Shown here piece by piece: positions 1 through 45,681 of a stretch of DNA of 45,681 nucleotides (the stretch's first letter is position 1; every line of letters begins with the position of its first letter). The position numbers and the translations under genes are program-made. A model generated the notes under the pieces. The model saw nothing but the letters and a program-made list of their open reading frames with translations. It was not told the DNA's origin and did not search any database. Source of the stretch: Patescibacteria group bacterium (lineage in GTDB: Bacteria > Patescibacteriota > Minisyncoccia > 2-02-FULL-40-12 > IGHO2-01-FULL-4-A); the NCBI GenBank assembly GCA_038064015.1, contig JBBTUB010000033.1, positions 1 to 45,681 of the forward strand. Reading direction: 5' to 3'.

Positions 1-66
1 AACAACATTGTCTATATGTCGGTCCAAAACAGCGACATTCTGCAATTAATATCTTCATGCGGATGA
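1..66 (+). CDS. 3' end of an upstream gene (partial), probably of the pilin cluster
   Basis: Open frame NNIVYMSVQNSDILQLISSCG* from base 1; its TGA (64-66) overlaps the next ATG (63) as ATGA. Confidence 0.5.
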   Translation, partial: NNIVYMSVQNSDILQLISSCG

Positions 67-554
67 TCACGAACCGAGGATTTACGTTGATCGAAATGCT
101 TCTCTATGCCGCGATTTTTACGATCGTAGCCGGCGGCATGACGGTATTCGCGGTCGCCATGCTTCAAAGCGCCGAGCAAACGGATTACCGAGTTGAGGTT
201 TCCGACAATACGCGATTTCTGGTCCAAAAAATGCAGCGGGTGATCCAGGGCGCTACCGTGATCAACAGTCCTGCGGTTGGCGGGACTTCATCTTCGCTCT
301 CGGTCAACACGGCCAGCACGTCGGCAAACCCCTTTGTTGTCTATGCTTCCGGCGGCATTCTTTTGCTCAAAATGGCATCGGCAACGCCCGTCCCACTCAC
401 CAATAGCTTTGTCACCGTGAGCAGTTTGAGTTTCCGGAATTACGATTACGGGACGACCACGAAAAATACGATTCGCTTCCGCGCCAAGGTAGAGAGCATC
501 AACCCGATCCATCCCGCTTCAAGCTCGATCGATATTTTTATTTCCCGCCAATGA
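63..554 (+). CDS. Type IV pilin-like protein (prepilin N-terminal cleavage/methylation motif)
   Basis: NRG|FTLIEMLLYAAIF class III signal peptide with E5 and a hydrophobic helix; start placed at the ATGA overlap (63). Confidence 0.9.
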   Translation: MITNRGFTLIEMLLYAAIFTIVAGGMTVFAVAMLQSAEQTDYRVEVSDNTRFLVQKMQRVIQGATVINSPAVGGTSSSLSVNTASTSANPFVVYASGGILLLKMASATPVPLTNSFVTVSSLSFRNYDYGTTTKNTIRFRAKVESINPIHPASSSIDIFISRQ

Positions 555-931
555 CCATGAAACATAATCGTGGATTCGTCGTCCTTACCACGGTCATCAT
601 CTTGAGCGTCGTGCTCGTACTCATCGCCCAGGCGTTGAGTACCTCGGGGTACTTCCAGCGGCGCGGGCTGCTGGACTTTCAATTTAAAGAACTTTCGTAC
701 TGGATGGCTCGATCGTGTGCAGACCTTGCGATATCCAAACTCTCGGGCGATTTGGACTATGTTGGCAATGAGACAATAACGATCGATCAACACCAATGCG
801 TTATCCAGCCGATCACGGCCCAAGGCGGAATTACGACGATACGTACCAACGCGACCGTCGATTTGAGCACTACCAAGCTCAAGATCACCGCCGATGGCGA
901 CCTCAATATCATTTCTTTTACCGAAGAATAA
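551..931 (+). CDS. PilX-like minor pilin
   Basis: NRG|FVVLTTVIILSVVLV prepilin-like N-terminus lacking E5, as in PilX/GspK-type pilins; ATGA overlap with the previous pilin. Confidence 0.7.
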   Translation: MTMKHNRGFVVLTTVIILSVVLVLIAQALSTSGYFQRRGLLDFQFKELSYWMARSCADLAISKLSGDLDYVGNETITIDQHQCVIQPITAQGGITTIRTNATVDLSTTKLKITADGDLNIISFTEE

Positions 932-946
932 AGGTACAATGAGCTG

Positions 947-2734
947 ATGGCTGAAGATCGGGCATTTCAAAATAACACTGACGTACTGTATCTGGGTAAA
1001 TCCAACTTCCGAGGATCGGACAAGATTTTTGGCATCAAAAATAAAGACCGGTTCCAGCATATGTACGTCATTGGGCAGACGGGAACGGGAAAAACCAGCT
1101 TCATGCGCAACCTCGCCATTCAAGACATCGAGGCCGGCCGCGGCATGGCGGTCGTTGACCCTCACGGCGAATTCGTGCAAAGCCTTCTGGCGGCAATACC
1201 GGAAAACCGCCTTGACGATGTCATCTACTTCAACCCGATCGACACCGACTTCCCTATTAGCTTCAACATCCTTGAGGTCAAGAATCCCGATCACAAGCAC
1301 CTCGTATCATCGGGGCTGATGTCCATTTTTACGAAGATCTGGGCGAACGTGTGGTCGGCCCGCATGGAGTACATTCTCAACAACACGGTGCTGGCGCTCT
1401 TGGACACGCCGGGGACGACGCTGCTTGGCATTCCTCGCATGCTGGTAGACAAGATTTATCGCCAAAAAATCATTGATCAGTGCAAGGATCCAGTCGTACG
1501 CTCCTACTGGATCAATGAATATGAACAATATCAGGAACGTTTCCGCACCGAGGCGATCGCGCCGATTCAAAACAAAGTGGGCCAATTTCTCGCAACGCAT
1601 TTGGTGCGCAATATCGTGGGCCAACCAAAAAGCACGCTCAATATCCAGCAAATCATGGACGAAGGTAAGATCTTGCTCGTCAATGTCTCCAAGGGACTTA
1701 TCGGAGAAGATAATTCGGCACTCCTGGGCGCGATGCTCATCACCAAGATCCAGCTTGCCGCCATGGAGCGCGTGCGCATTCCCGAAAATGAACGGCGTGA
1801 TTTCTTGCTGTATGTTGACGAGTTTCAAAACTTTGCCACCGACTCATTTGCATCGGTACTTTCCGAAGCCCGCAAGTACCGTCTCGGCCTTACGATTGCT
1901 CATCAGTACATCGGTCAGCTCGTCAGCATGCAGGCGGGCGGAGGAGGCGTAAGCACCAAGGTTCGTGATGCGATTTTTGGCAACGTGGGCACGATGATCA
2001 CCTTCCGAGTTGGAGCGACTGATGCGGAGTTTTTGGAAGCCCAGTTTGCTCCCGATATTTTAGCCCCGGATTTTGTGAATTTGCCAAACTACAACGTGTA
2101 TATGCGCCTCATGATCGATGGCTTCTCGACGCGGGCGTTTTCCGCGACGACGCTTCCACCCATTGACCTTCACTCCACGCAAGAGCAGATTGACCATATT
2201 ATTAAAAATTCACGCAAGAACTACACCCGATCACGCGCTGAAGTCGAGCAAGAGATTTCTGAATGGAGCGGGATGGGCGGCTTGCGCGCACCTTCCATGC
2301 CTTCTCCGATTGCAAGTCTCCCACCACCACCCTCAACGCGATCTCCCAATGCGGCTTCCGATGAAGAGGTACAGATCATCAAGCCCCTGCCGATGGCATT
2401 CATCAAGCCCAAGTACGAGACGCATCTGGATGAGATCGGCATTGATATCGGCGAACAGCCAACGCCCGTGGAAGTGCGTCCTCCGGTTCCTCCCGCCGTA
2501 TCGCTTGACGAGCTCTCACGGCAATCACAGCCCTCCGGGCCCCCGCCCGGTGAGCGACGAAGAAAAAAGAGACGAGGAGGTGGTAGCGGCGTTGATCATG
2601 GCGGCTTGCGCCAGGCGCTCGCTGGCGCGCTGGGAATTGGGCAAAGCCAAGCTCCGGAACCTGTTCAACCCGCCCCGACTGAAACGTCGGGGAAAGAGGA
2701 AGATTACGACGAAGATGAAGAGCGTCGCCGCTGA
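947..2734 (+). CDS. VirB4/TraG(VirD4)/HerA-superfamily P-loop ATPase with Pro-rich low-complexity tail
   Basis: Walker A GQTGTGKT, DPHGE motif, Walker B LYVDEFQNF, LSEARKYRL..AHQY. Confidence 0.88.
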   Translation: MAEDRAFQNNTDVLYLGKSNFRGSDKIFGIKNKDRFQHMYVIGQTGTGKTSFMRNLAIQDIEAGRGMAVVDPHGEFVQSLLAAIPENRLDDVIYFNPIDTDFPISFNILEVKNPDHKHLVSSGLMSIFTKIWANVWSARMEYILNNTVLALLDTPGTTLLGIPRMLVDKIYRQKIIDQCKDPVVRSYWINEYEQYQERFRTEAIAPIQNKVGQFLATHLVRNIVGQPKSTLNIQQIMDEGKILLVNVSKGLIGEDNSALLGAMLITKIQLAAMERVRIPENERRDFLLYVDEFQNFATDSFASVLSEARKYRLGLTIAHQYIGQLVSMQAGGGGVSTKVRDAIFGNVGTMITFRVGATDAEFLEAQFAPDILAPDFVNLPNYNVYMRLMIDGFSTRAFSATTLPPIDLHSTQEQIDHIIKNSRKNYTRSRAEVEQEISEWSGMGGLRAPSMPSPIASLPPPPSTRSPNAASDEEVQIIKPLPMAFIKPKYETHLDEIGIDIGEQPTPVEVRPPVPPAVSLDELSRQSQPSGPPPGERRRKKRRGGGSGVDHGGLRQALAGALGIGQSQAPEPVQPAPTETSGKEEDYDEDEERRR

Positions 2735-2740
2735 TTCATG

Positions 2741-3454
2741 TTACATGAACACTGACTTCGCCCACGAGCCAACGAGATAAGCGGCAAACGCGGCAATACT
2801 GCCGACGGCGAGCATCTCAAGCCCTCCCCAAATCCACTTTTGATTCGTTACCGTAGAGCGCAAAGATCCCACAACAAACAGCGATACTCCCGTGGCGATT
2901 ACCGATACGATAAATTGCAAATCTCCGGGGACGCCAAACACATAGGGAAGAAGCGGCAAAGCGCCGATGATGGCAAATGCTACAAACGTGGCAAGGCCGT
3001 GGAAGATGGGCTTGTCTTTCGGATTCTCGATGATGCCGAGTTCCTCACGCATCATGAAATCCACCCAGCGCTTTTTGTCGAGGACGATATCGGTGACGAT
3101 GGTCGGGATGTGCTCGTGAGGAATTCCCCACTTGGCGATGACATCGTGCACTTCACGCCGCTCCTCTTCGGGAAACTTCTCGATCTCCATCTCTTCTCGC
3201 TTTCGCTCACGCTGGGCAAATGAGTGCTTAGACCGCAGCGAAAGAAAATTGGAAAGCCCCATAGAGATGCCATCGGCCACCAGGTTGGCAAGCCCGAGCA
3301 TCACAATGACCAAGGGCGACAGCCCCGCCCCCACGGCTCCCGATACCACCGCGAACGTCGTAATGATCCCATCATTTGCCCCATACACAAAATCCCCGAG
3401 GTATTCCCCTTTCAGCTTCCCATGTTCGTTTTCCGTATGGATGAGGGTGCTCAT
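2741..3454 (-). CDS. VIT1/CCC1 family Fe/Mn transporter
   Basis: VYGANDGIITTFAVVSG, GLANLVADGISMG, Glu-rich cytosolic domain (EREEMEIE..PEEER); ATG 3454 overlaps the stop of paralogue 1. Confidence 0.92.
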   Translation of the reverse strand: MSTLIHTENEHGKLKGEYLGDFVYGANDGIITTFAVVSGAVGAGLSPLVIVMLGLANLVADGISMGLSNFLSLRSKHSFAQRERKREEMEIEKFPEEERREVHDVIAKWGIPHEHIPTIVTDIVLDKKRWVDFMMREELGIIENPKDKPIFHGLATFVAFAIIGALPLLPYVFGVPGDLQFIVSVIATGVSLFVVGSLRSTVTNQKWIWGGLEMLAVGSIAAFAAYLVGSWAKSVFM

Positions 3455-5166
3455 GAGATTTCTGCCTGATAGCAACTCTCGCAGTATACAATCTCGGGCC
3501 GTTCTGGGGAATAGCTGGTCTCAAATTCGTTCGGACATTTCGCACCGGAATGATGCGCATGGCCAAGCTCGCACATACAAGATCGATGATAAAGTTTTGC
3601 CGGATTGCGGCGAACAAGACGCTCGTAGTAGCGGCAGTTATGGCACAAATCGGGAACGGGTAAATTCATTTTGCGGTAAAATGCCCACTCTGCGGAAATC
3701 AGCTTGAATGCGGTCGAGCATTTGTGTTCACAGGTGCCACCGTGTGCACACCCAAGCGTTTCATTGAGTATTGCATCCGTTGCCAAGGAGATCGTCTGGG
3801 GAATCGCCACAGCCGGCATGGTGATTTGATATTCTTTTTTCTGCGGCTCTTTCCAGCGAAAATCCTTGGCTAATGCTTGCTCTTTGGTTAATGGCATCCA
3901 ATCTTGCGCCGGAGATTCATTGTATGCGTGCGGACTCATGCTCGGTGGGAAAAACTCTCCCCACACTCCGGCATTTGTCATTTGGATTTTGATCTTGGCA
4001 CGAAGTGCCTCATAGTCTTCTTTCGTATATTTCTTATTCAAAATCATATACTCCCCTTGTTTCACGCCCGAACAACCAAGCACGTACTGGCATGAGTGGC
4101 AGTTGTTTGAATATTCCGCCTGCGTGCACTTCCAGCAAAAAATTGTTCCAAGATTACGATATGAGTTATCTGGCGTGACGCTTTCATAGCAGAGTGTTGG
4201 CCGACCCGTGTTGTTACAATCATACGTATCCTTACCGCCATCGCCTCCAATCATATAACGGCAGTTTTCTAACTCCTTGAAATAAAAACAATCTTTTGAT
4301 GCTTTGCAGTTATAGAGCACGTCTCCCGTCGTTGCGAGTGATTTGAAAATATGAGCGTAGCGCCGAGGAAACTTGAGCGAAAATTCTGTGAGTTGTTTTT
4401 GATATTCTTTGAGCTTATCCCGGCGATCAATCTGCATTTCTTTTTTCTTTTGCTCGTATCCTTCTTTTGTATATTGCTCATTGAGAATACAGTATTTTTT
4501 ATTCCGCAATCCGACACACATGATACAGTCTGAACATCCTCGCAAGTCAAAACCAAGGATACAATTATTGCATGCTACTGACAGCGTGAGATACGCGCAT
4601 CCATAGCAATCGTTGGAAGTGACTAACTCATATGAGAGATTACAGCTATTAGCATAATATGAATCGACAAGGTCTTTGCACTGAGCAATATGAAATGAGT
4701 ACATGCCATTTTCTGTTTCCCAGTCACACTGGACTAAATAACAGTTTTTACTAAATGCAACATCATACGTATATTCACAATTTACACTGCCAATGCCATT
4801 GTCATTTTGCATCGCCAGCATAGGAACTTCATAGAAAAGTTCCTGAAATTGATCAAGAAAAGGACGGTCTGGATTATAATCCCTACCATAGTCTGCCGGA
4901 TTCCATTTGTCCGACCACCAGCACTTCACACAGAACACAGGCGTTGAAAATTCCAGTGGATACACCGCTACAATCGACACTCCACAAAGATCGCACTTTC
5001 GTTTGTAGTAATCACGCTCGTTGCGAAAAAGACTTCGCCTTTGAAAGCGACATTCCGGACATAGTGTCGGCGCCAGCACGCCGATCTTTTCATAGAACGT
5101 AAAATCATCCGGCTCGATGAGGAAGGAAGACTGGCAGTTTTTGCATACAGATTGCTCGCTATTCAT
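3451..5166 (-). CDS. Cys-rich Zn-ribbon/repeat protein, array paralogue P1 (571 aa)
   Basis: CKNC..FLIEPDD..FY..PTLCPECR..RN; WGEFFP..SP.AYNE; C-terminal YCESCY. Start moved to ATG 5166 by alignment with the other copies. Confidence 0.9.
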   Translation of the reverse strand: MNSEQSVCKNCQSSFLIEPDDFTFYEKIGVLAPTLCPECRFQRRSLFRNERDYYKRKCDLCGVSIVAVYPLEFSTPVFCVKCWWSDKWNPADYGRDYNPDRPFLDQFQELFYEVPMLAMQNDNGIGSVNCEYTYDVAFSKNCYLVQCDWETENGMYSFHIAQCKDLVDSYYANSCNLSYELVTSNDCYGCAYLTLSVACNNCILGFDLRGCSDCIMCVGLRNKKYCILNEQYTKEGYEQKKKEMQIDRRDKLKEYQKQLTEFSLKFPRRYAHIFKSLATTGDVLYNCKASKDCFYFKELENCRYMIGGDGGKDTYDCNNTGRPTLCYESVTPDNSYRNLGTIFCWKCTQAEYSNNCHSCQYVLGCSGVKQGEYMILNKKYTKEDYEALRAKIKIQMTNAGVWGEFFPPSMSPHAYNESPAQDWMPLTKEQALAKDFRWKEPQKKEYQITMPAVAIPQTISLATDAILNETLGCAHGGTCEHKCSTAFKLISAEWAFYRKMNLPVPDLCHNCRYYERLVRRNPAKLYHRSCMCELGHAHHSGAKCPNEFETSYSPERPEIVYCESCYQAEIS

Positions 5167-5170
5167 AATG

Positions 5171-5599
5171 TCACATACTTGGCCGCATAGCATAATCAAT
5201 GATTTCTTCAAGAGCCTCCTTAAATGCATACTCAGATCCAAATTGTTCGATCAATTGCAAATATCCCTCTCTCTCTTCCGTTTCATTTGGAGCATCTTTC
5301 CAAAGAAACTCAAAGCCAACTGACTCATCTTTTTTCTTGAAAAAGCGTCCCCGTACGTACGGACCCTCACCACTATGAAAATTCTCATGTATTTGCCGAT
5401 AAGCAGATCGAAATACAAGATCATTGACTCCTAGAGTAAAGTTTATTGAATTGCCTCGCTGATACGCTTCTTTAATTTCAGAAAGTGATTCACCGGATGC
5501 GAGACGGAATTCTATCTCGGTAAAGCGTCTCCGATCTTTTCGACGTTCCGCCTCAGGTTTGGGTGCTAATGGTTGATTTTCTACTTTAGATCTCTTCAT
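5171..5599 (-). CDS. Hypothetical protein (142 aa)
   Basis: ORF fills the gap between P2 and P1 on the same strand; no recognisable motif. Confidence 0.65.
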   Translation of the reverse strand: MKRSKVENQPLAPKPEAERRKDRRRFTEIEFRLASGESLSEIKEAYQRGNSINFTLGVNDLVFRSAYRQIHENFHSGEGPYVRGRFFKKKDESVGFEFLWKDAPNETEEREGYLQLIEQFGSEYAFKEALEEIIDYAMRPSM

Positions 5600-5621
5600 G
5601 TTATTTAGAACTTCTATAAGA

Positions 5622-7298
5622 TTAACTATACGCTTCCGTCCAGCATTCTTTACATAACATACTCGGATATTCGTCAGCTGTATAGGGTGTGCGGAAAGAT
5701 TTTTTGCAGGTGGCGCAGGTGCGGTCGGTCAATTGCATCTGCCTGATCCACGCTTGGAACTTCTCATCGATCCGACAAAACGGGCATCGGCGAGGCAGGG
5801 GTAGTCGCATCTGGCGAAGGAATTGAAGTTCCATCGTTGTAATGCGATATCCGCGCTGACATTTCTCACACTCGATCACGTTCTTGAGGGCGAGATCGGT
5901 TGTGTCCGAGATATGATCCGGTAACTCGCTGGCACGCAGCGTGATCTTATATTCTTGCTGCTCTTGCTCTTGCCAGCGATAGCCCTTGGCTTCCGCTTCT
6001 TCTTTGGTCAATGGAAAGAAACTCTGCGCGATCGTTTCGTTATAGGCATGAGGCGAAAGCCTAATCGGGAAAAACTCGCCGTATTCTCCTGTTTCTTTCA
6101 TCTGTGCGATAATTTTTGCTTTAAGCGCCTCGTAGTCCTCTTTGGAATATTTTTTATTAAAAATCACATACTGGCCTTTCTTGACTGATACGCAGCCGAA
6201 ATAATGCCCGCCACCAGTGACCAGCTTGCAATATTCGGCATCATAGCAATTGATCCCACCATCGCTGCAAAAGCGCAGCCGCGACGCATGTTCGCCAATT
6301 CCCGCGCACTCATATGAAAGCTCAAGATCATTCCCCCATCCCACGACATCATAGCAGTCGCGCACGGGCCCAAGAATCATCATATTGAGATACTTGGAGT
6401 CCTGCGCGCTCTGGACCTCGTAGCATTCCTTGCAATTTTTGGACTCAAACGTATAGTTGCCCGTCGAATCTACCGAAAGATCCAACCAAATTGGTTTGGG
6501 CGGATATTTGCTCCAGTGCTCATGCGCGAGCCGCTTAAGTTCTTGGTATCCCCGATACGAGCCGAGATCCCACTCTTTTATTTTTTTAAAATAATCCTCG
6601 CGTGAATATGGTTCGTTAAAAATATAATACTTTTTGTTCGTAAGATTTGCCGATGCGTAGCAATTTTGGCAGTTCCGGCAATTGCGCAAAAATGCGCAGT
6701 CGATTGATTCGATCGTGTTCTCAACACCAATGCACTTATTATCTCTGAACGTATTTCGACTGTCGTACATGAGCTCACAGGCGATACTCAACGAAGTATC
6801 AAGCATGTTTTTGACATTGGAAAGATAAAATCCATAGGAGCAATCCTCCGCGGGATCGGCAAAAAATAACAGGTAACAGTTTTTGAGGTGCCCGGTTTGG
6901 TTATTGTAGGGCGATGTTTTTATGGTTTCCAAGCCCTGCGCAAGCCCGATATGCGGCACCCGATGCAGTTGCTCGTCGAACTGCTCAAAAAACGGCCTTG
7001 AGAAATCATAGTCGCGCCCGTACGCAAAAGCGTCCCAGCCATCGCCCCACCAGCACGCGGGGCAGTACACGACGTAATCGGCACCTGGAGGAAAAATTGA
7101 GATCGAGTCTTTCTTACACAGATCGCACGCGCGCTTGTAGAGCTGGAAGATATTGATCCACGCTAATCGCCGCTGGAGTCTACACTCCGGGCACCACGTC
7201 GGTGCCGGGACTTGCATGCGTTCGTAGTACGTAAAATCCTCCGGCTCGATAAGGAAGGATTGCTTGCAATTCTTACATTCTCGGGTTTCGGGATTCAT
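5622..7298 (-). CDS. Cys-rich protein paralogue P2 (558 aa)
   Basis: Same motif set: CKNC, PTWCPECR, CDLC, YCPACWW, YGEFFP, C-terminal CATC..CKEC. Confidence 0.92.
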   Translation of the reverse strand: MNPETRECKNCKQSFLIEPEDFTYYERMQVPAPTWCPECRLQRRLAWINIFQLYKRACDLCKKDSISIFPPGADYVVYCPACWWGDGWDAFAYGRDYDFSRPFFEQFDEQLHRVPHIGLAQGLETIKTSPYNNQTGHLKNCYLLFFADPAEDCSYGFYLSNVKNMLDTSLSIACELMYDSRNTFRDNKCIGVENTIESIDCAFLRNCRNCQNCYASANLTNKKYYIFNEPYSREDYFKKIKEWDLGSYRGYQELKRLAHEHWSKYPPKPIWLDLSVDSTGNYTFESKNCKECYEVQSAQDSKYLNMMILGPVRDCYDVVGWGNDLELSYECAGIGEHASRLRFCSDGGINCYDAEYCKLVTGGGHYFGCVSVKKGQYVIFNKKYSKEDYEALKAKIIAQMKETGEYGEFFPIRLSPHAYNETIAQSFFPLTKEEAEAKGYRWQEQEQQEYKITLRASELPDHISDTTDLALKNVIECEKCQRGYRITTMELQFLRQMRLPLPRRCPFCRIDEKFQAWIRQMQLTDRTCATCKKSFRTPYTADEYPSMLCKECWTEAYS

Positions 7299-8941
7299 GC
7301 TACCTCTCTATAATAGCACGACTCGCAATACACTATCTCGGGGCGGTCGGGGGCATAGGAAGTCTCGATCGGCGCACTGCACTTCATGCATTGGCGCGTC
7401 CAGAGCTTGCGGGGGTTGCGGCGGGCGAGGCGGGCGCGGAGGCGGCAGGGAAAGCAAAGCTCGGGCGTCGGGAGCTTTCCGCCGGAGGCCGATCCTCCTC
7501 CGGAGGACATCTTCTTATAAAACTCAATCTCCATCGGATGCAAGCGAAATGCCCCGACACCCGCGCATCCCTCTTTATTCTGTCCCACCGCACTAGTACA
7601 CTGAAGCACATCTCCGCCGATCTGATATTCGTTGCGCGGCTTGGTGTACCACTTCCAGCCCTTGGCAAGCACTTGCTCTTTTGTCATAGGAAAATAGTCG
7701 AGCGCAACCGTGTCATTGTATGGAAATGGCGAAATTGCCGCCGGGAAAAATTCGCCCCATTCCCCCGTCTTCTTCATGTGCGCCACCAGGCGCATCCTGA
7801 GTTCCTCGAAGGATGCTTTATCATATTGCTTATTAAAAATGCAATATTTTTTCTTGATCAAAGAAACGCTGCCTACAATATGCTCAGAATGAAATGTCAG
7901 TTCAGAGTACAAGACATCGAGCCCTGTCCAAAGTTTGCATGACAGCATGCTCCCCTGACTCCACCCCGCACCCTCAAGCTCGTATTCAAGCGTATTACTA
8001 AGCGTCTCCGTCAAATCCATGCAGTCTTTCGCTTCCCAGGCGTCTTGGGCGTATTTCAAATTCTCGTTTTTACCACAGTTGAAAGCAACGTGAGTATTTT
8101 TCGTGTGGTCGATATAGTCACCCGTCGAGTTGACGACTTGATCGCCGTGCAAATGATCAACTGGCTTGGTGAGGCGAAGCTGGTAGAGTTTTTCGCGATT
8201 CTTCCGGATCCCCTCCCACGACCAGTCAACTTCTTTGAACCGCTTTTCATATTCTTCTTTGGCAAGCTGCTCGTTGAACCAACAGTATGATTTTTTTCGT
8301 ATACTTACGCACCCAAAGCAATCACTGCATCCCACGACATCGTCGCAAAAATAAATATTGTGGGAGCTCCCGCAATCATCTACAAACGCGCAGTGGTAGC
8401 AATCATTACAAAACAGCGCCTCGTACATCATCTCGCACTTCTCCAGATTCCAGCAATCAATGGATTCCCGGCTGTGCTGCATCCAGTTGCTGTACGCGCA
8501 AAATTCATTCCAGCTTGCCGCAACCAACATGTAACAATTCCTATTTTCGCTGGCTTGATTGGTATATTCCGAATTCACACTTTTACTATTGGCCAAAGCA
8601 ATTCGTGGCACCGTAAAGCGATGCTCTTTGAATTGCTCAAAGAACGGCCGATTAAAATCAAAGTCTCGCCCGTAGTCGAGCGTATCCCAGTTGTCGGACC
8701 AGTAGCACGGCTGGCAATACACCGGCCCGGGATAGGTGGGATTGTACAGCGACACCATACTCTTCCCGCACAGCGAACAATCCCTCTTATAAAAATTCCA
8801 CTCATTCCGATTCGCCAATCTCCGCTGATACCGACAATCCGGACACAACGTCGGCTCGGACACGCCGATCTTTTCATAGAAATTCAAATCTTCAGAAGTT
8901 ATCTCAAAATTTTGCCGACAATTTTTACAGGACTTATCCAT
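7295..8941 (-). CDS. Cys-rich protein paralogue P3 (548 aa), with a 10-aa in-frame insertion
   Basis: Family motifs present; SSGGGSASGG inserted between FYKKM and KLPTPELC. Confidence 0.92.
   Translation of the reverse strand: MDKSCKNCRQNFEITSEDLNFYEKIGVSEPTLCPDCRYQRRLANRNEWNFYKRDCSLCGKSMVSLYNPTYPGPVYCQPCYWSDNWDTLDYGRDFDFNRPFFEQFKEHRFTVPRIALANSKSVNSEYTNQASENRNCYMLVAASWNEFCAYSNWMQHSRESIDCWNLEKCEMMYEALFCNDCYHCAFVDDCGSSHNIYFCDDVVGCSDCFGCVSIRKKSYCWFNEQLAKEEYEKRFKEVDWSWEGIRKNREKLYQLRLTKPVDHLHGDQVVNSTGDYIDHTKNTHVAFNCGKNENLKYAQDAWEAKDCMDLTETLSNTLEYELEGAGWSQGSMLSCKLWTGLDVLYSELTFHSEHIVGSVSLIKKKYCIFNKQYDKASFEELRMRLVAHMKKTGEWGEFFPAAISPFPYNDTVALDYFPMTKEQVLAKGWKWYTKPRNEYQIGGDVLQCTSAVGQNKEGCAGVGAFRLHPMEIEFYKKMSSGGGSASGGKLPTPELCFPCRLRARLARRNPRKLWTRQCMKCSAPIETSYAPDRPEIVYCESCYYREVA
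7478..7507. repeat. 30-bp near-palindromic element inserted in-frame in P3
   Basis: TCCGCCGGAGGCCGATCCTCCTCCGGAGGA matches its reverse complement at 24 of 30 positions; absent at this site in the other 11 paralogues. Confidence 0.85.
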
Positions 8942-8944
8942 ACT

Positions 8945-10078
8945 CTATTCCATCATCGCGATGGCGCTTTCCAATGTTTGGATAATGGTGGCAGTATTCG
9001 GCCGTTGCGCTTCCGTCTTACTTGTCATAGAAATACACAAATCGATGATCATCTTCATAGAAGGTTCAGAGTTTTCAAAATCATAATGCCCGAGAATCCA
9101 ATCGAGAGTTTTGCCGAGTTCATATACACTTTGAGCTGTTGTAATTCCTCTTATATGACTTTGCCTAGCTTCGGGCGGCGCATAAAATAATCTGGCATAA
9201 TACGTAGTGGGAACACCCGAGATGCGCAGGCCATCAAAATCATATAGCTTTCCCGTTCTGTCCTTTTCATCCACGGCAATATTGCACTCGTGTAAATCCG
9301 TCAGAACAAGGCCATGTTCTTCAAGAAATTGCACGCCGCGAACTGCATCCGTAAATAGTTGTAAAGCTTGTTTTCGGGAAATTTGATTTTCCGCTGAAAT
9401 AACTAACTCCTCAAGAGTTTTGAAGGATTCTTTATTTTGAATTTCAAAGGCATCTCCTGAATTCGAGTTATCTACTTCTTGAACATGGTAAAGAATATAA
9501 GGACTGTGATCAGAAATGGAAAAAAGACGAGCTAGTGCTTTATTTCTTGCATGCTTGCCCTCTGGATCTCTATGTCCGCCCATAGATCTAACATTCTTGA
9601 GAATTCTTTCTCCATGAAGTTTATGTACTGAATGATTGAGTGCTTCAGTTATAAGGTGGATGCTGTGTTCTCCAAACTTTTGCTGCAATTCATCTAAAAT
9701 AGCAGCTCTAATCGGAGAAAGAGCCATCTCGATTTCACTTTCTGTGAGAAAAGTAAATTCTTGGCGTTTAGCTTTGTCTTCCGTCACAATCTTCCACTGA
9801 TCCACTCCATCGGAGGAAACTTTTCTTACCCTGAATTTTCCAGCTCGCTGTATCTCTTTTAATATCTCATCTCTATCCAGAACATCGAGAACAATACTAA
9901 TGGACTCTTCGGTTATTCCGCGCTGAGCAAGTGCAACCTCAATCCCAGCACTAATATCAGCACTAATTTTCTTAATTTCATCGTGTGTGATAAATTCCTT
10001 CTCACCAAAAGCCTTTCCGGGACTAACCGTTTCTGGATCCGAGTATGGATACACGAATTCAATACGTTTTTCTTTCAT
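8945..10078 (-). CDS. Protein kinase-like (Hanks-type) domain protein
   Basis: LVLTDLHECNI catalytic loop, LYDFDG (DFG-like), YAPPE, VYELG, QRP; unrecognised N-terminal region. Confidence 0.75.
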   Translation of the reverse strand: MKEKRIEFVYPYSDPETVSPGKAFGEKEFITHDEIKKISADISAGIEVALAQRGITEESISIVLDVLDRDEILKEIQRAGKFRVRKVSSDGVDQWKIVTEDKAKRQEFTFLTESEIEMALSPIRAAILDELQQKFGEHSIHLITEALNHSVHKLHGERILKNVRSMGGHRDPEGKHARNKALARLFSISDHSPYILYHVQEVDNSNSGDAFEIQNKESFKTLEELVISAENQISRKQALQLFTDAVRGVQFLEEHGLVLTDLHECNIAVDEKDRTGKLYDFDGLRISGVPTTYYARLFYAPPEARQSHIRGITTAQSVYELGKTLDWILGHYDFENSEPSMKMIIDLCISMTSKTEAQRPNTATIIQTLESAIAMME

Positions 10079-11688
10079 AGTATTTCTTTATTATAACACC
10101 CCTCACAATATACTATTTCCTTGCGATCCGGAGCGTAACTCGTCTCGATATTCTTGCCGCATTTCATACATTGCCGATCGAAGAGCGCAGGCAGATTGCG
10201 CCACGAGACGAGCTCTTTGTAGCGGCAGTTGAAGCAGAGTGTCAGGAATGGGATTTTGTTTTGCTTGCAGAATTCGATCTCGCGCGGGATCATCTTGAAT
10301 CCGCCGGAACAGAGATGATCGCAAGCTTGTCCATGCTCGCACGCAATTACATCCTCGGAGATTTTAACCTCTTTGTGTTCTTGTTCCTTCCAGTTGAATC
10401 CCCGCTTAATCGCTTCTTCTTTTGTTAATGGAAAATAGTCCTGCGCTTGGGTTTCATTGTATCCAAACGGACTCATACTCGCGGGAAAGAACTCCCCATA
10501 CTCTCCACGTTTTTTCATGTCATCAATAATCTGTGTGCGAAGTTTTTTATATTCATCTGGTGAATATTGTTTATTCAAGATGCAATATTTTTTACTACGT
10601 AACCCTACACAGCCAAACAAATTACTTGATTGAGTACACATCGCGATATACTGACAATCCAAAATACTATCTCCGCAGTCATTCACCGCAACGACATTGG
10701 ACATCTGGAGTCCTGCACACAGCGACTCATAGGCTAGCTCAACTGAACTTCCGACTGACGTAATATCCATAAAATCTTTGACTGGGGTATAAATCACGCT
10801 TTGTGAATAGGCACCATTTTGTGCGCCGTTGGCAAAGAAGCACATGCGCAAATCAGCGGAATTGACGATATAATCCCCTGTTACGTCTTTGTTTTGAAAT
10901 CCATGCATATACTTAACCGGATACTTGAGCCACGTAGTTATCGCCTGCTTTTTCGCGCTTTCAAAATTACTCAATAACTCTTCCAATTTTTTCTTGTAGT
11001 CTTCTTTGGAATATTGCTGATTGAAAATATGATAGCTTTTGTTGCGCAGTCCGGTACATCCAAAACATGACGTGCACCCGCTACAATCCTGCAAAAACCA
11101 TGAGTCAACGCATGAATTACTGTTACGCGAGAAAAACAATCTATACGACTCATCAGTATTGATGCACCAATAGCACAGTTCGCAGTGCTTGGAGTTAATC
11201 ATGTTGAAGCATTGCTTTCCGAACTGCACTGATACGCAATATGCACAGTCTTCCGTGTTGTTCCCTGTATCAAAACACAGGTAGCAATTCTTGATAAACG
11301 CACTGATGCTGTAATCAGAGTCTACTTTTTGATAGTTCCACTGCTCTGTCCACGGCACCGAATAGAAAAGCTCCTTCCATTGATCGAAGAAGGTCCGCGA
11401 TGCATCATAGTCTCTTCCGTATTCCATTGGATCCCAACTATCGCCAATCCAATGCTCGTAGCAGTATACTGGTATTGCCACACCCGGCGGCATATGCGTA
11501 AAGAATTCCTCCCCTCCCGCATCGCACGTCCGCTTATACAGGATCGTCATATTCCTCCACGCCATCCTCCGCATCGCCCGACACCGCCAACACAATGTTG
11601 GTTCCGGTACCCCGATCTTGGCATAAAAAGTCAGATCATCAGGGGTGATCTCAAAATTTTGCTGGCAGTTTTTACAAGTCTTATTCAT
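10075..11688 (-). CDS. Cys-rich protein paralogue P4 (537 aa)
   Basis: Family motifs; start at ATG 11688 (MNKTCKNC). Confidence 0.9.
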   Translation of the reverse strand: MNKTCKNCQQNFEITPDDLTFYAKIGVPEPTLCWRCRAMRRMAWRNMTILYKRTCDAGGEEFFTHMPPGVAIPVYCYEHWIGDSWDPMEYGRDYDASRTFFDQWKELFYSVPWTEQWNYQKVDSDYSISAFIKNCYLCFDTGNNTEDCAYCVSVQFGKQCFNMINSKHCELCYWCINTDESYRLFFSRNSNSCVDSWFLQDCSGCTSCFGCTGLRNKSYHIFNQQYSKEDYKKKLEELLSNFESAKKQAITTWLKYPVKYMHGFQNKDVTGDYIVNSADLRMCFFANGAQNGAYSQSVIYTPVKDFMDITSVGSSVELAYESLCAGLQMSNVVAVNDCGDSILDCQYIAMCTQSSNLFGCVGLRSKKYCILNKQYSPDEYKKLRTQIIDDMKKRGEYGEFFPASMSPFGYNETQAQDYFPLTKEEAIKRGFNWKEQEHKEVKISEDVIACEHGQACDHLCSGGFKMIPREIEFCKQNKIPFLTLCFNCRYKELVSWRNLPALFDRQCMKCGKNIETSYAPDRKEIVYCEGCYNKEIL

Positions 11689-11726
11689 TTCAGTCTTTTG
11701 CAAAATTACAGAATGAATCGATTCGA

Positions 11727-13424
11727 TTATACTACCTCGGCATTATAACACCCATCGCAATATACTATTTCGGAGCGGTCGGGGGAATAGGGACTTTCAA
11801 ATTCATTCGGACAGCGATTAGGGTGATGGGAGTGAGCCAACGTGCAATCACATTGTCGATGCCAGAGTTTCATAGGATTTTCCAATGTTAGACGCTCCGC
11901 ATGCCTGCAATAAAAACATTTTCGCGGGATTGGTATGTTCTGCTTTCGGTAAAAGGTGAGTTCGTTGTGCACGATCTTATAGTTTCTGCTGCACCACGTA
12001 CATACCAATACTTCATTCAGAATGGAATCTGCCACGTCGGCAATAGCATCGGGGATTTCATCAGGCTTGATCGTCTCCTGCCCCATGGTTTTTTGTATCT
12101 TATCCCACCAGGTAAATCCTTTATCTAATGCTTCTTGCTTTGATAGGGGGAAATAATCGTTTGCCACCGTTTCGTTGTACCCAAAATGCGATAAATTCGC
12201 CGGGAAAAATTCGCCATACTCCCCTGTTGTTTTCATATGCGCTATTATTTTTTCTTTCAAAGCTTTGTATTCTTCCTTCGAATATTGCTTATTTAAAATA
12301 CAATATTGACCATGTCGCATTGCCGAACAACCGAACAAATCTTTTGAGGAGTGGCAATTTTCCGTATACGTGAGTTCCTGGCTTTTTAAAGAATAAATGG
12401 CAAACAAAACATGATTATCATGATCTGCCGTAAGAGCTTCATAACATTCCTCGCTTTTCCCGCCGGGAGCAAGATCATAACTATCCTTGAGCCACATGCC
12501 GCGCCATTGGAAACGCATATTCTCTGAGGAAAATGCCATGATGGATTTTTTCACGTTTTTGCTATCAATAATACAATCCCCCGTGCAATCAACAGAATTT
12601 TGTATGTGTGCGTATCGCCGCGGTTGTTGTAATAAGAAATCAGCAAACTCTTTCTTTGCCCGCTCTCTGCCTGCATACGTATCAAGCCGGTAACTTTTCA
12701 ATATTTTTTCGTACTCATCCTTAGTGTATGGTTTATTTAAGATGCAATATTTTTTCTGCCGTAGATTCACGCACATAAAACAGTCAGAGCACCCCTTGCA
12801 GTCATAGAGAAAGAACGAGTCGCTGATACCGCTGGAATAATAACAATAACTACAATTATATGAACGCTCAGTAAAGATGCATTCATATAATTTTTCGGCA
12901 TGCGTAAAGATGTCCATGCAATCAACCAAATCCCGAGCGTCGGGACCACCAATACAGTAATAATACATCATATCCTCGCTGTACCAGGTCATCGCTCCCA
13001 TATAGCAGTTTTTGGCAAAGGTTGTGTTCTGCGTATACTCGCAATTCACACTCCCAACCCCATTGTCGTTAAACATGGCAGGAAGCGGTACTTGATTTTG
13101 CAACTCTCGAAACTGCTCAAAAAAAGGTCGTGAAAAATCGAAATCTTTGCCATAGCTTTTCGGATCCCATGCATCGCTCCACCAACAGGTATTGCAGTAG
13201 ACCGTGAGCTTCTTTTCGGGATGATACAGAGAAATGATTTTCTTCCCGCACAGATCACAGGTACGATTGTAAAACGTCAGATCATTCCGCCACACAAGCC
13301 GCCTCTGAAGGCGGCAATCCGGACACAATTTCGGCGGCGGGACAGCGATCTTGGTGTAAAACGTAACATCATCGGATTCGATGATGAATGATTGCTGGCA
13401 GTTTTTACAAGGTTTTGTTTCCAT
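11727..13424 (-). CDS. Cys-rich protein paralogue P5 (565 aa)
   Basis: Family motifs; C-terminal CDCTLAHSHHPNRCPNEF variant. Confidence 0.92.
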   Translation of the reverse strand: METKPCKNCQQSFIIESDDVTFYTKIAVPPPKLCPDCRLQRRLVWRNDLTFYNRTCDLCGKKIISLYHPEKKLTVYCNTCWWSDAWDPKSYGKDFDFSRPFFEQFRELQNQVPLPAMFNDNGVGSVNCEYTQNTTFAKNCYMGAMTWYSEDMMYYYCIGGPDARDLVDCMDIFTHAEKLYECIFTERSYNCSYCYYSSGISDSFFLYDCKGCSDCFMCVNLRQKKYCILNKPYTKDEYEKILKSYRLDTYAGRERAKKEFADFLLQQPRRYAHIQNSVDCTGDCIIDSKNVKKSIMAFSSENMRFQWRGMWLKDSYDLAPGGKSEECYEALTADHDNHVLFAIYSLKSQELTYTENCHSSKDLFGCSAMRHGQYCILNKQYSKEEYKALKEKIIAHMKTTGEYGEFFPANLSHFGYNETVANDYFPLSKQEALDKGFTWWDKIQKTMGQETIKPDEIPDAIADVADSILNEVLVCTWCSRNYKIVHNELTFYRKQNIPIPRKCFYCRHAERLTLENPMKLWHRQCDCTLAHSHHPNRCPNEFESPYSPDRSEIVYCDGCYNAEVV

Positions 13425-13877
13425 TTACTTCATTATTACGAGCAATATAAAAATCATAGCAAGCCCCAGGAAAAGCGCCAATTCCGAGTATGAGCGGTAT
13501 TTGATCGGGCCGCGGAGATTCCAGTTGCTCAATGGCCGAAATGGCCAAAAATCAGATGCGTCGAGACCGTCCAAGAGTAAGTGATTCGCATAGCCTGCGA
13601 TGAACGACACAGCGAGAGCAGGAAAAAATATATACGCGATAAGCGAAATAACGCCAAAACTCCAAATCGAATGGAAAAAACTTCGTAGTCCTTGATATGG
13701 ATCATCTTCATGAAGCGTCGTGCGCCATAACAACTTTGGCTTTGTGAGCAGTCCCTCGCGCGCATAGACATAGAGATGATCTACATCAATTAGCAACGCT
13801 CCCGCTATCGCCACGCCATACTGCCCGGTAAGTTTTCCAACAATCAGCCCGGCTATGATGTGCGTGGGAAATGTCAT
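13425..13877 (-). CDS. Membrane-bound metal-dependent hydrolase (YdjM-like)
   Basis: TH..G N-terminus, LIDVDH, FFHS, NHLLLD motifs, hydrophobic helices. Confidence 0.75.
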   Translation of the reverse strand: MTFPTHIIAGLIVGKLTGQYGVAIAGALLIDVDHLYVYAREGLLTKPKLLWRTTLHEDDPYQGLRSFFHSIWSFGVISLIAYIFFPALAVSFIAGYANHLLLDGLDASDFWPFRPLSNWNLRGPIKYRSYSELALFLGLAMIFILLVIMK

Positions 13878-13891
13878 TATGCTTTATTTGA

Positions 13892-13921
13892 TATTCGCTT
13901 ATTCGCGCGAATTAGAGAATA
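13892..13921. repeat. 30-bp imperfect palindrome, uninterrupted copy
   Basis: TATTCGCTTATTCGCGCGAATTAGAGAATA with perfect core ATTCGCGCGAAT; second, interrupted copy at 14626-14689. Confidence 0.85.
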
Positions 13922-13926
13922 GAATA

Positions 13927-14622
13927 TCACGCGTACTCTATCATCTTTTTTTGCACTTTTTTATTTTGTTCCGAATGATTTTTCAGAAAATTATGGATCG
14001 CGTGAGAAGCGGCGGGGACAATGAGATTTTCTTTGGACAGTGCATGAGTAACTGAACTGTGGATAAGGTCAATCATCGGTGACGGAATCACTTCGTCGTT
14101 TTCACCAATGATGGTAAGTAATCGGCCTTTGAACTGTTTTAAGATATCCCATGCGTCAGAATCACGCCAGCTTTCAGGTTTCCGAATAATTTCCGTAAAC
14201 CCACCTCCAAATGGCACCGTATATGCCTCTTTACTATACATTGCCGGAGCGAAAAGAATCAAAGCTTGTATCGAAAATAATTCCAAAAGCTTCACGGCAA
14301 TATATCCGCCCATGCTTGACCCGCAAAGAATGAGTGGCAATCTGTTATGATGGAAATCAATTACTGCTTGAGCTTCATTGACTCGTTTCTCCAGACTTGA
14401 GTCGGTCAGCGTGCCGGAACTTTCTCCATGTCCGCTGAAATCAAACACCAAAACTGAAATATTATGCGCAAGCAAATTCGGAATTTGATATTCAAACCGT
14501 GAATGATCGCTCGTTCCCGCACCATGCAACGATACCAGCAATGCCTTCGGATTTTCTGCATTCCAAAATTTCGTAAAAATGGTTTTTGAATCGACGGGGA
14601 TTTTTTCTTCGGTTATATTCAT
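13927..14622 (-). CDS. Alpha/beta-fold hydrolase
   Basis: LHGAG, FDFSGHGES, nucleophile GSSMGG, GENDEVI, ASHAI (Ser-Asp-His triad). Confidence 0.92.
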   Translation of the reverse strand: MNITEEKIPVDSKTIFTKFWNAENPKALLVSLHGAGTSDHSRFEYQIPNLLAHNISVLVFDFSGHGESSGTLTDSSLEKRVNEAQAVIDFHHNRLPLILCGSSMGGYIAVKLLELFSIQALILFAPAMYSKEAYTVPFGGGFTEIIRKPESWRDSDAWDILKQFKGRLLTIIGENDEVIPSPMIDLIHSSVTHALSKENLIVPAASHAIHNFLKNHSEQNKKVQKKMIEYA

Positions 14623-14624
14623 GT

Positions 14625-15254
14625 TTATTCGCTTATTCCCTCCTCCGCCAAGGCTTCGGACGGGCGAGCGCGCGAATTAGAGATAGGATTTTTCCGAAAT
14701 TGCATAATATATGAACCGCTGTAAGTCTTGAGTGTGGTGCCCGAAAAATTATATTTTTGCCAAAGCTCAGTAAATTCTTTCGGAGTGAAGAATTGGCTTC
14801 CCAGACGCAAGATTTTTTCAAACACCACGACTCCCCAACCACGTAGCGTTTTAGGATTAAATTCTGCTACGACGACAGAACCCTGCGGGGCAAGAGCGCG
14901 ATAGGTCTCGCGGATTGCTTGCTCCTTGTCTCCGATATGATGAAATACATCGTGCATCATAACCAGATCAAAAGATGCGTTAGGAAAAGGAATTTGTTCG
15001 GCTCGTCCAAGGACGCACTCGATGCCACGCTTGGTGCATTCCGCAATCATCCCCGGCGACGGATCGAGGACAACGGCGCGCTTCACCCGAGGCGCAATCC
15101 ATGACAAAATCTTCCCCGTCCCTCCGCCAATATCCAGCACCGACATTGATTTATTCAAAATCCCCAGCTCTTCAAGCGCCTCGACAATCTCCTGCTTCTT
15201 CTTGCGGATATTGAAGTACCACGCCATTTTTGAAAAAAGTGAGTATTGGTTCAT
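14625..15254 (-). CDS. Class I SAM-dependent methyltransferase (type 11-like)
   Basis: VLDIGGGTG, LDPSPGM, AEQIPFPNASFDLV, FHH; last ~20 aa are encoded by repeat DNA. Confidence 0.9.
   Translation of the reverse strand: MNQYSLFSKMAWYFNIRKKKQEIVEALEELGILNKSMSVLDIGGGTGKILSWIAPRVKRAVVLDPSPGMIAECTKRGIECVLGRAEQIPFPNASFDLVMMHDVFHHIGDKEQAIRETYRALAPQGSVVVAEFNPKTLRGWGVVVFEKILRLGSQFFTPKEFTELWQKYNFSGTTLKTYSGSYIMQFRKNPISNSRARPSEALAEEGISE
14626..14689. repeat. Second copy of the 13892 palindrome, interrupted by a 31-bp element (14638-14668)
   Basis: TATTCGCTTATT[CCCTCCTCCGCCAAGGCTTCGGACGGGCGAG]CGCGCGAATTAGAGATAGGAT. Confidence 0.85.
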
Positions 15255-16948
15255 GCTACTTCCGCATTAAAACATCCATCGCAATAGACTATCTCAGGGC
15301 TATCAGGTGAATAGCTGGTCTCAATAGTTTTACCGCATTTTGCACAATTACGATGATAGGTAAATGCCTTCTGGCGCTTAGCAATTCGTGTTTCATGGCG
15401 GCAATTTACGCACATTCGTGGCAAAGGAATTTCTTCTTTCCGTAAGAAAACAAGCTCAGAAGGGATAATTCTATATCCCCGACCACATTTTTCGCAACTA
15501 ATAATCTCTTTTAAGATTGGGTCTTTTACTTCTCTGATAGAGTCGGAAAGTTCATGAGCTTGGATGGAAGGGGCATATTCAGGGGGTGGTGGATCGTACC
15601 ATCGATAGTTATTGCGCGTCGCTTCTTCTTTCGTGATCGGAAAGTGCTCGATTGCCAGCGTCCTGTTATAGTGGACCGTTGAAAGCTCAATAGGGAAAAA
15701 TTCGCCATACCGATACACGCGACCACGCGCGTCAGTGTACGGCATATCATGCATATGCTTGATAATTTTGGCGCGCAGTGATTCGTAATCTTCTTTTGAG
15801 TACTGCTTATTAAAAATACAATATTGTTTTTTACGGACCCCTACGCACCCAAAAAGATCAGAGGAAGAATGACAGTACTGACAATATTCCAGATTCTTCA
15901 CTTCCATGTAGCAGCCTAAACAAAAATGTACGTTGAATGTGCCTTGGCCGCACTCCATATTTTCATACGATAGTGCATTGCTCTCTCCCCACACGGTGAG
16001 ATCATAGCAGTCCTTCGTGGATGGCAAAAATTGTATATACTGGCAATATGCCAGATGCTCTCCTTCCACCACAATGTACCCCTGCTTGATATTTTTTGAA
16101 TTATGAATATATTGACCGCTTACATTAACGTTTTTAGTACCCTCAAGATATTTTGTCGGAAATTTTTTCCAAAACTGTGCAGCTTGGGTGCCAATCTTTG
16201 AAAATTCTTTCCAAGAATACAACTTCATCTCTGCAAGTTTTTCCTCGTATTCTTCCTTCGTGTATTGCACATTCCAAATACAATAGCTTTTGTTGCGCAA
16301 ATTTACACAGCCGAAACAATTCGTAGACCCGCGACAATTTTTAGAAAACCACACATTCGTACAATCCGTACACTGGACTGAAAAATGAGTTTGATAACAG
16401 CGCTCCAGCCAAAGGGAATTGTAACACCGCTCACATTTGATAATATGCGAATTATCATAGCAGTCCTTTGACATATCGACGCCATTGCCGTACGCGCAGT
16501 CTTCATCATCATTGGCATTAAAAATCAGATAGCAGTTTTTACAGCGACCTGCGTTGCCAGAGTATTCGCTGTTAATATCGTGCACAACATTGCGAGCATC
16601 ACGTGGCACCTGGCGCACCAATTCCATAAACTGCTCAAAAAAATTCCTAGAAACATCGTAGTCTCTGCCATAGTCCATGGCGTCCCACCCATCCCCCCAC
16701 CATTCTTTTTCTTCGTAAATAGTAACGTTTGAATCTGGCGGGTAGATCGTCAAAAGATCTTTTCCGGAAAGCGCGCTCTTGCCCCGATACAAATGCCGTT
16801 CGTTCCGAAACGCGCATCGTCGCTGGAACCTACACTTCCAGCAAAACGTCGGCGGCGGAACGGTGATTTTTTTATAAAACTCAAAATCCTCAGGATCAAT
16901 CGTGAAGGATGTTTTGCAATTTTGACAGGTTTTTTGCTCGCCTTTCAT
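15251..16948 (-). CDS. Cys-rich protein paralogue P6 (565 aa)
   Basis: Family motifs; second N-terminal Cys cluster degenerate (SALSG / YEEKE). Confidence 0.92.
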   Translation of the reverse strand: MKGEQKTCQNCKTSFTIDPEDFEFYKKITVPPPTFCWKCRFQRRCAFRNERHLYRGKSALSGKDLLTIYPPDSNVTIYEEKEWWGDGWDAMDYGRDYDVSRNFFEQFMELVRQVPRDARNVVHDINSEYSGNAGRCKNCYLIFNANDDEDCAYGNGVDMSKDCYDNSHIIKCERCYNSLWLERCYQTHFSVQCTDCTNVWFSKNCRGSTNCFGCVNLRNKSYCIWNVQYTKEEYEEKLAEMKLYSWKEFSKIGTQAAQFWKKFPTKYLEGTKNVNVSGQYIHNSKNIKQGYIVVEGEHLAYCQYIQFLPSTKDCYDLTVWGESNALSYENMECGQGTFNVHFCLGCYMEVKNLEYCQYCHSSSDLFGCVGVRKKQYCIFNKQYSKEDYESLRAKIIKHMHDMPYTDARGRVYRYGEFFPIELSTVHYNRTLAIEHFPITKEEATRNNYRWYDPPPPEYAPSIQAHELSDSIREVKDPILKEIISCEKCGRGYRIIPSELVFLRKEEIPLPRMCVNCRHETRIAKRQKAFTYHRNCAKCGKTIETSYSPDSPEIVYCDGCFNAEVA

Positions 16949-17196
16949 TTTTGTTCTGATTCCAATATTTTTCGCTTCGCGGCAACACCGCGGTTGTAGC
17001 CGCCTAAGCTTCCATCAGATCGGATGACGCGGTGGCAGGGAATGGCGGGGTTGTGATTTTTATTGAGGATATTCCCTACCGCGCGATACGCCTCCGGCCG
17101 CCCGGCTTTGCGCGCAACTTGCGCATAGGTCATCGTCTTTCCCTTGGGAATTTTCTTGACGACGGTGTAGACGACTTGGGTAAATGATAATCTCAT
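16945..17196 (-). CDS. Methylated-DNA-protein-cysteine methyltransferase (MGMT/Ogt) C-terminal domain protein
   Basis: IPKGKTMTYAQVA..G.P.AYRAVG, active-site PCHRV, GGYNRG. Confidence 0.92.
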   Translation of the reverse strand: MRLSFTQVVYTVVKKIPKGKTMTYAQVARKAGRPEAYRAVGNILNKNHNPAIPCHRVIRSDGSLGGYNRGVAAKRKILESEQK

Positions 17197-17810
17197 AAAA
17201 TTTCTGCGATTACTCTCGCCGGGGCGGCTTCGGTGTCCAGGCGCAAGGGAAAGGCAAGAACGCGAAATGGTGACTGAGCCGGGAGCTTCTCAAAGTTGGT
17301 AAGGTTTTCGATGATAAGAATATCCTTGCCGAGCAAGAGCTTGTGAGTATCGTACGGCATGCGATCGGGACTTGCCCAATCAAGGCCGATCATACCGACA
17401 CCACGCTCAATCAAAAGCTCGGCAAGCGCGCGCGAGATCTCGGGATACTTGGTAAAGTAGGCTTCGTCTCCATACTGCTTATCAAAATCCGACCGAAACA
17501 GGATGATGTCGCCAGGCGCGATACTTACATCGACGAGAACTTCTGGGCCGATGATTTCTTTGCCGCGGACATCAATAACATGCCCCCGACCGATAAACTT
17601 CTCCGGCGGGTACTCACAAATCTTCTTGCCGCCAGCGATCATGTGCAACGGCGCGTCAATATGCGTCCCGACATGCATATTGGTCTCAATTCGAAAATCA
17701 TTGAAGCCGTCTTTTTCAAAAAATGCCGTTTGCTTGAGCTCTGCATTCGGATCCCCGGGATAGACGGGCATGTCCTTGGTAAAAAGATGCGTGAGGTCGA
17801 TGTAGGTCAT
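17193..17810 (-). CDS. Cyclase family protein (kynurenine formamidase-like)
   Basis: DLTH, VYPGDP, HVGTHIDAPLH metal motif, IIENL, APAR. Confidence 0.92.
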   Translation of the reverse strand: MTYIDLTHLFTKDMPVYPGDPNAELKQTAFFEKDGFNDFRIETNMHVGTHIDAPLHMIAGGKKICEYPPEKFIGRGHVIDVRGKEIIGPEVLVDVSIAPGDIILFRSDFDKQYGDEAYFTKYPEISRALAELLIERGVGMIGLDWASPDRMPYDTHKLLLGKDILIIENLTNFEKLPAQSPFRVLAFPLRLDTEAAPARVIAEIL

Positions 17811-17821
17811 AGTACTTCCCT

Positions 17822-17830
17822 ATTATAACA
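17822..17830 (-). promoter_or_regulatory. Extended -10 promoter element TGTTATAAT
   Basis: Perfect TGnTATAAT 11 nt upstream of the cyclase ATG, just after a terminator. Confidence 0.6.
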
Positions 17831-17837
17831 CTTCCCG

Positions 17838-17869
17838 AAAACTACCCGGCACGGGCGCCGGGTAGTTTT
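17838..17869. terminator. Intrinsic terminator hairpin
   Basis: AAAACTACCCGGC-acgggc-GCCGGGTAGTTTT perfect 13-bp inverted repeat downstream of 17902-19461. Confidence 0.85.
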
Positions 17870-17901
17870 GTTTCGCATTCATTATCGTGAACTCGTGTGG
17901 G

Positions 17902-19461
17902 CTAGAGGCCGAAGACCCTTTGCAATTCATCGCCGAACGCTTTTTGGAAGGCGGTCTTAAAGAGTTCTGCTCCGGTAGGAATGGTTATCTGTGTAATATC
18001 TTGAGACGGGAAACTTGAAATGGTCAGCGTTATCGCTCCGTGGATTCCTCCGAGAGCGTCCAGGGGAAATACCAGGTTAATTTTTTCCATATCATAGTCG
18101 TTTGTTGCAACCCAGACATCAAGCGGGAAGTTGGTGACGGCGTCCATATCACCAGTGGAAAAAACATCCTGAATACTAGTATGAAGTTGAGCAAGATTCG
18201 CCGAAGCGGCTACCTTCATCTCGGCAATCTGTGCATCGGTATAGCCGGTGAGCACCCCTGCATTTTTTAAGACATCGATAAATCGTCCATGAATGTTTTC
18301 TCTCACCGCATAGTCGGTAAACGCGTGTGTGAAAGCCTCCAGATTTAACTTATTGAGCTGCACGGTCATATGGCGAGTAGCTTGGCCGTTTATGGTCTCG
18401 ATGCCGTGATCAGCTCGTACCACGAAGAGTGGGTAGGCGCCAATGATGTTTTGCGCGGCTGGTTTACTGAATTCTTCGTGCAAGAACGCCACGATTAATG
18501 CTTGTGTTTTTTCCGCGTTCGTGCCCAGAAGCGAATCTAGCTCAAGTGGCGCACCTGCCGCGAATTCATTGAGGTCAACTTGATACCACTTATTTTCATA
18601 TTGCGAAAGATTGAGTCCGGCAAGTGCCGTGGGCCGCAGATACAGCGTATTCTCGAAGAGGCGATATTCGATGCTCCAGGGACCAACGCTCATCGCTGGC
18701 ATGGTGGGGGAAGTTGCAGAATAGCGTTCCAGCACCAGTCGTCCTATATCTTTCTTGAGCGCGGCATGGGAGGTTCCTTCTCGCTTTACTGCGAATTCAA
18801 CATGAGATCCATTCTCCAATTCTGTCCAATTCCCCGCAAGACGTATTTCTGAACTCCGTATTGCCGCGGTTGAGAAAATTTGGTTTGAGAAAAGCCGCTT
18901 CTGGGTCTCCAGCATCATCTGATTGAACGCTGGGTCGATATTGGCGGTGCGATAATATGGAGGAATCTGAGACAGGGACGTATATGCCTCCCCTTTGGGG
19001 TACCAGTTAAACTCTCGGTTGTTGATACAGAACGTTTTCTTTTCAAAGTTCGAATCCAAAGATAACGCGGTTTCTTTCGATACATTGATCCGATGGAGGA
19101 GACCGGTATCTTCGCCTTTCACCTCCAGGGCGTAGACGACACCATCTTTTGTTTCGCAATTCGTGAATAACGTGGTAGTTGTAAAAGCATCGCGAGTTTG
19201 GGCCGAAATGGGCTTCACGGCCGCAAATCCTTTCAAGTGACCGTACATATTAAAGATGACCGGGTTGAGAAACAGCCGCTTGTAGCCGTCGCTATTGATA
19301 ATATAGATATCCGGATCAGAGGACCCGTTTGCGCTTACCGTATTCCCCTCTTGCAAGTTAAACGCAGCCGGAGTTACCGCCGCGCTTACAAAGGCATTCT
19401 GGAACACCAAGACCAGCCCGATGACGGCAAAAAGCACGCCAGCTTTATAAAATTTATTCAT
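17902..19461 (-). CDS. Secreted/surface protein (519 aa)
   Basis: Signal-peptide-like MNKFYKAGVLFAVIGLVLVFQNAFVSA; TGGTATGAT 7 nt upstream of ATG 19461; C-terminal half loosely resembles LolA/LprG-like beta-rich folds (uncertain). Confidence 0.75.
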   Translation of the reverse strand: MNKFYKAGVLFAVIGLVLVFQNAFVSAAVTPAAFNLQEGNTVSANGSSDPDIYIINSDGYKRLFLNPVIFNMYGHLKGFAAVKPISAQTRDAFTTTTLFTNCETKDGVVYALEVKGEDTGLLHRINVSKETALSLDSNFEKKTFCINNREFNWYPKGEAYTSLSQIPPYYRTANIDPAFNQMMLETQKRLFSNQIFSTAAIRSSEIRLAGNWTELENGSHVEFAVKREGTSHAALKKDIGRLVLERYSATSPTMPAMSVGPWSIEYRLFENTLYLRPTALAGLNLSQYENKWYQVDLNEFAAGAPLELDSLLGTNAEKTQALIVAFLHEEFSKPAAQNIIGAYPLFVVRADHGIETINGQATRHMTVQLNKLNLEAFTHAFTDYAVRENIHGRFIDVLKNAGVLTGYTDAQIAEMKVAASANLAQLHTSIQDVFSTGDMDAVTNFPLDVWVATNDYDMEKINLVFPLDALGGIHGAITLTISSFPSQDITQITIPTGAELFKTAFQKAFGDELQRVFGL

Positions 19462-19608
19462 GGTGCATATCATACCATACGTCATAGGTATTGCAAGCCC
19501 ACCTATCAACAACTCATCGAAACCTCTTATACCACCAAATTTTGGCACGAAATGAGATAATTCTCCATGCCATTGGAAACAGATAGCGCATTTTTTTGAA
19601 CCATGTTT

Positions 19609-21324
19609 TCATAAGAATGCTTCTTTGTAACACGTGTCACAATATAGAATTTCTTTACGATCTGGCGCGTACGCCGTCTGAAAAGGCCGGGAACATTTTG
19701 CGCACGAGCGATCCCATAGCTTGGGCGGAGTGCGCCATTGGATGCGCTGATAGTAGCGGCAGTTCGGACACAGACGTGGGACGGCGATATTCATTGCGCG
19801 ATAAAATGCAAGTTCTTCCGAAACAATCCGAAATGCAGACGAGCACAGATGGTCGCAATCTTTCTCAACGTGCTCACAAGCAATAATTTCTTTGGTAATT
19901 GAGTCCGGCACGTCACGAATATGATCAGGCAATGTCGAGCTAGCCATCGTCGTCGAGTATGACTTCTTTTCCTGGTCCCGCCATGGATACCCACGTGTAA
20001 GCGCTTCTTCTTTTGTGAGCGGAAAGAGATCATAGGCAAACGACTCGTTGTATGGCCATGGCGAAATTTCAAAAGGAAAGAATTCCCCATACCCATATTT
20101 CCTTCCCAACGCATCAACGTACGGCATCGTCTGCATATGTTCAATGATTTCTTTTCGTAGCGTCAGATAGTCTTCTTTGGAATATTGTTTGTTTAAAATA
20201 CAGTATTGTTTATTACGTAGTTGGGTGCATCCAAAAAGATCTTTTCCATTCACGCACGTTTCACAATATTCCGTTCGCATGCATTCCCTGCTTCCTTTCG
20301 TAAAAAAAGTTGATTCAGAGTGCGTTTCAGCGCCAGTACATTCATACAACAACTGCGACGAAAGACCCCCTACATTTATATCATAGCTATCTTTCAGCAT
20401 CAGTCCCGAAAAGAAAATAAATCTACTATCCTCAACGCCGCTCAACACTGTAAAGCAATTTTTGCAGTTCTTAGAATTAATAATATTATCGCCGGTACAA
20501 CCGGGCGCATTAATGATCAATGCGTGGCGATGGGGTGTCTTATAATATAACTCGGTAAATTTTTCTTGAGCTTCTTGGACCCGTGCATGACTACCAAGGT
20601 CCCAGTACTCCATTTGTTTACGATACTCCTCTTTAGTGAGTTGTTGATTGAATAGGCAATACTGCTTCTGACGGAGATTGATACACCCAAAACAATTGGT
20701 GCACCCGGAACAATCAAAAAGGAAACTAGAATCCATGCACTCTTGAGAGAAATTGACAAACTGACAACGATAAATAGAGTCAGAACTATAACATCCGTAA
20801 CTATCGCTCATATTCATACCGGCATCTGAATCTACGCAGCGTTTTGACATAATGGGTCCAAAACCGTACATACAATCTTCCGAGCGAAATGGTCCGTAGC
20901 AGAAATAACAGCGCTTACTGTCGATCTCCGTAATGCAATACTCACAATCAACCGAGTTGCGGCGCCATGAAGAAGCAACGGGAACACGATTACGTAACTC
21001 TCGGAACTGGAGAAGGAATGATTTGGAAAAATCGACATCGATGGCATACTCCTGCGCATCCCACGCATCCGACCACCAGCAGGTTGGACAGTACACCGGA
21101 AATTTCGATGAAGAATCGTAGATTGAAAATACCTCCACGTTGCATCGAGCGCATTTGATTTTATGCACCGTGCGGTTATGCCTCCATACCAGTCGCCGAG
21201 TTAATCGGCACTCCGGGCACCAGGTCGGTGGCGGAACCTTGATCCGCTCGTAAAAATTAAAATCCTCCGGCTCGATCGTAAAGCTTAGCTTACAATTTTG
21301 GCACATTTTGACCTGCTGATCCAT
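19609..21324 (-). CDS. Cys-rich protein paralogue P7 (571 aa)
   Basis: Family motifs; start at ATG 21324 (MDQQVKMCQNC) by alignment. Confidence 0.9.
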   Translation of the reverse strand: MDQQVKMCQNCKLSFTIEPEDFNFYERIKVPPPTWCPECRLTRRLVWRHNRTVHKIKCARCNVEVFSIYDSSSKFPVYCPTCWWSDAWDAQEYAIDVDFSKSFLLQFRELRNRVPVASSWRRNSVDCEYCITEIDSKRCYFCYGPFRSEDCMYGFGPIMSKRCVDSDAGMNMSDSYGCYSSDSIYRCQFVNFSQECMDSSFLFDCSGCTNCFGCINLRQKQYCLFNQQLTKEEYRKQMEYWDLGSHARVQEAQEKFTELYYKTPHRHALIINAPGCTGDNIINSKNCKNCFTVLSGVEDSRFIFFSGLMLKDSYDINVGGLSSQLLYECTGAETHSESTFFTKGSRECMRTEYCETCVNGKDLFGCTQLRNKQYCILNKQYSKEDYLTLRKEIIEHMQTMPYVDALGRKYGYGEFFPFEISPWPYNESFAYDLFPLTKEEALTRGYPWRDQEKKSYSTTMASSTLPDHIRDVPDSITKEIIACEHVEKDCDHLCSSAFRIVSEELAFYRAMNIAVPRLCPNCRYYQRIQWRTPPKLWDRSCAKCSRPFQTAYAPDRKEILYCDTCYKEAFL

Positions 21325-21344
21325 GATCTTGTTATACCACGGAA

Positions 21345-21372
21345 GGTGTAAGATGGCGAGAAAACCGTCGTC
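21345..21372 (+). promoter_or_regulatory. Candidate ECF-sigma promoter GGTGTAAGA-N14-TCGTC
   Basis: Motif repeated at 21573-21599 upstream of the ECF sigma gene. Confidence 0.5.
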
Positions 21373-21399
21373 TGTACTCGCACGAAGGAGAGAAAAACC

Positions 21400-21489
21400 A
21401 TGAATTTCGGGAACATCATTCGCCTCGCATTCGTTCTCGGTCTCGCGTTTCTCGGTGCATTCCTCTTCGCCAGTGTTGGCATATTTTGA
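21400..21489 (+). CDS. Small single-pass membrane peptide (29 aa), not in the ORF track
   Basis: MNFGNIIRLAFVLGLAFLGAFLFASVGIF*; AAGGAG RBS at 21385-21390; followed by a hairpin. Confidence 0.65.
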   Translation: MNFGNIIRLAFVLGLAFLGAFLFASVGIF

Positions 21490-21510
21490 GCCAACCACCT
21501 AGTTCCCCTC

Positions 21511-21545
21511 AAACCCCGTCCGCGGCTCACGCCACCGGGGGGTTT
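21511..21545 (+). terminator. Possible terminator hairpin after the small ORF
   Basis: AAACCCC...GGGGTTT imperfect GC-rich stem. Confidence 0.45.
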
Positions 21546-21572
21546 AACACGAAGGATTCCCTGTTATACTTA

Positions 21573-21599
21573 GGTGTAAGAATTACGCGATTGATCGTC
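21573..21599 (+). promoter_or_regulatory. Candidate autoregulatory ECF promoter GGTGTAAGA-N13-TCGTC
   Basis: 6 nt upstream of sigma ATG 21606; a sigma70-like TGTTATACT also lies at 21562-21570. Confidence 0.5.
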
Positions 21600-21605
21600 C
21601 ACACT

Positions 21606-22121
21606 ATGGAGAACATTGATGAAAACAAATTTATTGAACTGTATCAGGAACACGCCCCCAAGCTTTTCAAATACTGCTATTTTCGTGTAAACTCCAAAGA
21701 AGATGCGGAAGACTTGGCGGGACAAGTATTTATGAAAACATGGGATTATCTCGCGCAGGGCAATCAGATCGAGAATATGCGCGCGTTCCTCTATCGCTCG
21801 GCACACAATGTGATCGTTGATTTTTATAAAACCTCCAAGAAAGACCGAGAAATCTCCATCCACGGCTTCGGGGAAGATACGATAGATATTCCCGATACCA
21901 GCGATCTTGCGGGCGATGTGGAAACGAAATCACTGGTTCGCGACGTTATTGCCAAGCTGGAGGTCTTACCTGATGCCTATCGAGAAATCATCGTATTACG
22001 ATTTATCAATGAGCTGTCGATTAACGAGATTGCCGAAACGACCGGCATGACCGAGAACAACGTGTCTGTGAAACTCCATAGGGCTATGGAAAAGCTGAAA
22101 GATATAACAAAACAATTATGA
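21606..22121 (+). CDS. ECF-type RNA polymerase sigma factor (171 aa)
   Basis: Region 2 ([27 protein letters not shown]) and region 4 ([28 protein letters not shown]). Confidence 0.93.
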
Positions 22122-22552
22122 GCGACGAAATTTTCAAGAAACTGGGCGAGGTAGCAAAAACCGACTTTGATGATCCGGCATGGCTGAAGCGGCAAGAAGA
22201 CAAGCTTCGCGCGCATATCAGGACATCTCCGCGACCTCCCGCTTCGCCAAACCCACTGCTTTCTATTGGCATCGCAGTTATCATCGTGATTGGTGCTATC
22301 TTACTACTTTCCAATCGTCGCGCTCCTCCAAGTGTTTCGCCTACGCCGACTCAATCAGAAACTCCAACAGCTTCCCCACGCCCAAGCATGACTACTGATC
22401 CAATACCTACTCCTTCACCTTCGAGCTCAGAATCTCCGACTCCCTCACCCTCGCTAACTCCCCTAGTGACTCCGACGCCAGATCGCACGCCGCTTCCAAC
22501 GCCAACCCCGACTCGTAGCCCAAGCAGTACGCCAATTCTTATAATTTCCTAG
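22118..22552 (+). CDS. Putative anti-sigma/membrane protein with Pro/Thr/Ser-rich tail
   Basis: ATGA overlap with sigma; short charged N-domain, one TM helix ([18 protein letters not shown]), PT/PS repeats. Confidence 0.65.
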
Positions 22553-24192
22553 TTTACCTCCTGCTGATAACAGCTTTCGCAGTAGATGATTTCTTGGCGA
22601 TCAGGCGCAAACGTTGTCTCGATGTCGGCATTACACTTAGCACACTGCCGGTGCCACCATTGCATGGGGTTGAGGAGCTTGGTGCGCTCGAGAAATCGGC
22701 AGCGATGGCACATTCTGGGTAACGGTATCGTGAAGCGCTGATAAAACTCAAGCTCGCGATCAAGAATTCGATACGCTTTTTTGCAATTCCCGCACTCGAT
22801 AGTTTCTTTCGTAATCGTATCCGGCACATCATTGATATGATCCGGCAGGTTGTCATTTGGTATTTGAATTTTGTGATTTGGATCAATCGCATCTCGCCAC
22901 GAGTATCCTTGAGCAATCGCCTGCTCTTTGGTTTTTGGAAAATAATCAATCGCTACCGATTCGTTGTACGCCAGCGGCGAGAGCGTCGTTGGAAAAAATT
23001 CGCCGTATTCACCTGCCTTTGACATTTGAGATTTGATATTTGATATTTGCACAGCGTATTCGCTGGGCGTATATTGTTTGTTCAAAATACAATATTGCTT
23101 CTTGCGTAACCCCACACATCCGAAACAATTTGAAGACGACATCACATTGACGCAATACTCAAGATCCGTCGAACTCGGCCAACAATTAAAGCAAAATTTG
23201 AGATTGCGCGCATTCTCACCCACACTGATTGACTCATAGATCAGCTCGGCATTCTGACCCCAGCTCGTGTAATCCATTGAGTCTTTGATGCCTCGGGACA
23301 TATTTTGACAGTAGGCAAGATTCTCGCCCATGAACACTTGATAGCAATACCGAGAATTCTTGGAGTTATAAAGATAGTCTCCAATGGATTTCGTGTTTTG
23401 AGTCGCGTGCGCGTGACGGTATGGCTGCGTCTTCCAGAACGCGTGCGCTTCGTCTTTGACCCGTTGAAGATCAGCGTATGATCCAAGATTCATTGCTTTG
23501 ATTTTTTCTTTGTATTCTTCTTTGGTATACGGCTGATTAAAAATATGATATTGCTTGCTTCGTAAATTAGCACAACCAAAGCAATCGCCGCAGTCATGAC
23601 AGTCGCGCGAGAGCCACACGTTGCGGCAGTTGCTGGTATCAATGCTAAAAAAATTGTTAAAACAGTTCTCGATATTCATGACCTCATAGCACAGCTCGCT
23701 CTTGCCACAAAAGTAATAGTCCATGGAGTCTCGAATTTGCAGGGCGGCAACACCATACAGACAATTCTCGGCACCGGCAGTATTGAAAACGAGATAGCAG
23801 TTTTTAAGATCGCTCGCTTGATTGCTGTAGTCAGAATTCACGAGGCGCTGGATGTCGCGACTCGGCCACGGGACGGCTAGCAGTAACTCTTTATACTGTT
23901 CGAAGAATGATTTTGAAACATCATGGTCTCGCCCATACTCCATCGCATCCCAGCCATCGCCCCACCACGCATCACGATCCATAATTTTAATGGGAGACGC
24001 TTCGGGAAACGTCGAAAACATCCCATCCTTGCGGTAGAGATTGTGCTCATTCCACCACATCATGCGCCGGATGGTCCGGCATTGCGGGCAGAGCGTTGGC
24101 GGCGGGACAGCGATTTTCTCGTAAAACGAAACGTCATCCGGATGGATGATATGGTTCTGCTTACAATTTTGGCACTCACGAGTTTCGCTCAT
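22549..24192 (-). CDS. Cys-rich protein paralogue P8 (547 aa)
   Basis: Family motifs; CDLC knuckle deleted; two 7-bp periodic tracts in frame. Confidence 0.92.
23018..23050. repeat. 7-bp tandem repeat inside P8
   Basis: TTTGACA-TTTGAGA-TTTGATA-TTTGATA-TTTGC, encoding [11 protein letters not shown]. Confidence 0.85.
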
Positions 24193-24542
24193 GGCTGCTT
24201 CTGAAGTTCTCGAAGTCGCCGCCAGTATTCGGGAATTTCTTTGGCACGCAGAGTGTGAATCTCTTCGAGAATGTCATCATGAGACGCCGAAGGCTTGGCA
24301 TGTTCGAGGAATTCTAAATCCTCTTCAGCTCCCGAACGGCTCAGTTCATCAAGAAATCTCTGCGCAACAATGCGAAGATCTTGGATACGCGTTCCAAGAT
24401 GCGCAAAATCAATTGCTTCGCCATGCTCTGCCTTCGCGAGCAAGCTTTCAATCTCTTCCTTGCGAGGCAAAACTTCATGCCCAATCACTTCAGCTTCAAC
24501 AATCTTCTTGACGTTATTAGGTAGTTCTTCGAGCACCGGCAT
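24189..24542 (-). CDS. Hypothetical helical protein (~117 aa)
   Basis: ORF between P9 and P8 with ATGA overlap to P8; start at ATG 24542. Confidence 0.65.
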   Translation of the reverse strand: MPVLEELPNNVKKIVEAEVIGHEVLPRKEEIESLLAKAEHGEAIDFAHLGTRIQDLRIVAQRFLDELSRSGAEEDLEFLEHAKPSASHDDILEEIHTLRAKEIPEYWRRLRELQKQP

Positions 24543-24551
24543 AATCAATTT

Positions 24552-26213
24552 TTACACGATCTTCTTCAAATAACAAGGCTCGCAGAGGACATGTGGAAAT
24601 TCGCTCGGAAGGAACGCGGAATGGATCTCAGTATTGCAAGAAAAACACTTTGCGTTATACAAATGCCGGTGATTGTTGATAAATGCCAAGCGTTGGTGAT
24701 GCCGCTCAAACGGTGCGCGGCGCGGGATCGGCAGGCCGAATCGGCGATAAAATGCCAGCTCCATCGGCGTAATCCGGTAAGGCTTTTTTGAGATCTCGCA
24801 CTGAAGCACTTTTTCAAGAATATCATCGTCTACATTGCGAATGTCATCTGGAATCTGATAGTCGGAGATTTGATGCAGCGAACTACGAGGCACCACCTGT
24901 TCTTCGAGCGGAAAATATTCATTCGCCACCGTTTCGTGGTACTCAAACGGGGAAAGCTCGGGCGGGAAAAATTCGCCATATTTGTACATGATGCCTTTTG
25001 TATCGATGTAGGGCGTTTTTGACATGTGAAATTTGATTTTTGATATTTCCTCGTCATACTCGTCGCGGCTATATTGTTTATTCAAGATGCAATATTTTTG
25101 ATTTTTTAAATTCACGCACCCGAAGCAGTTGCTGCAGTTAAATAGCATGTCTGAGTACTCGATATTACGCCCGCCGCGAAGGATTCCCGTGGAAAAAAAT
25201 ACTTTGGAAAGTTGCTGGGCGCCACCCATGAATTCATAAAGCTTTTCTCCTTCCCATACTGACGTCGTATCCATGGCGTCACGGACTTCTAAGAGGAACA
25301 TGCCATAGCGCGCGTCTTCGGTCTTTTCCGTGGCAACGCACTGGAAACATTGCTTGGAATCTTTGAGGAAGTTTCCGGAAGAATACACCGAGCGCTCGAT
25401 AAACATCGCGCGCTGGGGTTGGCCATGGCGAAATTTGGCCACTTCGTGCTTGAGCTTTTGTATGTTTTCATGTGAACTGAATGCGTATTTCACGAGGTAC
25501 TGCTCGAACTCTTCTTTTGATACCTGGTTATTAAAAATCACATACTGCTGATTCCGCAATCCGGTACAGCCGATGATGTTGGAGCAATTCCGGCAATCGT
25601 AGGAAAAATATGTCTCGCGGGAGTCATGGCACAGCGTCGAAAACCACACCTTGTATCCCCGCTCACACAAGATTGATTCATAACAATAATCGCCTTGCAT
25701 GAGCCAGTAGTTGTCAAAACTATCGCGCGATTTGAGGGCATATTGATTGTATGCCGAGTCTTCGTTTTGAGCGCCGCCCACATTGAGGTAGCAGTGCTTC
25801 GCGTCCGTCTCATAGTTGATCCAGGGGCTTTCGACGACGTTCTCTTGTAAAAGCGACAAATGCGGGATCGTTCGGTGGAGGGAAAGCCATTGCTCAAAAA
25901 ACGGCCGATCCCAGTCATACTCCCGCCCATACTCCAGCGGGTCCCAGCGATCGGAGTGAAAACAGGAAGGACAGTACACCGTATAATCTCGGTGGGGCGA
26001 GAACATAGAAATAATTTCCTGCTTGCAAAGATCGCACGCGCGCTTGTAGAGACTCCGCTCATTGCGAAACGCAAGCCGCCGCTGGAGGCGACACTCGGAG
26101 CAAAACGTTGGATCCGGCAACTTCATCTGCTCAAGAAAAAGCCGATCATCGGCGTAAATATGAAATGCCCTATGGCAGTTCGCGCAGAGTTTTGAGGTGG
26201 ATGACGTTAACAT
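24552..26213 (-). CDS. Cys-rich protein paralogue P9 (553 aa)
   Basis: Family motifs; C-terminal CEIS/APFER variant. Confidence 0.92.
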   Translation of the reverse strand: MLTSSTSKLCANCHRAFHIYADDRLFLEQMKLPDPTFCSECRLQRRLAFRNERSLYKRACDLCKQEIISMFSPHRDYTVYCPSCFHSDRWDPLEYGREYDWDRPFFEQWLSLHRTIPHLSLLQENVVESPWINYETDAKHCYLNVGGAQNEDSAYNQYALKSRDSFDNYWLMQGDYCYESILCERGYKVWFSTLCHDSRETYFSYDCRNCSNIIGCTGLRNQQYVIFNNQVSKEEFEQYLVKYAFSSHENIQKLKHEVAKFRHGQPQRAMFIERSVYSSGNFLKDSKQCFQCVATEKTEDARYGMFLLEVRDAMDTTSVWEGEKLYEFMGGAQQLSKVFFSTGILRGGRNIEYSDMLFNCSNCFGCVNLKNQKYCILNKQYSRDEYDEEISKIKFHMSKTPYIDTKGIMYKYGEFFPPELSPFEYHETVANEYFPLEEQVVPRSSLHQISDYQIPDDIRNVDDDILEKVLQCEISKKPYRITPMELAFYRRFGLPIPRRAPFERHHQRLAFINNHRHLYNAKCFSCNTEIHSAFLPSEFPHVLCEPCYLKKIV

Positions 26214-26556
26214 CGCCGGAGTTTATTTTTACTTGTAAATCCTTGCCTAATTCCTCCTGATCATGTCCCAGGCAAATCATACCAGGTCGGTGGGTTTTTA
26301 CCACATCGTAGCTCCCCTGCTGCTCGTCTCCTAATATGACGAGAAAATCGGGAAATAGGTCTCTGATTGCCGACATGCGCTCGTCTTCTGAAAATTTCGG
26401 AGACTTATGTTTTAAATTTCTTACTGAAGTATCACGAGCAACGACGACGATGAGCTTGCCCTGAGATTGTCGAAGGGCAGAATTCAAAAAATACTTATGC
26501 CCTTCATGCAAGCCGTCAAACACGCCGAATACCATGACACTAGATGACCGTGCCAT
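26170..26556 (-). CDS. Cytidylyltransferase-family protein (archaeal-type FAD synthase-like)
   Basis: FGVFDGLHEGH (HxGH), LIVVVARD, ICLGHDQ; start at ATG 26556. Confidence 0.85.
   Translation of the reverse strand: MARSSSVMVFGVFDGLHEGHKYFLNSALRQSQGKLIVVVARDTSVRNLKHKSPKFSEDERMSAIRDLFPDFLVILGDEQQGSYDVVKTHRPGMICLGHDQEELGKDLQVKINSGDVNVIHLKTLRELP
26455..26478 (-). repeat. 24-bp hairpin element in-frame in the cytidylyltransferase gene
   Basis: Minus strand GCCCTTCGACAATCTCAGGGCAAG (ALRQSQGK), GCCCT...AGGGC stem; shares CTTCG..CAA..GGGCAAG with the element at 29736 and, degenerately, with 14638. Confidence 0.65.
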
Positions 26557-28210
26557 GTTCAATCGTGATAACGCGATCCGTATAATCAAGCGTACTTTGC
26601 CGATGCGCGATCGCCATAAAAGTATGATTTCCGGCGTCGTCTCGCAAAAGTTTCTCCATGATCTGCCGCTCAGTCTCGACATCAAGCGCACTAGTCGCCT
26701 CATCGAGAATCATGATAGGCGCGTTTTTATAAATCGCGCGGGCAATCCCGAGGCGCTGGCGCTCACCGCCGGACAGCATATAGCCCTTTTCACCAATCAG
26801 CGAGTCCACACCTTGGGCAAGCTTATCAATGACCTCACGAAGCTGGGAGACTTCAATTGCCCGTTCCAGGAGTACTGGATCAAGATCGCGCATCATCGTG
26901 ATATTGTCCTGGAGTGACATATTGAAAAGCTCGGTTTCCTGAAGCACGACGGAAACATGCCGCATTAAGTCCTCGTGCGAGATGTCGTAAAAATTAGTCT
27001 GGTCAACACCGAAGCTCCCCTTCTGAATTTTGTAGAGTCCAAGGAGAATTTTGACGAGCGAAGACTTGCCGCTGCCCGAAGTGCCGGCGATGCCAAGCTT
27101 TTCTCCTCGGCGCAACTCAAAATCAAAGTCCTGCATTCCTACTTGCCCCGATGGATACGCAAAATGCCCGCCTTGAATTGTAATCTTGCGCCAGTCTTTC
27201 GGAAACGCCGCCTTCCCCGTCGGCGCGTGCGTCTCCTCCCAAAAGATGGGCATCATATTACCAATGTCTGATTTGTAATCGATGAGGGACTCGTTCATAT
27301 CGCTCACATCCCAGAGCATTTCTTTGAGCCGATTCCAATAAGAGAAGAGCACCAGGATCGCTCCAATACTAATATGTCCCTGTACCACCCCATGGCCGAC
27401 AATAAGAAGAAAGATAATAAAAGAGGGGCCGTCGATGATGCGAAAGTATGTCCACTTGCGAAATCCCATCATGGATTTGACAATAGCCCGATTGCGAGTG
27501 TTTTCTTCCGCGCTTTTGACCCGATCTTGAAGCTGGATTTCACTTCCCAACGATTTGATCGCCAGCATATTGCCCGCACCTTCGACAAATACGCTGCCGG
27601 CAGATTGATCGAGGGTATTATATTGATCCGCGAGACGTCCGATTTTGCGATTAAAAATCCACTCGATCGTGGTAATGGTCGCCATAAACGCCACGATCAT
27701 AATGACCAGCGGCAAACTAAAGAAAGAAATTATCGTGATGAAACCGATCGTGTAGGTAAAAGCTTGGATCACGCGATTCTGATAAACCTTCATAAAGTCG
27801 CGCAACGCCTGTCCTCCGGTATAGATCCGCTGGATTTTAGATCCGCTGTTTTCTTTGGCATGCCATGTAAGTGAAAACTCCGTCAGCCGCTCAAATCCTA
27901 AGACGCGTGACCTCATGCGCATATGATGGGCAATCTTGGAGATGACCTTTTTACAGTTAATGCGCGCCATTGCCGCCAACGTGTAGGTAACGCCAAGCGT
28001 CACCACCAGGATATAAAACGGCCGCAGCGAATCGCCCGCTTGATAGGCAGTGAAAAAGTCGACGATCTTACCCACAAAAATCGCGGGAACAAGATCATAT
28101 AAAAATACTGGCACCAACATGAGCGAGACGGCGACAAATTTCGTCCGATCCCCTTCCAAGAAATACCAAATCGCTCGCGGTACATCGCGCCAGCGGAATT
28201 GAGTTTTCAT
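26540..28210 (-). CDS. ABC exporter, fused permease/ATP-binding (MsbA/MdlB-like)
   Basis: N-terminal TM domain; GTSGSGKS, LSGGERQR, ILDEATSALD, IAHR. Confidence 0.93.
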   Translation of the reverse strand: MKTQFRWRDVPRAIWYFLEGDRTKFVAVSLMLVPVFLYDLVPAIFVGKIVDFFTAYQAGDSLRPFYILVVTLGVTYTLAAMARINCKKVISKIAHHMRMRSRVLGFERLTEFSLTWHAKENSGSKIQRIYTGGQALRDFMKVYQNRVIQAFTYTIGFITIISFFSLPLVIMIVAFMATITTIEWIFNRKIGRLADQYNTLDQSAGSVFVEGAGNMLAIKSLGSEIQLQDRVKSAEENTRNRAIVKSMMGFRKWTYFRIIDGPSFIIFLLIVGHGVVQGHISIGAILVLFSYWNRLKEMLWDVSDMNESLIDYKSDIGNMMPIFWEETHAPTGKAAFPKDWRKITIQGGHFAYPSGQVGMQDFDFELRRGEKLGIAGTSGSGKSSLVKILLGLYKIQKGSFGVDQTNFYDISHEDLMRHVSVVLQETELFNMSLQDNITMMRDLDPVLLERAIEVSQLREVIDKLAQGVDSLIGEKGYMLSGGERQRLGIARAIYKNAPIMILDEATSALDVETERQIMEKLLRDDAGNHTFMAIAHRQSTLDYTDRVITIEHGTVI

Positions 28211-29934
28211 GCGATCTCCTGCTGATAACATGTCTCGCAATATATCACTTCTTGACGGTCTGGGGAATACGAAGTCTCAAATTCCTTGCCGCACTTGGCG
28301 CATTGGCGATGATAAAAGTGCGGGGGGTTGCGAAGCTTCAGGCGCTCGTAGTGGCGACAATTGGGGCAGAGGCGTGGCAGGGGGATTTGCATACGTCGGA
28401 GAAAAGTCAGTTCTTCGGGAATGATCCGAAACGCCCCCGTACATTCCTGGTCGCACTGCTCAGCGTGCACACAACCAAGCACTTCATTGAGAATCGTATC
28501 GGGTGCTTCTTTGATATGTTCCGGGAGCTTTGCGGCTGGGAGCGTCGCGGCATGTTTTTGACGCGCCGTTTCATACCATAGAAAGCCCCGCTCTTTTGCC
28601 TCTTCCTGATTCATAGGAAAAAATTCATACGCCTCGCTGATGCGGTACGGGAATGGCGAAAGCTCCGATGGAAAAAACTCGCCGTACTTGTATTCATGCC
28701 CCGCAGCGTCGGTATAGGGCATTTCTGTCATTTGGGATTTGATCTTTGCTATTTCCGCGAAGTACGCTTCGCGAGTGTACTGCTTGTTGAAAATGCAGTA
28801 CTGCTTGTTTCGCACGCCGATACATGCAAAGCAGTTGGAAACATTCCTGCAAAAAATGCTGTACTCCACATCCTTCACATTCACCATAACTTGTGAGCAA
28901 AAGCGTATGTTGGAAGCGCCCCGCCCGGAAATCAAAGTTTCGTAGCAGAGTTCCGCGCCTTCCCCAAAGTTTGATAAATCCCGGCAGTCTTTTACTGATT
29001 TTTCTAAGATATTTTGAGTATGCTTGCAATCCTCGGCACCGCGAACCCGATAGCAGTGCAAGGCATTTTTGGATTCGTAGATATAGTCGCCGCTGACGTT
29101 CACATTTTTCCACTCGTGCATAAATTTGTGCGGCTTGGTTTTCCAAAGCGCGCGCGCTGTGTCCTGAGCTTGTTGAAGGGCCGCATGCGATCCGAGATCC
29201 ATCTCGGCGATTTTTTTCAGATACTCCTCGCGCGAATACTGCTCATTAAAAATACAATATGACTTTTTCCGCAGCCCCACGCATCCGAAGCAATTATTGC
29301 ACCCCACGCAATCTTGGCACAATGTTACATCTTGGCAGGAATCACAATCAGCCGAGAAAAACGCTTTGTAGCAATGCTCGATGTTCACGCTCCCGTAGGA
29401 CAGATCGCAGTGGTCAGTCATGTGGCCATCCATGCACTGCTTCGATCCGTGATCCCATATGAGATAGGCCGAATCTTCGGTAAAAGTCGCCCCACGCACG
29501 AGATAGCAATTTTTACTGTCCGCGAGATTCATACAGTAGCGGCAGTTCACAAGATTGAGTGAAGAATGCGCCGGCTCAGGGACTTTCTCCATGAATGCTT
29601 TGAATTGCTCAAAAAACGGCCTCGAAAAATCATAGTCCTGGCCATAGTCCAGCGGATCCCATGCATCGGAAAACCAGTAGTCGCGATCAAAAATGGGAAT
29701 GGGGCTTTCTTCCGGAAAGAATGAGAATATCTCTTCTTGCCCCGCGGAGCCTTGGCGAAGTGGGGTTTTCTTGAAAAGATGCCAGCCGTTGCGCCAGCTC
29801 ATGCGCCGCTGGAAGCGGCAATCGGGACAAAAGGTGGGCGGCGGGACTTGGATTTTCTCGTAGAATGCAAAATCATCCGGCTCGATGAGGAAGTCTTTCT
29901 TACAGCTTTGGCATGTCCTTTGGTCTTTGAGCAT
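28207..29934 (-). CDS. Cys-rich protein paralogue P10 (575 aa)
   Basis: Family motifs; CDLCG knuckle replaced by repeat-derived PLRQGSAGQ. Confidence 0.92.
   Translation of the reverse strand: MLKDQRTCQSCKKDFLIEPDDFAFYEKIQVPPPTFCPDCRFQRRMSWRNGWHLFKKTPLRQGSAGQEEIFSFFPEESPIPIFDRDYWFSDAWDPLDYGQDYDFSRPFFEQFKAFMEKVPEPAHSSLNLVNCRYCMNLADSKNCYLVRGATFTEDSAYLIWDHGSKQCMDGHMTDHCDLSYGSVNIEHCYKAFFSADCDSCQDVTLCQDCVGCNNCFGCVGLRKKSYCIFNEQYSREEYLKKIAEMDLGSHAALQQAQDTARALWKTKPHKFMHEWKNVNVSGDYIYESKNALHCYRVRGAEDCKHTQNILEKSVKDCRDLSNFGEGAELCYETLISGRGASNIRFCSQVMVNVKDVEYSIFCRNVSNCFACIGVRNKQYCIFNKQYTREAYFAEIAKIKSQMTEMPYTDAAGHEYKYGEFFPSELSPFPYRISEAYEFFPMNQEEAKERGFLWYETARQKHAATLPAAKLPEHIKEAPDTILNEVLGCVHAEQCDQECTGAFRIIPEELTFLRRMQIPLPRLCPNCRHYERLKLRNPPHFYHRQCAKCGKEFETSYSPDRQEVIYCETCYQQEIA
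29736..29765 (-). repeat. 30-bp hairpin element in-frame in P10
   Basis: Minus strand CCCCACTTCGCCAAGGCTCCGCGGGGCAAG, same family as 14638-14668. Confidence 0.8.
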
Positions 29935-29937
29935 GAA

Positions 29938-29987
29938 ACTTGAAGCTTAAAGCTTTAGGCTTTAGGCTTTAGGCTTTACGTTTTAAG
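29938..29987. repeat. Intergenic 7-bp tandem repeat (7 units, consensus GCTTTAG)
   Basis: ACTTGAA-GCTTAAA-GCTTTAG-GCTTTAG-GCTTTAG-GCTTTAC-GTTTTAA fills nearly the whole P11-P10 spacer. Confidence 0.9.
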
Positions 29988-29988
29988 A

Positions 29989-31644
29989 TTATGACACCTC
30001 TTGCTGATAGCATTCCTCACAGTACACAATCTCCGGACGGTTTGGAGCGTAGCTTGTCTGGATTGCTTTGCTGCACTTGGCGCATTGCCGCTGATAGATC
30101 TCGATCGGATTTAATTGCTTGATCCGGGCGCGGTCACGGCAAAGCGGGCAGTGGCGCGGGATGGGCAAGTTGAAACGCTTTAAGAATTGCAGTTCTTTGC
30201 CGATGATTTGATAGTTTCTGCCGCATTGATCGCACTTGAGAATTTCTTTGAGAATCTCATCATTCACATCTTTAATATGATCGGGTAGTTGGATGCTGGC
30301 CGGCTTGTACTCACGCGCATCCTCATCCCGCCATGCGAAGCCTTGGGCAAGGGCTTGATCCTTGGTGATCGGAAACCACTCATAGGCATTAGATTCATTG
30401 TAAGGCCACGGGCACAACGAGATCGGGAGCATCTCGCCATATTCTTTCATGCTCGCTTTAATTTTTTCCATCAGCACACCATATTCCTCTTTTGAGTATT
30501 GCTTATTCAGAATGCAATATTCTCCGGTTCGAATGCCGACACAGCCAAACAAATTGCCCGCTCCATGACATCCGAAACAATACTCAAGATCGTGTGACTT
30601 ATAGCACCAGATGCTAAATTTGACATTATTGACCTGAATTCCCACCCAGCCACATTCATAAATCCATTCGGCATTCAGTCCAAACGTAGTATAGTCCATC
30701 GCATTATGGACATCTCCCGCTTTAAGCAGTTGGCAGTATCGAAGATTCTCGCTGTTGCGAACCATGTATGAATCTTTGGTATTTTTGCTGGTATAAATAT
30801 AGTCACCCGAGATATCTTGATTTTTATATCCATGGAACTGCCGACGCGGCTGGGTCAACATAAATTCCTGGGCCTTTGTCTTAAATTCTTCGATACTCTT
30901 CACGGTATCAAAGCCGTACTGCGTAACGAGCGTCTGATATTCTTCCTTTGAATATGGCTGATTGAAGATATAGTAGCTTTTCTTGCGTAAATTAACGCAT
31001 CCAACGCAATCATTGCACCCCACCAGGTCACGAGAAAACCAGATGTCATGAGAATCTTCGCAATCTTGCGAAAAGAATACTTGATAACACTTGTTGAGGT
31101 TTGTTGACTCGTAGCACAGTTCGCAAAAGTTTGAGAAGGAAACATCGAAGCTATTTTTCAAAGCTGTCCCGGTGTTGCAGTAGCCGCACTCCTCGCTTTC
31201 ATCAAATTTGAAACAGAGATAACAATTCTTCAGTGTCGCGGCGGCATTGCAGTAATCACTCCCGATCATCGTTGAGTACTCGGTCATGAGCGCGGGCATT
31301 GGCACTGCCAGCATGAGATCTTTCCACTGGTCAAAAAATGGCCGATTGGGATCGTAGTCACGGCCGTAGCTTTTCGGATCCCACGTGTCGGACCACCAGA
31401 TATCTTGTTTGTATACTTTATGGGGTGAATCGGGCGGAATGGTTGAGATCACCATTTCATTACTAAAGTCGCACGTTCGTTTGTACAAAAACCGATACCC
31501 TTGCCATGCGAGGCGACGCACCATCCGGCATTTCGGACACCACGTCGGCGGCGGGACATGCATCTGCTCGTAAAACGAAAAATCATCAGGCTCAATGAGG
31601 AAGTCTTTTTTACAGGACTGGCAATTTTTTGTTTCCGTATTCAA
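29989..31644 (-). CDS. Cys-rich protein paralogue P11 (~551 aa)
   Basis: Family motifs; probable TTG start at 31644, just after the stop of 31649-32044. Confidence 0.9.
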   Translation of the reverse strand: MNTETKNCQSCKKDFLIEPDDFSFYEQMHVPPPTWCPKCRMVRRLAWQGYRFLYKRTCDFSNEMVISTIPPDSPHKVYKQDIWWSDTWDPKSYGRDYDPNRPFFDQWKDLMLAVPMPALMTEYSTMIGSDYCNAAATLKNCYLCFKFDESEECGYCNTGTALKNSFDVSFSNFCELCYESTNLNKCYQVFFSQDCEDSHDIWFSRDLVGCNDCVGCVNLRKKSYYIFNQPYSKEEYQTLVTQYGFDTVKSIEEFKTKAQEFMLTQPRRQFHGYKNQDISGDYIYTSKNTKDSYMVRNSENLRYCQLLKAGDVHNAMDYTTFGLNAEWIYECGWVGIQVNNVKFSIWCYKSHDLEYCFGCHGAGNLFGCVGIRTGEYCILNKQYSKEEYGVLMEKIKASMKEYGEMLPISLCPWPYNESNAYEWFPITKDQALAQGFAWRDEDAREYKPASIQLPDHIKDVNDEILKEILKCDQCGRNYQIIGKELQFLKRFNLPIPRHCPLCRDRARIKQLNPIEIYQRQCAKCSKAIQTSYAPNRPEIVYCEECYQQEVS

Positions 31645-31648
31645 TGGG

Positions 31649-32044
31649 TTATCGGTCCCATATCTCACCGTCAGGATGAAAAGCAAGCTGGTATTCGGCA
31701 ATACCGATAGAGACACCGTAGGAGCGTGCCTGGGCGTACTGTTCCTCCTTGGATCGATCTACACAGAACACTTTATTACGAAAAATGATGTAGTGATGCG
31801 TGTCGTTCTTAAAATCAGCAAACCATGATCCCGGATGAGCCGATTCGATTGATGCGCTGATTTCCTCGGCTATCTCCTGTGCCTTTTCTTCTTCTACCTC
31901 AATATCGTTCCATGTCCATTCGGTAAGCCATGGAGTCTGATGACGCTGAGTGATCTTCTCCACTCTTGTGCCCAAAATCCTCACCTTTTTCAGCACGTCC
32001 TTATTCTCCAAACTTTCTTCGATGATGATGCCTTTGTAATTCAT
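31649..32044 (-). CDS. Conserved-looking hypothetical protein (131 aa)
   Basis: YKGIIIEESL..WFADFKND..IIFRNKVF..YG..IGI..YQL; no function recognised. Confidence 0.75.
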   Translation of the reverse strand: MNYKGIIIEESLENKDVLKKVRILGTRVEKITQRHQTPWLTEWTWNDIEVEEEKAQEIAEEISASIESAHPGSWFADFKNDTHHYIIFRNKVFCVDRSKEEQYAQARSYGVSIGIAEYQLAFHPDGEIWDR

Positions 32045-32086
32045 GGTTTTATCTTACGCCTATTCGGAAAAATCTTCAAGCAGGAA

Positions 32087-32635
32087 TTATCGTTTATGGG
32101 ACTTCAAATATTCATTCGCACGCAGGATAAGCGCAACGGATTGCGCATGCGTGATCTTGCTCTCTAGTGCCCACTGCACAACATCGCTAAATGGTATAAT
32201 CATGACTTCACTCACTTCTTGATCTTTGGGTTTTTCAATTTCTACTACGTTTTCGGCAAGAAAAAGAAATGCCGGCGAAACAACTACTGTGGTGAAAGGA
32301 TTGACCATACCCAAAGGAGTCCATTTTTCTGAAACTAAACCGGTTTCTTCCCTAAGCTCTCGCTTGGCGGCCGTCAACGCCTCTTCACCCTGGTCAATAG
32401 CACCATTTGGAGTTTCAATAATCTCTTTATCTATGCCGTATCGATATACTTTAACCAGATGTACATTGCCCTCCTTATCAATTGGTAGGATCGAAATACC
32501 CGGTACCATTGTTACTATTCCGAATATTCCATCCTTTCCATCGGGCCGGATGACTTTGTCTTCAACGACTTCAATCCACTGGTTTTTATAAACCTGTTTT
32601 GAGCTAACGACCTCAAATGGTCCACGTTTTTTCAT
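32087..32635 (-). CDS. NUDIX hydrolase (ADP-ribose pyrophosphatase-like)
   Basis: Nudix box GAIDQGEEALTAAKRELREETG. Confidence 0.92.
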   Translation of the reverse strand: MKKRGPFEVVSSKQVYKNQWIEVVEDKVIRPDGKDGIFGIVTMVPGISILPIDKEGNVHLVKVYRYGIDKEIIETPNGAIDQGEEALTAAKRELREETGLVSEKWTPLGMVNPFTTVVVSPAFLFLAENVVEIEKPKDQEVSEVMIIPFSDVVQWALESKITHAQSVALILRANEYLKSHKR

Positions 32636-33279
32636 AAAGATTCTAAAAATTTCTCCATATCACTACGAAGATCTTTCATAAAAACATGGAGATCATGAGT
32701 AAAGGTCTCGGGAAATTTTTCCATCTCGCGATCAAGTTCGGGTAAAGTGTAGAACAATATCCCCTTGGCTTCTTGATCAGCCGGACGCACGCGACCATCA
32801 TATAGACCAAAATACGTGAACACTTTATTCACCACGGGAATTTCTACACCGTCAATAATCTTATTAAGTGTATAAGCCTTTGTTTGGACATGCTCTACGA
32901 TCGCAATTGTGCTTAGGTATTCTCGGAGCAATACAAGCGTTTTCTTAAAATCGCTGTCGCTTCGTAGGACAATTGATGGCGTCTGTAATTCTTGGACAGT
33001 TTCCACCATCACTGAATAGTCGGGTGAGTTACCGTAGGTCATATGGCCGCCCATGGATTTGTCGAGCATGCCTGGGTTATGATTTTTTTCAAACGAACGC
33101 TTCTGAACCAAGAGCTCTCCCCTGCTATTGAACAGAAAAATATTGACGATACCGGCGGCTCGCGTCGGTTTTCTCCCCAAACGATGTGCTTCAACTTGCG
33201 CTTTATAAAACTCCACCCGATCCATTGGCTCTTCTTTTTCGAGATTATCTAATGGATAGGTTGTGATGATTTCGGACAT
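32632..33279 (-). CDS. NUDIX-fold protein (IPP-isomerase-like)
   Basis: FLFNSRGELLVQKRS..K..NPG.LD.SMGGH; Nudix box degenerate (ETVQEL). Confidence 0.75.
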   Translation of the reverse strand: MSEIITTYPLDNLEKEEPMDRVEFYKAQVEAHRLGRKPTRAAGIVNIFLFNSRGELLVQKRSFEKNHNPGMLDKSMGGHMTYGNSPDYSVMVETVQELQTPSIVLRSDSDFKKTLVLLREYLSTIAIVEHVQTKAYTLNKIIDGVEIPVVNKVFTYFGLYDGRVRPADQEAKGILFYTLPELDREMEKFPETFTHDLHVFMKDLRSDMEKFLESL

Positions 33280-33288
33280 ATAACTAGC

Positions 33289-34953
33289 TTACACGACTTC
33301 TGCTTGATAACAAGCTTCGCAATAAATTTTCTCTTTGCGGTCAGGGGAATATGGCGTCTCGAATTCATTGGGACATTGGCCGGTGTGCTGCGGGTGGGAA
33401 AGCGTACACATACAAGAGCGATGAAAGAGCTGGCGAGGGGCGCGGAGGGCGATGCGGGCGGCATCGCGGCACGGATAGCACTGCCGCGGGATGGGAATCT
33501 GCTCGCGGCGGTAAAATGCGAGCTCCGGCTCGACAATATTGTAATTGCGGCCACAAGTAACACACTTGAGTGCCTGCTTGAGAATATCATCAGTCACGTC
33601 TTTGATATCATCTGGAATTTGTTCTGGTTGCAGTGTTTCTTTGCCAAAAGTTCCGGTCGTCGCTTTTCCTTCAACTTTTTCCGGCATAAAGAGCGCTACG
33701 TGGGTTTCATTAAGATCAAACGGCGAAAGCTTGATCGGAAAAAATTCGCCGTACTCCCCTCGCGCTTTCATGTCAACAATAATTTTCTCTTTTAATTTTT
33801 TAAATTCTTCCGGTGAATATTTTTTATTAAGTATCATGTACTCGCCTTTCTTGAGTCCAATACAGCCAAATAAATTTTGTGAATTGAAACAATTGTCACA
33901 GTACTCCAGGTGCGATACATCGTAAGTGACGTTGCAAAATTTGAGGTTGAACGCGCGGATCAGTGCGTGACATTCGTAAATCAGCTCAATCTTTTGGGCA
34001 TTACGATAGCTATCCATCGTGTCCTTGACTCCGCCCTCCACGTTGGCAACATACTTTACATTTTCACAATCGTCCGCATCAAAAGCAACCGCGGTGTTTT
34101 TCGAATCAAAAATATAGCTGCCCGTCGCATTGACCGAACGCTCGATACACGAGTATTTATATATTGCACCTTGCAGAAGCTCTAAAAATTGTTCATAGAG
34201 CTTTTTGCGATCCTTATATGACCCGAGATGAAACTCGGCAACTTTTTTTTGGTATTCTTCTTTGGAAAGTTGCTGGTTGAGAAACACGTTGCTTTTATTG
34301 CGCAAGTTCACTGACAAAAAACAATTAACGCACCCTCGTACGTCATAACAGTAAGAACAGTTGGTGCAGTTATCCATTAAGATGCAGTACTGGCATTGGT
34401 AGCTATTGTCCACATTGATGCATTGGTAGCATCGCTCGGCTTTTGAATAGATCGTCATGCAATCCATAGAATCGCGAGAAGAAATAACAAAATCACTGTA
34501 CATCATATTCTCGCATGACATATTTGATGATCCCATAAAGCAATCTTTGTTGTCGGATGAGTGGTTGGTATATTCGGATCGCACGCTGTTTTTGCCAAGC
34601 ATTGCAATGCGAGGCACGACTTTCTGGAGATCGGCTAGTTGTTCAAAAAAGGGACGATCGGGATCATAGTCCCGCTCAAACTCCGCTCCATCCCATTTGT
34701 CAGACCACCAGCATGGCTGGCAGTATACTTTAAATGGCTTACTCGGAGAATACATTGCTACCGTACTCTTGCCACACAAGTCGCAGTTTCTTCGATAGAG
34801 ATTCCGATCATTACGCCACGCATATCTTCGCTGTTGTCGGCACTCTGGACACCACGTCGGTGGCGGGACCTTCATGCGCTCATAAAAACTCGAGTCGTCG
34901 GGCTCGATGGGGAAGGACTGAGAGCAGTTTTTGCACACGCTGTTAGTTTTCAC
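33289..34953 (-). CDS. Cys-rich protein paralogue P12 (554 aa)
   Basis: Family motifs; C-terminal CMCTLSHPQHTGQCPNEF variant. Confidence 0.92.
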   Translation of the reverse strand: MKTNSVCKNCSQSFPIEPDDSSFYERMKVPPPTWCPECRQQRRYAWRNDRNLYRRNCDLCGKSTVAMYSPSKPFKVYCQPCWWSDKWDGAEFERDYDPDRPFFEQLADLQKVVPRIAMLGKNSVRSEYTNHSSDNKDCFMGSSNMSCENMMYSDFVISSRDSMDCMTIYSKAERCYQCINVDNSYQCQYCILMDNCTNCSYCYDVRGCVNCFLSVNLRNKSNVFLNQQLSKEEYQKKVAEFHLGSYKDRKKLYEQFLELLQGAIYKYSCIERSVNATGSYIFDSKNTAVAFDADDCENVKYVANVEGGVKDTMDSYRNAQKIELIYECHALIRAFNLKFCNVTYDVSHLEYCDNCFNSQNLFGCIGLKKGEYMILNKKYSPEEFKKLKEKIIVDMKARGEYGEFFPIKLSPFDLNETHVALFMPEKVEGKATTGTFGKETLQPEQIPDDIKDVTDDILKQALKCVTCGRNYNIVEPELAFYRREQIPIPRQCYPCRDAARIALRAPRQLFHRSCMCTLSHPQHTGQCPNEFETPYSPDRKEKIYCEACYQAEVV

Positions 34954-35725
34954 TAAGTTTTGTTAGTAACTTCTGTCGATCATCCTTAAGTTTCCTCTGC
35001 TCATCGACGTCACCTCGTTCTATAAAACTCCGCGGTAAAGCTTGTAGACTTTCTACAAAGTTCTGACGCGCTTTCACGAGCCGGACCTGAAGTTGCTGTT
35101 CAGTCTTTTCAATATACCAAATAATGGACCTGAACTTAGCGAAGAGGTAATATGTCGATTCACTCTCCGCTCTTTGGATTTCCGGCAAATCTACATCCAC
35201 AAGATAAATCTTAGCTTGATCATATTCACCGGCTTTTCCGTAAACAAATTGGCGATCAGAAAATATATCAGCACAATATAAGCCGCCATCTCGTATTTTG
35301 TCAAAAAGATAACGTGTGAGATTCATATAGAGTTCCTCCATTTTTATGGAAAAAGAGGCTTTTTCTTCATCGGATATTTTTTTGAGATCAACATATTGAA
35401 TCCTCTCACCCTGTATTCGTTCGGTAATAACGTAGATGGTACTTTTCTCTGAATTCTTGCCGCTTATCACATACTCGGTGGGTGCCGAGGGAATATGGTA
35501 AGACTCGAGAAGCTCATTATGAAGTTTCCTGCTTGTAGCGACCACCGCTTCCGGCGTATCTCCAACCCAGGGATGATCTTCATGAAAATATGAAAACGGA
35601 GCTTCACGAATTATTTTATTCTCATGACCCAAGATAGTCCTTAATTGAGGCAAGGTCCTCTCTTCTTCATTAATTCGAAATTTTGCAGAATGCAGGGGTT
35701 CGTGAAATGGATCTTCGATATTCAT
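34943..35725 (-). CDS. Hypothetical protein, possible atypical kinase-like fold (260 aa)
   Basis: YVITERIQG hinge-like segment, ADIFSDRQF and IYLVDVD resemble degenerate catalytic and metal-binding loops. Confidence 0.55.
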   Translation of the reverse strand: MNIEDPFHEPLHSAKFRINEEERTLPQLRTILGHENKIIREAPFSYFHEDHPWVGDTPEAVVATSRKLHNELLESYHIPSAPTEYVISGKNSEKSTIYVITERIQGERIQYVDLKKISDEEKASFSIKMEELYMNLTRYLFDKIRDGGLYCADIFSDRQFVYGKAGEYDQAKIYLVDVDLPEIQRAESESTYYLFAKFRSIIWYIEKTEQQLQVRLVKARQNFVESLQALPRSFIERGDVDEQRKLKDDRQKLLTKLSEN

Positions 35726-35734
35726 AGCAATGAA

Positions 35735-37231
35735 TTATATCAGCGGCTCCGGTTCCTTTGTTTCAGCTACTTTCATGGCAGGGTCTACCGCGGATGGGTC
35801 GTCGACCGAATCGTTGGAGGCGGCTTTGCCTTTGTGCTGAATGGCGGCCTTTTCGGCGGCGGAGCGGAAGATGCTAGCCTCTTCTTCTTCGATGAGCTTC
35901 TTGGCCGCGTCGGCGGTGATACTGTACTTGAGTCGTGACGCGGCATAGATGCGCTCACGATAGGGTGGGTGGGGCGGGGCGGTAACTTTGAGCGTCTGGG
36001 CGGAGAACGGATCATACGTCTCGCCATCGATGGTTTCTTTGATATAAAACTCCTGCATCCCGAGGTTAATCATGTCTTTGACTTTAAAAATCGGCGCCAT
36101 CTCAGGCTCAAGCTTCACGGCGTCTTCACCACCCACGCGGAAAATGATCAGCGTCCCCGTGTTACCAAGCACGGCGTGCATGACCCGATCAAGCAGCTGC
36201 CCGACGTACTGGTGCGCCATCGTGAGGGCAATGCCGTATTTGCGGGCCTCGGAGAGCATGTTCTCGAAGGTCTCGGTCACCACGTTCTGGAACTCGTCGA
36301 CATAGAGATAGAAGTCATTGCGGTCTTTTTCGGGCATTGAAGCGCGCGCCATGCCGGCCTGCTTGATCTTCGTGATAAACATACTGCCGAAAAAGCTTGA
36401 GTTCTCTTCTCCCAATCGCCCCTTTGAAAGGTTGATGAAAACAATCTTGTTGTTATTCATCAAGTACTCAAGGTCGATCTTGTTCTCTTTTTGGCCAAAA
36501 ATATTTCTTAACATGGGGTCTGAAAGGAATTGCCCCAATTTATTTACAAGAGGTATGATGGCGTCCGTGTCGAATTTCTCCGACCAGTCCGCAAACTCAA
36601 TGGCCCAGAAGCGCTTGACCATGTCATCCTCGATATACTCGACGACTTTTTGGCGATAATTTCTATCGGTTAACATGGAGATCATGCCTCTCATCGTCGC
36701 GTGGGGATAATCCAGCAGAGCGAGCGTGGTAAAGCGAAACACATGCTCGAGGCGCGGCGTCCAGTTGGCGCCGAACTGCTTTTCCATGACCTCGATAAGT
36801 CCCTGAGTAAACTGGTGCTTGAGGTTGGGATCGACGTTGTTGAGCGGATTAAATGAGGTCGGGTAGGCGAAGTCGGAAGGATCAATAATACAGACGTCGT
36901 CGATACGATTCTCCGGGACGAAATCCAATAGTGCCTCGATCACATCGCCGTGAGGATCCATGAAGCACAGCCCCTGGCCATGGGCGATGTCCTGGCGAAC
37001 GAGGAGCTCGAGGAGCTTGGATTTCCCCACGCCGGACTTCCCGATGATATAGAGGTGGCGGCGGCGATCGGGACGCTTGAGGCCAAAGACGAATTTCTTT
37101 TCTTCCAGTGCGGCAATATAGTTGGTGCGGCCAATATACGAAATCAACTCAGGCGCAACTGTGCCCAAAGTCGGCAGCTCGAGCGGCGGCGGGGCGTACT
37201 TTACAATCTGAAGTTTACCTTCGCGAGGCAT
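35735..37231 (-). CDS. VirB4/TraG(VirD4)/HerA-superfamily ATPase, paralogue of 947-2734
   Basis: GKSGVGKS, DPHGD, LYVDEFQN, LSEARKYG..AHQY. Confidence 0.88.
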   Translation of the reverse strand: MPREGKLQIVKYAPPPLELPTLGTVAPELISYIGRTNYIAALEEKKFVFGLKRPDRRRHLYIIGKSGVGKSKLLELLVRQDIAHGQGLCFMDPHGDVIEALLDFVPENRIDDVCIIDPSDFAYPTSFNPLNNVDPNLKHQFTQGLIEVMEKQFGANWTPRLEHVFRFTTLALLDYPHATMRGMISMLTDRNYRQKVVEYIEDDMVKRFWAIEFADWSEKFDTDAIIPLVNKLGQFLSDPMLRNIFGQKENKIDLEYLMNNNKIVFINLSKGRLGEENSSFFGSMFITKIKQAGMARASMPEKDRNDFYLYVDEFQNVVTETFENMLSEARKYGIALTMAHQYVGQLLDRVMHAVLGNTGTLIIFRVGGEDAVKLEPEMAPIFKVKDMINLGMQEFYIKETIDGETYDPFSAQTLKVTAPPHPPYRERIYAASRLKYSITADAAKKLIEEEEASIFRSAAEKAAIQHKGKAASNDSVDDPSAVDPAMKVAETKEPEPLI

Positions 37232-37246
37232 GCTTTATTGTAGCAT

Positions 37247-38044
37247 TTAATCTGTCGTAGAGAAACGTGAAAACAATCCTCTCCGCAATACGGTCCGGTA
37301 GCTTCTGAATACGTAGTAGATAGAAAATAGCAGATAGAAAACGGATAAGAGAAAGGCGATGCCCAGGGCCTGGGTATTGAAAGCGCCTGCAACAATTACA
37401 GCTCGCATACCCTCAAACACATAGGTACTGGGAAGCAGGAGGGAGATTTTCTGGATCCAAAGCGGCAATACTGAGATGGGGTACATGGCGCCCGACAACG
37501 GCGCGATAATGGCGGGAATTGACCATACGAGCGCTTCAGCCGAGGGCCCGATACGCAACGTGATACCCACGGAAAAAAATCCAACCGCAACGGAAAAAAT
37601 AAATAAGATCGCCAGAAACGGTATCAGGTAAAATCCAAACGCGAAAATATTAAACGCGAACAGCAACCACGCGAGCACACACATGGCGGCGATCGAGAAC
37701 AGCACCCGCAAGATTGCCGTAGCGGTAAGTCCCACGATATACTCTCCCAGAGTCAATGGCGAAGAAAAGAGATTGACGAAATTGCGGGTCCAGACATCTT
37801 CGAGGAACGATACCGCGATGCCTTGCTGGGATCGCCAGATAAAATTCATCAGAATCACCGAGCCGATCAGGAACACGAAGGCGTTGAATTGCCCGCCCCC
37901 GGCCTTCTGGATAAAGACCGAAAGCGTTCCCCATACCACCAGGTCAATCGTCGGCCAATACAAGAGCCCCACCCAGCGCCCCCAGCTGCGCCGGTTTAAA
38001 ATCACTTGCCGCAATACAATGCTATAAATTCTCGTGGGCGACAT
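37247..38044 (-). CDS. ABC-2 type transporter permease
   Basis: Six TM helices, LSGAMYPISVLPLWIQ..LLPSTYVFEGMR. Confidence 0.9.
   Translation of the reverse strand: MSPTRIYSIVLRQVILNRRSWGRWVGLLYWPTIDLVVWGTLSVFIQKAGGGQFNAFVFLIGSVILMNFIWRSQQGIAVSFLEDVWTRNFVNLFSSPLTLGEYIVGLTATAILRVLFSIAAMCVLAWLLFAFNIFAFGFYLIPFLAILFIFSVAVGFFSVGITLRIGPSAEALVWSIPAIIAPLSGAMYPISVLPLWIQKISLLLPSTYVFEGMRAVIVAGAFNTQALGIAFLLSVFYLLFSIYYVFRSYRTVLRRGLFSRFSTTD
37312..37346. repeat. Degenerate 7-bp periodic tract inside the permease gene
   Basis: CGTAGTA-GATAGAA-AATAGCA-GATAGAA-AACGGAT, encoding SVFYLLFSIYYV. Confidence 0.55.
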
Positions 38045-38717
38045 GGATAAATAATTCTTCTAAATCTTTTTTACCTTGTTGTTGCGGCAATTCACGCGGA
38101 TTGCCTTCCAGGACGATCTTGCCGCGGGAGATAAACAGCACTCGGTCACATACTCGCGTAATCTCCGTCATGTCGTGCGATGTCCACAAAACGCTGGCAT
38201 GCTCCGTACGCACATAATCAAGCAGGTGCCTACGAATGTCCTCCGCCGTGCTGGGATCAAGGGACGCGGTGGGCTCATCAAGGAGCAGAAGCTGGGGATG
38301 ATTGAGGAGCGACTTGGCGATGCCCAGACGCGTCTGTTCGCCCGATGACAAAAATCCCGTGCGGTGATTGGCGAATTTTTCCAGGTCAAAGGCTTTGAGC
38401 GCGTGCGCGATCGCCGCCGGGCGATCGGCAATCTCATAGAGATACGAAAAAATCTTGAGATTTTCGCGGACCGACATATTCCCCGGCAGGTGCGCATACG
38501 TCGCGGCAAAGTTCACGTGTTCTTTGGGGGGAATCAGGATCTCTCCTTCAGTCGGCTCCACAAGTCCCAAGATCATATCGATGGTGGTCGTCTTCCCCGC
38601 GCCATTGGGACCAAGTAGCCCAAGAATCTCGCCGCTCGTCAAGGAGAATGACACGCCATCAACCACTCGCCGACCCGCATACGTTTTGACTAAATTTTTA
38701 ACTTCGAGGATTGCCAT
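38022..38717 (-). CDS. ABC transporter ATP-binding protein
   Basis: GPNGAGKTT, LSSGE, LLLDEPT, SHD. Confidence 0.93.
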   Translation of the reverse strand: MAILEVKNLVKTYAGRRVVDGVSFSLTSGEILGLLGPNGAGKTTTIDMILGLVEPTEGEILIPPKEHVNFAATYAHLPGNMSVRENLKIFSYLYEIADRPAAIAHALKAFDLEKFANHRTGFLSSGEQTRLGIAKSLLNHPQLLLLDEPTASLDPSTAEDIRRHLLDYVRTEHASVLWTSHDMTEITRVCDRVLFISRGKIVLEGNPRELPQQQGKKDLEELFIHVAHENL

Positions 38718-38718
38718 G

Positions 38719-40002
38719 TTACTTGGGCAAATTCGACGGCGATGGCAGCCGCTTGCTCTCGATGCGATCCATTGTCACCTGGGTAAGCACAATATTGGTG
38801 GGAATATGGAAAAGCGTTGCCAGCTCTTCAGCCGAAAGAAGCATAGGTTCGTGAAAAAAACAAAGATTGAGCGGCAAGTGGGAATTATAGATTTTCCCCG
38901 CCAAGGTTTCCTCGGGGATAAAACGCCGACGATATTCATCGTACAGGGCAACCTGCTTCCAAAACAGTCGCCGCTTCGGAAAAAAGAAAGGAAATGAGTC
39001 CCACTCAACTTTCGTGCGCAGGCGATCAGGCTTGCGAAAACGCTGGTCGTCATTGCTAAACTGTGCGACATAGCCATAGATACCGCGGTTAAGCAGGTCT
39101 TGATTCCAAATGCCTCGGGGAGCGAAATAGATCATACGGATCGTAACATCAAAGCATGCCTTGCCTTTTTTCTCCTCGATGCGCTTAAGCGTTTTCTCCT
39201 CGCCCTGGGTACGAAAACGCAAACGGATTGCCGGACCATCTCCTTTGCCATGCTCATCACCTTGTGTCGCGTTTTTAAATTTATCAACGATTTTTTTAGC
39301 TCCCTCAAGCCAGTGCCCCTTGATGCCCTCTCTCGTATCGGGGGCAATCAAGTACTGCACCCACGCGGTTTCTTCCGGCTTCATCTTGCCGATAATTTCC
39401 AAAACACTCGCCATCGAGTCCAGAATTCTTCCCTTCTCATCGCCGACTTTTGGCTCAAAATCAATATAGGTATTAATAACATAGGCAGGATCCTTTTTTT
39501 GGACAATCTCTAAGCCATACAGCTCATAGCCATCGGCGCGAAGCTCTTGATACGTCGGTGGAAAGTCCTTGATATAATCGTGGTCGGCTTCCTTGATCTC
39601 AATATCGGGATACTGCGCGTAAAACGAAGATACGAAAGGATGCATGAGGGGCCGCGGAATACGCAAGTATAACCTGGTAACCTTGTTTGAGCCGACGATC
39701 TCGAGGCTGAACCATCGCGTGATCTCGCCGTCAATCCAGGTCTCCTTGGGACCGTCTTGCCGATTGCGAAGATTGTAAACGCTCGCAAAGACCTGCTCCA
39801 TCGCTTTTGGGCCGCGGGTGGTTTCACGAGGGACCTGGATTTCCAACAAAACCCACTTAATCCGGCTTTTATAACCGGCCTGGCGCCAAAACATCCAACA
39901 GCTCCGCGCCATAGCGAATGTTGCAGCAAATAGAACCAAGTAAAAAACCCAGTCAATCCAACCCACGAATGCTTGAAAATAATGCATGAAATCAGTGGTC
40001 AT
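38719..40002 (-). CDS. Membrane-anchored conserved protein, typically adjacent to CPR VirB4/TraG-like ATPases (copy 1)
   Basis: N-terminal TM; LEIQVPRE..GPKAMEQ, YAQYPDIEI, LSAEELATLFHIP..PSNLP. Confidence 0.75.
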   Translation of the reverse strand: MTTDFMHYFQAFVGWIDWVFYLVLFAATFAMARSCWMFWRQAGYKSRIKWVLLEIQVPRETTRGPKAMEQVFASVYNLRNRQDGPKETWIDGEITRWFSLEIVGSNKVTRLYLRIPRPLMHPFVSSFYAQYPDIEIKEADHDYIKDFPPTYQELRADGYELYGLEIVQKKDPAYVINTYIDFEPKVGDEKGRILDSMASVLEIIGKMKPEETAWVQYLIAPDTREGIKGHWLEGAKKIVDKFKNATQGDEHGKGDGPAIRLRFRTQGEEKTLKRIEEKKGKACFDVTIRMIYFAPRGIWNQDLLNRGIYGYVAQFSNDDQRFRKPDRLRTKVEWDSFPFFFPKRRLFWKQVALYDEYRRRFIPEETLAGKIYNSHLPLNLCFFHEPMLLSAEELATLFHIPTNIVLTQVTMDRIESKRLPSPSNLPK

Positions 40003-41273
40003 TCCGGCAAGTTAGTCGGTGATGGCAGGCGCTTACTTTCGATGCGCTCCACGGTAGTCTGGGTAAGCACCACGTTCGTGGGAATATGAAACAACGTCGC
40101 CAGTTCTTCCACGCTCAGCGCCATCGGCTTATGGAAAAAGCACCAGCACCAAAAATATGAGTTATACAATTTTCCTGCAAATGTTTCTTCCGGCACGAAG
40201 CGATTGAGAAATTCGTCATACAGCGCATGGCGCCTCCAATACCCCCGTAGGTTGTGAAACACCCACGGAAAATAATACCACTCCGCTTTGGTCATCACGT
40301 GAACATTGCGTTCGAGAACTTGGTAGTCATGGCGGAATTGATTGAAATACGTCTGAATGCCACGATACCCGATGTTAAAGTTATAGATTTCTTTTGGTGC
40401 AATATACAAGTAACGAATCGTTGTCTCAAAGGCGCCCCGTTCTCGCTTTTCCTCAAGCCGCTTGATGACACCTTCCTCGCCGGGCGTGCGAAAGCGGAAA
40501 CGATACTGCGGCTTGCCTTCCCGGTCTTGGCCAAGCTGCTGGGTCGTATTCCGAAGGCTCTCAAGCGTATGTTCAAGCTCTTCTTCCCAATGCTTATGAA
40601 TATCGGGCACGAGGATAAACTGCACGGCAATCATTTCCGATTCATGAAGATTACTGACGAGCTCCAGTAACACCGAGAAGGGATCAATGATGCGCCCTTT
40701 TTCATCACCGGTCTCCTGCTCAAATTCAGAGTACGTTCGGATAGAAAAGGCCGGTGGTTTTGTCTGTAAAAGCTCATTGCCCCAAAATTCATAGCCTTGG
40801 GCCGCCAGCTCATCATAGGAAGCGGGAAGGGCGGCGGGGTAAGGATCCGCAGTCTCAATGATTTCAATCTCCGGGTAGTTAGCATAGAGCAATCCCTCCA
40901 CCGCGGGCGCAAGCCGATACGATACCCGCATATAAAAGCGTACCTCATTGTTTTTTCCAATAATATCTATGACATGCCAGCGGGGCACCTCCCCTTCCCA
41001 GTATTTCTTATACGGACCGTTGGGTCGATTTGCTAAGGGAAAAAGTGCGGCAAAAAACTGCTCCATGGCTTTGGGGCCCTTCAGCACTTCCCGGGGAATT
41101 TTGATCTCAAAAAAAACCCAGGGGATGTTTTTGCGACTGGTTTTGTAGCATTCTTCGCGCCAAAACATCCAGCAGCTCCACGCCACCGGCACCGAAATGG
41201 CAAACGCGATGATATAGAGGACCCAGTCAAGATACACCACAATATCCCAGAGTCCCGTGAGCAGGCTTCCCAT
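39999..41273 (-). CDS. Tandem paralogue of 38719-40002 (copy 2)
   Basis: Same motifs: EIKIPRE..GPKAMEQ, GDEKGRI, FVPEETFAGKLYNS, EELATLFHIPTN..RIESKRLPSP.NLP. Confidence 0.75.
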   Translation of the reverse strand: MGSLLTGLWDIVVYLDWVLYIIAFAISVPVAWSCWMFWREECYKTSRKNIPWVFFEIKIPREVLKGPKAMEQFFAALFPLANRPNGPYKKYWEGEVPRWHVIDIIGKNNEVRFYMRVSYRLAPAVEGLLYANYPEIEIIETADPYPAALPASYDELAAQGYEFWGNELLQTKPPAFSIRTYSEFEQETGDEKGRIIDPFSVLLELVSNLHESEMIAVQFILVPDIHKHWEEELEHTLESLRNTTQQLGQDREGKPQYRFRFRTPGEEGVIKRLEEKRERGAFETTIRYLYIAPKEIYNFNIGYRGIQTYFNQFRHDYQVLERNVHVMTKAEWYYFPWVFHNLRGYWRRHALYDEFLNRFVPEETFAGKLYNSYFWCWCFFHKPMALSVEELATLFHIPTNVVLTQTTVERIESKRLPSPTNLPE

Positions 41274-41300
41274 GGTTTTAGTATACCAGAGATGCGAAAA

Positions 41301-42308
41301 TTATGCCTCCTTGAGTGCAATATGGCCTTCGGCGGTTTCTTGGAAAAGCTTTTTGTCCTGCATGCCGAGGACGACGGTGTTGGGCTTCACCATGCGTGCA
41401 GCCATCACATGGGCGATGATTTTGTCCTTGGATTGCGGACCCTCGCTCCGGAGCAAATTGGCGATCACTTCCTTGACCGTGCCCGGTTCATAGCCCCACT
41501 CGGAAAGGCCGTAGATGCCGCGACCGACGAGGACGAAGCGATTGTCTTTGATAAGCTCGTTATGCACCGTCTGGACATGGGCTTTGCGAGTGCCAAAATT
41601 GGCGGAATTGATCAACTGGGTAATTTCGCGAAAATGCTTGGGCGCGCCCTCTTTTTTAAGAACCAAAAATGATTTATCGCGGACGCCGCGCGGCTTGATT
41701 TCCGGCCATGAGGTCAGTCCCACTTCATTGAAAACATTTTTGCCGATATTTTTGGAAACGGAAAGATAGGATGCCAAGGAGGGAGTCATCGCCTCGGATT
41801 CCGGCATAACCTGCTTTTGCTTTTCGAGCATGGTTACAAATTGCGCGACTTCAGAGCGAAATGCTTCCGCACGCTCCGGCGTCACGCTCCAAAACGCGTG
41901 GAAGTCATTATCTTCCAATGAGCGGTCAAATTGCTTGGCAAGGGTCAAAATAAAGACCAGCGAGGCATTGGTCGGGGTCTCTTCGCTGCTTCCGGAAAAT
42001 CGCGAAAAAAGCTCATCCTCGCGGACAACGCCGTCACTCGATTCGAGGATCTCCCGGGCAAGCACGATAAACGGACGGATTTGAGTACCGGCTCCCTCGA
42101 GCGATTCACGGATCTGCGCCAGGGAAGCTTCTTCAATCTGACGCACTCGTTCACGGGTAATCTGGTAGCTTACGCCGATGGACTCCAGAGTCTCCTTCGC
42201 GCCCGTTTTCAGCCCAAAGCGCCGCCCGATAATCTCGCGATTCCTGGGGTTTAGCCCCGAAGTAAGCTGGGAAACGATCTTTTTGATGTGGCTATTGCTT
42301 TCGGTCAT
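41301..42308 (-). CDS. Sigma-70 region-4 HTH plus RNAP-delta/HARE-type winged-HTH protein
   Basis: RRFGL..ETLESIG..YQITRERVRQIE at the N-terminus; HFREI..TVHNELIKDNRFVLVGRGIYGLSEWGY. Confidence 0.8.
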   Translation of the reverse strand: MTESNSHIKKIVSQLTSGLNPRNREIIGRRFGLKTGAKETLESIGVSYQITRERVRQIEEASLAQIRESLEGAGTQIRPFIVLAREILESSDGVVREDELFSRFSGSSEETPTNASLVFILTLAKQFDRSLEDNDFHAFWSVTPERAEAFRSEVAQFVTMLEKQKQVMPESEAMTPSLASYLSVSKNIGKNVFNEVGLTSWPEIKPRGVRDKSFLVLKKEGAPKHFREITQLINSANFGTRKAHVQTVHNELIKDNRFVLVGRGIYGLSEWGYEPGTVKEVIANLLRSEGPQSKDKIIAHVMAARMVKPNTVVLGMQDKKLFQETAEGHIALKEA

Positions 42309-42351
42309 ATACGTAGAATTAAGATATCATATTCTTGTTTTTTCGTCAACT

Positions 42352-43230
42352 CTATGCCTTTTTGCGCCTTTGATGCCACCAGACGACGATCGGTGAAGCG
42401 ACGAAAATCGAGGAATACGTGCCGGCGACAATTCCGATAATAAGCGCCAGCGCAAAGTACTTGATCGACTCCCCGCCAAAGAAGAAAATGGCCAACAAGC
42501 TCAAAAGCGTCGTCATAGAGGTGTTGATGGAGCGGGTCAGCGTCTGCATGATGCTTTTATGCATCAACTCGGGGAAGGATTCTTTGCTCCCATAGCGAAT
42601 GACATTTTCCCGAACACGGTCAAAGACCACCACGGTATCGGAAACGGAATACCCGAGAATCGTAAGCGCAGCGGCGACAAACACCGCGCCGATCTCCGCG
42701 ATACCATAGTATCCCAAGAGCGAAAAAACACCGATGGGAATGATGAGATCATGCAAGAGTGCGAATACCGCCGCGATCCCAAGCGCCCATGGAGAAAGCA
42801 CGCGCGACATACTTCGAAACACAAACGAGATATAGATGATAATCGCGGCGAGCAAGATAACAACCGCCTGAATGCTTTTTGTTTTGAGTTCCTTGCCGAC
42901 AATCGGCCCGATATTATCAAAACGCTGCTGGGTGACAGGCCCGTGCTTTGCAGAAAGTGTCGTGATGATTTCCTGGCGCTTTTCGTCGGTGATCGTCCGA
43001 GACCGGATGATGATATTCGTATCTCCTGAAGCAAGCACGGTGGCATCGGGAATCGTAATCGCTTCCGAAGGCCTTCCCTTTTCAAACTTTAGCTCCAGCA
43101 CCGATCCGCCACGAAAATCTGCGCTCAAAAAACTTCCCCCGGTTTTACTCCATACCACACCGGCCACCACCAACGCGGAGATGGTCAAGAGCACGGAAAA
43201 CACGAAGAAAATTTTGTAGACGGGTCTCAT
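42352..43230 (-). CDS. secF: Protein translocase subunit SecF
   Basis: DFRGGS, IGP.VG.EL, ALLHD, GYSVSDTVVVFDRVREN, GTYSSIFVASP. Confidence 0.96.
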   Translation of the reverse strand: MRPVYKIFFVFSVLLTISALVVAGVVWSKTGGSFLSADFRGGSVLELKFEKGRPSEAITIPDATVLASGDTNIIIRSRTITDEKRQEIITTLSAKHGPVTQQRFDNIGPIVGKELKTKSIQAVVILLAAIIIYISFVFRSMSRVLSPWALGIAAVFALLHDLIIPIGVFSLLGYYGIAEIGAVFVAAALTILGYSVSDTVVVFDRVRENVIRYGSKESFPELMHKSIMQTLTRSINTSMTTLLSLLAIFFFGGESIKYFALALIIGIVAGTYSSIFVASPIVVWWHQRRKKA

Positions 43231-43232
43231 GT

Positions 43233-44498
43233 TTAGAATAACCATTTCTTATTGGCGAACCAGGGTCCCTTGGCAAGATTGGTAAACGCGCGGGTTACTA
43301 CGATAGAGCTGAACAAGCTCATCAGCACCCCGATGCCCAGGGTCAGCGCGAAGCCTTTCACGATTGAGGTGGTGAAGATATAAAGAATCGCGGAGCCAAG
43401 GAGCGTTGTCACATGGCTGTCACGGATCGAGTACCACGCGCGATGAAAGCCCTCGTGGATCGACTGCGGGAGCGTCCGCCCCGCCTTGAGTTCCTCACGC
43501 AATCGCGCGAAAATCAGCACGTTGGCGTCCACCGCAATACCGAGCGAAAGTATGAACCCGGCAATACCCGCAAGCGTGATGGTGACTGGAAGGAGTTTAT
43601 AAATCGTAAGCACCAGAATCGTGTAGATGATCAGCGCCAACACGGCCGCAACTCCTGGCAAACGATAAAACAGGATCATAAAAAGCGCAACGGCGAGAAG
43701 CGCGTAGAGCCCGGCACGAAGCGACGTGGACAACGACTCAGCCCCCAATGACGCACCGATCGTCTGCTGAGAGATCAGGGTGATCGGTACGGGCAAGGCG
43801 CCAGCGTTGAGCCGCCCCACGAGATCTTTGACTTCCTGCAGCATGAACTGGCCGCTGATAATGGCTTTGCCATCGGTGATCTCGGACTGCACGATGGGAA
43901 TGCTGATCGGCTGGCCATCCAAAAAAATCGCGACCGGCTTATTGAGATTCTTCCGAGTAATCTCAGCAAAAAGCTTGGTTCCTTCATCGGTGAGATTAAG
44001 TTCAACTTGGGGTTGGTTCGTCGTCGGATCATTCTGCCACGCTGATTTTTTGAGGTGTCTACCCGTCAAACCCGTAGGAATAAACGACGCGCTTGCGGTA
44101 TCGTCGCTTAGCTCTCGGAACTCCAAGAACGGCGTCTGGCCGATGAGGCTTTTTGCTTCATCAATGTCCTGGATCCCGGCAAGCTCGACGATCAGGCGAT
44201 CATTGCCCTCGATCTGGACATTTGGCTCGGAAACGCCGAATAAATTGACGCGGCGCTCGATGACATCGCGAACGCTCGCCATAGCAGCCTTTGGATCCTG
44301 ATTGAGATCTGAGAGATCGGCTTGATACTCCAGGTGCGCCCCCCCTTGCAAATCAAGACCAAGCCGAAATGGCGGGGCAAACGTAAGATGCGGCGCGTTG
44401 ACTTTGTCGGCAATTTTATCCCATGCCTGTGGATAGACAAAAAAGCCCAAAAAAATGGAAACTAGAATGATGATGAGTAGCGAAAGCTTTGAGGTCAT
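43233..44498 (-). CDS. secD: Protein translocase subunit SecD
   Basis: LGLDLQGG, IERRVNLFGVSEP, AGALPVP, IGASLG, GIAVDANVLIF, KGFALTL. Confidence 0.97.
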   Translation of the reverse strand: MTSKLSLLIIILVSIFLGFFVYPQAWDKIADKVNAPHLTFAPPFRLGLDLQGGAHLEYQADLSDLNQDPKAAMASVRDVIERRVNLFGVSEPNVQIEGNDRLIVELAGIQDIDEAKSLIGQTPFLEFRELSDDTASASFIPTGLTGRHLKKSAWQNDPTTNQPQVELNLTDEGTKLFAEITRKNLNKPVAIFLDGQPISIPIVQSEITDGKAIISGQFMLQEVKDLVGRLNAGALPVPITLISQQTIGASLGAESLSTSLRAGLYALLAVALFMILFYRLPGVAAVLALIIYTILVLTIYKLLPVTITLAGIAGFILSLGIAVDANVLIFARLREELKAGRTLPQSIHEGFHRAWYSIRDSHVTTLLGSAILYIFTTSIVKGFALTLGIGVLMSLFSSIVVTRAFTNLAKGPWFANKKWLF

Positions 44499-44501
44499 GG
44501 A

Positions 44502-45605
44502 TTAATCGAGTTTTTCACGTGTCGTCTTGGGTTTTTGCTTTTCCAACCACGCTTTCACATACAACGTAGCACGAACATCATCTTCGTTGTATTTGAGGAT
44601 TTTGTCAAGAATGGCAGGGTCTTTCGTTTTGAGATACTCGTTGTACCACACGACTGATTCCGCCCCTCCGGCGTCCTGGGATTGCCACTGAAATCCGAGA
44701 TATTTAGCCACGTCTTTGAGGCTATAAAAATAAAGCGGCAACACGACTGCCTCGGTGGTTATTTTGAGAAGATCAATCGCATGGCTTTTAAATTTAGCAT
44801 CGAGCTCCAGAGAAATCCCGTACTCCTTGGCAAAGCGATCAAAGACCTGGCGTTCATAGTACGAATAGTGGTAGATCACAAAGTCATCCAGTCCCTCGAG
44901 AAAATTCAAAAATTCACGCCAGATTCGCTCTTCGTCGTGTTTGTCTTTGGCAAGAAATGCTTGGTACTCTGTTTTCGTTCCTCGTTTGATCAGCACGCCG
45001 AGCAAATAATCAATGCCACCCGTCGGATCCGACTCGATATCAAAATAGATCTCGGTGGCGACGACCGGAAAATCGGGTTTCTTCAAGATCATCGGCTCAT
45101 TGGTCAGTAAAACATTGGCCTGATTATGAAAGCGCAGGATTTTGTCGAATTGCCAATCCTCCAGTTGGCTCGCCAAATCATCCATCTTGGCAACCGCGAG
45201 ATCTTTTACCGTATGAATGCCGAGCTCGTAGAGCCGTCGCTGGTCATTTTGGCTCAAGCGATGGACGAGCGAAACATCGTCACAGCCCTTGGTATCTTCC
45301 AGGCACAGCGAATACCACGGCGATTGTTTGCAGGAGCTTTTGAGAAATGGCGGCGGCTTTTCGCCTTCCAGGACGCGCTCGATGCGCTCGCGGGTCAAGT
45401 GAAAATAATCAAGAAAATCATCGACGACAAAGCCCTGCTCTTCGCCCGCGGCATTAATGATGTACGCTTCGCGGGGCAGTACCCCTTGAATTCTTTCCAA
45501 AATGACCGAATAGAACGCGAGCTGAAACTTGTGCTCGTCTTTGATCTCGGCACTGCTCTTGATATCATAGACGACGTAGTAGTGATCGCCGAACGCTGAC
45601 TTCAT
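44502..45605 (-). CDS. TM0106-family RecB-like nuclease with RNase H-like C-terminal domain (probably N-terminally truncated)
   Basis: YDIK, FQLAFY, YFDIESDP, IYHYSYYE, IDL, YSLKDVA..GF.W, YNEDDVRAT. Confidence 0.8.
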   Translation of the reverse strand: MKSAFGDHYYVVYDIKSSAEIKDEHKFQLAFYSVILERIQGVLPREAYIINAAGEEQGFVVDDFLDYFHLTRERIERVLEGEKPPPFLKSSCKQSPWYSLCLEDTKGCDDVSLVHRLSQNDQRRLYELGIHTVKDLAVAKMDDLASQLEDWQFDKILRFHNQANVLLTNEPMILKKPDFPVVATEIYFDIESDPTGGIDYLLGVLIKRGTKTEYQAFLAKDKHDEERIWREFLNFLEGLDDFVIYHYSYYERQVFDRFAKEYGISLELDAKFKSHAIDLLKITTEAVVLPLYFYSLKDVAKYLGFQWQSQDAGGAESVVWYNEYLKTKDPAILDKILKYNEDDVRATLYVKAWLEKQKPKTTREKLD

Positions 45606-45681
45606 CCCTTTTTCGATCGGCCGAGCTTCTACTGACCTTCCCCACCTGACTTAACAACTGTTCGCCTCTCTGGTATGCTGA

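Follow-up and report, generated by a model that had tools for sequence, protein, structure and literature searches.

A GC-rich hairpin repeat unit nested in a widespread palindrome, a putative ArsR-type operator, in a Patescibacteria genome

The locus and the two palindrome copies

The window, i.e., the whole analysed stretch of DNA of 45,681 nucleotides, contains an array of at least 12 Zn-ribbon paralogues, among which lie the genes and repeats listed in Table 1. The hydrolase gene is located between palindrome copies A and B, and the ydjM gene is located downstream of copy A. Between the stop of the hydrolase gene (13927) and the start of ydjM (13877) there is a gap of 49 nt, which contains copy A. 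The minus-strand sequence of this copy is CTATTCTCTAATTCGCGCGAATAAGCGAATA, and an ATG follows after 16 nt. The gene-proximal piece of copy B contains the methyltransferase stop codon (14625-14627), and the hydrolase ATG (14620-14622) lies 3 nt past this piece. Since one copy precedes the hydrolase gene and the other precedes ydjM, the palindromes bracket the hydrolase ORF as direct repeats, in agreement with the original prediction. A simple promoter scan revealed no consensus promoter or terminator at either palindrome.

Table 1. Coordinates of the genes and repeats discussed in the text
Feature	Position	Strand	Remarks
YdjM-family membrane protein gene, 150 aa	13425..13877	-	Pfam YdjM, E 6.8e-11
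Palindrome copy A, intact	13892..13924	-	Inverted repeat I2
Alpha/beta hydrolase gene, 231 aa	13927..14622	-	Pfam Hydrolase_4, E 1.8e-19
Class I SAM methyltransferase gene, 209 aa	14625..15254	-	Methyltransf_11
Palindrome copy B, gene-proximal piece	14626..14637	-	Minus strand AATAAGCGAATA
31-nt GC-rich hairpin unit	14638..14668		Between the two pieces of copy B
Palindrome copy B, gene-distal piece	14669..14689	-	Minus strand ATCCTATCTCTAATTCGCGCG; codes methyltransferase ...NPISNSR
Second, more diverged hairpin copy	29735..29765		Within Zn-ribbon paralogue 28207..29934

Copy A (13892, TATTCGCTTATTCGCGCGAATTAGAGAATAG) is uninterrupted, and copy B (14626) consists of TATTCGCTTATT, 31 bp (14638-14668) and CGCGCGAATTAGAGATAGGAT. 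The two copies therefore form the filled and empty site pair that had been proposed from the letters of the sequence: copy B is the palindrome of copy A split by exactly 31 bp, with a 1-nt (C) ambiguity at the junction and no target duplication. In 100 dinucleotide-preserving shuffles of the window, 0.00 occurrences were expected for the 26-mer and the 31-mer each, and the 16-mer core gave three matches versus 0.07 expected. Both motifs proved to be repeat families.

The filled site is unchanged in independently assembled contigs from three groundwater metagenome runs (X1, X2 and X4), two of which may be the source of the window DNA, and the sole difference in these contigs is another letter at 14709 in X4. 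The empty form of copy B was absent from the metagenome contigs of four runs of one study; contigs cannot reveal rare variants. A joint of 13923 to 14669, with sides of 24-25 nt, occurs in one contig each in X3 and X4; it was considered as a hydrolase-less allele and was read instead as another locus, where an intact palindrome has a B-type flank. Among 40 related genomes, the closest relative of the hydrolase is 46% identical and that of the methyltransferase 38%, and the lack of close orthologues of either gene leaves no filled/empty comparison at the locus there. The DNA search for the orthologous locus in the same 40 relatives matched the two short motifs and not the genes.

The methyltransferase ORF reads through copy B and the insert and ends in ...PISNSRARPSEALAEEGISE, so the C-terminus is indeed supplied by the filled copy, as had been suggested; relative to the homologues, the last 19 residues are palindrome and insert. 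Without the insert, the predicted end is ...PISNSRE. The methyltransferase P0003 from another metagenome, which is 87% identical, ends in ...NAISNSRE, where ...ISNSRE is exactly the tail predicted without the insert, and seven other homologues end near ...QFRK. The insert would have shifted the methyltransferase frame, converting the tail ...NSRE to ...NSRARPSEALAEEGISE. The opposite history, where the 31 bp are ancestral coding sequence of the methyltransferase and the other palindromes are deletion products, agrees with the reading frame staying open through the insert. It is, however, already contradicted by the absence of the tail from eight of eight homologues, one of which has the empty-site ending, by more than 160 uninterrupted palindromes elsewhere and by the occurrence of the same 31-mer in unrelated genes in five reading frames; its probability appears to be close to nil.

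The 31-nt hairpin repeat family

The family consensus is CCCNCC-TT-CGCCAAGGC-TTC-GGNGGG-CRRGC, and the window insert reads CCCTCC-TC-CGCCAAGGC-TTC-GGACGGG-CGAG on the plus strand. The hairpin consists of two stems, of 6 and 3 bp, separated by a 3x3 internal loop; its tip is AA, and the CRRGC tail comes after it. The pattern CGCCAAGGCTTCGGNGGGC, searched with up to two mismatches, was found in 43 of 61 related genomes belonging to all four families of the order, and a reversed control gave 0-1 matches. The carrying genomes contain 1-10 copies each, with six in G000, the genome of the window. In an alignment of 39 copies, the insert corresponds to the conserved family block (columns 5-35), and the insert ends are the family ends. 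In this alignment, 92.9% of cells are paired, and the covariation score of 0.159, versus 0.085 in shuffles, was reached by 0 of 500 shuffles; the pair 8-27 is G:C in 18 copies, U:A in 13 and other in 8. The original interpretation stands in the part that took the 31-bp unit for an insertional repeat, given the six genome copies, the presence of the family in 43/61 relatives, the coincidence of the ends and the homologue with the empty-site tail. Its other part, the palindrome as a cassette boundary, is not supported in the form in which it was put forward and is considered below. The same hairpin variant was seen on contig C4 of G001, which is not syntenic with contig C25 of G000.

Of the 39 hairpin copies, 30 are located within open frames of 150 aa or longer, in many cases deep inside, and five of the six reading frames are used; the orientation is the same as that of the ORF in 17 cases and opposite in 16. 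This distribution over ORFs, frames and orientations indicates that the hairpin is conserved at the DNA level, and it seems that the family acts at this level and is tolerated inside genes. Carriers include FolC, an anti-sigma-like protein, a Zn-ribbon paralogue and many ORFs of the relatives. The diverged copy in the window encodes the peptide TPLRQGSAGQEE at the place where the Zn-ribbon paralogues have a C-x2-C knuckle. Two comparisons with orthologues (FolC and the anti-sigma-like protein) showed 12-21 nt of native sequence replaced by the hairpin, which is not a clean insertion. At the C9 locus, the stretches upstream of the gene in G001 and G002 proved not alignable.

No conserved nucleotides flanking the 39 copies were noticed by eye. 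Flanking exact inverted repeats of at least 8 nt are present at 3 of 39 copies versus a permutation mean of 0.73, with 12 of 300 permutations reaching three, so a tendency of the hairpin to sit inside palindromes is weakly supported. Around one hairpin of G011, a 20-nt inverted repeat was found to be unique in five genomes searched, and no empty copy of it is thus available.

The link of the 31-mer with RAYT-type genes, envisaged in the original prediction, was not found. PF01797 (Y1_Tnp) has no match in G000 and is present in 31 of the 61 relatives, of which 24 also carry the hairpin; 19 genomes have the hairpin only, 7 have Y1 only and 11 have neither. No Y1 match is located near any listed hairpin copy in the 61 genomes, the same-contig neighbours being at least 3.6 kb apart, and the analysis revealed no mobilising gene for the hairpin.

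The stem-loop, supported by covariation, could be a functional RNA element (a terminator, stabiliser or regulator) between the methyltransferase and hydrolase cistrons, and the copy on contig C9 folds well (z = -2.58), and on one strand a T-run comes after it. However, the orientation bias relative to ORFs is absent, most copies lie within coding sequence, and the window copy has no following T-run and folds no better than shuffles. When the window hairpin and the palindrome were folded as single sequences, as RNA and as DNA, neither did better than shuffles (z from +1.93 to -1.59), and only the C9 copy stands out. No Rfam family was matched, none being better than E 2.2. Such an RNA function is very improbable.

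The palindrome family and its association with an ArsR-type gene

The palindrome is an imperfect inverted repeat of about 32 nt with 13-nt arms around a CGCGCG centre (CTATTCTCTAATT-CGCGCG-AATTAGAGAATAG); its canonical oriented form is CTCTAATTCGCGCGAAT-RRNN-GAATAG. It was found in 7 of the 61 relatives, all of one family, and also in many distant Patescibacteria lineages, with at least 128 exact matches of the 17-mer core in Patescibacteria genome records. Intergenic units account for 96 of 162. Around 124 asymmetric units, ORFs of 60 aa or more whose start lies no further than 80 nt away are located on the GAATAG side in 77 cases versus 41 on the other side, and 20 of these 77 ORFs are ArsR genes. 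The genes downstream include those of cupin, NUDIX, acylphosphatase, YdjM and hydrolase proteins, and a 113-aa cupin (53% identical) follows the palindrome in both G000 contig C25 and L148. Contigs of the community match exactly from 13891/2 to 13923/5 with many unlike flanks, the summed depth being about 470-510 versus 8-10 in the flanks.

In G001, G002, G011 and G041, two palindromes flank an ORF of 86-94 aa, whose strong orthologues are present only in these four of the 61 genomes. The ORF matches Pfam HTH_5/HTH_20 above the cut-off (HTH_5 25-42 bits versus a cut-off of 22) and, over nearly the full length, the solved structures of HlyU, NolR and CzrA (E 2e-11 to 7e-7). The alignment of the four orthologues contains no cysteine and no conserved His/Asp cluster. 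In all four relatives carrying this ArsR-like gene, the inverted repeat is located directly upstream of the regulator's own gene, and an ArsR ORF adjoins the palindrome at 35 of 131 loci. In G011, the next ORF beside the palindrome-arsR module resembles YdjM by eye. The hydrolase located beside arsR in L139 was examined as a counterpart of the window hydrolase, and the sequences proved unrelated. No cognate arsR was found in G000, where a single match was obtained, to a 34%-identical paralogue with no palindrome adjoining it; as G000 is 95% complete, the cognate gene may be unassembled or lost.

Given its wide distribution and its link to an ArsR-family gene, the palindrome is most likely a putative operator of a small winged-helix protein of the ArsR/SmtB family without metal sites, and not the edge of a cassette. 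In the relatives, the motif is located just upstream of the regulator gene, again over the stop codon of this gene, and before varied small accessory genes. The locus is probably best described as two unrelated short motifs nested one in the other, where the palindrome is the ArsR-like operator and the insert is a GC-rich hairpin repeat unit. The point of entry of the hairpin unit into copy B would be the junction of the gene-proximal arm with the CGCGCG centre; no target was duplicated, and the operator half-sites would have come to lie 31 bp apart. We infer from the sequence comparisons that the ArsR-like protein may bind the palindrome and that the 31-nt insertion would abolish the operator. 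Movement of the hairpin by template switching or by integration of single-stranded hairpin DNA at palindrome centres is our guess.

An operator role does not explain the palindromes inside conserved genes, which make up about one-fifth of the family and include cysS, guaA, mnmA, PPDK, dus and murD among others. In cysS and guaA, the palindrome copies overwrite segments that differ in same-genus orthologues, with gene length unchanged. Identity of 29/29 and 33/33 nt between unrelated loci, asymmetric flanks included, is more suggestive of copying than of a binding site kept by selection. A selfish, REP-like mobile hairpin, for which the ArsR-like gene is a DNA-binding accessory and not the regulator of a host regulon, would fit these overwritten segments and identities, as well as the patchy spread (7 of 61 relatives, all from a single family, but many remote Patescibacteria lineages as well), the sharp unit ends with many unlike flanks in the community and the perfect palindromic variants of 24-36 nt changed symmetrically in both arms, e.g., TCCCTAATTCG...CGAATTAGGGA in G011. 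It remains an unlikely explanation against the 96 intergenic units oriented to start codons, the conserved cupin after the site in two genomes and the 90-aa size of a winged-helix protein without a catalytic domain; the shared position of the internal copies in mnmA (four genomes) and in PPDK (two genomes) also suggests retention, not turnover. It can further be supposed, with considerable doubt, that Patescibacteria have a general copy-and-paste process that brings hairpin DNA of about 30 nt, both motifs included, into or over sequence, with a preference for small palindromes and with length kept where homology allows. Template switching at stalled forks and incorporated single-stranded oligonucleotides, taken up or self-made, are candidates for this process, which would need no transposase. 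If it exists, a regulon would be rewired and housekeeping proteins edited simultaneously.

The notion that the palindrome delimits a gene cassette was not upheld, the motif being tied instead to an ArsR-family gene, oriented to start codons and present also within conserved genes. Recombination sites of the lox/dif or attC kind, with the hydrolase gene as one mobile cassette, would be compatible with the position of the sites exactly at gene boundaries, often overlapping the stop codon of the gene ahead and at 3-25 nt from the start that follows, with the 13-6-13 layout resembling core sites of tyrosine recombinases, with the entry of the hairpin at the arm/centre boundary and with the three sites punctuating a run of small genes in G001. 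In the related contig L278, moreover, the orthologous methyltransferase gene (85% identical) is followed directly by a Zn-ribbon gene, without the palindrome-hydrolase-palindrome-ydjM segment, and the homology to the window stops at 14690, the outer edge of the palindrome; the locus there is rearranged in other ways too. However, recombination among the at least 12 Zn-ribbon paralogues can shuffle intervening genes without a site-specific system, and the hydrolase-less allele with a single palindrome, proposed as a check in the original prediction, was not found in the relatives. No recombinase, integrase, transposase or HUH nuclease was found among the 113 neighbouring ORFs scanned (77 downstream and 36 covering) next to 131 loci, a weak test with flanks of only 300-700 nt. 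Besides, the most consistently flanked gene encodes a DNA-binding regulator in a classic autoregulation layout, the sites are biased in orientation towards downstream genes, and housekeeping genes also contain them. Site-specific recombination of cassettes is rather unlikely.

Significance and comparison with known systems

Hardly any studies deal with gene regulation or genome dynamics in the candidate phyla radiation, and a literature search of limited depth gave no description of the hairpin or the palindrome in the sources covered. If the palindrome is an ArsR-type operator, it would form, together with the regulator, a base-perfect conserved regulator-site pair and would provide a first sketch of a regulon in many Patescibacteria lineages. 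The 31-nt hairpin, dispersed in genes of many very small groundwater bacteria, demonstrates that these sub-megabase genomes still carry an insertional repeat, tolerated in protein-coding genes in any frame. Enzymes such as FolC gain about ten residues from it; in the window it splits a putative regulatory site, and as a marker of recent changes in the genome it is concrete and can be dated.

The hairpin is similar to the REP/RAYT system in being an imperfect hairpin repeat of 20-40 nt with a conserved tail of a few nucleotides beside the stem, dispersed without target duplication and acting at the DNA level. REPs lie outside genes, are usually present in hundreds of copies and have a GTAG head; they flank a rayT gene. 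In contrast, the hairpin is found in open frames in 30 of 39 copies, numbers 1-10 per genome, has the tail CRRGC and is accompanied by no Y1 gene in G000 or beside any copy. Unlike MITEs, it has no duplication at the window junction. Like the Rickettsia palindromic elements (RPEs), it is palindromic, located in frame in protein-coding genes and translated as an extra peptide. RPEs are rickettsial and about 100-150 bp long; the hairpin is 31 nt long, belongs to Patescibacteria and, in two cases, replaces sequence rather than merely adding it. The nesting recalls the insertion of IS1397 and ISKpn1 into the centres of REP/BIME palindromes, where one mobile element targets the centre of another palindromic repeat. 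Those guests are full insertion sequences that bring a transposase; the guest in the window is a hairpin of 31 nt to which no enzyme could be assigned.

The layout of the palindrome, 13-nt arms around a 6-nt centre, agrees with that of lox/dif sites, which have two inverted arms of 11-13 nt around a spacer of 6-8 nt, but architecture alone does not establish membership. Integron attC sites are about 57-141 bp long, contain R and L boxes and have an integron integrase nearby, unlike the palindrome of about 32 nt. The palindrome and its ArsR-like gene are similar in organisation to HlyU, NolR and PagR, ArsR/SmtB proteins without metal sites, and their inverted-repeat operators: a winged-helix protein of about 90-100 aa is encoded just downstream of an imperfect inverted repeat, and additional sites precede other genes, these being putative operators in the present case. 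The ArsR/SmtB metal sensors differ from the four orthologues, which lack conserved Cys or His/Asp ligand sets. The palindrome differs from the operators of HlyU, NolR and PagR in the exact 17-mer core shared across many Patescibacteria lineages and in its presence in housekeeping genes as well.

The filled and empty sites in the window

Every gene in the part of the window carrying copy A, the intact host palindrome, and copy B, the palindrome split by a GC-rich hairpin unit, lies on the minus strand. As in the original observation of a filled/empty pair, copy B keeps the 12 nt and 15 nt of copy A with exactly 31 bp between them; the junction is ambiguous by 1 nt and lacks a target duplication. 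Copy B makes up the 3′ end of the methyltransferase ORF and ends 3 nt ahead of the hydrolase ATG. The C-terminus reads ...PISNSRARPSEALAEEGISE with the insert, and ...PISNSRE is predicted without it. In window shuffles, 0.00 matches each are expected for the 26-mer and the 31-mer, and three matches of the 16-mer palindrome core were observed versus 0.07 expected. The filled site is unaltered in independently assembled groundwater metagenome contigs except for a single differing letter (14709 in run X4), two of these runs being a possible source of the window DNA.

Features of the window and host palindromes elsewhere in its genome
Feature	Location	Strand	Remarks
Zn-ribbon (treble-clef) paralogue array	window, 3400-35000	minus	at least 12 genes, about 540-575 aa
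YdjM-family gene	window, 13425..13877	minus	150 aa
Copy A, host palindrome	window, 13892-13924		in the 49-nt gap from hydrolase stop to YdjM-family start
Alpha/beta hydrolase gene	window, 13927..14622	minus	231 aa
Methyltransferase ORF	window, 14625..15254	minus	209 aa
Copy B, split host palindrome	window, 14626-14689
31-bp insert in copy B	window, 14638-14668
Second, more diverged hairpin unit	window, 29735-29765		inside Zn-ribbon paralogue 28207..29934
Host palindrome	C18:3045-3073 (L002)		inside cysS (VFAYSRELEN); 29/29 nt as copy A
Host palindrome	C23:37325-37357 (L003)		inside guaA (ILSLIRANSGI)
Host palindrome	C25		113-aa cupin gene begins 8 nt downstream

Among nine proteins matching the methyltransferase, P0003, an 87% identical homologue from another metagenome assembly, ends in ...RRNAISNSRE. 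This tail is the one predicted for an uninterrupted palindrome, and its sequence indicates that the empty site exists. Seven other homologues end in ...QFRK plus 0-2 residues. These tails and the more than 160 uninterrupted palindromes found at other loci exclude the reading of the 31 bp as ancestral methyltransferase coding sequence, and the view of them as an insertion stands.

The hairpin unit as a family of repeats

The unit was originally proposed to be mobile, and blastn-short and motif scans of the window's genome (743,627 bp, 33 contigs, 95% complete), in which the window is contig C33, found related units on contigs C9, C22 and C25 (two), besides the second window copy. The latter occupies the Cys-x2-Cys knuckle position of the other paralogues (TPLRQGSAGQEE versus TCDAGGEE or TCDLCGKK). 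Of 61 genomes from the same order, 43 contain the pattern CGCCAAGGCTTCGGNGGGC with up to two mismatches; all four families are represented, and each of these genomes has 1-10 copies (0-1 matches for the reversed-pattern control). The pattern is exact in 18 IMG/VR stretches.

A gap-free alignment of 39 copies, chosen from 72 fuzzy matches on the condition that the 5′ flank be C-rich and the 3′ flank G-rich, gave CCCNCC-TT-CGCCAAGGC-TTC-GGNGGG-CRRGC. The window's insert fills the conserved block, columns 5-35; therefore, the whole unit was inserted. The scored structure comprises a 6-bp stem, a 3x3 internal loop, a 3-bp stem and an AA tip, with 92.9% of cells paired. Its covariation score was 0.159 versus 0.085 in shuffles, none of 500 reaching it, and slid-structure controls scored 0.018-0.060; the selection rule is biased to flank C/G and not to the T:A exchange carrying most of this signal. 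At pair 8-27, for instance, 18 copies have G:C and 13 have U:A, while 8 are unpaired. An Rfam search with the hairpin gave no matching family, and single-sequence folds of the window copy showed nothing remarkable.

Most copies lie within genes: 30 of the 39 are in stop-to-stop frames of 150 aa or longer, three in frames of 90-149 aa and six outside. Five of the six frames are used (PSFAKASEGK, LRQGFGGQ, PPSPRLRRAG, LPAEALAKA, LARRSLGEGG), and conservation of the hairpin is not a coding constraint. Both orientations relative to the ORF are used about equally (17 same, 16 opposite), which argues against a strand-specific RNA function. The folC gene of the window's genome has a 30-nt unit (LARRSLGEGR) versus 15 nt and 12 nt in the related genomes G001 and G002, and in an anti-sigma-like protein the unit replaces about 21 other nucleotides of G001. 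At both spots the G001 sequence is a small inverted repeat (CATGAGT..ACTCATG and GAGCGG..CCGCTC; L112, folC N-terminus, and L276, anti-sigma-like gene).

The suggestion of an HUH/RAYT-type gene flanked by these repeats was not upheld: Pfam Y1_Tnp has no match in the window's genome, and in the 31 of 61 relatives with matches none is close to any of the listed hairpin copies, those on the same contig being at least 3.6 kb away. By eye, 24 of the 61 genomes have both hairpin and Y1, 19 the hairpin only, seven Y1 only and 11 neither. The Y1_Tnp ORFs number up to six per genome; their frames are mostly about 210-280 aa versus a 121-position model, of which usually only the C-terminal two thirds is matched.

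No target nucleotides flanking the 39 copies appeared conserved by eye. Three of them lie between inverted repeats that match exactly over 8 nt or more, 20 nt in one case from G011; 12 of 300 permutations reach a count of three (mean 0.73). These numbers thus hint at a preference for palindrome centres but do not establish it. The window case, with the hairpin 3 nt from the dyad of the host palindrome, at the arm/centre boundary, fits such a preference. In the related genome G011 (C30:27401-27474; L033/L273) the hairpin occupies the middle of a perfect 20-nt inverted repeat (CACAAAAATAACATCCTTAA...), the second clear palindrome-nested case; no other copy of this repeat was found in five genomes searched.

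The host palindrome: putative operator or cassette boundary

The host palindrome likewise recurs in genome-wide searches: besides its copies on C18, C23 and C25, the 18-mer (up to two mismatches) occurs in seven of 61 relatives, all of a single family. Patescibacteria genome records contain at least 128 stretches with the exact 17-mer CTCTAATTCGCGCGAAT (by title, among the matches listed, Zambryskibacteria, Giovannonibacteria, Nomurabacteria, Sungbacteria, Kaiserbacteria and others), and three viral-collection stretches have it too. Contig depth in the groundwater runs, when summed, reaches about 470-510 over 13891-13925 versus 8-10 beside it, and the unit has sharp ends and dissimilar flanks. 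Logan contigs of runs X1-X4 break at 13891-13925, and the palindrome is present in dozens of further contigs of the community; therefore, it is an assembly-breaking repeat in this community.

In G001, G002, G011 and G041, two palindromes flank an ORF of 86-94 aa, one upstream and the other at or just past the stop, overlapping the stop codon in all but G011. The ORF belongs to the ArsR family (Pfam HTH_5/HTH_20 above cut-off; solved-structure relatives HlyU, NolR, CzrA and AspA) and lacks cysteine as well as conserved metal ligands. Its strong orthologues (E about 1e-45) are confined to these same four genomes among the 61, and ArsR-family ORFs adjoin the palindrome in 35 of 131 fetched loci. 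For the 124 asymmetric units, an ORF of 60 aa or more whose start is no further than 80 nt away lies on the GAATAG side in 77 cases and on the other in 41. ArsR genes account for 20 of the 77, and among the others are cupin, NUDIX (2), acylphosphatase (2), GIY-YIG (2), EamA, SpoU, a serine hydrolase and numerous small ORFs of unknown kind. The post-site cupins of the window's genome and L148 are 53% identical, and all three intergenic palindromes of the window's genome point to the downstream gene (hydrolase, ydjM, cupin). In two genomes (L183:732-974 and L200:759-1046) a small GIY-YIG nuclease-domain ORF (81-96 aa) lies directly 3′ of arsR and the downstream palindrome. From the ArsR flanking and the orientation towards downstream genes, the palindrome is read as a putative operator of the winged-helix ArsR-family protein; the two direct repeats around the hydrolase would then be two operator-bearing gene junctions.

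Several observations are at odds with the operator reading. A cognate arsR was not found in the window's genome, where the sole match is a paralogue of 34% identity that has no adjacent palindrome, and a simple promoter scan at palindromes found nothing. Moreover, 34 of 162 units lie within frames of at least 150 aa. Pfam-confirmed genes with an internal palindrome include mnmA (four genomes), PPDK, Dus and MurD (two each), alaS, tsaD, miaA, recR, murI, hsdS and others, and the position is the same across genomes in mnmA (L129, L152, L160, L241), PPDK (L162, L201), dus (L170, L209) and murD (L198, L212). The reading frame in L160 differs from that of the three other mnmA copies. Four cysS orthologues have unrelated same-length sequence at the palindrome, G002 having a diverged, still symmetric one, and both same-genus guaA orthologues have different same-length sequence; thus, it seems that coding sequence can be overwritten by the palindrome, as though 29-33 nt had been replaced. 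The G002 guaA (L046/L047, G002:C8:22564-24233) is in two open frames (residues 1-326 and 307-503) and may be split or frameshifted.

It was also proposed that the palindrome delimits a gene cassette, and the two copies might be sites of site-specific cassette exchange. In L278, a related JGI contig, an 85% identical methyltransferase is followed directly by a Zn-ribbon gene, with palindrome, hydrolase and ydjM all absent beside it, and nucleotide homology to the window stops at the outer edge of copy B (14690); so the palindrome-hydrolase-palindrome-ydjM segment is an indel relative to L278. However, the locus is an array of Zn-ribbon paralogues interleaved with small accessory genes, whose order around the methyltransferase also differs in L278, and no recombinase was found among 113 ORFs scanned beside palindromes. 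Site-specific cassette exchange is rated possible but unsupported.

Comparison with known systems

Literature searches gave no description of either the hairpin or the palindrome. The hairpin unit appears to work like REP and Rickettsia palindromic elements (RPEs), but it differs from RPEs in size and has neither the extragenic location nor the RAYT gene of REP/RAYT systems. IS1397 inserts into REP centres, and the nesting of the hairpin in the palindrome is similar. The palindrome and its protein, in turn, match the pattern of an ArsR-family regulator and its operator.
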